A stretch of DNA of 63,005 bases, the filler included, from Candidatus Eiseniibacteriota bacterium (GTDB lineage: Bacteria > Orphanbacterota > Orphanbacteria > Orphanbacterales > Orphanbacteraceae): NCBI GenBank assembly GCA_043809585.1. It is 5 parts of 5 records of this genome, joined end to end, with 100 filler letters (N's around TTAATTAATTAA, not from the genome) between each part and the next. Parts side by side here need not be neighbours in the genome. Positions count along the whole stretch, not along the records: positions 21,584 to 35,791 come from JBDROZ010000020.1; 4 more parts are not named here. The stretch is one strand, 5' to 3'. Positions 1 through 63,005 of this stretch are shown piece by piece (position 1 is the stretch's first letter; each line of letters starts with the position of its first letter). A program made the position numbers and the translations under genes. Under the pieces are notes generated by a model. That model was not told where the DNA came from. It ran no database searches and saw only the letters and a program-made list of their open reading frames with translations.

Positions 1-86
1 TTGAGCTGGACGTCGAGGAGGTTCGGGATGTCCATGATCGAGGGGATCTTGGAGAAGTTCAACCTCTCAACCGAATGGATAGCCAA
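1..86 (-). CDS. rpoB: RNA polymerase beta subunit, 5' end only (runs off window)
   Basis: Minus strand from TTG at 86 reads MAIHSVERLNFSKIPSIMDIPNLLDVQL, an RpoB N-terminus; follows rplL; purine-rich RBS upstream. Confidence 0.9.
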   Translation of the reverse strand, partial: MAIHSVERLNFSKIPSIMDIPNLLDVQL

Positions 87-203
87 TCTCTTCTCTCCCC
101 TGGGTACGATGGATACGGCCGCGACCGGATCCGGAAGACCCTCGGGCCCCGGACCCGGTGCGGTTACGAACTCACAACCACGAAAAAGCCGCCGGGCCGC
201 GGG

Positions 204-623
204 TTATTTCAAATCAGCCTGGCCGCCCGCTTCCTCGATCTTGGCTTTGATGCTCTCGGCCTCTTCCTTGCTCACGCCTTCCTTAATGGCCTTCGGCGAG
301 TTGTCGACGAGATCCTTGGCCTCCTTCAGCCCGAGGCCGGTGATCGCCCGCACCTCCTTGATGACCTGGATCTTCTTGTCGCCGCAGGCGGTCAGGATCA
401 CGTCGAACTCGGTCTGCTCTTCCGCCTCGGCCTCGCCGCCGGCCGCCATGCCGCCCATGGGCATCGCCATCGCCTGGGGCGCCGCCGAAACTCCGAACTT
501 GTCTTCCAGGGCCTTCACGAGCTCCGACGCCTCGAGGACGGTGAGCTTTTCGATGGCCGCCACGACCTCCTGAATCTTGGGGGAAACCTCGACGGTCTCC
601 TTGGTGGCCGCTTCGTCAGTCAT
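204..623 (-). CDS. rplL: 50S ribosomal protein L7/L12
   Basis: [10 protein letters not shown]...[24 protein letters not shown] motif; ATG 623 after GGGAGG. Confidence 0.97.
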
Positions 624-757
624 GGTGTCTTCCTCCCGATCTTCGATCAGGGGACTCCGCCGCCGGGCGGGTCCCGTGGCTGTTTCCGGACTCACTTGCC
701 GATCGCGCCGAGACTTCGCGAGGTCGGCATTTATCGAAAGCTCTCCGCCTATCGCGC

Positions 758-1294
758 CTAGGCCGCCTGGCTTCCGGCTTCCTTCTGCTTACGGATTTCG
801 TCCACGGCGACGGCCAGATAGGTCATCACCGCGTTTACCGCCCCGGCGACGCCTGTGATCGGAGCGTTCAGAAGACCCAGAACCTGCGCCACCAACACAG
901 GCTTCGCGGGAAGTTCCGCGACTCTCTGGATCTGCTCCGCATTCAGTACGGCGCCGTCGATGTAGCCGCCCTTGAGGGCCGGCAGTTTGTGGATCTTGGC
1001 GAATTCCGTCAGGACCTTCGCCGGAATGGTCGGATCGCTCGAAGTGACGGCCCAGCCGGTGGGCCCCCCCTCGAAGTACTTCGTCAGACCTTCCATGTCC
1101 GTCTCGCGGACCGCGATCCGACCGAGGGTGTTCTTGATCACGTAGAACTCGGCGTCGTTCTTGTAAAACTGGCGCCGGAGCTCGTTGATCCTCTCCACGG
1201 TCAGACCGGTGAAGTCGGCGAGAACCACGGCCTGCGCTCCCTCCAGCTTTTTCTTGAGGGTGGCGACGGCCGCTTCCTTCTTCGGTGTCGGCAT
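758..1294 (-). CDS. rplJ: 50S ribosomal protein L10
   Basis: DFTGLTV...LRRQ...VIKNTL motifs; lies between rplA and rplL. Confidence 0.97.
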
Positions 1295-1310
1295 CGATTC
1301 GTCCCCCTCG

Positions 1311-2009
1311 CTACCGGTTGAGAAGCTCGGCCTGAATGTCCAACCGGACTCCCGGCCCCATGGTCGACGAGAGGGTGACGTTCTTCCAATACGTCCCCTT
1401 CGACACCGTCGGCTTCGCCCGGTGCAACTCGTTGATTACGGTGCGAATGTTCTCGGCGAGTTTTTCCTTCTGGAAGGAGGCCTTGCCGACGGGCACGTGG
1501 ATGTTCCCGGTCTTGTCGGTCCGGTACTGAATCCGGCCCGCCTTGACTTCGCTCACCGCCTTGCCCACGTCGAAGGTCACGCTGCCGCTCTTCGGGTTGG
1601 GCATGAGGCCCCGGGGCCCGAGAACCTTCCCGAGCTTTCCGACGTCCCGCATCATGTCCGGTGTGGAGATGACCGCGTCGAAGTCAATCCAGCCGCCCTG
1701 GATCTTCTCGACGAACTCGGCGTCGCCGACGTAGTCGGCCCCCGCCTCCTCGGCTTCCTTGACCTTCTCGCCTTTCGCGAACACGAGCACGCGCACCGTC
1801 TTCCCCGTTCCATGGGGGAGGACGATGGTTCCGCGCATCTGCTGGTCCGAGTGACGAGGGTCGACGCCGAGGCGGGCGGCCATTTCCACGGTCTCGTCGA
1901 ACTTCGACTTCGCGCCTTCCTTGATCATGTCGATCGCGACGTCGAGTCCGTACCGCGTCGTGCGATCGATCTTGTCGATCGCCGCGCGATACCGCTTCCC
2001 TGGCTTCAT
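1311..2009 (-). CDS. rplA: 50S ribosomal protein L1
   Basis: KFDETVE...LPHGTGK...[13 protein letters not shown]...SSTMGPG. Confidence 0.98.
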
Positions 2010-2053
2010 GGAATCACCTCTTGATCTCCCGCCTGCGCGAGCCTTGTGGGGGC

Positions 2054-2488
2054 TTAGCCTTCGACCTCGATCCCCATGCTCCGGGCGGTCCCTTCGATCA
2101 TCCGCATCGCCATTTCGGTGTCGTGGGCGTTCAGGTCCGCTTTCTTCAATTCCGCGATCTCCTGGACCTGCTTCCGCGTCACCTTGGCCACTTTGTTCCG
2201 GTTCGGCTCGCCGGAGGCCTTGGCGATGCCCGCCGCTTTCTTCAGAAGCACCGCCGCGGGCGGCGACTTCGTGATGAAACTGAACGAGCGATCGGCGTAC
2301 ACCGTGATGACCACGGGGATGATGAGCCCCGCGTCCTGCTGGGTGCGCGCGTTGAACGCCTTGCAGAACTCCATGATGTTGACGCCCTGCTGGCCGAGCG
2401 CCGGGCCCACGGGAGGGGCGGGCGTGGCGTTGGCGGCGGGAATCTGGAGTTTGATGAACCCGAGTACTCTTTTCTTCGGTGCGCCCAT
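2054..2488 (-). CDS. rplK: 50S ribosomal protein L11
   Basis: [27 protein letters not shown]...GTARSMG. Confidence 0.98.
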
Positions 2489-2527
2489 TTTCGTCTTTCC
2501 GCGCTTTCCGGACGGGGGCCCCGCGTC

Positions 2528-3301
2528 CTACAAGCTCTTCACCTGCAAAAAGTCCAGCTCCACGGGCGTGGCCCGGCCGAAGATGGAGACCATCACCTTC
2601 AACTTGCCCCGTTCCGGATTCACTTCGTCGACGACGCCCGTGAAATCGGTGAATGGCCCGTCGGTCACCTTCACGTGCTCGCCGACATCATAAGGAATGG
2701 TGGGCGTCGGCTTCTCTTTGGTCCCTTCGATCCGCCCCAGGATCCGGTCGATTTCGTCGCCGGAAATTGGCTGGGGCTTGGCGCCGATCCCGACGAACCG
2801 CGTCACACCAGGCGTGTTCGACACGACGCGCCACGTCTCGTCGGACATCTCCATCTGGACGAGGACGTAGCTCGGAAAGAACTTCTTGTCCGAGATCGTC
2901 TTCTTCCCGTTCTTCATCTCCGCCACGCTCTCGGTCGGAACGAGAACGCGCGGCACCTTTTCCTGAAGGGCGGCCTGCTTGACGGCCCGCTCGATGTTGT
3001 TCGCCGCCCGTTCCTCGTGGCCCGAGTACGTGTGCACCACGAACCACTCGAGGTTGTCCTTCTTCTCTTCCGCCTTCGCCTCGACTTCGACGGCCGCGGA
3101 CCCGGCCGCCGCCCCGTTATCGCCGGCGGGAGCTTCTTCGGTGGGAGTTTCGGCGGCCTCTTCCGTTTCGGCATCGGCGGACTCGTCCGCCTCGTCCGCC
3201 CCCGTTTCGGGCGCCGCTTCCTGAGCGACCGACTCCTCCGGGGTTTCCCCGGCCTCGCTCAGGCCCTCCTCTCTCTCTTCACGCACCTCATTCATGAACA
3301 T
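2528..3301 (-). CDS. nusG: Transcription termination/antitermination factor NusG with long acidic N-terminal extension (start uncertain: 3295/3301/3304)
   Basis: [52 protein letters not shown]. Confidence 0.96.
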
Positions 3302-3313
3302 CACCCCGAGGGG

Positions 3314-3514
3314 CTAGCGGAACACGACCGATATGATCCGCGACAGCCCGAAATCCACGATCCCGATGAAAATCGAGATCAGGATCACGGCCACCACGAC
3401 CACGCCGGTCGATCCCTTGAGTTCTTCCCAGGACGGCCAAGCTACTTTTTGCAGCTCGATCCACACTTCCTTCAGGAACCGGACCAGCCTTTGAACAATT
3501 CCGGTGTCACTCAT
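3314..3514 (-). CDS. secE: Preprotein translocase subunit SecE
   Basis: FLKEVWIELQKVAWPS plus one TM helix; between tRNA-Trp and nusG. Confidence 0.95.
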   Translation of the reverse strand: MSDTGIVQRLVRFLKEVWIELQKVAWPSWEELKGSTGVVVVAVILISIFIGIVDFGLSRIISVVFR

Positions 3515-3550
3515 CTCTCGCCATTCTCCGGTGCGGAGAGGAGAGGAACG

Positions 3551-3623
3551 CAGGTCAGGCAGGGATCGAACCCGCAACCCCCGGTTTTGGAGACCGGTGC
3601 TCTACCAGTTGAGCTACTGACCT
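3551..3623 (-). tRNA. tRNA-Trp(CCA); 3' CCA not encoded
   Basis: Cloverleaf AGGTCAG...CTGACCT-G; anticodon loop CT-CCA-AA; T-loop TTCGATC. Confidence 0.96.
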
Positions 3624-3721
3624 GTGTACTCTCCTTTATCCTTATTAGACTGAGGGACGCGCCGACCTTTTTCAGCCGGCGCGTTCCCCCGGGCGAATCC
3701 AATTCGCTTCCGATCCGGCCC

Positions 3722-4927
3722 CTATCCGAGAATCTCGGCAATCACGCCGGCACCGACGGTGCGGCCCCCCTCGCGGATCGCGAACCGGAGCGACTTCTCC
3801 ATGGCGATCGGCGTGTGCAGGTCGACCACGAGCTCCACGTTGTCGCCGGGCATGACCATCTCCCGTCCCTCGGGGAGCTTGGCCGTACCGGTCACGTCCG
3901 TGGTCCGGAAGAAGAACTGGGGACGGTAGCCGTCGAAGAACGGCGTATGGCGTCCGCCCTCCTCCTTTTTCAGGATGTAGACTTCGCCCCGGAACTTGGT
4001 GTGGGGCGTGACGGAGTTCGGCGCCGCGATGACCATGCCGCGCTCGAGCTCTTCCTTGTCCATTCCCCGGAGGAGGAGGCCGATGTTGTCGCCCGCCTGC
4101 GCCTCGTCCATCATCTTCCGGAACATCTCGACGCCGGTGACGACGGTGTCCTTGGTTTCCTTGATGCCGATCCGCTGGACCTTGTCGCCGACCTTCACCA
4201 CGCCCCGCTCGACCCGGCCGGTGCCCACGGTGCCGCGGCCGGTGATGGAGAAGACGTCCTCCACCGGCATCAGGAACGGCTTCTCCACGTCGCGCGCGGG
4301 CTCCGGAATGTGCGTGTCGATCGCTTCCATCAGTTCCTGGATGCACTTGCTCGCTTCCGGATCGTTCGGGTTGTTCATGGCGGCCAGCGCCGCGCCACGG
4401 ATGACCGGGGTGTCGTCCCCGGGGAAGTCGTAGCTGCTCAGGAGCTCGCGCACTTCCAGCTCCACCAGGTCGAGGAGCTCCGGATCGTCCACGGTGTCGA
4501 CTTTGTTCAGGAAGACCACGATGTGAGGCACGTTCACCTGGCGGGCCAGAAGGACGTGCTCGCGGGTTTGGGGCATCGGGCCGTCCGCCGCGTCCACCAC
4601 GAGAATGGCGCCGTCCATCTGGGCCGCGCCGGTCACCATGTTCTTCACGTAGTCGGCGTGCCCGGGGCAGTCGACATGCGCATAGTGACGGTTCTCGGTC
4701 TCGTACTCGACGTGCGACGTGGCGATCGTCAGGATCTTGGTCGCGTCACGCCGCCCCTGGGACTCGGACGCCTTTGCCACCTCGTCGTAGGTAATCGACG
4801 TGGCGAGACCCTTCGCAGCCTGCACCATGGTGATCGCCGAGGTCAGCGTGGTCTTGCCGTGGTCCACGTGCCCGATGGTGCCCACGTTCACGTGCGGCTT
4901 CGTTCGTTGGAACTTTTCTTTCGCCAT
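3722..4927 (-). CDS. tuf: Elongation factor Tu
   Basis: MAKEKF...GHVDHGKTT...[12 protein letters not shown]...[19 protein letters not shown]. Confidence 0.99.
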
Positions 4928-4983
4928 CTGCTTCGTTCCTCCTAGCCAAAACGGGCGGCGGGGCGCAGGGCCTGATCTCGAGG

Positions 4984-5059
4984 TGGAGCCCACGACCAGA
5001 ATCGAACTGGTGACCTATTGCTTACCATGCAATTGCTCTACCATCTGAGCTACGTGGGC
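4984..5059 (-). tRNA. tRNA-Thr(GGT)
   Basis: GCCCACG...CGTGGGC-T-CCA cloverleaf; anticodon GGT. Confidence 0.96.
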
Positions 5060-5139
5060 CCATTCCTGATGCCGCGGATTCTGTGTCGTTCGCTGCCACT
5101 CCTGCAGTCGCCGCCGTTTGCGGCGCCGCCTCTTCGAAC

Positions 5140-5216
5140 TGGAGCGGGAAACGGGATTCGAACCCGCGACCCTCAGCTTGGAAGGCTGATGCTCTAGCCA
5201 GCTGAGCTATTCCCGC
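5140..5216 (-). tRNA. tRNA-Gly(TCC)
   Basis: GCGGGAA...TTCCCGC-T-CCA; anticodon TCC. Confidence 0.96.
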
Positions 5217-5392
5217 ATGATCACACGTACGCCGGGCGGACATTCCCGGCGCCGCTCAGATCTATGAAAGCCCCTCCGGCATGGAGAAGGCCTTTGCGCG
5301 GTCCCCCGAGAAACCGGCCCGCGGACCGTTGACCCCGGGTCTTCACCGCCGCCCCGCACACCCGGCGCGCGGAGACGTGTTTATCGAAAGAG

Positions 5393-5474
5393 TGGGGAGG
5401 GGAGGATTCGAACCTCCGAAGGCTTCGCCGACAGATTTACAGTCTGTTCCCTTTGGCCACTCGGGAACCTCCCC
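5393..5474 (-). tRNA. tRNA-Tyr(GTA); 3' CCA not encoded
   Basis: GGGGAGG...CCTCCCC-A; anticodon GTA; long variable arm GGC-GAA-GCC. Confidence 0.95.
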
Positions 5475-5546
5475 AAAGATGCGCGCCCCTTTATCCGCCG
5501 GTCTGTCTCGACCCCCGAAGGGTTCGGATCCACCCACCCCGCCATT

Positions 5547-5621
5547 TGGAGCTGGCGAGAGGACTTGAACCCCCAACCACCTCATTACAAATGAGATGCT
5601 CTACCGTTGAGCTACGCCAGC
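5547..5621 (-). tRNA. tRNA-Thr(TGT)
   Basis: GCTGGCG...CGCCAGC-T-CCA; anticodon loop TT-TGT-AA. Confidence 0.95.
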
Positions 5622-5665
5622 AGCTAAACCTCGACAGAAGAAGCACCTGCAGAGACAGAACTTGT

Positions 5666-5694
5666 AAAGTAGCACCGGGTTGGAAATCTGTCAA
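5666..5694 (-). promoter_or_regulatory. Sigma70-type promoter of the tRNA-tuf operon
   Basis: TTGACA-17 nt-TACTTT with TG extension, about 45 nt upstream of tRNA-Thr(TGT). Confidence 0.65.
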
Positions 5695-5921
5695 TCAAAA
5701 ATGCCGAGGAATCAGGCAGGTGCGGCCCTTTTTTGAGAGGTCCCTCGAACTCGCCCGGGGGGCCGGCCCCACCCATGGGGAGAACATGCTAACACCGGCG
5801 CCCGAAGCGTGTCCAGGTTCGATCCGAGCCTGCCCCTCCTCGCCTACCCCCTCCCCCCCCTGCCAGATTCCTTCGGTATCAGGTACCGGAGCGGGGATGG
5901 TATCTGATAATCTTGACCGTC

Positions 5922-7979
5922 ATGAAAACGCGCCCCGTCCGACTCCTCATCGTCCTCTTCGTCATCGCCATGGCGCCTCGAGTGGCGTATCTTATTGAAG
6001 CCAAACAGAATCCGCTCTTCGAGGATCTTTACCTCGACGCAGACTCCTACGATCAGTGGGCTCGGGAGATCGCGGCGGGAGATGGGATGGGGGACCGACC
6101 CTTCCACATGGCCCCCCTTTACCCGTACCTTCTCGGCATTCACTACGCGTTCACCGACCACAACCTATTGTTATTACGTCTGTTTCAGCACACGATCGGT
6201 GCGGTCTCCGCCGTCTTCCTCTTTTTGGTCGCCCGGCGGCTTTTCGGCGCCCCCGTCGGTGTGGTCGCCTACATCCTCGGCCTCGGCTATGGACCCTTCC
6301 TTTATTTCGAGGGCCAAGTGCTCGCCTCATTTCTCGGCGTCTTCTTCGGCCTCCTCTCCCTCCACTTGCTCCTTCGATCCCTCGAACGGGGAGGGACGGG
6401 ACTGCTCTGGGCCGGACTGGCTCTCGGCGCCGGATCGCTTGCGAGACCGAACTTATTGTTTTTCATGCCATTAGTCGTCCTGTGGATAACTTTTCAAGGG
6501 CCCCGTCTTCGCCGGAGAGCAGCGCTTTACGCCGCCGGGTTTCTCGTCGCTCTCGTTCCTCCTCTCGTGCACAACCTCACGGTATCGGGTGAGTGGATCC
6601 CCATCTCCACCCATGGCGGCATCAGCTTCTACCTCGGCAACAACGAGTACACGAGCGGCACCTATGTCCCCCCGCCCCAATTCGGCGGAACTCCAGAAGC
6701 GATCGATATTTACGATTCCAAGCGACTGGCCGAGGCGGACACGGGCCGTTTCATGTCGGCCACGGAGATCTCGAACTACTGGTATGGGCGGAGCTTCGAG
6801 TGGATGAGGGAGCACCCCGGACGCGTTCTGATGCTCCTTGGACGTAAGATCTTGTTGTATTTCAATGCATTCGAGATCCCCCTCGACTACAACTTCGAAT
6901 TCGACCGGAGCCTCTACCGCGTTCTCCGTCTCGCCCCCGTCTCCTTCGGGGTCCTTCTTGCCCTCGGCCTGGCGGGGATCTTCCGGCTGCCGTCCGACGG
7001 CCGGGCCAGGGGTTGGCTCCTCGTTCTCTTCGTTCTCGCCAACGCGGCGTCGGTGATCGCCTTCTTTGTCTGCGCCCGGTACCGGCAAACCGCGGTCCCG
7101 GCGGTGGCGATTCTCGCGGCCCTCTTCGTGGTGCGCCTCGCCGAAGACGCCCTGGCCGGGCGTTGGCGGCGGTTCGCCGGGTTCGCCGCCCTCGCGCTCC
7201 TCCTCGCGGTCCCGATCCACCTCGAGGTTTACCGGGGGCGGGAGACGAGCGAAGCTCGGTCGGCCTGCATTCTCGGAAAGGCCTACGCCGCGGCGGGGGA
7301 GCCGAAGAAGGCGGAAGCGGCGTTTCTTCATGCCCTTTCGGTGGTGCCCGGCCACGAGGAGACCCGGATGAACCTCGGCTCCTTCTACTATGATATTGGG
7401 CGCTACCGCGAGGCGGTGGAGGCGTTCCGGGGGGCGACGGAGAACGATCCCGAGTTCGCGGGGGCGTGGAACAACCTCGGCAATGCCCTTCGGGAGGCGG
7501 GAGAAAGGGAGCGGGCGATCGAAGCGATTGAGCGGGCGCTCCGCATCGACCCCGCCTACGCCGGCGCATGGAACAATCTCGGCTACACTCTCGCCCTCGC
7601 CGGCCGGGAGGACGACGGAGAACGGGCGTACGAGCGGGCGATCGGGCTCGACCCCGAGTCGGTTCACGCCTGGGCGAATCTGACCGATCTTCTAATTCAG
7701 GGGGGGCGTCTGGATGACGCCGTCTCCCTGGTCGACCGGGGCGCGGAACGGAATCCCGGCTCCCTCGAGTTCGCCTGGAAGCGGGAGCGAACGGAAAGGG
7801 CCGCGGCAGCCTACCGGGTGGCGGTGGATGCGGCGGGCCGGGGCGATCGGGCCGAGGCCGGACGGAATCTCGCCGAAGCGATCAGGCAGGGGGGAGAGCC
7901 GGTCCGACGATGGGCCTCCCGGGACCCGGCGCTTGCCCCGCTTCGGAATGACGGCCCCGGCGGAGGATCAGGACCATAA
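5922..7979 (+). CDS. GT-C fold (ArnT/PMT, GT39/83-like) membrane glycosyltransferase with C-terminal TPR repeats
   Basis: LDADSYDQWA, PLYPYLLG, RPN, GGISFYLGNN, ARYR motifs; many TM segments; TPR motifs AWNNLG. Confidence 0.85.
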   Translation: MKTRPVRLLIVLFVIAMAPRVAYLIEAKQNPLFEDLYLDADSYDQWAREIAAGDGMGDRPFHMAPLYPYLLGIHYAFTDHNLLLLRLFQHTIGAVSAVFLFLVARRLFGAPVGVVAYILGLGYGPFLYFEGQVLASFLGVFFGLLSLHLLLRSLERGGTGLLWAGLALGAGSLARPNLLFFMPLVVLWITFQGPRLRRRAALYAAGFLVALVPPLVHNLTVSGEWIPISTHGGISFYLGNNEYTSGTYVPPPQFGGTPEAIDIYDSKRLAEADTGRFMSATEISNYWYGRSFEWMREHPGRVLMLLGRKILLYFNAFEIPLDYNFEFDRSLYRVLRLAPVSFGVLLALGLAGIFRLPSDGRARGWLLVLFVLANAASVIAFFVCARYRQTAVPAVAILAALFVVRLAEDALAGRWRRFAGFAALALLLAVPIHLEVYRGRETSEARSACILGKAYAAAGEPKKAEAAFLHALSVVPGHEETRMNLGSFYYDIGRYREAVEAFRGATENDPEFAGAWNNLGNALREAGERERAIEAIERALRIDPAYAGAWNNLGYTLALAGREDDGERAYERAIGLDPESVHAWANLTDLLIQGGRLDDAVSLVDRGAERNPGSLEFAWKRERTERAAAAYRVAVDAAGRGDRAEAGRNLAEAIRQGGEPVRRWASRDPALAPLRNDGPGGGSGP

Positions 7980-7981
7980 TC

Positions 7982-8971
7982 GTGGAACCCCGATCGGACA
8001 GCCCCGTCTCCGTTGTTCTTCCCGTCCGCGACGCGGAGGAGACCATCGAGCGCGCCCTCGAGGCGGTCTTCGCTTCGACATCGCCCCCCCGGGAGGTGGT
8101 GGTCGTCGACGACGGATGCACCGACGGAACCATCGACATCGCCCGCCGCTTTCCCGTCAGAATCGAGCGGTCGGGAGACCCCGGGGGCGTCGCGGCCGCA
8201 CGAAACGCGGGCGCCGCCAAGACGAGCGGGCCGATTCTCTTCTTCCTCGATGCCGACGTGGTGATCGAACGCCGCGCCCTCGAGGCGGCGGAACGGGTCC
8301 TCGACGATCCATCCATCTCGGTGGCGATAGGCTTGCAGTCGGCGCGGGCCGCCTTCCCCAACCCCCCGACGGCCTACAAGAACCTGTGGCTCCGCTACAC
8401 CTACGAGAAGAAGGCCGACCGCATCTCGGTGCTTTACTCGAGCGCCGTCGCGATCCGGCGGGAGGTGTTCGACGAAGTGGGGGGGTTTGACGTCAACTAC
8501 CGGAAGCCGAACATCGAGGATTCGGAACTCGGCAAGCGGATCACCGACGCGGGCCACCGGATGGCGGTGGTGCCGGAGGTCGGGTTTTTGCACATCAAGA
8601 GGTACACCGTGGGGGGAATGGCGCGGACCGATTTTCACAGGACCGCCGGGATGACGAAGGTCCAGCTCCGGGACCGGTTCCGGCGAATCCGAAGGGAGAA
8701 CTACTCATCCATTCCCACGTCGTTTCTTATCTCCTGCCTCGCCCCCTGGTTCGCCGCGGCCGCCTACGCGGCCGGCGAATCGGACCTCGCCTTCCCCGGC
8801 GCGTCGCTCCTCGTGATCCTCCTGAACTTCTTCTGGCTCCGGGCCCTCCGACAACACGAAGGGCGGCGCGCCGCCCTTCTCGGCATCCTCTTCCTTCATC
8901 TCGACGTGGCGGCGGTGAACCTCGGCGCCGCGTGGGGGTTCCTCGAGTACCTCGGCGGCGAGCGGTACTAA
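7982..8971 (+). CDS. Glycosyltransferase family 2
   Basis: VSVVLPVRD, VVVDDGCTDGT, AAARNAG, FLDAD, GGFD, EDSE; C-terminal TM helices. Confidence 0.9.
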   Translation: MEPRSDSPVSVVLPVRDAEETIERALEAVFASTSPPREVVVVDDGCTDGTIDIARRFPVRIERSGDPGGVAAARNAGAAKTSGPILFFLDADVVIERRALEAAERVLDDPSISVAIGLQSARAAFPNPPTAYKNLWLRYTYEKKADRISVLYSSAVAIRREVFDEVGGFDVNYRKPNIEDSELGKRITDAGHRMAVVPEVGFLHIKRYTVGGMARTDFHRTAGMTKVQLRDRFRRIRRENYSSIPTSFLISCLAPWFAAAAYAAGESDLAFPGASLLVILLNFFWLRALRQHEGRRAALLGILFLHLDVAAVNLGAAWGFLEYLGGERY

Positions 8972-9333
8972 TCCGCGACAACCGCGGTGTAACCCGCGGC
9001 GGCGACGGCGGCGAGCAGGGCGCCCTCGATGTCGTCGTGGGTCGAAAGGGCGACCACGGCCCGCGCCTCTTCAAGGCTGACATCGGCCGATACCACGCCC
9101 GGCGTCTTCTCGAGAGATGTCTTGATCATGTGCTCGCATCCGCTGCAGTGCATACCGCTCACGTCGAGCACGACGGTGCGCACCGCAGCCGCCGGGGCGC
9201 GCTCCTCGGACTCGACTGTTTCGGGCGCCTCCGCATCGCTTCCGAACCAAGACGGCGCGAAGACGACGCCCGCCCCGATCGACAGGATGAGAACGATCAG
9301 GATGATACGGATCGAACGATTGCCGCTGCCCAT
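8968..9333 (-). CDS. Exported heavy-metal-associated (HMA) domain protein
   Basis: N-terminal TM/signal; LDVSGMHCSGCEHMIK (GMxCxxC). Confidence 0.85.
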   Translation of the reverse strand: MGSGNRSIRIILIVLILSIGAGVVFAPSWFGSDAEAPETVESEERAPAAAVRTVVLDVSGMHCSGCEHMIKTSLEKTPGVVSADVSLEEARAVVALSTHDDIEGALLAAVAAAGYTAVVAD

Positions 9334-9644
9334 GGCGGGATCCTCCAACCGGAGACGGTGCCGGTCCCTCTTGGGGCCGGCCGCCAACCCTCGCCCAAGG
9401 TAGACGAGCCGGCCCCGTTCCATCAAGCACCATCGGAGCCGGACACACGTATCTTATTGGAATTTATCGAGATTCCAGGGGGGAGGCGGCACCAGGCCCT
9501 TCGGCGTCCCAAGCTCAGGCCGCCGGCGTCCCTGCGATTTCCGGGCCGGAACCCCGGTCGCCAATGATCTCGTAAACATTAGGCTTAAGCCGTTCTCACC
9601 GATCTGCCGATAAAGAAAATGACGGAACGTGAAAGGAGGACGGC

Positions 9645-9830
9645 ATGGAGCGAGAGATACTGACCGCGGATCAAGTGGCCGACTACCTCCGGCTCAGCCG
9701 GAAATCGGTCTACCGCCTCGCCCGCGCCGGCGTGATCCCCGCCAAAAAGATCATGAACCAGTGGCGCTTCGAGCGGACACGCCTGAACGAGTGGATTCGG
9801 GAAAAAGAGGAAGAGACGATCCAGGTGTAG
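9645..9830 (+). CDS. Small helix-turn-helix (HTH_17/excisionase-like) DNA-binding protein
   Basis: ILTADQVADYLRLSRKSVYRLARAGVIPAKKIMNQWRF; RBS AGGAGG. Confidence 0.9.
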   Translation: MEREILTADQVADYLRLSRKSVYRLARAGVIPAKKIMNQWRFERTRLNEWIREKEEETIQV

Positions 9831-9846
9831 TGACCGTTCCGGCCGC

Positions 9847-11925
9847 TCACCCCCGTTCCCGGCGGACCAAATCCCGGATTCTCCCGTCCGACGGCCGGAG
9901 ATCGAGGTAGCGGTCGAGCATGGCCAGGCCATCGGCCTTCCTCCCCGAGCGGACCATGAGAACCCCGAGGCCGCGGAGACCGTCCGGATCGTTCGGGTCG
10001 ATCGATAGGGCCCGGCGATACTCCTCCTCCGCAACCCCGGGGTTCCCCATCTTTTCCGCCACATAGGCGAGGCGCACGCGCACCCGTTTCGATTCCTCGA
10101 GCGCCACGAGCCGGCGGAAGACCCGGTCCGCTTCCGCGAAGTCGTTCTTCCGTTCGTACGCGCGTCCGAGATTGTAAAGCAACTCCCGGTGGTTCGGGTC
10201 GATCTCCACGCCAGCGCGGAACGTGTCGATCGCCTCGCCCGACCGTCCCTTTTGCAAGAGGAGCGCGCCGAGATTATTCCGGAAGTCGGCGTTCATCGGC
10301 TCCAGCCGCGCGGCCTCCGCGAGCTCGGTGTAGGCCGAGTCGATCTCTCCTTTCTGGTAGAGGATCCCCGCGAGATTGGCGTGGGCCTTCCCGTGATCCG
10401 GCGCGATGCGGAGGGCGTTTTCGTACGCCGACCGGGCCGCCTCCGGATCGCCGAGGGCTTCGCGGGCGAGACCAACGTCGTTCCACACATCGCCGTCCTC
10501 GCCATGCTCCGCCAGGGACCGCTCGAAATGTCCCAGCGCGCCCCGGTGGTCCCCCGCGTCGTAAAGACGCTTGCCGAGATGGAGGTCGGTCCGGACGAGA
10601 CTCCCCCCGCGGGCGATCCCGAGGGGCGTGAAGTTCAGGAGGACGAATAGGGCGGCGAGGATCGCGACCGACCGGTACGGCTTCCTGGGCGACCGGAGGC
10701 GGTCGACCAGGTCGACGAGGGCGGCGGCGGCAAAGAGGGTGATCGCCGGAAAGAGGGGCATCCGGTAGCGCGATGCGTAGGGGAAGGCGAGCACGGCGAC
10801 GAGGTACGAGAGAAGGACGAGAAGGGGGACGTTCACCGCCGGTGAGCGCCGGAGAGCGGCCGCCACGCCGAGCAGGGCGAGCGGGAGGATCAGCGCCGCG
10901 GGAAGGACGAGCGCCCGGAGCGCCGCCGACCGCTCCCGAAAGAAACCGAAATCGTGGCTCGTGTCGATCTCCCATCCACCCCAGAAGAGGAGGAAGCGTT
11001 TCGCGATCCGGCCCGCGGCGTGGAGCGGTTCCCCCGCCATCTCCGAAAGCGCCCTTTCATAGTAATAGCGGTCCCGGTCCGCTTCCCGTGCCGCCACCTC
11101 GGCATCATCGGCGAGTCTCTCGATCGCCTTCCACTCGACGCCGGGCCGGACCGAGGCGAGCCCGTCCGCCCCCGCCCGGTTCGCGATGTAGAAGTTCAGG
11201 CCGCCGTTCGCCTGCACGAGAACGGGGTCTCCGACCTGAACGTTGCGGAGAAAGACGGGTCCGACGAAGACGAGGACGCCCGCAGCCAGCGCGGCCGCCC
11301 GTTTCCGCGCCGCCTCTCGTGCGCCGGCGCGCCACGCGACGAAGAGGAGAGCCGGAAGGGCGATGAGGATCGTGGGGCGGCTGATCGCCGAGAGCCCGGC
11401 GAGGAGCCCGGCGACGACCCATCCGCGCGGAGAGGAGCGCCCCGCCACGAGCCCCGCCGCGACCCGGAGGAGCGCCGTGTCGAGAAAGGTGACAAGCGTC
11501 GTCGCGAGAAGCAGCCCTTCGAAGTAGACGAACCTGGGATAGAGGAGGGCGATCGCAGCCGCCGCCAGCCCCACCCTTTTTCCGGCCACGATCCGCCCCG
11601 TGTCATAGATCAGAAAGAGCGTCGCGAGGCCGAGGAGATGCTGGAAGAAGTAGAAGCCGCCGAACGTGAATCCCGCCTTCGAGAGGAGAGCGAGGAGATA
11701 CGGATACGCCGGCCCATGAATGTGGACCCTGCTCCAAAGCCACTCGCCCGCCGCGATCCGGCCCGCCCAGCCGTAGTATTCGGCGGCATCGATGATGGGA
11801 TAGTCGAAGAACGGATTCCCGCGCAGCCACTGCCAGTAGACGAGACGGACCAGCGCCCCCGCGCCCAGGATCACCCAGAGCAAGACCGGTATCCGGGAAT
11901 CGTCACGGATCTTCTTCCGCCCCAT
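9847..11925 (-). CDS. GT-C fold membrane glycosyltransferase with C-terminal TPR repeats (paralogue of 5922-7979)
   Basis: IDAAEYYGWA, PAYPYLLA, RPT, NGGLNFYIAN, SRYR; multiple TPRs. Confidence 0.85.
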   Translation of the reverse strand: MGRKKIRDDSRIPVLLWVILGAGALVRLVYWQWLRGNPFFDYPIIDAAEYYGWAGRIAAGEWLWSRVHIHGPAYPYLLALLSKAGFTFGGFYFFQHLLGLATLFLIYDTGRIVAGKRVGLAAAAIALLYPRFVYFEGLLLATTLVTFLDTALLRVAAGLVAGRSSPRGWVVAGLLAGLSAISRPTILIALPALLFVAWRAGAREAARKRAAALAAGVLVFVGPVFLRNVQVGDPVLVQANGGLNFYIANRAGADGLASVRPGVEWKAIERLADDAEVAAREADRDRYYYERALSEMAGEPLHAAGRIAKRFLLFWGGWEIDTSHDFGFFRERSAALRALVLPAALILPLALLGVAAALRRSPAVNVPLLVLLSYLVAVLAFPYASRYRMPLFPAITLFAAAALVDLVDRLRSPRKPYRSVAILAALFVLLNFTPLGIARGGSLVRTDLHLGKRLYDAGDHRGALGHFERSLAEHGEDGDVWNDVGLAREALGDPEAARSAYENALRIAPDHGKAHANLAGILYQKGEIDSAYTELAEAARLEPMNADFRNNLGALLLQKGRSGEAIDTFRAGVEIDPNHRELLYNLGRAYERKNDFAEADRVFRRLVALEESKRVRVRLAYVAEKMGNPGVAEEEYRRALSIDPNDPDGLRGLGVLMVRSGRKADGLAMLDRYLDLRPSDGRIRDLVRRERG

Positions 11926-12004
11926 CGCCGAACCTCCGCCCGGATCTTAACAGAAGGGAGCGGGGATGGGCATGGGCAGCGCTGAGGTTCCCTTTTCACG
12001 GTTC

Positions 12005-12095
12005 CTCCCCTTCGATACGGACCTTCGGTCCTACTCAGGACAGGCTTCGATACACCGCGGCCTCCGGCCGCGGCACTCAGGACGAACGGGGGAGA
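12005..12095. repeat. REP-like doublet: two CTTCGATAC-hairpin-ACTCAGGAC units
   Basis: CTTCGATAC at 12010 and 12045, ACTCAGGAC at 12033 and 12075, each pair enclosing a different hairpin (GGACC-TTC-GGTCC; CCGCGGCC-TCC-GGCCGCGG). Confidence 0.6.
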
Positions 12096-12833
12096 GTAGC
12101 CCGATGTCAGCAATGAAATGGGTGCCTGCCACCATTTCGACCGTGGACATGCCGCCGGGCGGGCGGAGGAAGGGAGTGCAGGTGTCGGAATCGGTCAAGC
12201 GGTTTGCGGTAGGATGCCCGGCGGAGGAGGAGCTTGAACGTTCGATGGCGGGCCCACCAACGGCAGCCGGTCCCACGACCCTCACTACCTGGAAAGGCTC
12301 CCCGCACCCAGGCTCCCCCTGGCAAGCCGAAGGCGCGGTTTCTCGGCGGCATGCCGCGGCCGGAAATGCCGGGCCGGATCTTTGTAACCCGGTGGCCACC
12401 CGTTCGTGGGTCCCGCCCATCGAAACGTCCGTCGCCTGTCGCCGACCCTGCGGGGGTTTCGACCGCCGCGTCGGAACGCCCCCCGTCATGGAGGACAGAA
12501 GGTTGGCTTCAAGACGGGTCGGGGCACCGCGCGTCCGGCCCCTATTCCGAACGGTTGGATCACCCCGACCGGTCCATAAAGGAAGGCAAGGGTCGTGCCA
12601 TCAAGAGCACCAAGTTCTTGAAGCAGTCTATTTAGTTGTGCTTTCATAGATTAGACACTTCAGACGCCGGGATGTGGGGGCTCGTTGGAACGAGCAGAGA
12701 GCCGGCCCGGAAGAAACCAAGTTTCTACCCGGCCGGCCCGTACGTGGTTTATCTTTTTCTTTTCAACCGGTCATGTGACTCGAAACCAGGTTCCCATCGG
12801 GAACCTCCGGAGCCACAGAGGTTTTGGGTCCCC

Positions 12834-12956
12834 TCACCGTTGGACCGTCTGCTCTCCCTGCTTCTTGGAGACACCACCGCACCACCAACTCCAGCAGTCG
12901 CAAGAGGCTACGAGGGCGACGAGCAGTAACGCGACCGCAATGACTCGGATTATCAT
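12834..12956 (-). CDS. Small (40 aa) predicted lipoprotein, not in ORF track
   Basis: GAGGAGG RBS then MIIRVIAVALLLVALVAS-CDCWSWWCGGVSKKQGEQTVQR*; hydrophobic h-region and lipobox-like VAS-C. Confidence 0.6.
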   Translation of the reverse strand: MIIRVIAVALLLVALVASCDCWSWWCGGVSKKQGEQTVQR

Positions 12957-13115
12957 GTCTAACCCTCCTCGTTGCCGACCCTACTCCACTCCACCCGGGC
13001 CCTGTCAAGAGAATCGCGGCGCCGTCACGGGAAACCCGCGCGCCGGCGAAGGCGAATACATCGTATAATTAACGACAGGACGGCGAGTTCACCCCCTACG
13101 GAGAGAGACGCCCGC

Positions 13116-15587
13116 GTGAAGATCCATCCGATTCAGAGACCATCTTCAAGACGGTACCAGGCGCCGCATTTCCGGGCACTACTCCTGCTGCTCCTCGCTC
13201 TGTATTCCAGCTCTCCCTCCGGCGCGGAAGAGGGTCCCCGGTGGCTGATACTGGATGACAACGATGCCCCACCCGGAGGCACGACGGTCCTCGACCGGTT
13301 CCCGGGCGGGTGGCTGCTCTGGTCAAGGGGCGGGGCCGGTCTCGAAGTCACCTTGGGAATTCCGGTCACCCCGGGGCGGACAGTCACATTCCTGGCCGGG
13401 ACCGGCTCGTCTCCCGACCTCCATGACTCAGTCATGGACGGCGTCGACATTCTCGGCCGGGTGGGGGCCTCCTGGATCGTCGAGTCCGACGGCCCTCTCC
13501 CGATGACCCCCAAACTCCGGACTTTCGAGCGCCGGGTCCTCCGGACCGATCCGATCCGCCCTCCGCAGCCGGCGACGGTCCCGGCCCTGCCGAGGAACGC
13601 CCCCACGGGCATAGACGAGATGGTCGGCCGGGTGAATGAAGTCTCGATCGCCGCGTGGATCGGAAGCCTCGCGGGGGCGAACCCGGTGGAGGTGAGCGGC
13701 ACCCCCTTCACCTTCGAGACGAGGTTCACGGCGACCGCCTCGTGCGACACGGCGGAGCGATACCTTTACGAGCGCTTCCTCGATCTCGGCTTCGAGGACG
13801 TGGTCTTCGATCCGTACTCCTTCGGGTCCGTGAACGCCCGGAACGTGATCGCCACGCTGCCGGGGACGGAGACGCCGGAGCGGATCTACATACTCTGCGG
13901 CCACCTCGATTCATTTTCAGGGCAGCCCCTCGCGAACGCACCGGGAGCGAACGACAACGGGAGCGGCGTGGCGGTGATGCTCGCCGCCGCCGAAATCCTG
14001 CGGGACTACGAATTCCGTTCGACGATCCGGTTCATCGCCTTCACCGGCGAGGAACAGGGGTTGTACGGGTCGGCCCACTACGCGTCGGAGGCCGCGGCCG
14101 CGGGCGACTCGATCCTCGGAGTGATCAACTGCGACATGGTCTCGTACTATCACGCCCAGCGGAAGCTCGTCATCGAAGGGGGACCGGAGTGGGAGTGGCT
14201 GATGGCGGTCCTCGCGGAGGCGTGCGCCGACTACACCGATCTCACCGCGGTCTTCGACTACACCAGCTCTTCCTCGGACCACGTCTCATTCCAGAGCGAA
14301 GGATACCCCGCGGTGCTCGCCATCATGAACGATTACGCCGCTTACCCGTGCTGGCACGCAACGTGCGACACGGCGGGCCTACAGAAGACCGACTTCGCCG
14401 CGGACGTGGCGCGGGCGTGCGTTGCGGCGGTCTCCGGTCTCGCCGAACCGGCGGGGTTGATCGTCGAGCACGTGCCCCTGCCGCGGATCTCCACCGACAC
14501 GGCGGGGGTGCTCGAGGTTGTCGTGTCGATCGTGTCGGACACGGCCCTTTCGTCCGACTCCCTCGCGGTCCGCTACCGGGAGACGGGGGACTATATCAAC
14601 GTGCCTCTCGCCCCTGCCGGCGGGCCGGGCGAGTACCACGCGTTTCTCCCGGCGCCCTCCCTCCACGGCTCCCTCGCCTATTTTATCCGAGCCCGGGACG
14701 AATCGGGCCGGGTCCGCACCCACCCATGGAACGCGCCGGACTCGCTTCATCTCGTCGTCGCCGGAGCGTGGGAGACGATTGCCTTCGAGGACTTCGAAGC
14801 GGGCGGTGCGAACTGGCTCCACGGCGGGATCCTCGACGACTGGGAGATCGGACCGCCCCTCGGGCTCGCCGGCGACCCGGAGGGGGCGTGGTCCGGAACG
14901 AACGTCGCCGGGACGGATCTCTCCGGACTCGGCCTCGTCCCGGGGAGCTACGAGAACGGGTGTGAGACCTATCTTCTCTCGCCCCCCGTCGACGCTTCCC
15001 CCTTCGACAGCGTTCGCGTCTCCTTCCGGCGGCGCCTCGCGATCGAGGCGGTGGGCGACTCGGCCTGTTTCCTCGTGAACGGATCGCATGCGTGGGCGAG
15101 CTCGGGCGCGGGTCCGCCGGTCGACACGGCGTGGGTCTACGTCGAGTACGACATCTCGCCCCTCGCCGCCGGAAGGCCGTCGGTGTTCTTCCAGTGGACG
15201 ATGAAAGCGGACGGTCAGGAGACATACGGCGGCTGGAACATCGACGACGTCCGCGTCTTCGGCATCCGTTCCGACTTTCTGACCGCCGTGGCCGGTGAGT
15301 CGCCGGCCCCGCCTCTCTCCCTCCCCGCCAACCACCCCAACCCCTTCAATCCGGTCACCACGATCCGGTTCGATCTCGCTCGGGAAGGGCCGGTCCGTCT
15401 CGCGATCTACGACGGGAGGGGACGATTGATCCGGACCCTCCTCCGCGGTCCGATGACCGCCGGCACTCACGAAGAGGTCTGGAACGGAAAGGACGACCGG
15501 GGCCGCGCCGTTTCCTCCGGCCTGTACTTCTATCGACTGGACGGAGCCGGGAGTTCGATGGCGGGAAAGATGACGTTACTTCGTTAG
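13116..15587 (+). CDS. M28 family metallopeptidase with C-terminal T9SS/FlgD-Ig domain (start uncertain)
   Basis: GHLDS, PGANDNGSG, FTGEEQGLYGS, SDH; C-terminal PNPFNP...WNGKDDRG..VSSGLYFYRL. Confidence 0.88.
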   Translation: MKIHPIQRPSSRRYQAPHFRALLLLLLALYSSSPSGAEEGPRWLILDDNDAPPGGTTVLDRFPGGWLLWSRGGAGLEVTLGIPVTPGRTVTFLAGTGSSPDLHDSVMDGVDILGRVGASWIVESDGPLPMTPKLRTFERRVLRTDPIRPPQPATVPALPRNAPTGIDEMVGRVNEVSIAAWIGSLAGANPVEVSGTPFTFETRFTATASCDTAERYLYERFLDLGFEDVVFDPYSFGSVNARNVIATLPGTETPERIYILCGHLDSFSGQPLANAPGANDNGSGVAVMLAAAEILRDYEFRSTIRFIAFTGEEQGLYGSAHYASEAAAAGDSILGVINCDMVSYYHAQRKLVIEGGPEWEWLMAVLAEACADYTDLTAVFDYTSSSSDHVSFQSEGYPAVLAIMNDYAAYPCWHATCDTAGLQKTDFAADVARACVAAVSGLAEPAGLIVEHVPLPRISTDTAGVLEVVVSIVSDTALSSDSLAVRYRETGDYINVPLAPAGGPGEYHAFLPAPSLHGSLAYFIRARDESGRVRTHPWNAPDSLHLVVAGAWETIAFEDFEAGGANWLHGGILDDWEIGPPLGLAGDPEGAWSGTNVAGTDLSGLGLVPGSYENGCETYLLSPPVDASPFDSVRVSFRRRLAIEAVGDSACFLVNGSHAWASSGAGPPVDTAWVYVEYDISPLAAGRPSVFFQWTMKADGQETYGGWNIDDVRVFGIRSDFLTAVAGESPAPPLSLPANHPNPFNPVTTIRFDLAREGPVRLAIYDGRGRLIRTLLRGPMTAGTHEEVWNGKDDRGRAVSSGLYFYRLDGAGSSMAGKMTLLR

Positions 15588-16405
15588 GATCCGTCGAGGC
15601 CACGGTACTTCGCGTCGAACTCGATCAAGTGGTCCCGATGGGGCGGGGCGATCTCGGTGATCGTGGACGGGCTTCCGTCCCGGAACATGACCTTCCTCTT
15701 GCCCGCGGACACCGTCTCGAGGTCCTCCTCGTCGACGCCGATGGACGCGGTCCCTTCCTGCACGCAGACGCAGGTGACCTCGTAGTTCCGGAAGACGGAG
15801 ACGAGCGTTCCGGTGAGGACGATCATGCCTTCGCCGGTGCGGATCGTCAGGCTCGTGCCGGGGAAATCGGGGCCGCTGCGTACGGCGGCCTCGCCGATCT
15901 CGAGCGCGCATTCGACGGACCGACTGAACCAACGGCCGGGCGCCCCCGGAAGGGTCGCGATCGTCCCCTCCTCGAGCCGCCACACCATGCTTCCGGGGTA
16001 GTGCACGTCGAGGACCGCGCCGTCTCGGAGCTCGATACGCGCCCCCGGGCGAAGGGCGGCGGCGAGTTCGTCCCAGCGAACCGTCGGGATCGCGCGCCCG
16101 TCGACGGTCACCGTCCCCTCGCCGCTCGTGCCGAGCAGCCGCGGCGCCGGGCCCCGGTTCCCGGCGAGAATGGCGAGGAGAACGACCGCGGCGGCGGCGA
16201 GCGGCGCGAACCGGGACCAGCGGAGGGGTCCGCGACCCGAACGGCGAGGCACCGGCTCGGCCCTTTCCGGAATCGCGCCGGCGACGAAGTCCCTCTTCAA
16301 GCGCTCCCGGAACGCCGGGTCCGCCTGGGGACGGGTGAGTTCCCGCACCGCCTCCCGGGCGAGCCGCTCTTTCGGCGTCATTGGTTTGTTTTCGCGCCCG
16401 CTCAT
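15584..16405 (-). CDS. Probable anti-sigma factor (single TM plus FecR-like periplasmic domain)
   Basis: Overlaps ECF sigma stop (ATGA); ADPAFRERLK N-terminus, TM helix, FecR-like beta region (GT..SV...VCVQEG). Confidence 0.7.
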   Translation of the reverse strand: MSGRENKPMTPKERLAREAVRELTRPQADPAFRERLKRDFVAGAIPERAEPVPRRSGRGPLRWSRFAPLAAAAVVLLAILAGNRGPAPRLLGTSGEGTVTVDGRAIPTVRWDELAAALRPGARIELRDGAVLDVHYPGSMVWRLEEGTIATLPGAPGRWFSRSVECALEIGEAAVRSGPDFPGTSLTIRTGEGMIVLTGTLVSVFRNYEVTCVCVQEGTASIGVDEEDLETVSAGKRKVMFRDGSPSTITEIAPPHRDHLIEFDAKYRGLDGS

Positions 16406-17052
16406 TTCAGCACGTCCTCGAGAAGCTCCCCGAGCCGGGCGAGGGCCCGGGAATAACGTTTGCGCACCGCGGGGCCGCTCGCCCCGACGATCCCGGCGAT
16501 CGCTTCGTGATCCAATCCTTCGTAGTCGCGAAGAACGACCACCTCCCGAAGCTGCTCCGGCAACCGGTCGATCGCCGCCTGTACCAATCGCTCCCGCTCG
16601 GCGGCGACGGCGTTCCCCTCAGGGTTCGCCCGGCCGTTCGCCAGCTTCTCGCCGAGCCCCCCTTCCGGGTCCTGGAAGGAAATCGACTTCGCGGCGACCT
16701 TGGCGCCGAAGGAACGCCGGTGGTCGCGGCAGAGATTCGCCGTGATCGTCCGGAGCCACGGCATCGGGTCTCTGTCCGGATCGAGCCGGTCCGCGGACCT
16801 GTGGACGCGGAGGAAGACCTCCTGGGTCAGGTCTTCCGCCGCCGTAGGGTCCCCGAGAAGCCGGAGCGCGAGACCGTAGATCCGGTCGAAGGTACGCTCG
16901 AAGAACTCGCCGAGCGCCTCCTGGTCCCGCCGGCGCACCCCCTCCAGGACCTCCCACGAAATCTCGGGCCCGTCGGGGCCGCCCCCCTCGCCCGCCCGGT
17001 TCTCCCGCTTTTCCCGGGCCGGGGGCCGCTTCTTGTCTTTCGGGGCCTTCAT
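16402..17052 (-). CDS. ECF-type RNA polymerase sigma factor (start uncertain)
   Basis: AEDLTQEVFLRV, WLRTITANLCRD (region 2); LPEQLREVVVLRDYEGLDHEAIAG...RALARL (region 4). Confidence 0.92.
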   Translation of the reverse strand: MKAPKDKKRPPAREKRENRAGEGGGPDGPEISWEVLEGVRRRDQEALGEFFERTFDRIYGLALRLLGDPTAAEDLTQEVFLRVHRSADRLDPDRDPMPWLRTITANLCRDHRRSFGAKVAAKSISFQDPEGGLGEKLANGRANPEGNAVAAERERLVQAAIDRLPEQLREVVVLRDYEGLDHEAIAGIVGASGPAVRKRYSRALARLGELLEDVLK

Positions 17053-17118
17053 CGGTGGTACGGACCTGCGTAGTGGGATGTGTCTACAAAGAGGAACGGA
17101 AACTTTCCGCTCCTCTCC

Positions 17119-17223
17119 GGTCACAGGCTCCGCCCCCATTCGTAAGTAAGGGTGAGCGGCGGGGGCGGGACCTCGCGGAGCCTCTTCGACCGGCATTGTA
17201 ACAATCGGAGATTTCGACCGTCA
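17119..17223 (+). promoter_or_regulatory. Two candidate ECF-type promoters facing the spondin gene
   Basis: GGTCAC-N16-CGTAA (17119-17145) and TGTAAC-N16-CGTCA (17197-17223). Confidence 0.4.
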
Positions 17224-17236
17224 ACGGGAGGGAGAT

Positions 17237-18607
17237 GTGATGTTTTCGAGATTTCGCACGATTTTCTTTTTTCTGGTCGCCCTGCTCCTCACGCCTCTGG
17301 TGGGATGCGGGGACGACGATGACAACGACCCGATGGGGCCGGGAGGGACGGCCAAGACGTTCACGGTCACCATCGCGAACGTCTCCGAGGCGTTCGACTT
17401 TCTAGGGAGCGGCGCCTTCGACACGCCGGCGGGCGGCTCGTCCGCGGCCCCGATCGGGCCGGGCGAAGCGTACGAGTTCCGCATCGCCGCGGCGCCCGGC
17501 GGGCGGCTCTCTTTCGCCACCATGTTCGTCCAATCGAACGATCTCTTCTACGCCCCGGACGGCGATGGCATCGCCCTCTTCGACGGCGGCGGCGCTCCGC
17601 TCTCCGGCGACGTGACGAGCCAGGTGTTCCTGTGGGACGGGGGGACGGAGATGAACGAGGAGCCCGGCATCGGGGCGAACCAGGCGCCCCGGCAGGGGGG
17701 GGGCGATACGGGCCCCGTGGACATGAACGGCGCGGTCCGTCTCGTGGGCGACGGGTATGCGTATCCCGCCGTGTCGGACGTAATCGAGGTGACCGTGACC
17801 CACGAGGGGGGGAACGAGTTCACCGTTCGCATCGCAAACGTCTCCACCGTGGGGACCCTGATGACGTCGGACCTCCAGTCCCTCGCGGTGCCCCTCGCGC
17901 CCGGCGTTTGGGTGGTCCACTCCGAGGCGGATCCGCTCTTTACGGCCGGATCGGCCGACGGCGGGGACGGACTCGAAGCGCTGGCCGAGGACGGGAACCC
18001 GGCCGGTCTTGCGGCGGCCCTCGCGGCGCGGTCGGGCGTAACGACCCCCCTCGCCCCCGGCGTTTTCGCGGTCCACACGGCGGACGGCGTGCTCTTCACG
18101 AACGGTCAGGCGAACGGTGGGTACGGCCTCGAGGGCCTCGCCGAGGACGCGTCGCCGGGCGGCCTGGCGGCGTATGTCGCCGGCCTCGCCGGCGTGTCGG
18201 CGTCGGGCACGTTCACGGTCCCCGACGGCGGATCCGGGGCGGGTCCGATCTTCCCGGGCGGGAGCTTCTCCTTCACCTTTACCGCCGTCGGGGGGGACCG
18301 GCTCTCCTTCGCCACCATGTTCGGCCAGTCGAATGACCTGTTCTACGCCTTCGACGACGGCGGCATCGCCCTCTTCGACGGGAATGGCGACGCCCGGACC
18401 GGGGACGTGACGGCTTCCGTCGATCTGTGGGACGCCGGTACCGAGATGAACCAATACCCGGGCGCCGGTCCCGACCAGGCCCCGCGCCAGTCGGCGGCCA
18501 ACACGGGTGCGGCCGATTCGAACGGCACGGTTCGCAGGGTTGCCGACGGGTACGAATACCCGGCCGACAACGAGGTGATCCGGATCACAATCTCGGCGAC
18601 CGACTAG
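17237..18607 (+). CDS. Spondin_N-domain lipoprotein (duplicated domain)
   Basis: Lipobox LVG-C; two copies of RLSFATMF.QSNDLFYA...WD.GTEMN..PG.G..QAPRQ. Confidence 0.88.
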   Translation: MMFSRFRTIFFFLVALLLTPLVGCGDDDDNDPMGPGGTAKTFTVTIANVSEAFDFLGSGAFDTPAGGSSAAPIGPGEAYEFRIAAAPGGRLSFATMFVQSNDLFYAPDGDGIALFDGGGAPLSGDVTSQVFLWDGGTEMNEEPGIGANQAPRQGGGDTGPVDMNGAVRLVGDGYAYPAVSDVIEVTVTHEGGNEFTVRIANVSTVGTLMTSDLQSLAVPLAPGVWVVHSEADPLFTAGSADGGDGLEALAEDGNPAGLAAALAARSGVTTPLAPGVFAVHTADGVLFTNGQANGGYGLEGLAEDASPGGLAAYVAGLAGVSASGTFTVPDGGSGAGPIFPGGSFSFTFTAVGGDRLSFATMFGQSNDLFYAFDDGGIALFDGNGDARTGDVTASVDLWDAGTEMNQYPGAGPDQAPRQSAANTGAADSNGTVRRVADGYEYPADNEVIRITISATD

Positions 18608-18929
18608 AACTCGTTTCAAAACCCCTTCCTGCTGCGGCTGGCTGCAGGGGCGGCGGGGAGCGATCCAGGGCTTTCGGTCGAACATCAGGAGGAGAGAAGC
18701 TCCCACCGCCTCCTCCTCTCCCACCCGGCGGCGGATTCCCCCGTGGGACCGCGCCGGGTTCTTTTCATTCACCCGGGTGCTTTGATTGTGGGACAATGCG
18801 GGAGATTCGTCGTCACGACACGGTCATAGTCAGATACCCTATTTCGTGGACATTTCGCCGCTCAAATACCCGACCGATCAAGAAACAGGGTATCTGGTTA
18901 GAAACCAGGTAGAAATCAGGGAGGAATCC

Positions 18930-20453
18930 ATGAGAAGGCTCCGCGCTTGTCTTCGGTCCGCTCTCTTGTTCCTTGTCGCGTTGTTCGTTCTTTCGTCCTG
19001 CGCCCGCGAATCGGCCCCGCCGGAGACGCTCGATCTTCCCCCCCGGTTCGACGACGACGCCCTTGCCGCGGCGACCGGTCTGATCGGCGAGGGATACGAG
19101 CTCCTCGACGCGGGCGACATGGTCGGCGCGATCGCCAAGTTCGAGGAGATCGGAAAGATCGTTCCGTCCGGGTTGGTGCGGGAATACAACACGGCCTGCG
19201 CCTACGGCAGGAGCGGCGACGGCCCGGCGTCGCTCCGGTGGCTCGAACAAGCCATCGCGAACGGCTACGACAACGCACAGTTTCTCCAAGGGGACCCCGA
19301 TCTCGATGCGGCAAGGAAGGAGCCGGGATTCGCGGCGCTCGTCGAGAGGGCGAAAGAGAACTACCGGGCCGGCACGGCGGCGTTGGCGGCGGGCCTTCCG
19401 GAATACACCGAGCCCCCCGTCACTTTCGCCGACGCGGAGGCGCTCGAAGCGTGGGCGGACGGCGAGCGGAATCGGATTCGCTCCCACCGCACGCACTGGA
19501 CCGGCGCCGGGTACGTCATCGCCCGGGCCGACAACGGGGCGAAACTGCTCGCGGCGAAGAGGGCCTTTTCCGAGGGGGATCCCGATTTCGACTACGGGCT
19601 CGAACGGGTTCGCTCCGCCTTCGGCCTCCAGTCGATGTACGAATCGGGATGGGGGAACGTGTCGCAAGCGGTGAAAAGCGAGGCGGACACCTATCTGAAG
19701 TCCCGCCCCGCCGGGCCCGGCGCCAACGAGGTCCGCTACCTCGCGGCGACGGCCCTTTCCCTCGAGCGGGGCGATGACGATCCTCGGCGGATCGACGGCT
19801 TCCGGGAAGCGGAAACCTATCTTGCCGGCGTTTCTTCCGGTTCCGACTTCCGCGGCGCGGCACGGACTCTCGAACTGGTGAACCAACTGAAGTCCCCGGG
19901 CGCGGACGGGGAAGCCCTCGGGCCGCGCCTCCGCTCGGTCATGGCGGACGCGGGCGGGGACAGGAACGCCTACCGTGTCATCTCGACCCGGCTCGGCCAG
20001 GATGCGGTGCAATACGTCTGGCCCCTTACGATCGACTCGCCCGACATCGATGGGGAGAAGGTCACCCTGGACGACTACCGGGGCAAGGTGGTCCTCATCG
20101 ATTTCTGGGCGACTTGGTGCGCCCCCTGCCGGGCCGAGCTGGCCGAGCTCGTGGAGGCGTACGAGACGTTTCATCCCGAGGGGTTCGAGATCCTATCCAT
20201 CTCCCTCGACCGGCCGGACGACAAAAGCGTCGACGATTACCGGGCCTGGATCGGCGAGAACGGCATGCACTGGCGCCACATCTACGACGGCGACGCATGG
20301 GGGTCGGCCCTCGTGAATCGGTTCTTCGTCGGATCGATTCCGTCCCCCTTCCTGGTCGGAGCGGATGGCTCCCTGTTCTCCTGGGGGGACCAATGCCGGG
20401 GTTCGAAACTGGCCGCCACCGTGGAGAAGGCCCTCGCCGCAGCCGGGGGATAA
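18930..20453 (+). CDS. Lipoprotein with TPR-like N-terminus and C-terminal TlpA/redoxin domain
   Basis: Lipobox LSS-C; YNTACAYG TPR-end motif; GKVVLIDFWATWCAPC. Confidence 0.85.
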   Translation: MRRLRACLRSALLFLVALFVLSSCARESAPPETLDLPPRFDDDALAAATGLIGEGYELLDAGDMVGAIAKFEEIGKIVPSGLVREYNTACAYGRSGDGPASLRWLEQAIANGYDNAQFLQGDPDLDAARKEPGFAALVERAKENYRAGTAALAAGLPEYTEPPVTFADAEALEAWADGERNRIRSHRTHWTGAGYVIARADNGAKLLAAKRAFSEGDPDFDYGLERVRSAFGLQSMYESGWGNVSQAVKSEADTYLKSRPAGPGANEVRYLAATALSLERGDDDPRRIDGFREAETYLAGVSSGSDFRGAARTLELVNQLKSPGADGEALGPRLRSVMADAGGDRNAYRVISTRLGQDAVQYVWPLTIDSPDIDGEKVTLDDYRGKVVLIDFWATWCAPCRAELAELVEAYETFHPEGFEILSISLDRPDDKSVDDYRAWIGENGMHWRHIYDGDAWGSALVNRFFVGSIPSPFLVGADGSLFSWGDQCRGSKLAATVEKALAAAGG

Positions 20454-20551
20454 GCCCCTGCGGCTCGGAACCGACCCCTCGGAGCCCATGCCATCGGAAC
20501 CCGATGCCGACGAATCAGGGCTTCTCTATATGTAATAGCGAGGAGATGGAC

Positions 20552-21180
20552 ATGATGATCGACAGGACCGCTCCAAACGACTCGAAGCGGGGCACGCCCG
20601 ACCACCCCGTCCACGATCTGATCACCGGGCGCTGGAGCCCGTACACGTACGAGGACCACATGGTCTCCCTCGCGGACCTTCGTTCCATCTTCGAGGCGGC
20701 CCGGTGGGCGGCTTCCTCGTTCAACGAGCAGCCGTGGCGGTACATCGTGGCCACCAAGGACGATCCGAAGGCGTACGAGAAGCTGCTCTCCCGTCTCGTC
20801 GAAGGGAACCAGGGATGGGCGAAGGCCGCGCCGGTCCTCGCCCTCGGCCTCGTCAAGAAGACCTTCACCCGGAACGCCAAACCGAACCGCGTCGCCCTCC
20901 ACGACCTTGGCGCCGCCTCCGCGACCCTCACCTTCGAGGCTTCGGCCCGGGGCGTCAAGGTTCACCAGATGGGGGGCATCCTCCCCGACAGGGCCCGGGA
21001 AATCTACGGCGTGCCGGACGATTTCGAAGTCGTCACCGGCATCGCCCTCGGGTACGAGGCCCCACCGACGCCGACTCCAGCGAGTTCGGCAAACGGGACC
21101 TCACCCCCCGCACCCGGAATCCCCTCACCGACTACCTCTTCGGCGGCAGGTTCGGCGAACCGTCGAAGATCGCGGGGTAG
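20552..21180 (+). pseudogene. Nitroreductase family gene with single-base frameshift near 21058 (pseudogene or assembly error)
   Basis: RWSP, FEAARWAASSFNEQPWRY, HQMGG, IALGY in one frame; C-terminus (RDLTPRTRNPLTDYLFGGRFG*) in the next frame. Confidence 0.8.
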
Positions 21181-21287
21181 GGGAGGAGAAAGACGAGGGC
21201 CCGGCCCCCGTCATTCCGCCGGCGCAGGAGGGCGATGTCCCCTCTCTTTCGGCGAGTCTCTCGAACGGACTCCCCGGATCGGGGGTC

Positions 21288-21483
21288 TTAACCTTGATTC
21301 TCCATAAAATCTCGGCTCAAAACGCTGACGCTCGCATGATCGCACGCCATCTGCGACAGGGCGCGGCATTCACCAATGCTCACATATCGTTGGATATGCT
21401 CTGCTTGGTGAATGCCGCGCGCTGCCGCATCTGACGCACTCTCACGCGTTTGCTCTCGAGATTTTATGGAGAATCAAGGTTAA
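21288..21483. mobile_element. Palindromic MITE-like element family A, complete copy (196 bp)
   Basis: Perfect 27-bp terminal inverted repeat TTAACCTTGATTCTCCATAAAATCTCG; central 16-bp stem GCGCGGCATTCACCAA/TTGGTGAATGCCGCGC; homologous copies at 55006 and 60725. Confidence 0.8.
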
Positions 21484-21583
21484 NNNNNNNNNNNNNNNNN
21501 NNNNNNNNNNNNNNNNNNNNNNNNNNNTTAATTAATTAANNNNNNNNNNNNNNNNNNNNNNNNNNNNNNNNNNNNNNNNNNNN
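21484..21583. other. Artificial contig linker
   Basis: N44-TTAATTAATTAA-N44 (stops in all six frames). Confidence 0.98.
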
Positions 21584-21828
21584 ACCTCCCCGATGATCCC
21601 CTCACCGAGAGGCACCCTCCGATACGCCTCGGCCACACGGTCCGAGGCCCCCTGCAGCGCCTCGAGCCGGAGGAACTTCCCCTCCGCGTCGAGGAGGAAG
21701 ATCGCCCCCACTTCGAAGCCACAGAGACGAATCGCCCGGTCGAGGATCCGGGGTAAGGTGGACTCGAGGGATCCGGCCCGCGAAACGAGCTCGAGGATCT
21801 CCTCCCAGAGGGCGGCCGATTCGAGCAT
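21584..21828 (-). CDS. GAF-domain signalling protein, 5' part only (cut by contig end)
   Basis: ILDRAIRLCGFEVGAIFLLD...L...G...VPLGEGIIG; RBS AGGAG. Confidence 0.75.
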
Positions 21829-21969
21829 GGATGGCACTCCTGAGGAGCTCTTATTGTACCGCGCCCGCGCCCCTCGGCGCAAGGAGAGGCCGGGGGCGAC
21901 GCTTGCGGCGGGGCGGCCCATCCTCTATGCTCGCCCGGAGGCGCGCCGTGAGGCGCGGCGGGAGGATCC

Positions 21970-23460
21970 ATGGCCTATCGTCGCATCGGCTGGTCCCTCT
22001 TCGGGACTTTTCTCGCCCTCTATCTCTCCACCGCCGGTGGACGCCTCTACGTGAACGACGCCTACGTCAAGCTCCTCACGGCCCGTTCCCTGCTCGAGCG
22101 GGGATCCCTCGCCATCGACGCGGACAGCCGTCTCACCGCCCGCTCCCCGAAAGACGGTTTGGACTACGCCAAGTTCGGCGTTCTTCACTCGATCCTCTTC
22201 CTCCCCGCCGTGGCGACGGGGAAGGCCCTCGCCGCGGCGGGCGCCCTCGCTCCCGAATCGCGGGGACTCGCCGAGAGCTCCCTCGCCAGCGTCGGGAGCC
22301 CCTTCTTCACGGCTCTCACGGTGGCCCTCTTCTTCCTCTGGGGGCGCGCCGTCTTCCGTGACGACCGGGCCGCGCTCCGGGCCGCACTCCTCCTCGGGAT
22401 CGCCACCATGATCTGGCCCTACGCCAAGCGTTCGTGGAGCGAGACCCCTCAGATGACGCTGCTCGTCGGCGCCGCCCTTCTCCTCGCCCGGGCGGAGTCA
22501 CGGGAACGGGCCGGACCGGTCTTCGGCGCGGGCCTCCTGGTCGGCGCGTCGGTGGCGCTCCGGATCACGGGAGTTGCCGTCGCCCCGATCTTTCTCCTTC
22601 CCCTCCTCTCCGGGGCGGACCGGCGCGGGGCGATCCGGCGGATCCTCCTGTTCGGCGCCGGGGGGCTGGCCGTCACCCTCCCCCTCGTGCTCGGCGTCAA
22701 CTGGTGGCGCTTCGGCACGCCCTTCTCCCTCTTCGCCTGGCGGATGGGGGGATTCACGACACCCTTTTTCGAAGGTCTCGCGGGGCTCCTGGTGAGCCCC
22801 GGGGAGTCGCTCTTTCTCTACTCGCCCGTTCTCCTGCTCGGGGCGGCCCTTCTCCCGCGCCTCCGGCGGGAGTCGCCGGGCTCTTTCCCGGTCGTTCTCC
22901 TCCTCCCCGCGGCGCTCCTGCTGCTCTACGCCCCCTGGTGGTTCCACGCCTACACCTGGGGGCCCCGCTTCCTCCTGCCGGCGATCCCCTTCCTCCTCCT
23001 CCCCCTCGCCTCTCCCGGGGTATGGTCCTCCCCCCGGTGGCGGCGGGCGATCATCGCCGCCGGAATACTCTCGACGGCGATTCAAATTCTCGGCGTGACT
23101 GTCCATCTCGGAGACCTCGGCGAGATGGAACGGCCCCTCGTCCGGCACGGTCTCCTCCCCCCCGACCGTCCCCTCACACGGGCGGACACCTGGTGGCATC
23201 CCCTCCGAACCCGTCCGGTCTCCCACCTGCTCGCCCTCGGCGACGCCTCCTCCGACGCGCTCCGCGGCCGCCCTCCCGGCTTCGCGCCGGACTTCTGGCC
23301 GTGGACCCTCCGGGGTCTTTTCGGGATCCCCCTCCGGGCCACCCTCCCCCTTCAGATTCTCCTTTTCGCCGCGGCGCTCTTCGGAATCGTCCGCCTCGGG
23401 CGACTTGCGTGGAGAACCGGAGGAGAAAGCGGAGCGGAGCGGGAACCGGTCGAGATTTGA
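21970..23460 (+). CDS. Polytopic membrane protein, GT-C-like glycosyltransferase
   Basis: YAKFG, WPYAKRSWSE, GLLVSPGESLFLYSP, WGPRFLLP motifs; many TM segments; RBS GGAGG. Confidence 0.75.
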   Translation: MAYRRIGWSLFGTFLALYLSTAGGRLYVNDAYVKLLTARSLLERGSLAIDADSRLTARSPKDGLDYAKFGVLHSILFLPAVATGKALAAAGALAPESRGLAESSLASVGSPFFTALTVALFFLWGRAVFRDDRAALRAALLLGIATMIWPYAKRSWSETPQMTLLVGAALLLARAESRERAGPVFGAGLLVGASVALRITGVAVAPIFLLPLLSGADRRGAIRRILLFGAGGLAVTLPLVLGVNWWRFGTPFSLFAWRMGGFTTPFFEGLAGLLVSPGESLFLYSPVLLLGAALLPRLRRESPGSFPVVLLLPAALLLLYAPWWFHAYTWGPRFLLPAIPFLLLPLASPGVWSSPRWRRAIIAAGILSTAIQILGVTVHLGDLGEMERPLVRHGLLPPDRPLTRADTWWHPLRTRPVSHLLALGDASSDALRGRPPGFAPDFWPWTLRGLFGIPLRATLPLQILLFAAALFGIVRLGRLAWRTGGESGAEREPVEI

Positions 23461-23641
23461 CCGGAGGGGGGGATCATCCTTCCCGAGGGCCCGAACCCTC
23501 TCTCCGTCACCGCCCACACGGCCCATCATTCGCCCCCGACTGGGCTCCGGATCGAACACTTCGAGTGCTTTCTAGGTCCTTCTCATAACATATTACATTT
23601 GTGTATATTCTGACTTTCTTTGTGGATTCTCTGAAAAGAAG

Positions 23642-23670
23642 TTGACAAGGGGGGAGGCCGTTTTTACACT
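23642..23670 (+). promoter_or_regulatory. Near-consensus sigma70 promoter with AT-rich upstream region
   Basis: TTGACA-17 nt-TACACT; AT-rich tract at 23580-23640; no credible CDS downstream. Confidence 0.75.
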
Positions 23671-23995
23671 GCCCATCCACGCCTTTTTCGACCGTCACCC
23701 CTCTGTCCTTTTCGGAGAGGGATGCGCCCGGAAGGAGGCGGCGGGGCGATCGGGCTCCGGGTTCCGGAAACGGGGCCGTTCGGCCGCGATGCCGGAACCG
23801 GGAAAACCGGGTCGGGGCTCCTCGGGGGAAAGGGCGGGAAGTTCACGGCTCACCCCCTGCCCCCGGGACGCCGGCCCGGCTCGCGAGAGAAGGAAATACA
23901 GAGATAGGCCGCTTTTCCGCGCGGGGCTTATGATTGGAGGTGGACGTCCGCATTTCCACTCTCCCGCAAGCTCACGGCGAATAGGCGGCCTTCCT

Positions 23996-24178
23996 TTTTG
24001 TCGGCGAATGCGGGTGGTTTCTACTGCGGTCGAGGATCGCGGGCTGCGAGACCACCCTTCCTTCGTCGCCTCCTCGACGGGGCTAAGGCCCCGCCTCCGG
24101 GGGCTCCTCGTCCAGGGAGGGCCTCTCGCCCCGCGCTCCTCAACCTCGCGACGAAACCACCCGCTTCCGCCGACAAAA
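23996..24178 (+). mobile_element. Palindromic element family B, divergent copy (183 bp)
   Basis: 26-nt imperfect terminal IR TTTTGTCGGCG..GCGGGTGGTTTC; core TACTGCG...CCTCCTCGACG...CGCCTCCGG...CTCGTCCA shared with 56118-56300. Confidence 0.75.
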
Positions 24179-24656
24179 CCCCGGAGGGGAAGCCAGGCGC
24201 AAGCCAAACCCCTCAGTCCTGCGAGGAAACAACGGAAACGGAATCTCGCTACGAAGCGACGTGCATCGCCCAACGAAACTCAGGAATGGGAACTCGTCAA
24301 GTTCGGCTGAAACGAGCGCGGCACAATCGTTGGTGCCGGAGCGCGGGCCCGGGAAGGGGGACGCCATCCCTTTCCCTTCCGGGCCGGCCCTTCGGTCGAG
24401 CCCCCGATTGGTTCGGTGTTCTTTCGGCAGTCCTTGCTGATCATTCGCGGCCACGGGCGGGTGGCTGCGGCAGGGGTCCGCGAGGAGCGCAGCCACCAAG
24501 CGCCGGATCCCGATTTCCCTGGAATCCACGAAGAGCGAAAGCCGCGGTTCACGCGTTGCAGGCGAGAAGAAGGCATGGCGCGACTGGCGAGCACTGCAGC
24601 GGACAGCCGCAGACAGGTCCCGCCCGTCCGCCAACCCCAGAGAGCCTGCCTAGAAG

Positions 24657-24700
24657 TGGATAGCGGGCCTGTCCGCGAGGAGAAGGCCCGCTATCCATTT
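24657..24700. terminator. Probable bidirectional intrinsic terminator
   Basis: 14-bp stem TGGATAGCGGGCCT/AGGCCCGCTATCCA followed by TTT; between the candidate ncRNA (+) and tRNA-Arg (-). Confidence 0.7.
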
Positions 24701-24703
24701 ACA

Positions 24704-24776
24704 TACGCCCGGCAGGATTTGAACCTGCGACACCTGGCTCCGGAGGCCAGTGCTCTATCCACTGAGCTACGGGCGC
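24704..24776 (-). tRNA. tRNA-Arg(CCG); 3' CCA not encoded
   Basis: GCGCCCG...CGGGCGT-A; anticodon loop CT-CCG-GA; TTCAAAT; upstream TGGACC-17-TACAAT promoter-like site. Confidence 0.95.
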
Positions 24777-25006
24777 GTGTTCTTTCCTGATGAAAACCCC
24801 GTCCCCGGGGGACGGGCCAGGGGGGATTGTAGCCCAGCGGCCGGGGAGGGTCCATCGGAAAAGCCCTCTCTCTCCGAGCCCGGAAGACGCCGGATCCGCC
24901 CGCCGGAGCCTGCCCCGACCGTCGATCAGTCATCGGGCGCGCGAAGCGTCCGCGCCATCACTCGATCTCTGATCTGACGTCGGATCTCGACTCAGAATAG
25001 AAACGG

Positions 25007-26206
25007 TCAGGAGAGCTTCTTCCCTTCCGCCTCCGCGACGGTCATCACGTCCTTGTCCCCCCGCCCCGAGACGTTGATCATCACGATCGATCCTCTCTTC
25101 ATCCGCTTCGCCTCCTTCGCCACATAGGCGATGGCGTGGGCCGTCTCGAGGGCGGGCACGATGCCCTCCGTCCGGGAGAGCATGTGGAACGCGCGAAGCG
25201 CCTCCTTGTCGCCGATCCGGACGTACTTCACCCGCCCCACATCGCGGAGATGGGCGTGCTCCGGGCCGATCGACGGGTAGTCGAGGCCCGCGGAAATCGA
25301 GTGGGTTCCGACCACTTGACCGTGCCGGTCGTGAAGCAGGTAACTGTGGGTGCCGTGGAGCACGCCGGAAGACCCGCCCGAGAAGCGGGCCGCGTGATCG
25401 CCGAGCCGGGGCCCCCTCCCTCCCGCCTCGACGCCGACCATGGCCACGGACTCGTCGGCGAGGAACGGATGGAAGAGCCCGATCGAGTTCGACCCTCCCC
25501 CCACGCACGCCACGAGCAGGTCGGGGAGACGCCCCTCGGCGCGCATGATCTGGCGCCGCGCCTCCTCGCCGATCACCGTCTGGAAGTCCCGCACCATGAC
25601 CGGGTACGGGTGGGGACCGAGCACCGAACCGAGGAGGTAGTGGGTGGTGCGGACGTTCGTCACCCAGTCGCGCATCGCCTCGTTGATCGCGTCCTTGAGC
25701 GTGCGCGTCCCCGAGTCGACCACCCGCACGTCCGCGCCGAGAATGTTCATGCGGAAGACGTTCAGCGCCTGCCGCCGCATATCCTCGGTGCCCATATAGA
25801 TCACGCACTCCATGCCGAGGAGCGCCGCGGCGGTCGCCGTCGCCACGCCGTGCTGCCCGGCGCCGGTCTCGGCGATGATCCGCCTCTTCCCCATCGCTTC
25901 GGCGAGGAACGCCTGCCCGACGGCGTTGTTGATCTTGTGGGCGCCGGTGTGGTTCAGGTCCTCCCGTTTCAGATAGATCTTCGGGCCCCCGAACTTCTCC
26001 GTGAGGCGGCGGGCGAAGGTGAGCGGCGAGGGCCTCCCGCAATAATCCCGGAGAGCCTCCCGAAGGCGCTTCCGGAACGGGGCGCTCTTCTTCTCCGCAA
26101 AGTACGCCTTCTCCAGTTCGAAGAGAGCGGGCATCACCGTCTCCGGGACGAAGCGGCCCCCGTACTTTCCGAAATACCCCCGTCGGTCGGGCTGGGTCTT
26201 CTTCAT
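25007..26206 (-). CDS. trpB: Tryptophan synthase beta chain (TrpB1 type)
   Basis: [55 protein letters not shown]. Confidence 0.98.
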
Positions 26207-26826
26207 TCCCTCTCCCCTTCGTCGAAAGCGGCGCGGGCGGCGGCGACGAACCGCCTCATCTCGTATTCGCTCTTCACGCCCGGATTCTCCTCGATTCCGC
26301 TCGAGACGTCCACTCCGTCGGGGCGGAGCGCGGCGATCGCCCGGCCCACGCTCTCCGCCGTCAGTCCCCCCGCGAGAAGGAAGGGACGGGGAAGATCGAG
26401 GGACCGCGCGGCCCCCCAGTCGAAGGGGCGGCCCGAGCCCCCCTCGACCACCGGGTCGTAGGCGTCGAGAAGATACCACTCGGGCCGCTCCCCCGCCGGC
26501 GCCGGAGCGGGCTTCCCCCCTCGGACTTTGAGGGCCCGGATGACGGGGACGCCGCAGGGATTCCCGCCGGTCCCCCCGTGAAGCTGCACCAGATCGAGCC
26601 GGACCTCCCGAACGATCTCTCGGATCCGCTCCGGGTCCTCCCCCGCGAAGACGCCGACCACCCGGGTCCGGCTCCCGTCGAAGCCGCGGCGGAGCTCCGC
26701 CGCCCTCCCCGGGTCCACCCGGCGGGGGCTCTCGGCGAAGACGAACCCGGCGAACTCGGCGCCGAGTTCCCTCGCGACCCGCACGTCGTTCTCCCCCGTC
26801 AGGCCGCACAGCTTGATCGCCTTCAC
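26203..26826 (-). CDS. trpF: Phosphoribosylanthranilate isomerase
   Basis: [38 protein letters not shown]. Confidence 0.96.
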
Positions 26827-27602
26827 GCCCCCCCTCCGAGGAGCCGGCGGGCCGCCGCCTCCGGCGAGTCCGCCCTCATGAGAGAAGTGCCGACGAGAGC
26901 GGCGTGGTATCCGGCGGCCCGAAGGCGGTCCATGTCCCTGGAGGTTCCGATCCCGCTCTCGCTCACCCGCACCACCCCCTCGGGAAACGCGGAGGCGAGC
27001 CGGATCGAGGTTTCCAGATCGACCGTGAAAGTGCGGAGGTCGCGGTTGTTCACCCCCACCAGGTCCGCGCCGGAGGCGAGGGCGATCTCCACTTCCCGGC
27101 CGTCATGGGCCTCCACGAGGGCGTCGAGGCCGAGTTCCCGGCCGAGGGCGAGGTACCCGGCGATCCGGTCCCGGGAGAGGGCGGCCACGATGAGAAGGAA
27201 AGCGTCCGCCCCCGCCGCGCCCGCCTCGGCGATCTGGTACTCGTCGATCACGAAGTCCTTCCGGAGAAGGGGAAGCCCCGCCGCCCCCCGCGCCGCCGCG
27301 AGATGGGCGAGGTCGCCCCCGAAGTAGGGCCCGTCGGTCAAGACCGAGATCGCCGCCGCTCCCCCCCGCTCGTACGCACCGGCGATCTTCCCTGGATCGA
27401 AGTCCGCCCGGATCGTCCCCTCCGAGGGGGAGGCCTTCTTGATCTCGGCGACGAGGGAGATTCCCTCTCCCGCGAGGGCTCTCCGGAAAGGCCGGCGGTC
27501 CGCGCGGGACTCCGCTTCCCGGTAGAGGCCGGCGAAGGGCCGCGCCCTCCGGCGCCCCCTCACCTCGTCCTTCTTCGCTTTCAGGATTTCATCGAGGATC
27601 AC
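26823..27602 (-). CDS. trpC: Indole-3-glycerol phosphate synthase
   Basis: [32 protein letters not shown]. Confidence 0.97.
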
Positions 27603-27614
27603 GGCGGCCCCCGC

Positions 27615-28685
27615 CTACTCGCCGCAGAGCAGGTCCTCCGGGCCCTTCCCGAAGGAACGGAGGAAGTCGAGCCGACCCCGGGCCGCGCCCGAATCGATCG
27701 CCTCCGCCGCCTTGAACACCCCTTCGGTGAGGCTCCCGGCGTGGCCGGCGACGAGGAGGGCGACGGCGGCGTTGGCGAGCACCGTGTTCCGGTGGGGCCC
27801 CGGCTTTCCGTCCAGGATCTCGAGGGCGATCTCGGCATTCCGCTCGGGCCGTCCCCCCGCGATGTCCGCGGCGGCGACCTCCGGGAGGCCGAAGTCACGG
27901 GCGGTCACCTCGTGGCTCGTCACCGTCCCCCCTTCGAGGGCGGCGACGAAAGTGCGCCCGCCGAGGGTCACCTCGTCGGTCCCTTCCTCGCTGTGGACGA
28001 CCCACGCCGACTCCGACCCGAGCCGGGAGAGGACATGGGCGATCGTGGGGACCAGGGCCCGGTCGTAGACGCCGACGAGCTGGCACCGCGCGCCCGCCGG
28101 GTTCGTGAGGGGGCCGAGTACGTTGAAGATGCTGCGGACGCCGATCTCTTTCCGGGGGCCGATAGCGTGCTTCATCGCGCCGTGAAGGAGGGGCGCGAAG
28201 AGGAAGGCGATCCGCCCCTCGTTCAGGCAGCGCTCCATGTCGGCGACGGAGAGACGGATGTCGACGCCGAGGGCCTCGAAGAGGTCGGCGCTGCCGCACT
28301 CGCTCGAGACGGAGTAGTTGCCGTGCTTGGCGACGCAGGCCCCCGCCCCCGCGGCGACGAAGGCCGTCACGGTGGAGATGTTGAACGTGCCGATCCCGTC
28401 CCCGCCGGTGCCGCACGTGTCGAGGATCCGGTCGTGGATCGTCTTCATGCGCCGCGCCTTCTCGCGCATCGCCGCGGCGGCGCCGACGATCTCGTCCACC
28501 GTCTCCCCCTTCATGCGGAGGCCGACGAGGAGGGCGGCGATCTGGGCGTCCGTGCCGTGGCCCGACATCACCACGGTCATGGCCTCGCGCATTTCGGCGA
28601 CACCGAGATCGCCCCGCTCATGGACGACCCTCCGGATCGCCGCGCGAAGGGCGCCGTCTTTCTTTCCGGGTCTTTCGTTCGTCAT
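27615..28685 (-). CDS. trpD: Anthranilate phosphoribosyltransferase
   Basis: DTCGTGGD, FNIST, KHGN..VSS..GSAD, FNVLGPLTNP. Confidence 0.97.
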   Translation of the reverse strand: MTNERPGKKDGALRAAIRRVVHERGDLGVAEMREAMTVVMSGHGTDAQIAALLVGLRMKGETVDEIVGAAAAMREKARRMKTIHDRILDTCGTGGDGIGTFNISTVTAFVAAGAGACVAKHGNYSVSSECGSADLFEALGVDIRLSVADMERCLNEGRIAFLFAPLLHGAMKHAIGPRKEIGVRSIFNVLGPLTNPAGARCQLVGVYDRALVPTIAHVLSRLGSESAWVVHSEEGTDEVTLGGRTFVAALEGGTVTSHEVTARDFGLPEVAAADIAGGRPERNAEIALEILDGKPGPHRNTVLANAAVALLVAGHAGSLTEGVFKAAEAIDSGAARGRLDFLRSFGKGPEDLLCGE

Positions 28686-29248
28686 GAGATGTCGAGAAAG
28701 TTCAGCAGGATTCGCTTGCCCCGCACCGTCAGGATCGACTCGGGGTGGAACTGCACCCCCCAGACCAGGAGCTCCCGGTGCTGGAGCGCCATGATCTCCT
28801 TATCGGCGGTCCAAGCGGTCACCTCCAGGGAGGCGGGCAGCTTCGTGCGGCGCACCACGAGCGAGTGGTAGCGGGTCGCCTCGAAGGGGTTGTCGATCCC
28901 CCGCAGGATCCCCTTCCCGTCGTGGATGATGTGGGACGTCTTCCCGTGCATCAAATTCTTGGCGCGCCCGATCGTCCCGCCGTAGGCGGCCCCGATGCAC
29001 TGGTGGCCGAGGCAGACACCGAGGATCGGCACCTTCGGCGCCGCCTTCCGGATCAGCTCCACCGAGATGCCCGCGTCTCCCGGGCCCCCCGGCCCCGGCG
29101 AGATCACGATGCGATCGGGGCGCCGGCGGAGGACACCGGAGACGGAGATCTCGTCGTTCCGGTACACCTCGACCTTTTCGCCCAGCTCCCCGAAGTACTG
29201 CACGAGGTTGTACGTGAACGAGTCGTAGTTGTCGATCATGAGGATCAC
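28682..29248 (-). CDS. trpG: Anthranilate synthase component II (glutamine amidotransferase)
   Basis: IDNYDSFTYNL, ISPGPG, GVCLGHQ, RYHSL, QFHPES. Confidence 0.96.
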   Translation of the reverse strand: MILMIDNYDSFTYNLVQYFGELGEKVEVYRNDEISVSGVLRRRPDRIVISPGPGGPGDAGISVELIRKAAPKVPILGVCLGHQCIGAAYGGTIGRAKNLMHGKTSHIIHDGKGILRGIDNPFEATRYHSLVVRRTKLPASLEVTAWTADKEIMALQHRELLVWGVQFHPESILTVRGKRILLNFLDIS

Positions 29249-29260
29249 GCCGCGATCCCC

Positions 29261-30742
29261 CTATTCCAGGCCCCGGGCGGCCCGTTCGATCGCTTTCTTC
29301 AAGGCATCCGCCTTCTGAAGAGTTTCCTTCCACTCCCGCTCCGGCACCGAGTCGGCCACGATGCCCGCGCCGGCGCCGATGAACGCCTTCGTCCCCTTCA
29401 CCACGATCGTGCGGATCCCGATGCACATGTCCATCCGGTTCGAATAGCCGAAGTACCCGACGGCCCCCGCGTAGACGCCGCGGCGGACCGGCTCGAGCTC
29501 CTCGATGATCTCCATGGCCCTGATCTTCGGCGCCCCCGTCACGGTGCCGGCGGGGAAACAGGCCCGGAGCACATCGAAGGACTGGAGCCCCTTCTTGAGC
29601 CGCCCCGTCACGTTCGACACGATGTGCATCACGTGGGAGTACTTCTCGAGCACCATGAACTCGTCGGTCACGACGCTTCCGTACTCGCTCACCCGCCCGA
29701 CGTCGTTCCGTCCGAGGTCGACGAGCATCACATGCTCGGCCCGCTCCTTCTCGTCGTCGAAGAGCTCCCGGACGAGTTTCTCCTCCTTCGCCGGGTCCTC
29801 CCCACGGGGCCGCGTCCCCGCGATCGGACGCACTTCGATCTTGCCGTCCATCTCGCGGACGAGCACCTCCGGCGACGAGCCGATGATCTTCAGGTCGCCG
29901 AAGTTCAGGTAATACATGTACGGGGAGGGGTTGATCGTCCGGAGCGCCCGGTAGACATCGAACGGGTCGGAGCGGAGGACCGTCTCCATCCGCTGGGCGA
30001 GAACCGCCTGAAAAATGTTCCCGTCCCGGATGTGCTTCTGGATCCGCCCCACCTGCCGGCAGTACTTTTCCTTCGTGAAGGTGCTCCGGTACGGAATCGG
30101 CCCATCCGGCCGAGGCGCGAGCGGGAGCTGCCTCACCGGCTCACGGAGCCTCTCAATCAAGGTCTCGATCCGGTCGAGGGCCTCCCGGTACTCTTTCTCG
30201 AGGTTCGCCCCTTCCCCGGTGGAGGCGTGGGTGAGGACCTTCACGCTGTGGGTCAGGTTGTCGAAGACGAGCATGGTCCGGGCGAACATGAAATGGGAGT
30301 CGGGAATCTCGAGATCGGTCTTCGCCTTCGACGGAAGTTTCTCGAAGGAACGGACCCCGTCGTACGAGAGGTAGCCGACCGCCCCGCCGTAAAAGGGGGG
30401 GAGGCCCGGCACCACCACGGTCTTCGCTCCCTCGAGCACGCGCTGCACCGGCTCCAGCGGATCGTCCGCCTTCCGGCTCTTCGGTACGCCGCCGTCCCGG
30501 GCGACATGGGCCCGTCCGTCTCGGACGCTCACGACCCACTGGGGGTCGATCCCGATGATCGAATAGCGGGCCCATCTCTCCGAGACCTCCACGCTCTCGA
30601 GAAGGTACGAGTGGTCCCCCCCCCCGATCTTGAGGAACGCCGACACCGGCGTTTCGAGATCGGCGAGGATCTCCCGGTAGAGGGGCACGAGCGTGCCCTT
30701 CTTCGCGATTTCCCGAAACTTCGGCCACGAGGGAACGATCAT
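29261..30742 (-). CDS. trpE: Anthranilate synthase component I
   Basis: LLESVE, NPSPYMY, PIAGTRPRG, KERAEHVMLVDLGRND, AGTVTGAPKIRAM. Confidence 0.97.
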   Translation of the reverse strand: MIVPSWPKFREIAKKGTLVPLYREILADLETPVSAFLKIGGGDHSYLLESVEVSERWARYSIIGIDPQWVVSVRDGRAHVARDGGVPKSRKADDPLEPVQRVLEGAKTVVVPGLPPFYGGAVGYLSYDGVRSFEKLPSKAKTDLEIPDSHFMFARTMLVFDNLTHSVKVLTHASTGEGANLEKEYREALDRIETLIERLREPVRQLPLAPRPDGPIPYRSTFTKEKYCRQVGRIQKHIRDGNIFQAVLAQRMETVLRSDPFDVYRALRTINPSPYMYYLNFGDLKIIGSSPEVLVREMDGKIEVRPIAGTRPRGEDPAKEEKLVRELFDDEKERAEHVMLVDLGRNDVGRVSEYGSVVTDEFMVLEKYSHVMHIVSNVTGRLKKGLQSFDVLRACFPAGTVTGAPKIRAMEIIEELEPVRRGVYAGAVGYFGYSNRMDMCIGIRTIVVKGTKAFIGAGAGIVADSVPEREWKETLQKADALKKAIERAARGLE

Positions 30743-30836
30743 CGGGGCTCCATGAGGCGGCCCAGGGGGCCGGTGTCCGAACGGCTTGTCCCGTCACGAA
30801 TTGGGGACTTCAGGGTGCAACGGAAGCGCCCCGGTG

Positions 30837-31367
30837 TCAAGGGGATTTCCGTTTCCCCCCGGCGAGGGCGTTCCGGTGGGCCGCGCCGTAGAGGACGATC
30901 GAGAGGAGGAGGAGAATCGTGGCGGCGACGAGGGCCGCCGGGCGAACCGCCGGGGGGGCGGCGAGCCAGAGGAAGAGCGCGCCGCCGAGCGCCCCGAAAG
31001 CGACCTTCCCCGCGAGGTGGGAGGCGGGGACCGCTCCGGTCCGCCTCGCCACGAGGGCCCCCCCGAGGAGCAGGAGAAGGTCCCGGCCGACCACGACCGC
31101 CAGGAACCAGAGGGGGAGACCCCGCCACGCCCAGAGGGCGAGGGCGACCGCCGCGGCGAGCGCTTTGTCCGCCGCGGGATCGAGGATCCGGCCAAGGCCG
31201 CTCGAGGCGTTCCACCGCCGGGCGAGACATCCGTCGAAAACATCGGTCAGGAGCGCGGCGCCGAGAAGGAAGAGGGCGGCGCCGTCCGAGCCGGCCCAGA
31301 TGGCGAAGACGACGGGGAGGGCGAGGAGGGCCCGGGTGATCGAGAGGAGGTTGGGAAGATGACGCAC
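30837..31367 (-). CDS. CDP-alcohol phosphatidyltransferase (PgsA-like)
   Basis: LPNLLSITR, TDVFDGCLARRW..SSGLGRILDPAADK. Confidence 0.92.
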   Translation of the reverse strand: MRHLPNLLSITRALLALPVVFAIWAGSDGAALFLLGAALLTDVFDGCLARRWNASSGLGRILDPAADKALAAAVALALWAWRGLPLWFLAVVVGRDLLLLLGGALVARRTGAVPASHLAGKVAFGALGGALFLWLAAPPAVRPAALVAATILLLLSIVLYGAAHRNALAGGKRKSP

Positions 31368-31377
31368 GCCCCGGCCC

Positions 31378-33084
31378 TCAGCGCTTCTTGCCGCGCCGCG
31401 CCGCCCGGAGGATCTCCTCGGCGTGGGGAACGCTGACGGCGCGACGGGAGGACCCGCCGAGCATGCGAACCAGCTCCTCCACCCTCTCCTCCCCCTCCAG
31501 GGGGGTGACGGCGATCACCGTCCGACCCCCCTTCGATTCCTTCTCCACCCGGAGGTGCCGGTCGGCGAGACTCGCGATCGCCGGCAGATGGGTGACGCAG
31601 AGCACCTGACGCCCCACGGCGACTTCGGCGAGGGCCTCGCCGATCCGTTCCCCCACGTCGCCGCCGACGCCCGCGTCGATCTCGTCGAAGATCGCCGTGG
31701 GCGTGGGCGCCGCCGAGGCCAGGGCGCGCTTCACGGCGAGCATCACCCGCGAGAGCTCGCCCCCCGAGGCGACGCGGCCGAGGGGAAGGACCGGCTCCCC
31801 GGCGTTCGCGGCGAACCGGAATTCGACCCGGTCGACCCCCTCCCCTCCCCCCCGGCACGGGACCCCGCCGATCACGACGTCCCCTCCCGGGTCTTCCCGG
31901 CGCTCCACGAGGATCTCGAACCGCGCCTTCGGAAGGGCGAGGGGACGGACCCCCTTCTCGATCGCCCGGGCGAGGGTCTTCGCCCCTTTCGCGCGGAGAT
32001 CGGAGAGGGCGAGGGCGGCCGCCGCCGCCTCGGCCTCCCGCGCCCCCTCCACCTTCCGGAGCTCCCGAAGCATCTCCTCCCCCCCGTCGATGAGGGCGAT
32101 CTCCCGGCCGATCTCCTCCCGGTAGGCGACGATCTCCCCCACGCTCCGCCGGTGCTTCCTCTTCAGCCCGGCGATCGCCTCGAGCCGTTCCATGGCGCGG
32201 TCGAGGGCGCCCTCGGGTGCGTCGATGCGCTCCTCGAGCCGGTCGATCCGTTCCAGGGCCTCCTCGATCTCGGCGAGGGCGCGCCGGCACGCCTCGGCGG
32301 CGGCTGCGGCCTCTTCGCCGTGCCCCGCGAACCGATCGAGACGCTCCGCCGTCTCGCCGATCTTGTTCGTCGCGCTCCCGTCCCCTTCCCGGAGTTCCTC
32401 CCGGGCGAACCAGACGATCTCCCGGAGCCGCTCCGCCTCCTTGAGGAGTCGGACCTCCCCCTCGAGTTCCTCCTCTTCCCCCGGCCGGAGATCGGCGGCG
32501 TCGATCTCCCGCGCCTGATGGCGCAGGAAATCCTCCCGCTCCCTCGCCGACGCGGCCGCCTCCGCCGCTTCCGTCCGTGCCCGCCGCGCCTCCTTCAGCG
32601 ACCGGTACGCGGCCCGCCAGGCGGTCAGTTCCGCGGACGCTCCGGCGTAGGCGTCGAGGGTGCGCCGCTGAAGGGCGCGGTCGGTCAGGTTCTCCCGCTC
32701 CTGCTGGCCGTGGATGTCGAGAAGGGCGTTCCCGAGAAGCCGGAGCTTCTCTTGGGTGACGAGACGCCCGTTCACCTCCGCCCGTCCCCGGCCCGACCGG
32801 GGGATGCGCCGCTCCACGAGAATCGTCCCCTCGTCGTCCACGAGATCGGGATGAGGGAAGTCCTTCACCCCCGAAACATCGAAGAGGCCCTGGATCCAGG
32901 CGGACTCCGCCCCTTCCCGCACCGGGGGCCGCGGGCTCTTCCCGCCGAGGAGGATCGCGATCGCCTCGAGAACGACCGTCTTCCCCGCCCCCGTCTCTCC
33001 GGTGAGCACGTGAAGGCCCGCGCCGAACTCGACGGAGAGCCGGTCCACCAGAGCGAAGCTTTCGATGCGAAGTTCCCGGAGCAT
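31378..33084 (-). CDS. recN: DNA repair protein RecN
   Basis: LTGETGAGKT, DIHGQ, ASGGELSRVML, IFDEIDAGVGG, CVTHLP. Confidence 0.97.
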   Translation of the reverse strand: MLRELRIESFALVDRLSVEFGAGLHVLTGETGAGKTVVLEAIAILLGGKSPRPPVREGAESAWIQGLFDVSGVKDFPHPDLVDDEGTILVERRIPRSGRGRAEVNGRLVTQEKLRLLGNALLDIHGQQERENLTDRALQRRTLDAYAGASAELTAWRAAYRSLKEARRARTEAAEAAASAREREDFLRHQAREIDAADLRPGEEEELEGEVRLLKEAERLREIVWFAREELREGDGSATNKIGETAERLDRFAGHGEEAAAAAEACRRALAEIEEALERIDRLEERIDAPEGALDRAMERLEAIAGLKRKHRRSVGEIVAYREEIGREIALIDGGEEMLRELRKVEGAREAEAAAAALALSDLRAKGAKTLARAIEKGVRPLALPKARFEILVERREDPGGDVVIGGVPCRGGGEGVDRVEFRFAANAGEPVLPLGRVASGGELSRVMLAVKRALASAAPTPTAIFDEIDAGVGGDVGERIGEALAEVAVGRQVLCVTHLPAIASLADRHLRVEKESKGGRTVIAVTPLEGEERVEELVRMLGGSSRRAVSVPHAEEILRAARRGKKR

Positions 33085-33090
33085 GAGGGC

Positions 33091-33924
33091 CTACTCCCTC
33101 TTCCCCCAGGCGAGCTTCCGCCGGAGCACCTCGTGAAAGTCGGGTCCGCCGACGCGAACCAGGCGGGTCACGCGCTTCGCCGCCTTGAGCCGCACCTTCG
33201 CCTCCGAGGTGATGGCGTACGCATTTTGCCCGTCCACGGCGACGCGCATCTCCTCGCCCGGCTCGGTGAACTCGACCAGAACGTGCTCGGTCTCGGGCAG
33301 GATGAGAGGGCGGAGCCCGAGGGTGTGGGGGCAGATGGGGGTCATGACGATGACGTGGAGGCGGGGGTTCACGATCGGTCCCCCCGCGGAAAGATTGTAC
33401 GCCGTGGAGCCGGTCGGCGTGGAGAGGATCAGCCCGTCGGCGGTGTAGTCCGAGATCAAGCCTCCGCCGAGATAGGTCTTGAAGTGGCCGATACGGGTGG
33501 CCCCGGCCCGGGTGATCACGGCGTCGTTCAGTGCGTGGAAGAGGGTCTCCCGCCCCTCCTCCTCGATCGTCCCCTCGAGGTTCATTCGATCTTCGATCAT
33601 GAAGCGCCGGGCCAGGAGACGATCGAGGGCGTCCTCGAGGCCCGTGGCGCTCACCTCGGTCAGGAAGCCGAGGGAGCCGAGGTTGACGCCGAGGATCGGC
33701 GTCTCCCGATCGCCGACGATGCGGGCCGTCCGGAGGAGGGTGCCGTCTCCGCCGAGGCTGAGGACGAAGTCGGAGTCGTCGAGCCTCTCCCGCTCCAGCC
33801 CTTCCTGGTCGGCGCCGTCGTGGAGATAGACGTCCACGCCGTGCCGGCCGGACCAGCGGAGGACCGCGTCGCTCACCTCCGCCGCGCCCGCTTTCTTCTT
33901 GTTCACCACCAGACTCAGCTTCAT
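33091..33924 (-). CDS. nadK: NAD(+) kinase
   Basis: LGGDGT, GSLGFL, ALND, DGLILSTPTGSTAYNLSAGGP. Confidence 0.97.
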   Translation of the reverse strand: MKLSLVVNKKKAGAAEVSDAVLRWSGRHGVDVYLHDGADQEGLERERLDDSDFVLSLGGDGTLLRTARIVGDRETPILGVNLGSLGFLTEVSATGLEDALDRLLARRFMIEDRMNLEGTIEEEGRETLFHALNDAVITRAGATRIGHFKTYLGGGLISDYTADGLILSTPTGSTAYNLSAGGPIVNPRLHVIVMTPICPHTLGLRPLILPETEHVLVEFTEPGEEMRVAVDGQNAYAITSEAKVRLKAAKRVTRLVRVGGPDFHEVLRRKLAWGKRE

Positions 33925-33946
33925 GGCTACGAACCTTTATCAGAGC

Positions 33947-34837
33947 CTATTCGATGCGGTCAACCACGAACTGGGCGAGCGCCCCGAGGGCGCCCGCTTC
34001 CGTGTCGAAGGGGAGCGCTTCGATCGCCTCGGCGGCGAGGCGCCGGGCGATCTCCCTCGACCGGTCCACGCCGACGAGGGAGGGGAAGGTCGCCTTCCCC
34101 CGGACCTCGTCCTTCCGGAGTCGCTTCCCCATCTCCTCCGGGCTTCCCGTGACGTCGAGGAGATCGTCGACCACCTGGAACGCGAGACCGAGCTTCCGGC
34201 CGTAGAGGAGCAGACCCTCCTCCGCCGCCGGCGCGGCCCCCGCCGCCACGGCCCCCGCGAGGACCGACGCCGCGAGAAGGGCGCCGGTCTTTCGGCGGTG
34301 GATCTCCTCGAGGGCCCCCTCCGAACGAACCGGATCCTCTTCCGCGGCGAGATCGAGCACCTGCCCGCCGATCATGCCCGCCGTGCCGATCGCCTCGCCC
34401 ACGAGCGCGACGAGACGGGCCCGCCGCTCCGGGCCCACCCCTTCGGCCTCCGCGAGGAGCGCCATTCCCCGGGTCAGCAGGGCGTCCCCCGCAAGGAGGG
34501 CGAGGGCCTCGCCGAAGGCGACATGACAGGTCGGCCGCCCGCGCCGGAGATCGTCGTCGTCCATGCAGGGGAGATCGTCGTGGATGAGGGAGTAGGTGTG
34601 GATCATCTCGATCGCGGCGCCGACGGTGTCGATGCCGGGGGCCTCTCCCCCGGCCGCCTCGTGGGAAAGCATGACGAGGATCGGCCGGACCCGCTTCCCC
34701 GCCGCGAAGAGGGAGTGGGCCATGGCGCGGCGGACCGACGCCGGGCCGTCCTCTCCCTCCACGTCCAGATGCCGCCGAAGGGCCGCCTCGGCCCGCTCCC
34801 GGTACGGAAGAAGGAGGCGGGGAAGGGCCTCGCTCAC
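33947..34837 (-). CDS. ispA: Polyprenyl (farnesyl) diphosphate synthase
   Basis: GKRVRP, SLIHDDLPCMDDDDLRRGRPT, GGQ, KTG, FQVVDDLLD. Confidence 0.93.
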   Translation of the reverse strand: MSEALPRLLLPYRERAEAALRRHLDVEGEDGPASVRRAMAHSLFAAGKRVRPILVMLSHEAAGGEAPGIDTVGAAIEMIHTYSLIHDDLPCMDDDDLRRGRPTCHVAFGEALALLAGDALLTRGMALLAEAEGVGPERRARLVALVGEAIGTAGMIGGQVLDLAAEEDPVRSEGALEEIHRRKTGALLAASVLAGAVAAGAAPAAEEGLLLYGRKLGLAFQVVDDLLDVTGSPEEMGKRLRKDEVRGKATFPSLVGVDRSREIARRLAAEAIEALPFDTEAGALGALAQFVVDRIE

Positions 34838-35082
34838 TCCCCTTCCTCCGCGAAGGGCTCTTCTTTCGGGTTGCCGCCTTCCCCCTCGACAAGCTTCTTC
34901 ACCTTCAGCTCCGCCTCGGCGAGGGCTTTCTCGAGGGCCTTTACGAGGGTCGTCCCCTCCTCGAAGAGCTTCAGCGACTCGTCGAGACCCGCTCCCCCCC
35001 CCTCGAGGGACTTGACGATCTCCTCGAGCCGCCCGACGCTCTTCTCCCAGTCGATCTTCTCCTCTTTCTTCTTCGCGCTCAA
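34834..35082 (-). CDS. xseB: Exodeoxyribonuclease VII small subunit
   Basis: [16 protein letters not shown]...[11 protein letters not shown]...[11 protein letters not shown] start overlapping xseA stop. Confidence 0.93.
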
Positions 35083-35791
35083 CGCTCCTCTCCCTTCGCT
35101 CCTTCCGCCCATGCCTTCACGGTTTCGGCCTCCGCGCCCCCCCGCGCGAACCGGAGCTCGAGCCGGTCGCCCGCCTCGAGACTTCCGCCGTCGGTCACGA
35201 CCTCCCCCCGCCCGGTGCGGCAGATGGCGTATCCCCGGTCGAGCACTCCGAGGGGACTGAGGGCGCGGAGCGCCCGCTCCAGGCCGGCCACGCTCTCCTT
35301 CCAGCGCTCCCGCCGGTGCCGGAGGGCGGCTCCCATCCGCCGGGAGAGATCGTCGATCCGCTGCGCCTCCTCCCGGAGAAGCGCTCCGGGACGGGCGAGG
35401 GCGCGGCTCTCCCGGTACCTCCCGATCCGTTCCCGCCAGTAGCGGAGGAGGTCGACGGCGCGCCGCGCCATCCGCTCCCTCCGGTTCCGGAGATGCTCTT
35501 CCACCTCCTCCCGGGCCGGCGCGAGCATTTCCGCCGCCGCCGACGGCGTCGCCGCCCGAACGTCCGCGGCGAGGTCCGCGATGGTGACGTCCACCTCGTG
35601 CCCCACCGCCGAGAGCACGGGGATCGCCGAACGGGCGATCGCCCGCGCCACCGGCTCCTCGTTGAACGCCCAGAGGTCCTCGAGGGAGCCCCCCCCCCGG
35701 CCGACGACGAGGAGGTCGACCCCCCCGAGTTCGTTCATCCGGTCGACGGCCGCCGCGATCTCCGCCGCCGCCCCCTCCCCCTGGACCTTCA
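35079..35791 (-). CDS. xseA: Exodeoxyribonuclease VII large subunit, 3' part (5' lost in gap)
   Basis: [44 protein letters not shown]. Confidence 0.95.
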
Positions 35792-35891
35792 NNNNNNNNN
35801 NNNNNNNNNNNNNNNNNNNNNNNNNNNNNNNNNNNTTAATTAATTAANNNNNNNNNNNNNNNNNNNNNNNNNNNNNNNNNNNNNNNNNNNN
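35792..35891. other. Artificial contig linker
   Basis: N44-TTAATTAATTAA-N44. Confidence 0.98.
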
Positions 35892-36053
35892 AGTCATAAG
35901 AGCCTCCCCCCGGGCGCTACCACTTATCGCTCCTAGCCGTCGCGATAAGTCCAAGCGCCCGACGGGCCCCGTCGAGGAGGCGGCGAAGGAAAGGAGGCTT
36001 CGCAGGCGGCGATCCGAGATCGCAGTAGGAGATTTGTGCATAGTCCAGGCTAG
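35892..36053 (-). mobile_element. Family B element, left arm plus expanded central insert, truncated by contig end
   Basis: 35970-36053 is a near-identical reverse complement of 56118-56201; insert contains hairpin ACTTATCGC/GCGATAAGT. Confidence 0.8.
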
Positions 36054-36206
36054 GGCGATGAGAGCACGGGGACCTTTTTCCGGGACGAGGTGGTCCGGCA
36101 CGGCGCGCGCCGGTCCTGGAACGAGCGGATGGTCCGCGCCACCGGGGAGCCCCTGAATCCCGACGACTACGTGGACTTGTGGCTGGCGAACGGAAACCAC
36201 CGGTAG
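36054..36206 (+). pseudogene. 3' remnant of an M2/M3-type zinc oligopeptidase gene
   Basis: Startless frame GDESTGTFFRDEVVRHGARRSWNERMVRATGEPLNPDDYV begins immediately after the element end. Confidence 0.5.
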
Positions 36207-37537
36207 ATCTTCTCGGGCGGATCGCCGCGTTTCTCGAGGATCGCCCCGCCGGGGCGCCCGCCGAGGAAATCGCGGCCCGCTTCCTTCACATGGTCGAATT
36301 GCGTCCGGCCATGGCGGAAAGCGTCGTCGCGTCCCTCCTCGAAAGGGACCCCCGCTTCCGGCGCGGGCCGGGCCGTCTTTGGCGGGGGGCCCCTTCCGGT
36401 GGTGAGGGGGGCGGAGAACGGAACGATGCGGTCGCCCGGGTGTACGGCGCCGCCCGTCCGTCGGCTTCGGTCCCCGGCGCCTTCCGGATCGGCCTCGTCC
36501 GCTTCGAGGGGGAGAGGGAGACGGGGCGGGCGGTATTCGTTACCCATCGGAGGAGCGGCGCGCCTCCGCCGGAAGACGGGGCCCGTCTCCTCCGGGACGC
36601 CCGTCTCGTGATCTGGTCCGTGGCGGCCCCCTTCGCCTCCCTCCGGGATGCGGGTGGGAGCAACCCGGTCCGGCTCCGGACCCGGGCGGCCCCCTTCGCT
36701 CCGGACGAGGCGCGCCGGTCGCCCGACCGCCTCGCCCGCCACTTGGGCGCCGAGGTCGTGGAAGGGGAGAACGACCCCCTCCTCGACGCCCGCCTCCTCC
36801 GAACTCTCGATCTGCGACTTCGCGAGAGGGAAGCCGCGGCCGGCGGCCCCGCGGATGCCCCCGCCGACGACATCCCCTTCCTCCGGGAGGGGGGAGAAGA
36901 GTACCTGCACGCCCTGCCCGACTCGCCGGGCATCTACCGCATGCGGGACGACGAGGGGCGCGTTCTCTACATCGGCAAGTCCCGCTCCCTCCGATCCCGG
37001 GTGGAGAGCTACTTCCGCTCCTACTCGTCCCTCGCGGGGCCGAAGCGGGAAATGGTCCGGCGCATCAAGGAGATCGAGGTGATGATTCTCGGCTCCGAGG
37101 CGGAAGCCCTGCTCGAAGAGTGGCGGCACATCCGGCGGCGCCGGCCGCCGTACAACGAGAAGGTCGAAGTGATCGGGGACCCCGCCCGGCGGACGGCCGG
37201 ACGCAACCTCGTGATCTTTCTCCCCTCCACGGACGAGAAGAGCGTCACCCTCTTTCTCCTCCGGGCGGACGAGTCGATGAGGCGCGTCCGGGCCCGGCGG
37301 AATCCGAAAAAGACCGATCGGCTCGCCCGGGACCTGAAAGAATTTTTCGGGGGGATGGGGGGGGAGATGGAGCCCGGCGCGTACGTCCTTCTCTCCCGGT
37401 GGCTCGAGGAAAACCGGGACCGGGTGACCTATCTCGACGCCGACCGCGCCGGGGACCCGGACGATCTTCTCCGGATCGTCGTCGAATGTCTTCGGGATCC
37501 GGAGATCACTTCGGGGGCCCGTCTCGATCGCCGCTGA
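36179..37537 (+). CDS. GIY-YIG (UvrC/Cho-like) nuclease with degenerate N-terminal exonuclease-like region
   Basis: LPDSPGIYRM...LYIGKSRSLRSRVESYF...SEAEALLEE...PPYN. Confidence 0.85.
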   Translation: MAGERKPPVDLLGRIAAFLEDRPAGAPAEEIAARFLHMVELRPAMAESVVASLLERDPRFRRGPGRLWRGAPSGGEGGGERNDAVARVYGAARPSASVPGAFRIGLVRFEGERETGRAVFVTHRRSGAPPPEDGARLLRDARLVIWSVAAPFASLRDAGGSNPVRLRTRAAPFAPDEARRSPDRLARHLGAEVVEGENDPLLDARLLRTLDLRLREREAAAGGPADAPADDIPFLREGGEEYLHALPDSPGIYRMRDDEGRVLYIGKSRSLRSRVESYFRSYSSLAGPKREMVRRIKEIEVMILGSEAEALLEEWRHIRRRRPPYNEKVEVIGDPARRTAGRNLVIFLPSTDEKSVTLFLLRADESMRRVRARRNPKKTDRLARDLKEFFGGMGGEMEPGAYVLLSRWLEENRDRVTYLDADRAGDPDDLLRIVVECLRDPEITSGARLDRR

Positions 37538-38678
37538 CCGCCGCCAGCCCGAGGCCCACCAAGGCCCAGAGCGTCATCGCCACTTCCGAATCACCCAGGT
37601 TCCATTCGAAGAGACCGTGGACGAGGAAGGCGAGGGTCGCCGCGATGGCCCCCTCGGCGAGGGCGCGGCCGTAGTCGTCCGCCGCCCGCGCCGCCGCGCG
37701 CCGGAGAGAGGCGAGGACGGCGACGAAGAGAGCGACGAGCGCCGCGAGCCCCGGGACCCCCATGGAGACGGCGGTCTGGAGATAGAGACTGTGAAAATGA
37801 GTGAGCCGGTCCCGGGCTTCCGGGTTCCGGTGAGATTCGAGAGTCTCCCGGAGATCGTGCAGGCCCCGCCCCGTCCACGGCCGTTCGCGGAAGGCGCCGA
37901 CGCCCGCTTCCCAAACCCACGCCCGCTCCCGGTTCGATTCGTACGCCGGGTCGATGGAGGAGAGAAGACGCTCCCTCGCCCCGGGGAGCGCGAACAGAAC
38001 CGCTCCGAAGAGGAGGATCGCCGGCAAGACGGCCTTCCGGTGCCGGCGGGCGAGAAGGAACGCGCCGCCGGCGGCGAGGGCGAACCACGCCCCCCGGGTG
38101 TAGGTGAGGACCACCCCGGCCGCGCCGAGCAGGAAGGCCGCCGCCGGAAGAACGCCGAGAGGGGCGCGCCGGAGGGTGAGGGCGAAGGCGGCGACCGTGA
38201 GGAGAAGGAAGACACCCGCCGTGGTCATGTAGAAGCCGATCGGTCCGTCGAGCCGGGTCGGGTGGTGGCCGCCCCCCCGCAGCTGTTCCGCGATCCCGAG
38301 GGTCGCGGCGGCGGCGAGGGCGAGGAGAAGGAGGAACGCGGCGCCCCGCCTCTCCCGTTCCGAGCCGAGGGCGCCGGCGGGCAGAACCAGCGCTCCGAGG
38401 AGGTAGAGTTTCCGCAGTTCCCGCGCCCCGTCCCCCATTCGTCCGGAGAGGAGGAGGGCGAGGAGGAGGGCGATGATCCAGAAGCCAACGCCGGCGAGGA
38501 GCGGCCGCCCGACCCCCCCGGGACCGTAGAGCGCCCGGATCCGCGCGCGGGCGGGGGGGAAGAGGATCACGCCGAGAAGGCCGACGCCGAGGGAGATCTG
38601 CTGGCCCGCGATGCCGAACGGGAGGAAGAGGAGGAGACCGGCGAGGCCGGCGAGCGCGGCGCCCCGGGCGGCGTTCAC
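37506..38678 (-). CDS. O-antigen ligase family protein
   Basis: Polytopic; TYTRGAW, R..VWEAG..AFRERPWTGRG, HFHSLYLQ...MGVPG, FLVHGLFE. Confidence 0.88.
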   Translation of the reverse strand: MNAARGAALAGLAGLLLFLPFGIAGQQISLGVGLLGVILFPPARARIRALYGPGGVGRPLLAGVGFWIIALLLALLLSGRMGDGARELRKLYLLGALVLPAGALGSERERRGAAFLLLLALAAAATLGIAEQLRGGGHHPTRLDGPIGFYMTTAGVFLLLTVAAFALTLRRAPLGVLPAAAFLLGAAGVVLTYTRGAWFALAAGGAFLLARRHRKAVLPAILLFGAVLFALPGARERLLSSIDPAYESNRERAWVWEAGVGAFRERPWTGRGLHDLRETLESHRNPEARDRLTHFHSLYLQTAVSMGVPGLAALVALFVAVLASLRRAAARAADDYGRALAEGAIAATLAFLVHGLFEWNLGDSEVAMTLWALVGLGLAAVSGDRDGPPK

Positions 38679-39769
38679 GGCGAACCTTCGCCCATCACCG
38701 AGAGATAGACCGCCTCCGCCTTCCGCACCGTCTCGGCCACGTCGAACCGGGCGAACGCCTTCTCCCGGTTCGCCTCGCCGATCCGCCTCCGGAGGTCGTC
38801 GTCTTCGAGCAGCCTCCGGAGGGCGGCGCCGAAGGTCTCCGTGTCCCCCGGAGGAAAGAGGAAGCCGTTCACTCCCTCCTCCACAGCCTCGGCGTTTCCC
38901 CCCGCGTCGGTGCAGACCACCGGCAGCCCGAGAGCCATCGCCTCGAGAATGGAGAGGGAGAACCCCTCGATCACCGAAGGGAGCACGAAGAGGTCGAGCA
39001 GCTTGTAGTAGGGGATGACGTCGAGGCGGAAGCCGCCGTACACGACCGTGTGGGGGAGGCGGAGCGATTCGCGGAGCCCCTCGAGTTCCCCGTCCCGGTC
39101 GATGCCGAGGAAGAGGATGGTGGTCTTCCGCTCCACGGTTTTCATCGCATGGAGGAGTTCGGCCTGGCCCTTCTTCCGGGCCATCATGCCCACCACCCGC
39201 TCCCCTTCCCGGAGCCCCACCGAATCCCGCGCGGCCCGGACCGCCTCCTCCGGCACGCTCCGGTAGCTTTCGAGGGGGATGCCGTTGTGGACCACCGAGA
39301 GGCGGTCCCGGGGGACGCCGCCGGCCGCCATGCCCTCGGCCACCCGTTCGCTTACGGCGATGATCCGGTCCGTGGCGGCTCCGTAGTAGCGCCCCTGGAG
39401 GGCGCCCCCCGTCGAGAGGGGGACGTTCCGGCGCGTGTGCACGAGCCGGAAACCTCCGCGGAAGAGGTACTTCGCCTGGATCGTCAGGTGCCGGTCGAGG
39501 GAGGCATGGGCGTTGACGAGATCGACGCGCCTCTCCCGCAGGGCGCGGGCGAGGGCGCGGCTCCTTCCGAAGGCGAGAGGGGAGCGGCCGAACTCGAAGG
39601 GGACGAGCTTCACGCGCGGGTTCCCTTCGAAGCGGGAGTAGATGAGCGACTCCGGCCGGCAGCAGAGCCAGACATCGTGCCCCCGCCCGGCGAGGCCTTC
39701 CGTCAGCCAGGTGATCGAGTTGGTCGATCCGCCGATGTCCCCCTGGTGGGTGATCTGCAGAATCCTCAT
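38675..39769 (-). CDS. Glycosyltransferase family 4
   Basis: MRILQI, IAVS, VVHNGI, KKGQ, FVLPSVIEGFSLSILEAMALGLPVV. Confidence 0.93.
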   Translation of the reverse strand: MRILQITHQGDIGGSTNSITWLTEGLAGRGHDVWLCCRPESLIYSRFEGNPRVKLVPFEFGRSPLAFGRSRALARALRERRVDLVNAHASLDRHLTIQAKYLFRGGFRLVHTRRNVPLSTGGALQGRYYGAATDRIIAVSERVAEGMAAGGVPRDRLSVVHNGIPLESYRSVPEEAVRAARDSVGLREGERVVGMMARKKGQAELLHAMKTVERKTTILFLGIDRDGELEGLRESLRLPHTVVYGGFRLDVIPYYKLLDLFVLPSVIEGFSLSILEAMALGLPVVCTDAGGNAEAVEEGVNGFLFPPGDTETFGAALRRLLEDDDLRRRIGEANREKAFARFDVAETVRKAEAVYLSVMGEGSP

Positions 39770-39786
39770 TCTTCGGCCGCCCGCCG

Positions 39787-40710
39787 TCACGGCCCCCTCC
39801 TTCCGCGGATCTCCGCGGCGCGGATCGCTTCGATGCATGTGGCCGTGTGAATCGCCACGGTGTCGGCGATCGCCCGGGCGTACCCGCCGGCGAGGGTGAC
39901 CGCCACGGGAACGCCCGCTCCCCCGAAGGTGTCGAAGACGAGGCGGTCCCGTTCGCGGAGGCCTTCGCGGGTGAGGGCGAGGCCCCCGAGCCGGTCGTCC
40001 TCGTAGGGATCGGCCCCCGCCACATAGACGACGAGGCCGGGGCGCACCCGGTCCCGGAGGCCGGGGAGGACCGCCGCGAGCCGGGCGAGGTACTCGTCGT
40101 CGCCGGTGCCGTCGGCGAGGCCGATGTCGAGATCGGACTTCTCCTTCACCGGGTAGTTGTTCTCCTGGTGGATCGAGAAGGTGAAGACGTCGTCGTCGTT
40201 CCGGAAGACGGCCGCCGTGCCGTTTCCTTGATGGAGATCGACGTCGACGACGAGCACCTTGCGGGCGAGACCGTCCCGGAGGGCGACGCGGGCCGCCACG
40301 GCCACGTCGTTCACGTAGCAGAATCCTTCGGCGTGATCGGGGAAGGCGTGGTGGAGGCCGCCGCCGATGTGGACCGCCGCGCCCCTCTCCGCGGCGAGCC
40401 GCGCGGCGAGGACGCTGCCGCCGGCGGCGAGGCGGAAGGCGCCGATCACGGAGGGGGTGATCGGGAGCTCGGATCGCACGGTTCGGGGGGTCACCCGCGC
40501 CCCGTCGAGATCGTCGAGATACTCCGCCGTGTGGACGAGGGCGAGGTCCTCCCGAGCGGGGGGAGCGGATTCGACGAAATCCTCGGGACCGCACGCGCCG
40601 AGCTCGAGCAGGGAGGTCCGCACGAGGCGGTACTTGGAGGTCGGGAAGACGTGATCCCCGATGTCCGCCTCGTAACGGTCGGAGTAGACGAAGGGGATGG
40701 AAGCGCTCAA
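39787..40710 (-). CDS. Histone deacetylase family (HDAC11-like) amidohydrolase
   Basis: HVFPTSKY, GGGLHHA, GFCYVND, DVDLHQGNGT, AGADPYEDD, LAGGY. Confidence 0.93.
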   Translation of the reverse strand: MSASIPFVYSDRYEADIGDHVFPTSKYRLVRTSLLELGACGPEDFVESAPPAREDLALVHTAEYLDDLDGARVTPRTVRSELPITPSVIGAFRLAAGGSVLAARLAAERGAAVHIGGGLHHAFPDHAEGFCYVNDVAVAARVALRDGLARKVLVVDVDLHQGNGTAAVFRNDDDVFTFSIHQENNYPVKEKSDLDIGLADGTGDDEYLARLAAVLPGLRDRVRPGLVVYVAGADPYEDDRLGGLALTREGLRERDRLVFDTFGGAGVPVAVTLAGGYARAIADTVAIHTATCIEAIRAAEIRGRRGP

Positions 40711-41132
40711 CGATCCCTCCCGGGGGGCGGGAGCACCTGGAACGTCTCTTCGTCGGCGGCGAGGGTGAGCCCATCGGCGAAGGTGGAGGTGATCCTCCAC
40801 CGGTAGATTCGAGTCGGATCGAACTCGAGGCCTCGGGGCGCCTGGAGGATCGTGTCCGTCGTCGTCGCGGTCCAGAGGAGGGAGCCGTCCCGGGCGGTGA
40901 GCTCGAGCCGGAATCTCTCCGCCCCCTCGAGTCGCCTCCAGACGAAGAACTCCATGGGTGCCCGGACCGCGCCGGACGGTTCGATCGAGACCCGCCTGGC
41001 GGCCGGCGCCCCCGGCGGGGTGAGTCGAAGTAGGGCGACCACCAGGCCGGCCGCGAGCAGCGCCGCCGCGAGGAGAAGGACGATCACGGCTTTCCCCTCC
41101 CGGCCCTCCATTCGATGATGTAAGCGACTCAT
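40707..41132 (-). CDS. Hypothetical membrane-anchored protein (start uncertain)
   Basis: TM helix followed by Fn3-like segment (FVW...YRWRI); stop overlaps HDAC start. Confidence 0.65.
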   Translation of the reverse strand: MSRLHHRMEGREGKAVIVLLLAAALLAAGLVVALLRLTPPGAPAARRVSIEPSGAVRAPMEFFVWRRLEGAERFRLELTARDGSLLWTATTTDTILQAPRGLEFDPTRIYRWRITSTFADGLTLAADEETFQVLPPPGRDR

Positions 41133-41344
41133 GACGGAAAGGAGCGTACGCCGGGGGGCGGGAGGCGTCAAGGGGGGGAGGGGGGGAGCGGGAATTCGTT
41201 TTGCAGTATTCCGTTATGCTCGCAAGCGGCTTTTTTCGCCATTCGGTTCCCCTGGAACGAATGGACCGTTTGTGATATAGTTTGCCCGTGAATTCTATCC
41301 CGGATCGGTTTGCCGCCAATCAAGACAAAACAAGGAGGTTTCCG

Positions 41345-44300
41345 ATGAGGCATTCGGTACGGTATGTCGCCGGATGGGTCGGCGTCTTTCTTCTCCTGGC
41401 CGCCCCCGGGTGGGCGGATTTTGTCGGTTTGAACGGCGACGGAATCGCCGGCTGCGACTCCGCCGACATGGCGTTCGACGCCACGGGGTTGGTGGGGTCG
41501 ACCCGGAACATCGACCTTTACTTCTCGGACATCGTCGGAAACATGGGTTCCTACGGTTGCGTTTTCTGTGTGAAGGACAAGAGCATGGTGTCGAACGAGT
41601 CCTTCGTCTATGTGGACAACGGGTGGACCGGGTCTCCCATGAAGCTCTCCGACGGCCCCGGATGGACGATCGCCGTCAGTGATTTCATCACCACCGCCTA
41701 TCCGGATTACCGGTGTTACCTCGTTCAGGCGACGGATTTCACCTTCCTGAATCCGGTCACCACTTTCCCCTTCGTCCTCGGGACGTTCAGTTATCAGGTG
41801 GCCGCGGAGGGTTGTCTCGGCTTCGTGATCGATGGGGCCAATTCGGCGTGGCTGAGTTCGGCTTTCCAAAGCTTCCTCTTCGATGCGCCCGGGGAGACCT
41901 GCGACACGTCGAACTGCGCCGCCGCGGGACCGCCTCCCCTCGTGATCGATTCTCTGTCCCCCGGCTGCCCGATCCCGGACGCGGTCATCGACTTCGACTA
42001 CACCGCGGACAACACGATTCAGTTCACCGCCGTCGGTGGAACTCCTCCCTACGCCTGGACCCAGGCCGGTCTGCCCGAGGGGATGAACGTCGACAACGAC
42101 GGGTTCATCGTCGGCACCCCGACCCAGGCGGGCGGATTCGGATTCACGGTGATCATCGACGACGCCGGCTCCGGCCACGACGAGCTTCCCTGCTCCCTCT
42201 TCGTCATCGAGTACGGCGTGCAGGTGGAGTTGAATACCCCTCCCAATCGGATCGTGGAGCCGGGTGATACCTTGTCCCACGAGTTCCGGGTCACCAACAT
42301 CGGCAACACGACGACCGATTTCGGATACGTCATCGGCTCCCTTCATGGTTCCACCTTCTGGCTCAACCATACCGGATCGACCCTGGCGCCTCTCGGCGCC
42401 CAATCGGTGACGGTCGTCGAGACGGTATCGGTCGCTCCCCCGTGCCCGCCCGTCGGGAGCGCCCTGGATAGCAAGACGATCTTCGGCGCCGCGGTGCTGG
42501 CGCTCATCCCCGATGTAAAGCGTATGGAGAACACGCCGACCGCCTTCGACACCGTCAACGTCGAGGTCCGTTTTCCCGGCGGCGTGGAGAACCTCGTCGA
42601 CAACTACGACAGGTGCGATCTGCCGGGCAACACGGTGTCTTTTGAGTACTCCTTCCATAACACCGGGATCTGCCTGGACACGTTCGATCTCTCCGCCTCC
42701 GACCTCGACCTCCCCTGGGTCTACCGGATCGTGGGGTCGAATCCGTTGATCCTCAATGGGGATCAGTGGGGATTCGTTCATCTCGAGGTCGACATCGGCG
42801 ACGGTCTCTGTCTGGAGCCACAACGGTTCCAGATGACCGCGACAGGTCGGAACTTCGGAGCGACGGTCTCCGACACGGTGACAGCCTGCCCCTTGTGGTA
42901 CTACTTCGGGACCATGACCCACCCGGGCGACGGCTTCGGCGAGCCGGGGGATCCGGTGGAGTACTGCTATACCATCGAGAACACGGGGAACTGCCCGGCC
43001 TTGTTCATCCTCAGGTTCACGTCCGGATGGGACACGGATCCGGACATGAGTCCTCCACAACAGTACAATGTCACCCTGCAGCCGGGGGGGACGGATGTCT
43101 TCTGCCTGGATCACCTGATTCCCGGCGATGCCCAGGCCAATGATATGGACGAGCTGTGTGCCGTCCTCAGCGTCTCCGCGGCGTCCGGGGCGAAAACGCG
43201 TGACGTGGTTCTCGATACCGCCTGCGTCACCACCACCGTCCAGGTCGCCTGCGAGGGGGGCGTAACCGTCGCCCCGCAGACGAACAGCCTCTGCAAGTTC
43301 CCGGGCGAGACCTTCGACGCGATGTTCGACGTAACCAATACCGGGACCTGCGCCGAGACCTTCGACCTCGCCGCCGGGGTCCTCTTCAACGATTGGAGTT
43401 CCTCGGTCGCTCCGACCGTGACCATCCCGGCCGGCGTCACGACACCGGTCGCGGTGAGCGTGACCGTCTCCCCCGACGAGGGGTGCGGTTCGGGCGCCTC
43501 CGTCTACCTCACGGCGACGGGTCAGAATTACGGCGCCGCAGATTCTAACGCGGTGTCCGAAACGGTCTGCACCGTCCTCGACGGAGAAGTGGCGGAGGAG
43601 GACGACGGGTCCGGTTTGCCGGGCGACTCGGTGGAGTACTGTTTCACCATCCAGAACACCGGAAACTGCACGGCCGAGTTCATTCTGGACATCGCCCAGG
43701 TCGGGATCTGGCAGGTGATCGGACCGGGCGAGATCTACGAACTCATGCCGGGCGAGACCGCCGATCCTTGCGTCAGACACGTGATCCCCGAAGACGCCCA
43801 GCCGGGGGATTCGTCCCCCATGTGCGTCAGGCTCCTCGTGAGCGACACCCCACCGAAGAGGGAACTTCTGCCCGTCGACAGCACATGCGTGACCACCTCG
43901 GTCACGGGCGGACCGTGTGAAGCGGGCGTCGCCGTGAACAGCCCCGGCGGGCCGTACATGGCCGATCCGGGTCTTGCCGTCGCCGTCCCCTTCTGGGTGA
44001 AGAACATCGGCGTCGATCCGGACCGGTACGCCATGGCGTCCTTCACGAACAATGGGTGGGCTTCGTCGATCATCGGCCCGGACACGACCGGCGTCGTCGC
44101 TCCCGGCGATTCGGTGCTGGCCCTCGTCGAGGTCACGGTAGCGCCCGACGCCCTCTGCGACGAACTCGGAGAGGTGCAGTTCGTGGCCCTGTCGCTCTGC
44201 GACGCCCAGACCTTCGCGGACGACATGAACGACGTCGGCGTGAACGCCGTGTTTTCCGGTGACGCGACGGCGTTCACCGAGGACACGACCGGCGTTTCCG

Positions 44301-45271
44301 GCCAGACCATCGAGTACATCTACCGGATCACCAACACGAGCAACTGCCCGGCCTACCCGTTGGTCGGGTACTCCGTTTCCCAGCCGTGGTCCGTCATGGT
44401 GGAGGATCCGGGCGATACGGCGATCGCCGCCGGCGCCCACGAGGACCTCACCGTCACGATCATGATCCCCGACTCCGCGGAAATCGACGACGAGCACCTC
44501 TTCGAGCTCTGCGTGGCGATGATGAGCGATCCGCCGCCCCCCCCCGCGAAAGCCGAGAACGACTTCGTCTTCGATTGCGACACGACCATCACCCGGGTCA
44601 TCGGCGACGGGGAGTGTGTGCCCTACCAGTCGGTCCTCGGCCTCGGCGCCTACGAGACTGTGAGCTACGTGCCCCCGATCTGGAAGGTCCGCGTGGACGT
44701 GAGGAACTTCGGACCGGGCGAGGCGCGCAATGTGCACCTCGTGATGGGTGAGGACATCGACTGGCTCAACCTGTCCGACGCATTCGTCGACTACGGATCG
44801 ATCGGACAAGGAGCATCGAGCTTCGGCATGGCCGGCGACTACTTCGAAATGGACCTGACCGGCTATCCGGGGGGGAGCTTCAACGTCTGGTTCAACGCGA
44901 CCTATACGGATTCGTGCCAGGTCCCGTACCAGCTCCGGCTCGATCCGACCTTCCTCGACCCGAACGAGAACGGAGCGCCGGCCGCGGTTCCGGGCGCCTT
45001 CGCCCTGCACCAGAACCGGCCGAACCCGTTCAACCCGACCACGGAGATCTCCTTCGATCTTCCGGAATCGGGGTTCGCGGAGCTGACGATCTTCAATGCC
45101 GCCGGTCAGATGGTAAAGAAGCTGCATACGGGGCAACTTTCTTCGGGGACCCACACATTTGTCTGGGACGGCCAAAACGAGCGCGTAATCGACGCACCTT
45201 CAGGGACTTACTTCTATTCCCTGGGGGCGAACGGCAAGGTGGAAACGAAGCGGATGGTGCTCATCCGGTAG
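41345..45271 (+). CDS. Large secreted Cys-rich protein with Ig-like repeats and T9SS/FlgD-Ig C-terminal domain
   Basis: Signal peptide; putative Ig (GGTPPYAW..GLPEGM...GTPT); seven PG..V.Y.F...NTG.C repeats; LHQNRPNPFNPTT...SGTYFY...KRMVLIR; RBS AGGAGG. Confidence 0.88.
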   Translation: MRHSVRYVAGWVGVFLLLAAPGWADFVGLNGDGIAGCDSADMAFDATGLVGSTRNIDLYFSDIVGNMGSYGCVFCVKDKSMVSNESFVYVDNGWTGSPMKLSDGPGWTIAVSDFITTAYPDYRCYLVQATDFTFLNPVTTFPFVLGTFSYQVAAEGCLGFVIDGANSAWLSSAFQSFLFDAPGETCDTSNCAAAGPPPLVIDSLSPGCPIPDAVIDFDYTADNTIQFTAVGGTPPYAWTQAGLPEGMNVDNDGFIVGTPTQAGGFGFTVIIDDAGSGHDELPCSLFVIEYGVQVELNTPPNRIVEPGDTLSHEFRVTNIGNTTTDFGYVIGSLHGSTFWLNHTGSTLAPLGAQSVTVVETVSVAPPCPPVGSALDSKTIFGAAVLALIPDVKRMENTPTAFDTVNVEVRFPGGVENLVDNYDRCDLPGNTVSFEYSFHNTGICLDTFDLSASDLDLPWVYRIVGSNPLILNGDQWGFVHLEVDIGDGLCLEPQRFQMTATGRNFGATVSDTVTACPLWYYFGTMTHPGDGFGEPGDPVEYCYTIENTGNCPALFILRFTSGWDTDPDMSPPQQYNVTLQPGGTDVFCLDHLIPGDAQANDMDELCAVLSVSAASGAKTRDVVLDTACVTTTVQVACEGGVTVAPQTNSLCKFPGETFDAMFDVTNTGTCAETFDLAAGVLFNDWSSSVAPTVTIPAGVTTPVAVSVTVSPDEGCGSGASVYLTATGQNYGAADSNAVSETVCTVLDGEVAEEDDGSGLPGDSVEYCFTIQNTGNCTAEFILDIAQVGIWQVIGPGEIYELMPGETADPCVRHVIPEDAQPGDSSPMCVRLLVSDTPPKRELLPVDSTCVTTSVTGGPCEAGVAVNSPGGPYMADPGLAVAVPFWVKNIGVDPDRYAMASFTNNGWASSIIGPDTTGVVAPGDSVLALVEVTVAPDALCDELGEVQFVALSLCDAQTFADDMNDVGVNAVFSGDATAFTEDTTGVSGQTIEYIYRITNTSNCPAYPLVGYSVSQPWSVMVEDPGDTAIAAGAHEDLTVTIMIPDSAEIDDEHLFELCVAMMSDPPPPPAKAENDFVFDCDTTITRVIGDGECVPYQSVLGLGAYETVSYVPPIWKVRVDVRNFGPGEARNVHLVMGEDIDWLNLSDAFVDYGSIGQGASSFGMAGDYFEMDLTGYPGGSFNVWFNATYTDSCQVPYQLRLDPTFLDPNENGAPAAVPGAFALHQNRPNPFNPTTEISFDLPESGFAELTIFNAAGQMVKKLHTGQLSSGTHTFVWDGQNERVIDAPSGTYFYSLGANGKVETKRMVLIR

Positions 45272-45290
45272 GTCCGGGGAACGAGGGGCC

Positions 45291-45320
45291 TTGACCGCCC
45301 CCGATCGGCTATGCTAGAAT
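45291..45320 (+). promoter_or_regulatory. Sigma70-type promoter of the small peptide gene
   Basis: TTGACC-18 nt-TAGAAT with TG extension. Confidence 0.6.
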
Positions 45321-45343
45321 TCACGGGACTGGAGGATTCACAT

Positions 45344-45472
45344 ATGGGCGAGAAAAAGCAGCCGTACGAGAAACCGGAAGTCGTCCGGCACGGGAATCTG
45401 AAGGAAATCACTCTGACCTCTTTCACGCCGCCCCCTCCCGGGCGCGAACGGTGGGCGAGCGACGACGTGTAG
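45344..45472 (+). CDS. 42-aa RiPP-precursor-like peptide with lasso-type leader, not in ORF track
   Basis: GGAGG RBS; MGEKKQPYEKPEVVRHGNLKEITLTSFTPPPPGRERWASDDV* matches YxxPx(L/V)xxxGxxxxxT. Confidence 0.8.
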   Translation: MGEKKQPYEKPEVVRHGNLKEITLTSFTPPPPGRERWASDDV

Positions 45473-45494
45473 CTCCGAATCTGTCGAATCATCG

Positions 45495-45530
45495 AGCGGG
45501 GGGGTCCCTACGGATTCCCCCGCTTCTCTG
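45495..45530 (+). terminator. Probable intrinsic terminator after the small peptide gene
   Basis: 13-bp stem AGCGGGGGGGTCC-CTAC-GGATTCCCCCGCT (two G-U pairs) followed by a pyrimidine tract. Confidence 0.55.
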
Positions 45531-45593
45531 TCTCTCCACGGCCGCCGGCCCCGGATCGGAAGGCGGCGGAATCTCCCCCGCAGGTCGGTGTCC

Positions 45594-47783
45594 ATGAAGC
45601 GACCGTTCGTTCCGCTCGCCCTGCTCCTCCTCTCCTTTCTTTTTCCTTGCGAGCTCCGCGCCGGGTACGACCGCTGGACCGCGGAGGGGGGACCCTTCGG
45701 CGGTCGCGTGGAGGCCATTCTGGATCTTCCGGGCGGGGGAGGGCTCCTCGTGGGGACCGAGGCGGGGGGCATCTTCCGCCGGGAGGGGGGACGGTGGGTC
45801 CGGCGAAACGACGGCCTCCTCCTTCTGGATGTTTGCGCCCTCGAGGCGAACCCCGCGGACGCCGACACGGTCTTCGCGGGTACGTCGGGGGCCGGCGTGT
45901 ACCGGAGCGCGAATGGAGGAAGGAGCTGGTTCCCCGCCAACACGGGCCTCACGAACCTGGCGATCCGGGATCTCGCCCATCTCCCGGGCGGCGCGGGTCT
46001 TCTCGCGGCGACGGCGGGAGGGGGCGTCTTCCGCACGCTGGACGCCGGTCTTCACTGGACGCCGTCGAACCCGGGCCTCGGAAACGTGTACGTCCGATCC
46101 CTCGCGTTCGCCCCTTCCGATCCGTCCGTGGTCTACGCCGGTACCGACGGGGGGGTCTATCGTTCGGTCAACGGAGGCCTCACGTGGGCGTCCCGCACGG
46201 CGGGGCTGCCGGCTTCGCCGATCGAGGAGATCGCCGTCGATCCCGTCGACGAGGACCGGGCCTACGCCGGCACCTACGGGGCCGGCGTCTTTCGCACGCT
46301 GAGCGGCGGCCTCTCCTGGAGCGCCGCCGTGGCGGGAATGGGAGCGGTCTACGTGGAGGGGATCGAAATCCGGGAGGACCGCCCCGACACCCTTTGGGCC
46401 GCCACCCGTTCGGGACTCTTCGAGTCTTTCGACGGGGGATCGCTCTGGGCCGCACGGAACGCCGGTCTCGCCGACACGGTCCTCCTTGCGGTCGAGATCG
46501 CCGGCGAGACGCTGGCCGTCGGGAGTTACTGGGGGGGCGTCGCCTTCTCGCCGGCGCCGGCCTTCGGTTGGACGGCGATGAACGATGGGCTCGCGAACCG
46601 TTTCGTCTGGGAGATCGCCCTTTCGCCGTGGGACGGGGGCGTCCTCTACGCCGCGTCGTACGGGGGCGTCTCGGTCTCGGCCGACACCGGCTGGACCTGG
46701 AGCGACGCATCGGGCGGCCTCGGCGAATTCGACGTCCGCTCCGTGGCGCCGAGCCCCGGCGAGCCGAACAAGGTCCTTGCCGGTTTCTTCTACGGCGGCG
46801 TGTTCCGGTCCCTCGACGGAGGCGGATCGTGGGCCCCTTCCTCCGGCGGACTTCCGGCGGGGGCAACCGTCACGGTGCTCCGGCACCGCCCCGGCGACGG
46901 TTCCCGGGTGCTCTGCGGAACCTATTCGGGAATGTACGCGAGCGCCGACGGCGGCGCGACCTGGGTCTCGTCATGGAGCGGATTCGGCAGGAAGAAGGTG
47001 TGGGGGGCCGCCACGGTCGCCACGGCCCCCGACCTGGTCTACGCGGGCACCTACGAAAACGGGCTATTCAAGTCGGTCGATTTCGGGGCAACCTGGGACT
47101 CGGTCCCCCTGCCCGATCCGTTCGTGCGGGCCGTCGCCGTCGATCCGACGGACACTTCCGTCGTGTACGCCGGGGGGTACTACACTCAGGGGGGTCTCGG
47201 CGGCGTCTACAAATCGACGGATGGCGGCGCATCGTGGACGGCGAAGAACTCCGGCCTGTTGAACGAGTCGGTCTGGTGTCTGCAGGTCGATCCGTACGAA
47301 CCGTCCCGCATTCTCGCGGCGACCGCCGCCGGGGTCTTCGAGTCGAGGAACGGCGCCGACTCGTGGAGCGGCGTGAACGTCGGATTGCAGGCGAAGGATG
47401 TCCGGTGGGTGGTCCTCGCCGGGGAGAGGCTCGTGGCCGGGGTCTACGGCGGTTCCGCCCCCTGGTACGAGGGCGCCGTCGTGTCGGTCGCATCCTCCGG
47501 CCCTGCCCGCGCCCCTTTTCGGATTGTCGCGGCGCCGAATCCCTTCAACCCGTCCACGGTCCTCCGGCTCCCGCCCGTTCCCGGCAAGGTCCGGGTGGGC
47601 ATCTACGACATCGCCGGGCGTTTGGTCCGCCGCCTCGAGAGTGGGGGCGCCGGTGAAGAAGAGGCGCTCTTCCCCTGGGACGGCCGGGACGGCTCGGGGC
47701 GGAACGTTTCCTCGGGAGTCTACTTCGGCGTCGCCGAAACGGCGTTCGGAACCGCCCGGGCCCGGATCGTGCTCGTCCGTTGA
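45594..47783 (+). CDS. BNR/Asp-box beta-propeller protein with T9SS/FlgD-Ig C-terminal domain
   Basis: Many S.DGG..W repeats; signal peptide; PNPFNPST...WDGRDGSGRNVSSGVYF. Confidence 0.88.
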   Translation: MKRPFVPLALLLLSFLFPCELRAGYDRWTAEGGPFGGRVEAILDLPGGGGLLVGTEAGGIFRREGGRWVRRNDGLLLLDVCALEANPADADTVFAGTSGAGVYRSANGGRSWFPANTGLTNLAIRDLAHLPGGAGLLAATAGGGVFRTLDAGLHWTPSNPGLGNVYVRSLAFAPSDPSVVYAGTDGGVYRSVNGGLTWASRTAGLPASPIEEIAVDPVDEDRAYAGTYGAGVFRTLSGGLSWSAAVAGMGAVYVEGIEIREDRPDTLWAATRSGLFESFDGGSLWAARNAGLADTVLLAVEIAGETLAVGSYWGGVAFSPAPAFGWTAMNDGLANRFVWEIALSPWDGGVLYAASYGGVSVSADTGWTWSDASGGLGEFDVRSVAPSPGEPNKVLAGFFYGGVFRSLDGGGSWAPSSGGLPAGATVTVLRHRPGDGSRVLCGTYSGMYASADGGATWVSSWSGFGRKKVWGAATVATAPDLVYAGTYENGLFKSVDFGATWDSVPLPDPFVRAVAVDPTDTSVVYAGGYYTQGGLGGVYKSTDGGASWTAKNSGLLNESVWCLQVDPYEPSRILAATAAGVFESRNGADSWSGVNVGLQAKDVRWVVLAGERLVAGVYGGSAPWYEGAVVSVASSGPARAPFRIVAAPNPFNPSTVLRLPPVPGKVRVGIYDIAGRLVRRLESGGAGEEEALFPWDGRDGSGRNVSSGVYFGVAETAFGTARARIVLVR

Positions 47784-47875
47784 TCCCCCGAGTTCTCCGG
47801 CGTCCCCTCACGGGCCCGTCTTGACATCCTCTCCGCCGGACGTCTATGTTCTACGCCGGAGCGCGGGGAACGACC

Positions 47876-48070
47876 ATGGAAGAGTTTCAGGAGTGTCCGC
47901 ACTGCGGAAGGCGGACTCCGGAGGAGAACCTCCGTTGCATTTACTGCGGCGAATTGCTCCCCGTCCGCCGGGGCGCCATCGGATCGCTCCGTTTCGGGGG
48001 GGGGCGGGGGGTGTTCGTTCTTCTCGCCGCGTTTCTCGCACTCTTCATTCTCTGGCTTTGGTTCCGGTGA
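47876..48070 (+). CDS. Small zinc-ribbon membrane protein
   Basis: CPHC-x10-CIYC followed by C-terminal TM helix; TTGACA at 47821 upstream. Confidence 0.75.
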   Translation: MEEFQECPHCGRRTPEENLRCIYCGELLPVRRGAIGSLRFGGGRGVFVLLAAFLALFILWLWFR

Positions 48071-49062
48071 AGGCGACACGGTCTCGGAGGGCGCGATGGG
48101 CGGCCGGCGCGCTTCTCGGGGGGGCGATTCTCGTCCTGGCCGGGGCGGGCTGCTTCTCCTTCGGCGCGCCGAAACCGGCCCAGATTCGGGACGGGGAGAC
48201 GGAACAGGGATTCCGCCTTCTCCGGGAAGAGAAGTGGTCCTTCGCCATGGGCGCTTTCCGGAAGGCCCTCGAGGCGGACCCGAATCACGCACCCGCGCGG
48301 TACGGGCTCGGCCGGGTGTTCACGGAGACCGGATACGTCGAAGGGGCGGAAGCGGAGTATCGCCGGGCCGCGGAACTCGATCCCGGATACGGGGAGGCTT
48401 ACCTCGGGCTCGCCGCTCTTCTCTATGAGAACGGCCGCTACGGTGAGGCGGAGGCGAACGTGCTCCGGGCCCAGAAGAACGGTGCCGGCGGTTCTCCCCA
48501 GGCTCTCTTCCTGCTCGGCCTCTTCGCCGAGCGCCGGGGGGCTCCGTACGAGGCGGAGACCGATTTCCGTGCTTCCCTGGAGGCCGCCCCTTCCGACGCC
48601 GGCACGCGCCTCGCCCTCGTCGATCTCCTCATGAAACTGGAGCGGTTCGACGACGCCCTCTTCGAACTCGATCGGGAACGGTTCCCCCGGGGCGAGGAGG
48701 ACGAAGTACGAATCCGGATGGCCGATTGCCGCCGCCGTCTCGGCCAGGACCTCGAGGCGGAGCGCCTCTATCGGCAGCACGCCCAGGTCTTCCCGCTGTC
48801 ACCGGAACCGCTCTGGGGCCTCGCGGTGCTCTCCCTCCGGCGGGGGGACGCCGAAGGGGCCCGGGATCACATCGCGTCGCTCGCGGCGATACTCGATCCG
48901 GCGGAAGGAGCGGTGCTCACCGGTCTCGCCGCCGCTCTCGAATCGCCCGACCCGTTCTTCGTCTTTCTGGGACGGTGCCGGGACGCCCGGGAGGGCGCTT
49001 CCGAGTCGTTCCGCGCCCGTCTGGACGACATGATTCGTGAACTGGTTCGGGATTACGAGTAG
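48067..49062 (+). CDS. TPR-repeat lipoprotein
   Basis: GTG overlapping upstream stop; lipobox AGAG-C; multiple TPRs (ARYGLGRV, AYLGLA). Confidence 0.8.
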   Translation: MKATRSRRARWAAGALLGGAILVLAGAGCFSFGAPKPAQIRDGETEQGFRLLREEKWSFAMGAFRKALEADPNHAPARYGLGRVFTETGYVEGAEAEYRRAAELDPGYGEAYLGLAALLYENGRYGEAEANVLRAQKNGAGGSPQALFLLGLFAERRGAPYEAETDFRASLEAAPSDAGTRLALVDLLMKLERFDDALFELDRERFPRGEEDEVRIRMADCRRRLGQDLEAERLYRQHAQVFPLSPEPLWGLAVLSLRRGDAEGARDHIASLAAILDPAEGAVLTGLAAALESPDPFFVFLGRCRDAREGASESFRARLDDMIRELVRDYE

Positions 49063-49191
49063 CCCGACCAGGACGAGGCCGGGAGACGAGGTTCGTCGGG
49101 GATGATCGGCGCGGGGCGCTCTTCCGGCGGGATTCCGCTTGCCGCCGGTTCGTCCCACCGGATCTCGAGCATGATCATCGCCGCACTCCGG

Positions 49192-49848
49192 TCAGTGCAG
49201 GAGGTCCCCGATCCGCGAGAGGCGGGGGCGGTGGTCGCCGCCGTCCCACGACCAGTGAATGACCTCCGCCTTGCCCCTGAGGAGCCGCTCGTCGAGAGGC
49301 CCCCAGAAACGACTATCGTAGCTCTGGTTCCTGTTGTCGCCGAGCACGAAGAGGTGCCCCTCCGGAACGGTGAGAGGACCGAAGTCCGCCTGGGAAGGTG
49401 GAGCCCCCTTCAAAGAGATGTACTCTTCCTCGAGTAGCTCTCCGTCGATGTACACCTGGTTGCCCCGGATTCGAATCTCCTCGTCGGGGAGGGCGATCAC
49501 CCGCTTGATGTAATCCTTGCTGTCCGCGGGGGACCGGAAGATCACGATCTCGCCCCGGTGCGGCGTCCGCCCTCGAATCTTGTACTCCGTGAAGGGGATC
49601 GCGGGACCGTAGATGAATTTGTTCGCGATGAGGAAATCCCCCACGAGCAGGGTGTTCTCCATGGAACCGGAGGGGATCTGATACGCCTGCACCACGAAGG
49701 AGCGGAGGAAGAAGACGGCGATCACCATGAAGATGATGTCTTTCACCCTCGTCCAGACCCGGGAACCCCAGGGGGGCCGGGGGAGAGGGGGAGGCTGAGT
49801 AGGGGCTGCCGGCGCCGGGGGGGCCCCGATTCCATCCGGTTCGGTCAT
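49192..49848 (-). CDS. lepB: Signal peptidase I
   Basis: IPSGSMENTL, YIKRVIA, GDNRNQSYDSRFWG. Confidence 0.96.
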   Translation of the reverse strand: MTEPDGIGAPPAPAAPTQPPPLPRPPWGSRVWTRVKDIIFMVIAVFFLRSFVVQAYQIPSGSMENTLLVGDFLIANKFIYGPAIPFTEYKIRGRTPHRGEIVIFRSPADSKDYIKRVIALPDEEIRIRGNQVYIDGELLEEEYISLKGAPPSQADFGPLTVPEGHLFVLGDNRNQSYDSRFWGPLDERLLRGKAEVIHWSWDGGDHRPRLSRIGDLLH

Positions 49849-50071
49849 TTCGAATCCTCCCATGTGAGGAGAGTTACGTTTTCCGGCGGGTTTCGGTTTC
49901 CTCTTCTCTTAACGCTACTTCGGCGCCGCCGGTTCCGCAACCCCGGCGGGAACTCTTGACTTGGGGCCCCGTTCCGGTATACCTTTAGTATCGGTGTGGG
50001 ACGTCTCTTACGGTACGCTGCCCCGTCCCCGCCTCCGCCGAATCGTCATCGCCAGCCGAAGGGAGTGACCC

Positions 50072-51769
50072 ATGCCGAGGATCCTTCGTTGTTTCGTTCC
50101 CCTGTTCGTCCTTTCCAGCCTTCTCCTGACCTTCGTCTCCGCGACCGCCGAGAGTCCGAATCACTCTCGGTGCGCCACCTCCCTCTTCCAGGAGCAGAAG
50201 GTGGAGGCCGCCCAGACCGTTCTCCGGCCCTCCGAGGGGGGACCCACCGAGAGAGCCGCCTCCAAGATGATGACGCCCCCGCCGAACCCGAACGTGGGGG
50301 ACCGCTGGAGCTGGTACATTTGGCGCCTGAACGGAATGCCCGAGGCCGATCTGTTGCCCTGCACGGTGCGCGGGGAAGGAGATCATTGCTATGTGGTCGT
50401 CGAGGATAGCCAGTGGGGCGTGAACGTGAATCAGGCCCAGGTGGATACCATTCTCGCCCGTTTTGAAGACCACACGCCCGGCCCGCACCCGAACCTCGGG
50501 ATATACGACATCGACACCCTCGCCTTCGGCATGCCCCCCGACGAACTCGACAACGACCCGAAGGTCTACATCCTCTACTACGATTTCGACGTCAACGCCG
50601 ACGGATTCTTCTGGTACTTCGACGAGTACCCGGACGGGACCTTCTACTTCTCTTCTAACGAGTGCGAGGTGGTCTACCTGAACTGCAGCGACAACGACCC
50701 GGCGGGAGACTACATGCTCGCCGTCCTCGCCCACGAGTTCGAGCACATGATCCACTGGAACTATGACCCTGACGAATCGGCGTGGGTCGACGAGGGGTGC
50801 GCCGAACTCGCCATGTGGCTCTACGGAAATCCGGACAATATCTCCGGGTTCAACACGTCCCCCCAGGATCCGCTGATCGTCTGGAACGGGGCCTGGACCG
50901 ACTACATCCAGACCTACCTCTGGACCCTCTACTTCTACGAGCAGTACGGGGGGCTTCCCGCCATCCGGGCGGTTGTGGAGGAACCGGATAGTTCGGTATT
51001 CGGCTACAATAACGTCCTCTCCGGCCTCGGCGCGGGGGTCACCTTCGACGACGTCTTCGGCGACTGGGTGGTGGCGAACTTCGTCGACGACCCGTCTCTC
51101 GCCGACGGGCGCTACGGCTACGTCGGCGACGCCCTCCCGACGTTCCTTTCGGTCACGCACAGCGCCTACCCCGTGGGACCCCTCAGCCAGAACCAGCAGC
51201 CCACCGGGTGCAAGTACCGGAAGTTCATCAACGGCTTCCCCATGTCCGTCTACTTCGACGGCTCCGACAACGCGGTGTGGAAGCCCCGGGTGATCTATTA
51301 CTCCGGCGGATCCGCGGTGGCCGTGGGCGAGATCCCCTTGGACGGAGCGAACTCGGGCGACCTCTATCTCGCCGACTTCGGCGGCGCCCACGACCAGGTG
51401 GTGGTCACGATGGCCCACGCCTCCTACTACGGGTCGAACGGCTACACGTACGGCACCGAGTCGACGACGGACGTGGATGGCGCCGTTCCGGCCGCCCTCC
51501 GGCTCCTCCCGAACGTTCCGAACCCCTTCAATCCGAGCACGGAGATCTCCTTCTTGATCGACCGGCCCGGATCGGTCAATCTGACGGTGCACGACGCCTC
51601 GGGCCGGCTCGTCCGGACCCTCCACGACGGACCGGCGCCCGCCGGCCTCCGCTCCGTGGTGTGGGACGGGACGGACGACTCGGGCCGCGCCGTCGGCAGC
51701 GGTTCCTATCTGGCCCGCATGACCGCGGGAGAGCGGGTGGAGACCAGGAAGATCTCCCTGGTCCGGTAG
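50072..51769 (+). CDS. Secreted zinc metallopeptidase (M30-like) with T9SS/FlgD-Ig C-terminal domain
   Basis: [33 protein letters not shown]...[14 protein letters not shown]. Confidence 0.82.
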
Positions 51770-51975
51770 GACCCTCTGACTTCCTGCTGCAGGCGCGGCT
51801 CGCGGGCTGCGAGGCCTTCTTTCCTTCGCCGCTTCCTCAACGGGGCTTTGGGCCCCGCCTGCGGGAGCGGCTCGTCCAAGGCGGCCTCTCGCCACCCGAG
51901 ACGCGCCCTCGCAACGAAAGTCATCGGACCCTACCGGCCCGCCGAGGAGGAAGACCCGAGAGGAAGGAAGGTGGG

Positions 51976-52743
51976 GTGAGCGAGCGAGTCGTGGTCGTCA
52001 TGCCCGCCTTGAACGCCGAGGCGACGCTGGAGCGGACCGTCCGGGACATTCCCGAGGGCGTCGTCGACCGGATCATCCTGGTCGACGACGTCTCCGAGGA
52101 CCGCACCGTCGAGATCGCCCGGCGCCTCGGTCTCCAAACCGTCGAGCTTACCCGCCGGTCGGGGTATGGCGGCAATCAGAAGCGCTGCTACGAGGAAGCC
52201 CTCGCCGCCGGGGCGGACGTGGTCGTCATGGTCCACCCGGATTACCAGTACGACTCGCGGCTTCTTCCCCATCTGATCGGCTTCATCCGGGACGGCGTGT
52301 GCGACGTGATCTTCGGCTCCCGGATCCGGACCCGGGGGGAAGCCCTTCGCTCCGGCATGCCTCCTTACAAATACGTGGCGAACCGCTTTCTCACGCTCGT
52401 GGAGAACATGGTCCTCGGCCTCAATCTCTCCGAGTGCCACACCGGGTACCGGGCATACCGCCGGGAAGTTCTCGAGACGATTCCCTACCGCGAGAACAGC
52501 GACGACTTCGTGTTCGACACGGAGTTTCTCGTGCAGGTCGTCGCCTTCGGGTTCCGGATCGCCGACGTGCCGGTCCCCTGCCGCTATTTCGACGAGGCCT
52601 CCCAGATTCGCCTGGGGGCGAGCGTGAAATACGGGCTCGAGACGCTCGGCGTTCTCGGCGCCTATCTGCTTCACCGGGGCGGCCTCCGATCGGACCGCCG
52701 GTTCCGCGCCGCCCCCGCCGCGGCCGGAAATGTGGTAAGATAA
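51976..52743 (+). CDS. Glycosyltransferase family 2 (polyprenol-phosphate glycosyltransferase-like)
   Basis: [44 protein letters not shown]. Confidence 0.92.
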
Positions 52744-52816
52744 GCGGAATTCGGGCTCTTTCCCTTCGCCGAGACCCTGTCCGCGCCGCCGCTCCCTCGG
52801 CGCACGAGGTGATCCC

Positions 52817-55009
52817 GTGCCGCCCCCGACCGCCCCCCTTCTCGTCCGCGTATTCCCCGCGCTGGCCGCGGCGGTGATCGCCTTTCATCCGGCGGGAGGG
52901 GCGTGCGCCGCGGAGTGGGCCCTCACCCTCGAGATCACCGAGGTCCCGGGCGCCGTTCCGGCGGCGGCCCGGGTGTCCGTGACCGGCGCCGACGCCCTCT
53001 CGTACCGCCCGTTCCCCGATTCCCTCTGCCTCTACCACGAGGCGCTCGGCGGGTTTTTCTACGCCGAGTCGTCGGCGGTCGTTCTCGTCCCCGAAGGGAT
53101 GACCCGGATCACGGCGGTCAAGGGGCCCGAGTTCCTCCCGGTGGATCTTCACGTTTCGGTCACGGCGGACACGACGGTCCTTCTGGAGCTGGAGCGGTGG
53201 ATCGAGCCCCGGGATCTCGGTTGGGTGGGAGGGGACGCCCACGGGGATCTCACCCACGCGCCGGCGGCGTATCACATCGAGCCGGACGAGGCGAAGAGAG
53301 TGGCCGAAGCGGAAGGGCTCAGGGTCGCCAACTTCCTCGACAACGGTTACCTCTTTACCGGCGGCGTGGGCTCCCTCTCCGACGGCTCGGTCGCCCTTTA
53401 CTCGTCGGAGGAGTACCGGAGCCCCGTCTTCGGGCATCTCGGGCTTCTCGGCATCGACACCCTCATCGTTCCCGACTACGGCGGCGTGGGATGGCCCCTT
53501 TGGGGGGACGTGGTCGACAGGGTCCGGGAACACACCCATGCCCTCGCCGTGCTGACCCACCCGATGACCACGAACGACTTCGACGATCTCGCCGGCTGGC
53601 CCGGCACCGGGCTCGGCAGGGGAATCTGGATCGAGGCCCCCCGGGGGCGGGCGGAGGCGATGGACATCCTCTCCTATTCCAACCACGGCGCCGAAGCCGA
53701 TGCGGCGTACTCTCTCTGGTACGATCTCTGGAACTCGGGATTTCCCGTTCCCGGGTCGGCCGGGACCGACGCCGCGGTCTGCCGGGTGAGCACCCGCCCG
53801 ATCGGGGGGTACCGGGTATACGTTCTGGTCGACGATCCGTACGGCGATCCGGCCGCCGTGCACGACGCCTGGGTCGAGGGAATCCGGCGGGGGAGGACGT
53901 TCATCACGGCGGGCCCCCTCGTCACCGCCTTCGACGTGGAGGGGGCGGGGATCGGGGAGACGCTCGCCGTCGCGGACGGCGGCCCCCGGGATGTCACGGT
54001 CCACGCCCGGTTCGAGTCGGCCCGAAGGCTGGACACGATCGAGATCGTCCGGAACGGCGAGGTCGTGGAGAGCTTCGACGTCCATGGAGGGACGGTCGGC
54101 GACGTCACGGCCGTCGTCCCGGTCCGGGAGTCGTGCTGGATCGCCGCCCGTCACGACGGTTACGACTATGCCCCGTGGCTCTCCTCGAGCCACCCCCTCG
54201 CCCACACGAATCCGGTCCTCGTTCTTCTCGGCGACGACCCTCTGACGTCGGGGGGCGCCGGGGACCGGGCCGTCGCGTCGCTGGACCGTCTCGATTCGCT
54301 CCTCTCCGTGGACGGTAGCTGGCCCTCCGCCGCCGATTCGGCCGCGGTGGCCCAGGCGATCAAGGACGCCCGGGCGGAGTGGGTGATCCGGGGCAACTCG
54401 CCCCCCGCTCCCTTCCGTCTTCTCTCTCCCTGCCGGGGATGCCGCCTCACCGAAGCGCGGCCCGAGTTCCGCTGGGAGGAGGCCGCCGACCCGGACACCG
54501 GCGCGCCGGCGACCTACCGATTCCAGCTCGCCGGGGACGGGGATTTCCGAGACGTACTCCTCGATACCGCCGGGCTCGGGGCGCCGGCCTTCGTCGTCCC
54601 CTTCGATCTCGACGTCGATTCGACCTACTGGTGGCGCGTCCGCGCCCTCGACGGGTCGGGGGACGTTCGGTGGAGCGAAGAGATCGACTGGTGGATTCGC
54701 CGGGTGACGCCCACGAGCGTCGACGCCTCCGCCGGCGCGGGGGACCGCCTCCGGATCACGGCCTCGCCCAATCCCTTCCGGGGCGCGGTTCGACTCTGCC
54801 TCTCCCTCCCCGCGCCGTCGCCGGGAACGGTCACGATCCACGACGTCGCGGGGCGCCGGGTCCGATCGGTGCCGGTCCCGTCGGGAAGCCGCGAAGTCGC
54901 TTGGGACGGCAGGGACGGGCGGGGCCGCGCCCTCGCCGGCGGACTTTACCTCTACCGGCTCGAGTCGGGCGGCCGGGCCGAGACGGGTCGGCTTTTCCTC
55001 ATTCGTTAA
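52817..55009 (+). CDS. CehA/McbA-like PHP-fold metallohydrolase with T9SS/FlgD-Ig C-terminal domain
   Basis: WVGGDAHG, EEYRSPVFGH, THP, AGTDA, GRTFITAGP, AHTNPV; PNPF...WDGRDGRG...GGLYLYRL. Confidence 0.8.
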   Translation: MPPPTAPLLVRVFPALAAAVIAFHPAGGACAAEWALTLEITEVPGAVPAAARVSVTGADALSYRPFPDSLCLYHEALGGFFYAESSAVVLVPEGMTRITAVKGPEFLPVDLHVSVTADTTVLLELERWIEPRDLGWVGGDAHGDLTHAPAAYHIEPDEAKRVAEAEGLRVANFLDNGYLFTGGVGSLSDGSVALYSSEEYRSPVFGHLGLLGIDTLIVPDYGGVGWPLWGDVVDRVREHTHALAVLTHPMTTNDFDDLAGWPGTGLGRGIWIEAPRGRAEAMDILSYSNHGAEADAAYSLWYDLWNSGFPVPGSAGTDAAVCRVSTRPIGGYRVYVLVDDPYGDPAAVHDAWVEGIRRGRTFITAGPLVTAFDVEGAGIGETLAVADGGPRDVTVHARFESARRLDTIEIVRNGEVVESFDVHGGTVGDVTAVVPVRESCWIAARHDGYDYAPWLSSSHPLAHTNPVLVLLGDDPLTSGGAGDRAVASLDRLDSLLSVDGSWPSAADSAAVAQAIKDARAEWVIRGNSPPAPFRLLSPCRGCRLTEARPEFRWEEAADPDTGAPATYRFQLAGDGDFRDVLLDTAGLGAPAFVVPFDLDVDSTYWWRVRALDGSGDVRWSEEIDWWIRRVTPTSVDASAGAGDRLRITASPNPFRGAVRLCLSLPAPSPGTVTIHDVAGRRVRSVPVPSGSREVAWDGRDGRGRALAGGLYLYRLESGGRAETGRLFLIR

Positions 55010-55162
55010 CCTTAATCCGGTAAAAAATCCCGGTGCCAATCGCTGACGCTCGCGCGATAGCACGCCATCTGCCGCAGTGCTCGCATTCACCAATGCTCAC
55101 ATATCGTTGGATATGCTCCGCTTGGTGAATGCTCCGCGCTGCAGCATCTGACGCACTCTCGC
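55006..55162 (+). mobile_element. Family A element, truncated by contig end
   Basis: Homologous to 21288-21483 (CGCTGACGCTCGC...CATTCACCAATGCTCACATATCGTTGGATATG...); terminal TTAA includes the upstream stop codon. Confidence 0.8.
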
Positions 55163-55262
55163 NNNNNNNNNNNNNNNNNNNNNNNNNNNNNNNNNNNNNN
55201 NNNNNNTTAATTAATTAANNNNNNNNNNNNNNNNNNNNNNNNNNNNNNNNNNNNNNNNNNNN
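55163..55262. other. Artificial contig linker
   Basis: N44-TTAATTAATTAA-N44. Confidence 0.98.
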
Positions 55263-55403
55263 CACTAGGGCTTATCGCTTCGATGGGCGCGATAAGCCCA
55301 ACTGCCCGACGGGTCCCTGCCTCCGGTGGCGGCTCGTCCAAGTCAGCTTCTCGTCAGGCGATCCGAGCCCTCGTGACGGAGATTCATGCATAATCCAGGC
55401 TAG
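55263..55403 (+). mobile_element. Family B element, expanded central insert plus right arm, truncated by contig start
   Basis: 55319-55403 near-identical to 56216-56300; hairpin GGGCTTATCGC/GCGATAAGCCC. Confidence 0.8.
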
Positions 55404-55503
55404 ATCTTTGTGGAAACCAATCGGTTGGGACGATAGCATAGCGGGGCGAGTGGGGCAGCGGGAAGACAACGGGAGGGCCGCGGGCGCCCGGGAGGAGAAC
55501 GAG

Positions 55504-56052
55504 ATGAGCAAGGAGCAGGCGGAGAGGCTCTGGCCCGAGCTTCAGTGGATCGAGAACGAGGACCTTCGGCGGCGGGTCCGGGACGTATGGGCCGAGGCGC
55601 TCGAGCGGAGCGTCCTCTCGGCGGACGACCTGGAGCGGATTCCCTTCACGCTGAAGGCGCCGGGGTGCACGGTCTCTTTCATGGCCCACAAGAGGTCGGT
55701 GGTCCACATCGCCTTCCAATCGGCGAAGACCATGAAGGAGTTCTTCGGGGACCAACTCCCGATCGACCTGGACACGGTCGTGGCCGGTTCGATTCTCATC
55801 GACGTGGGGAAACTCCTCGAGTACGACCTGGACGACAAGGGGGAGTTGATGACAGGCTCCACCGGCAAGTTCCTGCGTCATCCGTTCACCGGCGTCAGCC
55901 TCGCCATGAAGCACGGCCTGCCCGATCCGGTCTGTCACATGATCGCGACCCACGCGGGCGAGGGGAACCTGGGGAAGAGGAGCGTGGAGTCGACCATTGC
56001 CCACCACGTGGACTTCATGACCTTCGAGCCCTTCGTGGACCGGATCGTGTAA
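55504..56052 (+). CDS. HD-superfamily (HDIG-type) metal-dependent phosphohydrolase
   Basis: HKRSVV, AGSILIDVGKLLEY, RHPFTG, HMIATH, HHVD; RBS GGAGG. Confidence 0.85.
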   Translation: MSKEQAERLWPELQWIENEDLRRRVRDVWAEALERSVLSADDLERIPFTLKAPGCTVSFMAHKRSVVHIAFQSAKTMKEFFGDQLPIDLDTVVAGSILIDVGKLLEYDLDDKGELMTGSTGKFLRHPFTGVSLAMKHGLPDPVCHMIATHAGEGNLGKRSVESTIAHHVDFMTFEPFVDRIV

Positions 56053-56117
56053 GACGCAGCGAGAGCGGCGGGGCCGGCGCCCCGCCGCTCTCGCATTCGC
56101 GACTCCTCAGCGGGCCC

Positions 56118-56300
56118 CTAGCCTGGATTATGCACAAATCTCCTACTGCGATCTCGGATCGCCGCCTGCGAAGCCTCCTTTCCGTCGCCGCCTCCTCGAC
56201 GTAGTGCATGGCTACGCCTCCGGTGGCGGCTCGTCCAAGTCGGCTTCTCGTCAGGCGATCCGAGCCCTCGTGACGGAGATTCATGCATAATCCAGGCTAG
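56118..56300 (+). mobile_element. Palindromic MITE-like element family B, complete short copy (183 bp)
   Basis: 26-nt terminal IR CTAGCCTGGATTATGCA(CA/TG)AATCTCC; whole element folds as an imperfect hairpin; right end supplies the ino1 stop. Confidence 0.85.
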
Positions 56301-57607
56301 TCGTAGTACTCGGCCCCGAGGTGGTGGATCAGCTCCTCGCCCTGCATGTCCCGGAGGGTGTTCTTCAGCTTCATCGACTGGATGAAGAGGTCGTGCTCCG
56401 GGTAGAGCCCCTGAGCGGTCATCGGGCTCTTGAAGTAGAACGAGAGCCACTCCTGGATCCCCTTCCGGCCCGCCCGGGCGCCGAGGTCGAGGAAGAGGGC
56501 GAGATCGAGGACGATGGGCGCCGCGAGAATCGAGTCCCGGCAGAGGAAGTCGACCTTGATCTGCATCGGGTAGCCGAGCCACCCGAAGATGTCGATGTTG
56601 TCCCACCCCTCCTTGTTGTCCCCCCGGGGCGGGTAGTAGTTGATCCGCACCTTGTGGTAGAGGTTCTTGTAGAGCGACGGGTAGAGGTGGGGCTGCAGGA
56701 TCTGCTCGAGCACCGAGAGCTTCGATGCCTCCTTCGTTTTGAACGACTCCGGATCGTCCAACACTTCGCCGTCCCGGTTTCCGAGGATGTTCGTCGAGAA
56801 CCAGCCCGAGACGCCGAGGAGCCGCGCCTTGAAGCCGGGCGCCAGGATCGTCTTCATCAGGGTCTGGCCGGTCTTGAAGTCCTTGCCGGCGATCCCCACG
56901 CCGTGCTCCTTGGCGAGTTCCGCCATCGCCGGGATGTCTACGGTCAGGTTCGGGGCGCCGTTCGCGAAGGGAACGCCGCTCTTGATCGCCGCATAGGCGT
57001 AGACCATGCTCGGCGGGATCCGCGGATCGTGCTTCCGGAGGCCTTCCTCGAAGGCCTTCGCCGAAAGGTGGACGTCCGACGGCTCGATGAAGATCTCCGT
57101 GGAGGCGCACCAAACCATGACCATCCGGTCGAGACCGTGGGTCTTCTTGAAGGCGCCGATATCGTCCATGAGCTGCTCGGCCAGCTCCATCCAGTTCGCG
57201 CCCTTCTTCACGTTCGTTCCCGTGAGCTTCTTGACGTACCGGTTGTCGAAGACCGCCGGCATGGGGACCACCCGCTCGAGGAACGGCTTCACCTGGTCGA
57301 TCAGGGTCCGGTCGAGCACGCCGGCGTTCACGGCGGCGTCGTAGCAGTTGTCCTCGAAGATGTCCCAACCGCCGAAGACGATGTCGTCCAGAGAGGCGAG
57401 GGGGACGAAGTCCTTTACCAGGGGCGAACGGTTGTCCGTCCGCTTCCCGAGACGGATGGTGCCCATCTGGGTCAGTGAACCGATCGGCTCGGCGATCCCC
57501 CGGCGCACCGCCTCCACGCCGGCCACGACGGTGGTCGCGACGGCCCCCATCCCCGGCATGAGGATGCCCAGTTTGCCCTTCGGCTCCGTAATCTTCACTC
57601 GGCTCAT
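56297..57607 (-). CDS. ino1: Myo-inositol-1-phosphate synthase
   Basis: GMGAVATT, GKDFKTGQT, STNILGNRDG, GDNKEGWDNID, CRDSILAAP, SFYFKSP. Confidence 0.96.
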   Translation of the reverse strand: MSRVKITEPKGKLGILMPGMGAVATTVVAGVEAVRRGIAEPIGSLTQMGTIRLGKRTDNRSPLVKDFVPLASLDDIVFGGWDIFEDNCYDAAVNAGVLDRTLIDQVKPFLERVVPMPAVFDNRYVKKLTGTNVKKGANWMELAEQLMDDIGAFKKTHGLDRMVMVWCASTEIFIEPSDVHLSAKAFEEGLRKHDPRIPPSMVYAYAAIKSGVPFANGAPNLTVDIPAMAELAKEHGVGIAGKDFKTGQTLMKTILAPGFKARLLGVSGWFSTNILGNRDGEVLDDPESFKTKEASKLSVLEQILQPHLYPSLYKNLYHKVRINYYPPRGDNKEGWDNIDIFGWLGYPMQIKVDFLCRDSILAAPIVLDLALFLDLGARAGRKGIQEWLSFYFKSPMTAQGLYPEHDLFIQSMKLKNTLRDMQGEELIHHLGAEYYD

Positions 57608-57680
57608 CGTCTCTCCCTTCGTCGCCCCCCGGGGGGCGGATCATCGGCCGCGTTTCCCCCAAGATACCGGAGAAACATCC

Positions 57681-57726
57681 ATAGCCACAGTCAATCTTTT
57701 CGATTGATTCAATAGGAAACATCTAT
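57681..57726. promoter_or_regulatory. LysR-type binding sites (T-N11-A) in the ino1/lysR divergent region
   Basis: ATAG-N7-CTAT (57712-57726) and ATAG-N7-CAAT (57681-57695). Confidence 0.65.
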
Positions 57727-57768
57727 CAGTCTGCCGAAGGGGCCCCGAGCCCCGGAAGGGAAGGCAGC

Positions 57769-58659
57769 ATGGAACTCGCGAACGTCGAGGCTTTTCTCGC
57801 GGTGGTTCGGGAAGGGGGCTTCTCGGCGGCCGCCCGGGCCCTCCACCTCTCCCAACCCTCCGTTTCGGCCCGCATCCGGCGCCTCGAAGAGGGCGTCGGG
57901 GAGCCTCTTTTCGAAAGGGCCGGGAGGGAGGCCCGGCTCACCGCCGCGGGGCGGCACCTTCTCGCGACCTCCGAAGACTTCGCCCGGGCGGCCCGGGACC
58001 TCCGGCGGGTGGCCCGGGATTTCCGCGGACTCCGGCGGGGGAACCTCGACGTGGGGGCGACCGACGTGGCGAGCATCTATGTCCTCCCTTCCGCCTTCCG
58101 CCGATTCACCCGGCGCCACCCGGAGATCGACCTCTCGGTCACGGTGGAAGGTACCGAGCCCCTGCTCGGAGCGCTCCGGGCGGGTCGCATCGAGCTGGCC
58201 GTGGCGAACCTGCCGGTCCCGGGGGAAGACGTCGAAGCGACGGTGGTCGACGAGGACCGGCTCCTCCCCGTCCTCCCGCGGACCCACCTGCTCGCGAACC
58301 GGAAGAGAATCGCTCCCGAGGATCTGGCGGAGACGCCGATGATCACCTTCAAGTCGGATTCGGTGACCCGGAGGGAAGTGGATCGGGCCTTCGCGATACG
58401 GGGGATCGAGCCACGGGTGGCCATGGAGATCTCGAGCCCCGAGGCGATCAAGAAGCTCGTCGAAGTGGGTCTCGGGTTCTCGTTTCTCCCCGCCCGGTCG
58501 GTGAGGGCCGAGATCCGCGCGGGGAGGGTCGCGTCCCCCGCGCTGACCGGCATGCGCCTCGACCGGAAGATCGGGCTCCTCCGCTTGAAGGACCGCTACC
58601 TCTCCCCCGCCGCCGAAGCGTTCGCCTCCCTGATTCGGGAGGGGGGTCATTCCACGTAG
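57769..58659 (+). CDS. LysR family transcriptional regulator
   Basis: FLAVVREGGFSAAARALHLSQPSVSARIRRLEEGVGEPLFER...LTAAG. Confidence 0.96.
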   Translation: MELANVEAFLAVVREGGFSAAARALHLSQPSVSARIRRLEEGVGEPLFERAGREARLTAAGRHLLATSEDFARAARDLRRVARDFRGLRRGNLDVGATDVASIYVLPSAFRRFTRRHPEIDLSVTVEGTEPLLGALRAGRIELAVANLPVPGEDVEATVVDEDRLLPVLPRTHLLANRKRIAPEDLAETPMITFKSDSVTRREVDRAFAIRGIEPRVAMEISSPEAIKKLVEVGLGFSFLPARSVRAEIRAGRVASPALTGMRLDRKIGLLRLKDRYLSPAAEAFASLIREGGHST

Positions 58660-60591
58660 CCGAGAGCCTTCAGTTGCCGCCGGGTTTCCGGGTCGACCCC
58701 GCCCCCCGCTCTCCCCGGAACGCCCCCGGCGAGGGCCCGGGAAGCCGCGATCCCTTCGTCGAGCACCCGGCCCAGCACGGCCGCCGTCTCCCCCTCGGCT
58801 CCGGCGAAGTCGATCCTCTCGCCGGGATCGGCGGCGAGGTCGAATAGGCGGACCGTGTCCCCTGCGGGACGAACCCGCCGGACGAGCTTCCACTTTCCCC
58901 GGCGGATCCCGTAGAGATGGGGGGGCTCTTCGATCAGCGATTCGGAGGGGGAAAGAGCGGATTCGCCTCCGCGGATGGCGACGGCGAAGTCCGTCCCCTG
59001 GGCCGCCTCCGGCCCGTCGATCCCCGATAGACCGCAGAGGGTGGGGTAGAGATCGACCATGTCCACGGAGAGGCGGGACCGCGTGCCCCCACGCTCCCCC
59101 CCCGGCAGCCGGAGGACGAGGGGCATGCCGATCATCTCCTGGTAGAGCGTCCGGCCGTGAAACCACCCGCCGTGATCGCCGAACTCCTCGCCGTGGTCGG
59201 CGAGGAAGAGAATGATCGCCTCGTCGTAGATTCCGAGATCCTTCATGCCGTCGAATAGCCGCCCGAGCCACCGGTCGACCGAGCGGATCTCGCCGTCGTA
59301 GAGGGCGGTCATGATCTCCCGCTCCCGGTCGGTCACCCGCGGCCCCCGTTCGATCTCGTCCCACGTGCACCACCCGACATGTTCGTGATACGGGTCGATT
59401 CGGGGGGGGGGCGCGGTGCCACGCCTCGACCCCGTCCGGGAGGAACCGGAGGGCGTCTTCCCTCGGCGGTTCGTAGGGCGAGTGGGGATCGAGCAGGTGG
59501 AGATAGAGGAAGGGGGGACGGCCTCGCTCTTCGGCCAGCCACTCGAGGGCCCGGGGAATCAGCGTCTCCGGCCCCGGCGAGGAATCGTATCGGACGAGGC
59601 GGATCGCGAGAAGTTCGAGGGCCGTCTTCCTCCCGAAGAAGTTGAAGGGGAAGCGGCGGGGCAGGAAGAGATCGAAGCCCCGGCCGAAGCCCATCTGCGG
59701 GGCCGCCGTCGGGTTGTCGATCATGCCGGCCGTCCGGTAGCCGGCGGCCCGGAACCTCTCGGCGAGAGTCTCCCGGTCCCGGCGGAGCCCGTTTTCCGAA
59801 GAGACCAGGCCGTGCGCGGAAGGGTGGGTCCCGGTGAAGAGGGTCCCGAGAGAAGGAAGGGTGCGGCACCCCCCGGCGCTCGACTCGAGAAACAGGGTCC
59901 CCTCGGCGGCAAGGCGGTCGATGTTCGGGCTCGTCTCCTTCGGGTAGCCGTAGCAGCCGAGATGATCCCGCCGGAGCGTGTCGGAGAGGATGACGATCAC
60001 CGGCGGCCCTTCCGCGGAGGGGACCGCGGGGCCTCCCCGGGAGAGCGGGCCCGCCGAGAGAAGGGCGAGGAGAGCGAGGCCGAGGGGAAGGGCCGCGAAG
60101 GAGAAGAGGGCTCCCCGGCTTCCGAGGCGCGCCTCCGACCGCCGGACGAGGGGGGCGAGCGCCCAGGCGAGAAGCAGGGCGAGACCGAGGGAGAGCGCGA
60201 GGAGCGTCCCGTAGAGAAGGAGGCCCCGAATCGAACGAGCGGCGCCGAGCCCTGTCCACTGGTTGACCCAGAATCCGCCGACGCCGAGAAGGAGAACGAA
60301 GGCGGGGAATCCGGCGGCGAAGCCCCGGGCCCGGCGTCCTCCATTCGAGAGGAGGGCCGGGAGGGCGGCCATGATTCCGAGAAGAGAGCCGAAGAGGCCG
60401 TAGAGGAGGAACGCGTTTCGCCACTCCGCCGGATCCCGCCCGGATCCCCCGGCTTGAAGACCGATCCCCTCGGCGATCGCGGCGGCACCGGCGATCAGGA
60501 GGGCCGGGAGGAGGGAGGCGGCGATCCGCGCCGGGACCCCGGGGTCCCCCCTCTGGAGCGGCCCTCCTCGTTCCGTTCTCCTACGGTTCAC
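58647..60591 (-). pseudogene. Membrane-anchored sulfatase-like (alkaline phosphatase superfamily) gene with +1 frameshift in a C10 tract
   Basis: N-terminal TMs; SDTLRRDHL, TLPS..LFTG, DPHSPY upstream of 59402-59411; YDGEI, ADHGEEF, PL, DLYPT, LKALGYV downstream in another frame. Confidence 0.85.
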
Positions 60592-60724
60592 CGACTCCTC
60601 CCGGGGGGAACTCTCCGGCGCGGCGCCCTTCCCCTCTTCGGCGAACAATGTACCATAGAGGTGCTCCGGGGGGTGCTCCGGCCTCCCGCGAGATTGGCCG
60701 GCGATGGTCCCCGCAAGAACTGGA

Positions 60725-60867
60725 TCAGCCTTGATCCGGCACAAAATCGCGAGTGAAAACGCGCGAGAGTGCGTCAGATGCTGCAGCGCGGAGCATTCAC
60801 CAAGCGGAGCATATCCAACGATATGTGAGCATTGGTGAATGCGAGCACTGCGGCAGATGGCGTGCTA
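60725..60867 (-). mobile_element. Family A element, inverted, truncated by contig end
   Basis: 60763-60867 is the exact reverse complement of 55058-55162; end TCAGCCTTGATCCGGCACAAAATCGCG resembles the family A terminus. Confidence 0.8.
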
Positions 60868-60967
60868 NNNNNNNNNNNNNNNNNNNNNNNNNNNNNNNNN
60901 NNNNNNNNNNNTTAATTAATTAANNNNNNNNNNNNNNNNNNNNNNNNNNNNNNNNNNNNNNNNNNNN
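60868..60967. other. Artificial contig linker
   Basis: N-run-TTAATTAATTAA-N-run. Confidence 0.98.
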
Positions 60968-61783
60968 CGCCCCGCTCCGCCGGAACCGGGTGATCCCGGG
61001 AGCCGCGTCCAGGGCTTGCCGCTCCTCGAGAACCGCCGCCCCCCCAGCGTCGACGACCCGGTGCATCACGTGGTACGGCTCCCCGGCCGGATCGCGCCCC
61101 TCCGTGAGATCGTAGACCTCGTAGTAAAACGAGAGGACGGGCATGAGCGCCCCATAGAGACGGTTCGGCTGCGGGATCACCTCGACGCCCCCCTTCGCAA
61201 ACTCGCTCTCCGAGTCCGCCTCGACGCTCCGGGCGAGCTGGATGTCCGAGATCGACAGATCGTGCGCGCGACACCCCTTCGCCTGGAAATGGCCGACCGC
61301 CCTTCCCCGCTTCGGGCGCCTCCAGAAGAGATGGAAGAAGCCGAAGCCGAGCGTCTTGCGGTCCTCCACTTCAACACGCAGCTCGTACGGGCCTTCCGGG
61401 AGCGGAAAGGAGTGCTGGAGCACCTGCAGATCGTCTTCCCCGTCGGGCGGGCTCATCGGGAGCAGCGCGTCGATCGCCCGAACGAGGATCGTCTCGCCGG
61501 TCGGCCACGCTCGAAAACGGAAGCGCACGCGGATTTCCGCCTCGGAGATCCCGCTCTCCCCGGGCTCGAACCGCAGGTCTTTGTTCGGAATGAGGAGGTA
61601 AACCTCCTCGTGGACTTCTCCGGCGGAGCGGGGAAAGCTGACGGCGTCGACGACGAAGCGGATGTCGCCGGAAGCCCCGGCGGGATCCCCCTCGGAAGCC
61701 GCTTGCAGGAAGGAAGGCAAGACCAGAGCCGCCAGCAAGAGGGCAGGAATCGCGCCGTTTGCGCCCGCGCGCCGCGTTCCCAT
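60968..61783 (-). CDS. Exported protein resembling the N-terminal part of GWxTD-domain proteins (3' truncated; start uncertain)
   Basis: Signal peptide; FVVDAVSF...EVYLLIPNKDLRF, LSISDIQLA, VIPQPNRLYG, FYYEVYDL; the GWxTD motif itself is not visible. Confidence 0.6.
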
Positions 61784-61916
61784 CCCCACGACCGCCCCCC
61801 TCTCCCGCCGCCCGGCCCGGTGAGGCCTCTCACCCGAAACGGTCCCCTTTCGGGCGGCCCGGCTGTGCCGGCCACGCGTCCCGCGGCCGCGGCGTGGCGC
61901 GACCCAACGGCGCCGG

Positions 61917-62891
61917 CTAGTAGCTGAGGATGACACTGACCTGGTGGGTTCCCCCGAGCTCGTTCATGTTCGTGAAGGAGTAGTTCACAACGGCCGCCGC
62001 CGTCGCGGCCGTCGGGAAACCGACACCGAAACCGAGCGTGTAGTCCTGAATGTCCCGATTCGCCATGTACCCGCCCCGGAGAGCCACCGTGAACCTCTCC
62101 AGCGGCGTGTACTCGTACTCCAAGCCGAGATTGGCGCGCTCCTTGTTGTCGCTCGGATGGTTGAACTCGGCCGACGTGATGACGTTGTGCTGCGCCGAGC
62201 GGAACGTGTTCATCGAGGCCCCGAGCTTGAACGTCGTCGGAGGCGAGAACTCCTGGTCGATGAACTTCATCGTCGGGCCGATGTTCACGACGGTCATGCC
62301 GATCGTCACGGTTCGGAAACCGGTGTTGTAAAGAGTCCCGAAGTCGAAGTTCAGCCCCTCGGCGAACTCGTCCTCCAGCCCCTGGTGGATCCACTTGACC
62401 GTTCCGCCGAACGAGAACTTGTCGGTCAGGAAGCGCGCGTAGGACAGCCCGATCGCCATGTCGCCTGCGTCGAACTGCTCGAGCTCCTCCGATCCGGCGA
62501 GGTTTCTCCCGTCCGGGTGGTACTCGGTCGTCCGGATCATCGGGTCCATCTGGAGGACGTTGAGGCTCACCCCCATCACCCCGGGAATTCCCCCGTAGGT
62601 GAACACGTACCCGGCAAACTCGTGGCCGATGTCGGCCGGCCATGTCGAGTGGGAGAAGAAGAAGTGGCTCTGCCCTTCCAGCTTCGCGATCCCCGCCGGG
62701 TTCCAGTAGAGGGCCGACGCGTCGTCGGCGACGGCGACGAACGACTCGCCCATCGCGACTCCCCGGCCCCCCACGCCGATCTTCAGGAACTGAGCGCCGA
62801 TGGTCCCCACCTTCGCGAAGATCTCCGTGCCGTGGGCAACGCCGTGCAGGAGGAGGAGACCAACAAACACGGCTGCGAGTCGGTTCCGCAT
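61917..62891 (-). CDS. PorV/PorQ family outer-membrane beta-barrel (T9SS)
   Basis: AQFLKIGVGGRGVAMGE.FVAVADDASALYWNPAG; amphipathic strands; terminal aromatic residue. Confidence 0.88.
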   Translation of the reverse strand: MRNRLAAVFVGLLLLHGVAHGTEIFAKVGTIGAQFLKIGVGGRGVAMGESFVAVADDASALYWNPAGIAKLEGQSHFFFSHSTWPADIGHEFAGYVFTYGGIPGVMGVSLNVLQMDPMIRTTEYHPDGRNLAGSEELEQFDAGDMAIGLSYARFLTDKFSFGGTVKWIHQGLEDEFAEGLNFDFGTLYNTGFRTVTIGMTVVNIGPTMKFIDQEFSPPTTFKLGASMNTFRSAQHNVITSAEFNHPSDNKERANLGLEYEYTPLERFTVALRGGYMANRDIQDYTLGFGVGFPTAATAAAVVNYSFTNMNELGGTHQVSVILSY

Positions 62892-62957
62892 CAGCAATTG
62901 CTCCTTTCTTCCTTCCTTATGAGCATCGGAACGCATCGTCCGTTTCCCCCTCGACCG

Positions 62958-63005
62958 CTAGCGGATGACGACGAAACGCCCGACCTTCTCGCCGACCGGG
63001 GATTC
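62958..63005 (-). CDS. 3' end of an upstream gene with a T9SS-CTD-like terminus
   Basis: ...ESPVGEKVGRFVVIR*. Confidence 0.55.
   Translation of the reverse strand, partial: ESPVGEKVGRFVVIR

Follow-up and report, generated by a model that had tools for sequence, protein, structure and literature searches.

A conserved structured RNA of the Eisenbacteria, probably an attenuator leader of pilM operons, in a copy without a pilM gene

We analyzed a 1.24-kb gap (positions 23460-24704) between a PMT_2-family gene and a tRNA-Arg gene in a genome of Candidatus Eiseniibacteriota (Eisenbacteria). Positions refer to the whole stretch of DNA under study, 63,005 nt made up of five joined records, which we call the window. 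Our main finding is that the interval appears to be a composite and not one RNA, and that its first ~320 nt are probably a pilM-operon attenuator leader that contains a terminator and was left stranded by an inversion and a deletion; we assign this reading a probability of roughly 0.6. By sequence comparison, the conserved part of the interval is window ~23642-23999 only.

The interval and its promoter

The left flank of the gap is a PMT_2-family membrane protein gene on the + strand (21970-23460; Pfam score 26.7 bits, cut-off 26.1), and the right flank is tRNA-Arg(CCG) on the - strand (24704-24776), a neighbor of the RNA that is conserved in most relatives. Beyond the tRNA lie trpB, trpF, trpC and trpD, all on the - strand. 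Several other features of the window were recorded along the way. An AT-rich island at 21350-21650, with a GC content of 0.39 against a background of ~0.68, immediately precedes the PMT_2 gene, and a tRNA cluster (Trp, Thr, Gly, Tyr, Thr) occupies 3550-5621 on the - strand. Window ORFs at 15264-15587, 45020-45271, 47574-47786 and 51518-51769 have a C-terminal domain in common with positions 6075-6398 of locus L082 (~35-40% identity by tblastx), whose protein is encoded just before tRNA-Arg in genome G007. DNA contigs from one study (three sets) contain exact short matches to 23250-23433, 23534-23756, 24144-24363 and 24988-25208; these pieces support local contiguity only, and possibly derive from the source sample. 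A search of a phage collection in distant mode gave no match.

A sigma-70-type promoter, TTGACA-17-TACACT, is present on the + strand at 23642-23670 with 10 of 12 consensus matches, and the region holds three promoter-like sites, where shuffles would lead one to expect 0.1. From its position we infer an RNA start near 23677. All relatives whose sequence was read at this point had TTGACA and a TAnnAT -10 element at the homologous place, with a spacer of 17 nt, but 18 nt in L012; the alignment with L001 gives TTGACA-17-TAGAAT. The open reading frames of the gap are Arg/Gly/Pro-rich shadow ORFs only, and the four longest had no Pfam match.

Searching the whole window with Rfam at the gathering score returned only six tRNAs. 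A more permissive Rfam 15 search of 23400-24900 (E<=10) gave a convincing match for the tRNA alone, all other matches scoring 12-30 bits, far under their cut-offs, and the same search at E<=1 in six relatives' loci gave tRNAs and noise only. The models without a match in the interval include GOLLD, ROOL, GEMM-I/II, T-box, RNase P, tmRNA, SRP and group I/II introns. A preliminary description, made from the sequence alone, had reported a near-consensus promoter pointing into DNA with no credible protein, a series of stems read on the + strand, an inserted element, an adjoining tRNA-Arg and no sign of RNase P, tmRNA or a group II intron. Each of these observations is borne out here or below, and the listed stems are present in the sequence.

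Relatives and structure of the conserved RNA

Through its PMT_2 protein (48% identity) we found a relative, L001, among the Candidatus Eisenbacteria of the genome collection. DNA similarity between L001 and the gap is limited to the tRNA, window ~23844-23870 and 23936-24000, and the promoter, with nothing else in common. BLAST with 23630-24005 as the query found matches in six of nine genomes of the phylum, a single match in each. A covariance model of the hairpin called D2 below (model R1) gave one match of 98-111 bits per genome in seven of the nine, and none in G002 and G008. A metagenome pattern scan for the D2 core yielded 51 loci, of which 48 were unrelated and mostly coding; the three true homologues were L017, L022 and L051, and the one new sequence gained was L022, since L051 and G007:C10 (L010) are one 56,611-nt contig and L017 is near-identical to L010. 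This leaves eight distinct loci in relatives (L001, L010, L011, L012, L013, L014, L022 and L089). Support from covariation comes from only eight distinct, related sequences in two or three clades. Model R1 scores 102.4 bits on the + strand of the window and 35 on the - strand, which places the RNA on the strand of the promoter.

We also considered 6S RNA. Its model (RF00013) matched other contigs in eight of the nine genomes, five of these matches lying above the cut-off, so the conserved RNA is not 6S.

The conserved structured RNA, a homologue of the relatives' pilM-operon leader, would extend over 23677-23999 on the + strand (~320 nt). Folding of 23677-24002 (326 nt) gives a z-score of -4.63, and none of 100 shuffles was as stable. 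Its 5' part (23682-23800, + strand) forms GC-rich hairpins in the minimum free energy (MFE) structure; it varies in sequence and length among relatives and is poorly alignable (alignment A2). The whole RNA is 194 nt long in L012, and leader lengths overall range from 194 to 373 nt.

Downstream of this part are two domains separated by an A-rich linker, both present in each homologue's own MFE fold. Domain D1 (23809-23877, + strand) consists of three stacked helices, P1 (GGGTCGG/CCGGCCC), P2 (CTCGGGGG/CCCCCGGG) and P3 (GGG/CCC), around the invariant block CACGGyTCACCCCCT. Because the MAFFT alignment is not structural, D1 was checked helix by helix. The helices are maintained in all seven D1-bearing sequences, with changes of C-G to G-C, G-C to A-U and C-G to A-U between clades; L012 is without D1.

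Domain D2 (23908-23990, + strand) is a long irregular hairpin of ~83 nt with 27 modelled pairs, an invariant apical GGTGGACGTCCGCA block and a closing helix GCCGCTT/AGGCGGC. It is present in all copies and more strongly conserved than D1, and its loop and internal-loop sequences are invariant. In the alignment of eight sequences (A4), 95.8% of cells are paired and seven of the 27 pairs show double changes. Shuffles reach a mean of 3.5 such pairs, and three of 500 reach seven, a count that is not to be taken as a probability and that is inflated by kinship among the eight sequences. Slid controls had one to four double-change pairs, with 41-57% of cells paired. The window copy forms 25 of the 27 pairs, within the range of the other copies (24-27). 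Among the homologues, D1 and D2 are conserved with compensatory changes, and conservation does not extend past ~24000.

Immediately after D2 comes the U-tract TTCCTTTTT (23991-23999, + strand), preceded by an A-rich stretch and terminator-like in appearance. A T-rich tail follows D2 in eight of nine copies (window, L010, L022, L012, L001, L014, L013 and L089) and is weak in L011, and the A-rich stretch pairs with the tail in each homologue's MFE fold. The alignments offer two mutually exclusive candidate pairings at the apex of D2, GGAGGTG/CAyyTCC or GGTGGA/TCCACC, and a GCGG in D1 is complementary to a CCGC in D2. No conserved antiterminator pairing was found. A possible T-box-like resemblance of the apical block had no support in Rfam.

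Could the block be conserved for a reason other than RNA structure? It might be a promoter-distal operator acting at the level of DNA, where a transcription factor would bind the palindrome GGACGTCC, or it might encode a leader peptide; we regard both as very unlikely. The invariant apical block does hold an 8-bp perfect palindrome, but G-U pairs produce the strong strand asymmetry of the R1 score given above, and compensatory changes flank the block. As for a peptide, the five clade-A sequences have a 16-codon frame across D2 that starts with ATG or TTG and ends with TAG, located at 23932-23984 in the window and shared by L010, L011, L012 and L022. Clade B, however, has neither start nor stop at the same place, L001 and L013 have a 1-nt deletion relative to L014, and the variable codon (Q, W, G or C) fits a stem, not a peptide. 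Such 1-nt indels within D2 exclude a shared reading frame, and we rejected the leader peptide. The clade-A frame is judged to be a by-product of RNA conservation.

Repeats, spacer and distal hairpin

Beyond ~24000 the interval is of a different nature. A dispersed palindromic repeat of the MITE/REP-like kind (23996-24178) is inserted right at the U-tract; this is the inserted element of the preliminary description. Its 26-nt inverted arms (23996-24021 and 24153-24178) are 92% complementary, and three further copies are present in the window (51781-51919, 56143-56275 and 35966-36028). Among the matches listed, genomes G005, G007, G008 and G009 account for 15 to 50 each. The family is ~140-180 nt long with a conserved core, and copies from L066 and L067 could also be aligned. 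Like known MITE/REP-like elements, both repeats of this interval are short, non-coding, multi-copy, hairpin-forming and intergenic, and the first has terminal inverted repeats as well. It differs from them in having copy-specific arms, with no target-site duplication seen and no linked transposase. The outer arms vary between copies yet remain self-complementary, which makes them less like terminal repeats bound by a transposase; the element is closer in appearance to a hairpin under selection than to fixed ends that a transposase would bind.

The unique spacer that follows (24179-24445) contains small GNRA-type hairpins and A-rich joiners. It had no match in the nine genomes at E<=0.05, and its comparison with the relatives' pil loci gave only noise below 35 bits. 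It is no more stable than its shuffles (z of -1.18 on the + strand and -0.09 on the - strand). A second dispersed repeat (24446-24637) consists of two halves, 24446-24501 and 24577-24637, with an insert of ~75 nt between them. Elsewhere (G007, G008 and G009) the halves lie ~8 nt apart with 85-94% identity, and contigs carrying other copies skip 67-110 nt at the position of the insert. This repeat, ~115 nt long, was also observed in the genomes of different species (L076-L081), downstream of gene ends; L076 has an extra partial copy right beside the full one.

At the end of the interval, a hairpin with 17-nt arms that are 94% complementary (24654-24700) lies 4 nt past the 3' end of tRNA-Arg on the - strand. 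Given that position, it is most simply the terminator of tRNA-Arg, possibly a bidirectional one. The preliminary description had taken it as the terminator of the transcript coming from the promoter. The hairpin itself is real; on the + strand it is followed only by TTT, and a simple terminator scan of the region flagged neither this hairpin nor D2.

These results bear directly on the central proposal of the preliminary description, that the promoter, the interval and the distal hairpin make up a single structured RNA of ~1 kb (~840 nt minus the insert), of the GOLLD or ROOL type or of a new class, ending at 24654-24700. GOLLD and ROOL RNAs are several hundred to ~800 nt long and are associated with phage or tRNA arrays. 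The interval resembles them in being non-coding, rich in stems and close to a tRNA gene; no ORF has a Pfam match, many local GNRA-loop stems read on the + strand, and the whole 1,024 nt fold at -545.6 kcal/mol on the + strand against -536.8 on the - strand. Read-through of D2 would, moreover, physically give such a transcript. Against this, conservation stops at ~24000, where the internal hairpin and its U-tract (23908-23999) also end, and both 23996-24178 and 24446-24637 are multi-copy repeats found in other contexts elsewhere. The segment between these repeats is no more stable than shuffles, and only 23677-24002 surpasses its controls. The distal hairpin has no U-tract on the + strand and abuts the 3' end of the tRNA. 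No covariance model of Rfam, GOLLD and ROOL included, matched the interval; the conserved unit is ~320 nt, and its partner in relatives is pilM, not phage or tRNA arrays. The single long RNA is largely refuted already, and we consider it highly improbable. What survives of the proposal is a structured RNA without an Rfam match and with its own promoter in this lineage of the FCB group, the Eisenbacteria; it measures ~320 nt and is not a free-standing giant. A GC-rich, stem-filled, ORF-free kilobase beside a tRNA is by itself no proof of a giant RNA.

The pilM operon and the orphaned copy

In all eight distinct loci of relatives, pilM, the lead gene of a type IV pilus assembly operon, lies directly downstream of the RNA on the same strand, at a distance of ~35-230 nt. 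Its product matches Pfam PilM_2 (cut-off 27) with scores of 62-63 bits in L001 and L051. Between D2 and pilM there is no promoter-like site in any of the eight loci, as judged by the sigma-70 consensus only and by the same criteria as the upstream promoter. All eight relatives thus have the order expected of a leader, with promoter, RNA and gene on one strand and no promoter-like site intervening; the window does not.

In L001, L010/L051, L011, L012, L014 and L022, tRNA-Arg(CCG) immediately precedes the promoter; in L089 it is absent beside the RNA. One clade (L001 and L014) has it co-directional with the RNA, the other (L010, L011, L012 and L022) has it divergent, and in the window it is convergent and downstream; the junction of tRNA and RNA seems prone to small inversions. 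Two genomes are without the RNA. In G002 a pilM of 36% identity is directly preceded by a type IV pilin-like gene (L095, contig G002:C9), and the best PilM-like match in G008 is only 28% identical.

A search for pilM across the 63-kb window found none, and neither were there homologues of the other genes that follow the RNA in L051. The RNA copy of the window is therefore orphaned. In L001 the order is trpB, tRNA-Arg, RNA, pilM and its followers, and then a convergent PMT_2 gene. Compared with L001, L022 and G007, the window has retained both flanks, its unit of promoter and RNA is inverted, and the pil genes are missing, a pattern that an inversion and a later deletion would explain. A search of 24179-24660 for remnants of pil genes (tblastx and blastn against nine loci) gave noise only, with all matches below 35 bits. 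An att-type direct repeat of the tRNA 3' end, as expected of an integrated element, was not found. The promoter of the window copy is intact though pilM is gone.

If the RNA is an attenuator leader, RNA polymerase starting at the strong promoter would either stop at D2, freeing an RNA of ~200-370 nt, or read through into pilM; a ligand or factor that acts on D1 and D2 would decide between the two outcomes. We infer the ends of the transcript, termination at D2 and conditional read-through. In the window, where repeats and spacer have replaced the pil genes, the promoter should yield mostly the terminated RNA of ~320 nt. Any polymerase that reads through would continue across the repeat debris in the direction of the 24654-24700 hairpin, which would chiefly serve the convergent tRNA-Arg.

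Some observations count against the attenuator. That D2 is more conserved than D1, and that D1 is missing in L012, is unusual for a riboswitch built of an aptamer and an expression platform. The failure of the terminator scan to flag D2 and the weak T-tract of L011 point the same way. The strength of D2 conservation and the intact orphan copy are the reasons why a trans-acting small RNA stays the main rival. The ~320-nt RNA would then be an independent gene with its own promoter and an efficient terminator, merely neighboring tRNA-Arg and pilM. It has a conserved promoter close to the consensus, D2 together with the A-tract and U-tract resembles a full terminator, and the invariant loops of D2 are what one would expect of a surface that binds protein or RNA. 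The unit has also stayed intact in the window without pilM; with the promoter and 25 of 27 D2 pairs preserved there, a role in trans fits no worse than one in cis alone. The case for an independent gene has to contend, however, with the placement of the RNA, co-directional and directly upstream of pilM in eight of eight relatives with no promoter-like site between, and with L001, where only ~35 nt separate D2 from the start codon, so that pilM there must be read through D2. The RNA is also single-copy in each genome, with no target identified. We consider an independent small RNA gene possible though doubtful, and prefer the attenuator leader.

Functionally, the closest analog is a pilM leader with a known ligand. 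In Geobacter metallireducens, the pilM leader is a GEMM-I riboswitch, an ON-switch for cGAMP whose intrinsic terminator, at the end of the leader, controls read-through, as described in PMC9262584. The Eisenbacteria relatives share with that system the position before pilM and, if D2 terminates transcription, the logic of a terminator. They differ from it in that neither the window RNA nor its relatives match GEMM-I or any other Rfam model (E<=10 for 1.5 kb of the window; E<=1 in six loci), the leader is much longer at 194-373 nt, the terminator-like hairpin is its most conserved part, and the window copy has no pilM. Attenuators of the T-box, ANTAR and PyrR types are alike in having a long leader with a conserved element that overlaps the terminator, a putative one here, which would fit recognition by a factor in trans; they differ in that the RNA has no Rfam match and no antiterminator alternative was found. 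pilM is not known as a typical target of these systems.

The pilM-leader motif is apparently undescribed: a literature search on noncoding RNA in Eisenbacteria and on pilM riboswitches or leaders returned no description of it. The phylum it comes from is uncultured, poorly sampled and has hardly been studied. With its clear genetic link to pilM, a promoter that is defined and an end resembling a terminator, the motif is a candidate for the control of type IV pili by RNA and lends itself to testing. The two repeat families of the same interval illustrate how intergenic DNA is remodelled in these genomes. The orphaned copy, for its part, is a natural test of cis against trans function. A bolder and rather improbable extension is that D1 and D2 represent a new class of signal-responsive attenuator, either a riboswitch or a leader bound by a factor, gating the type IV pilus assembly genes of Eisenbacteria. 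Such an attenuator would work like the cGAMP riboswitch of Geobacter without being related to it in structure, and its ~320-nt product would also act in trans. Were this true, the intact survival of the RNA without pilM would mean that the terminated product has a trans-acting role of its own.
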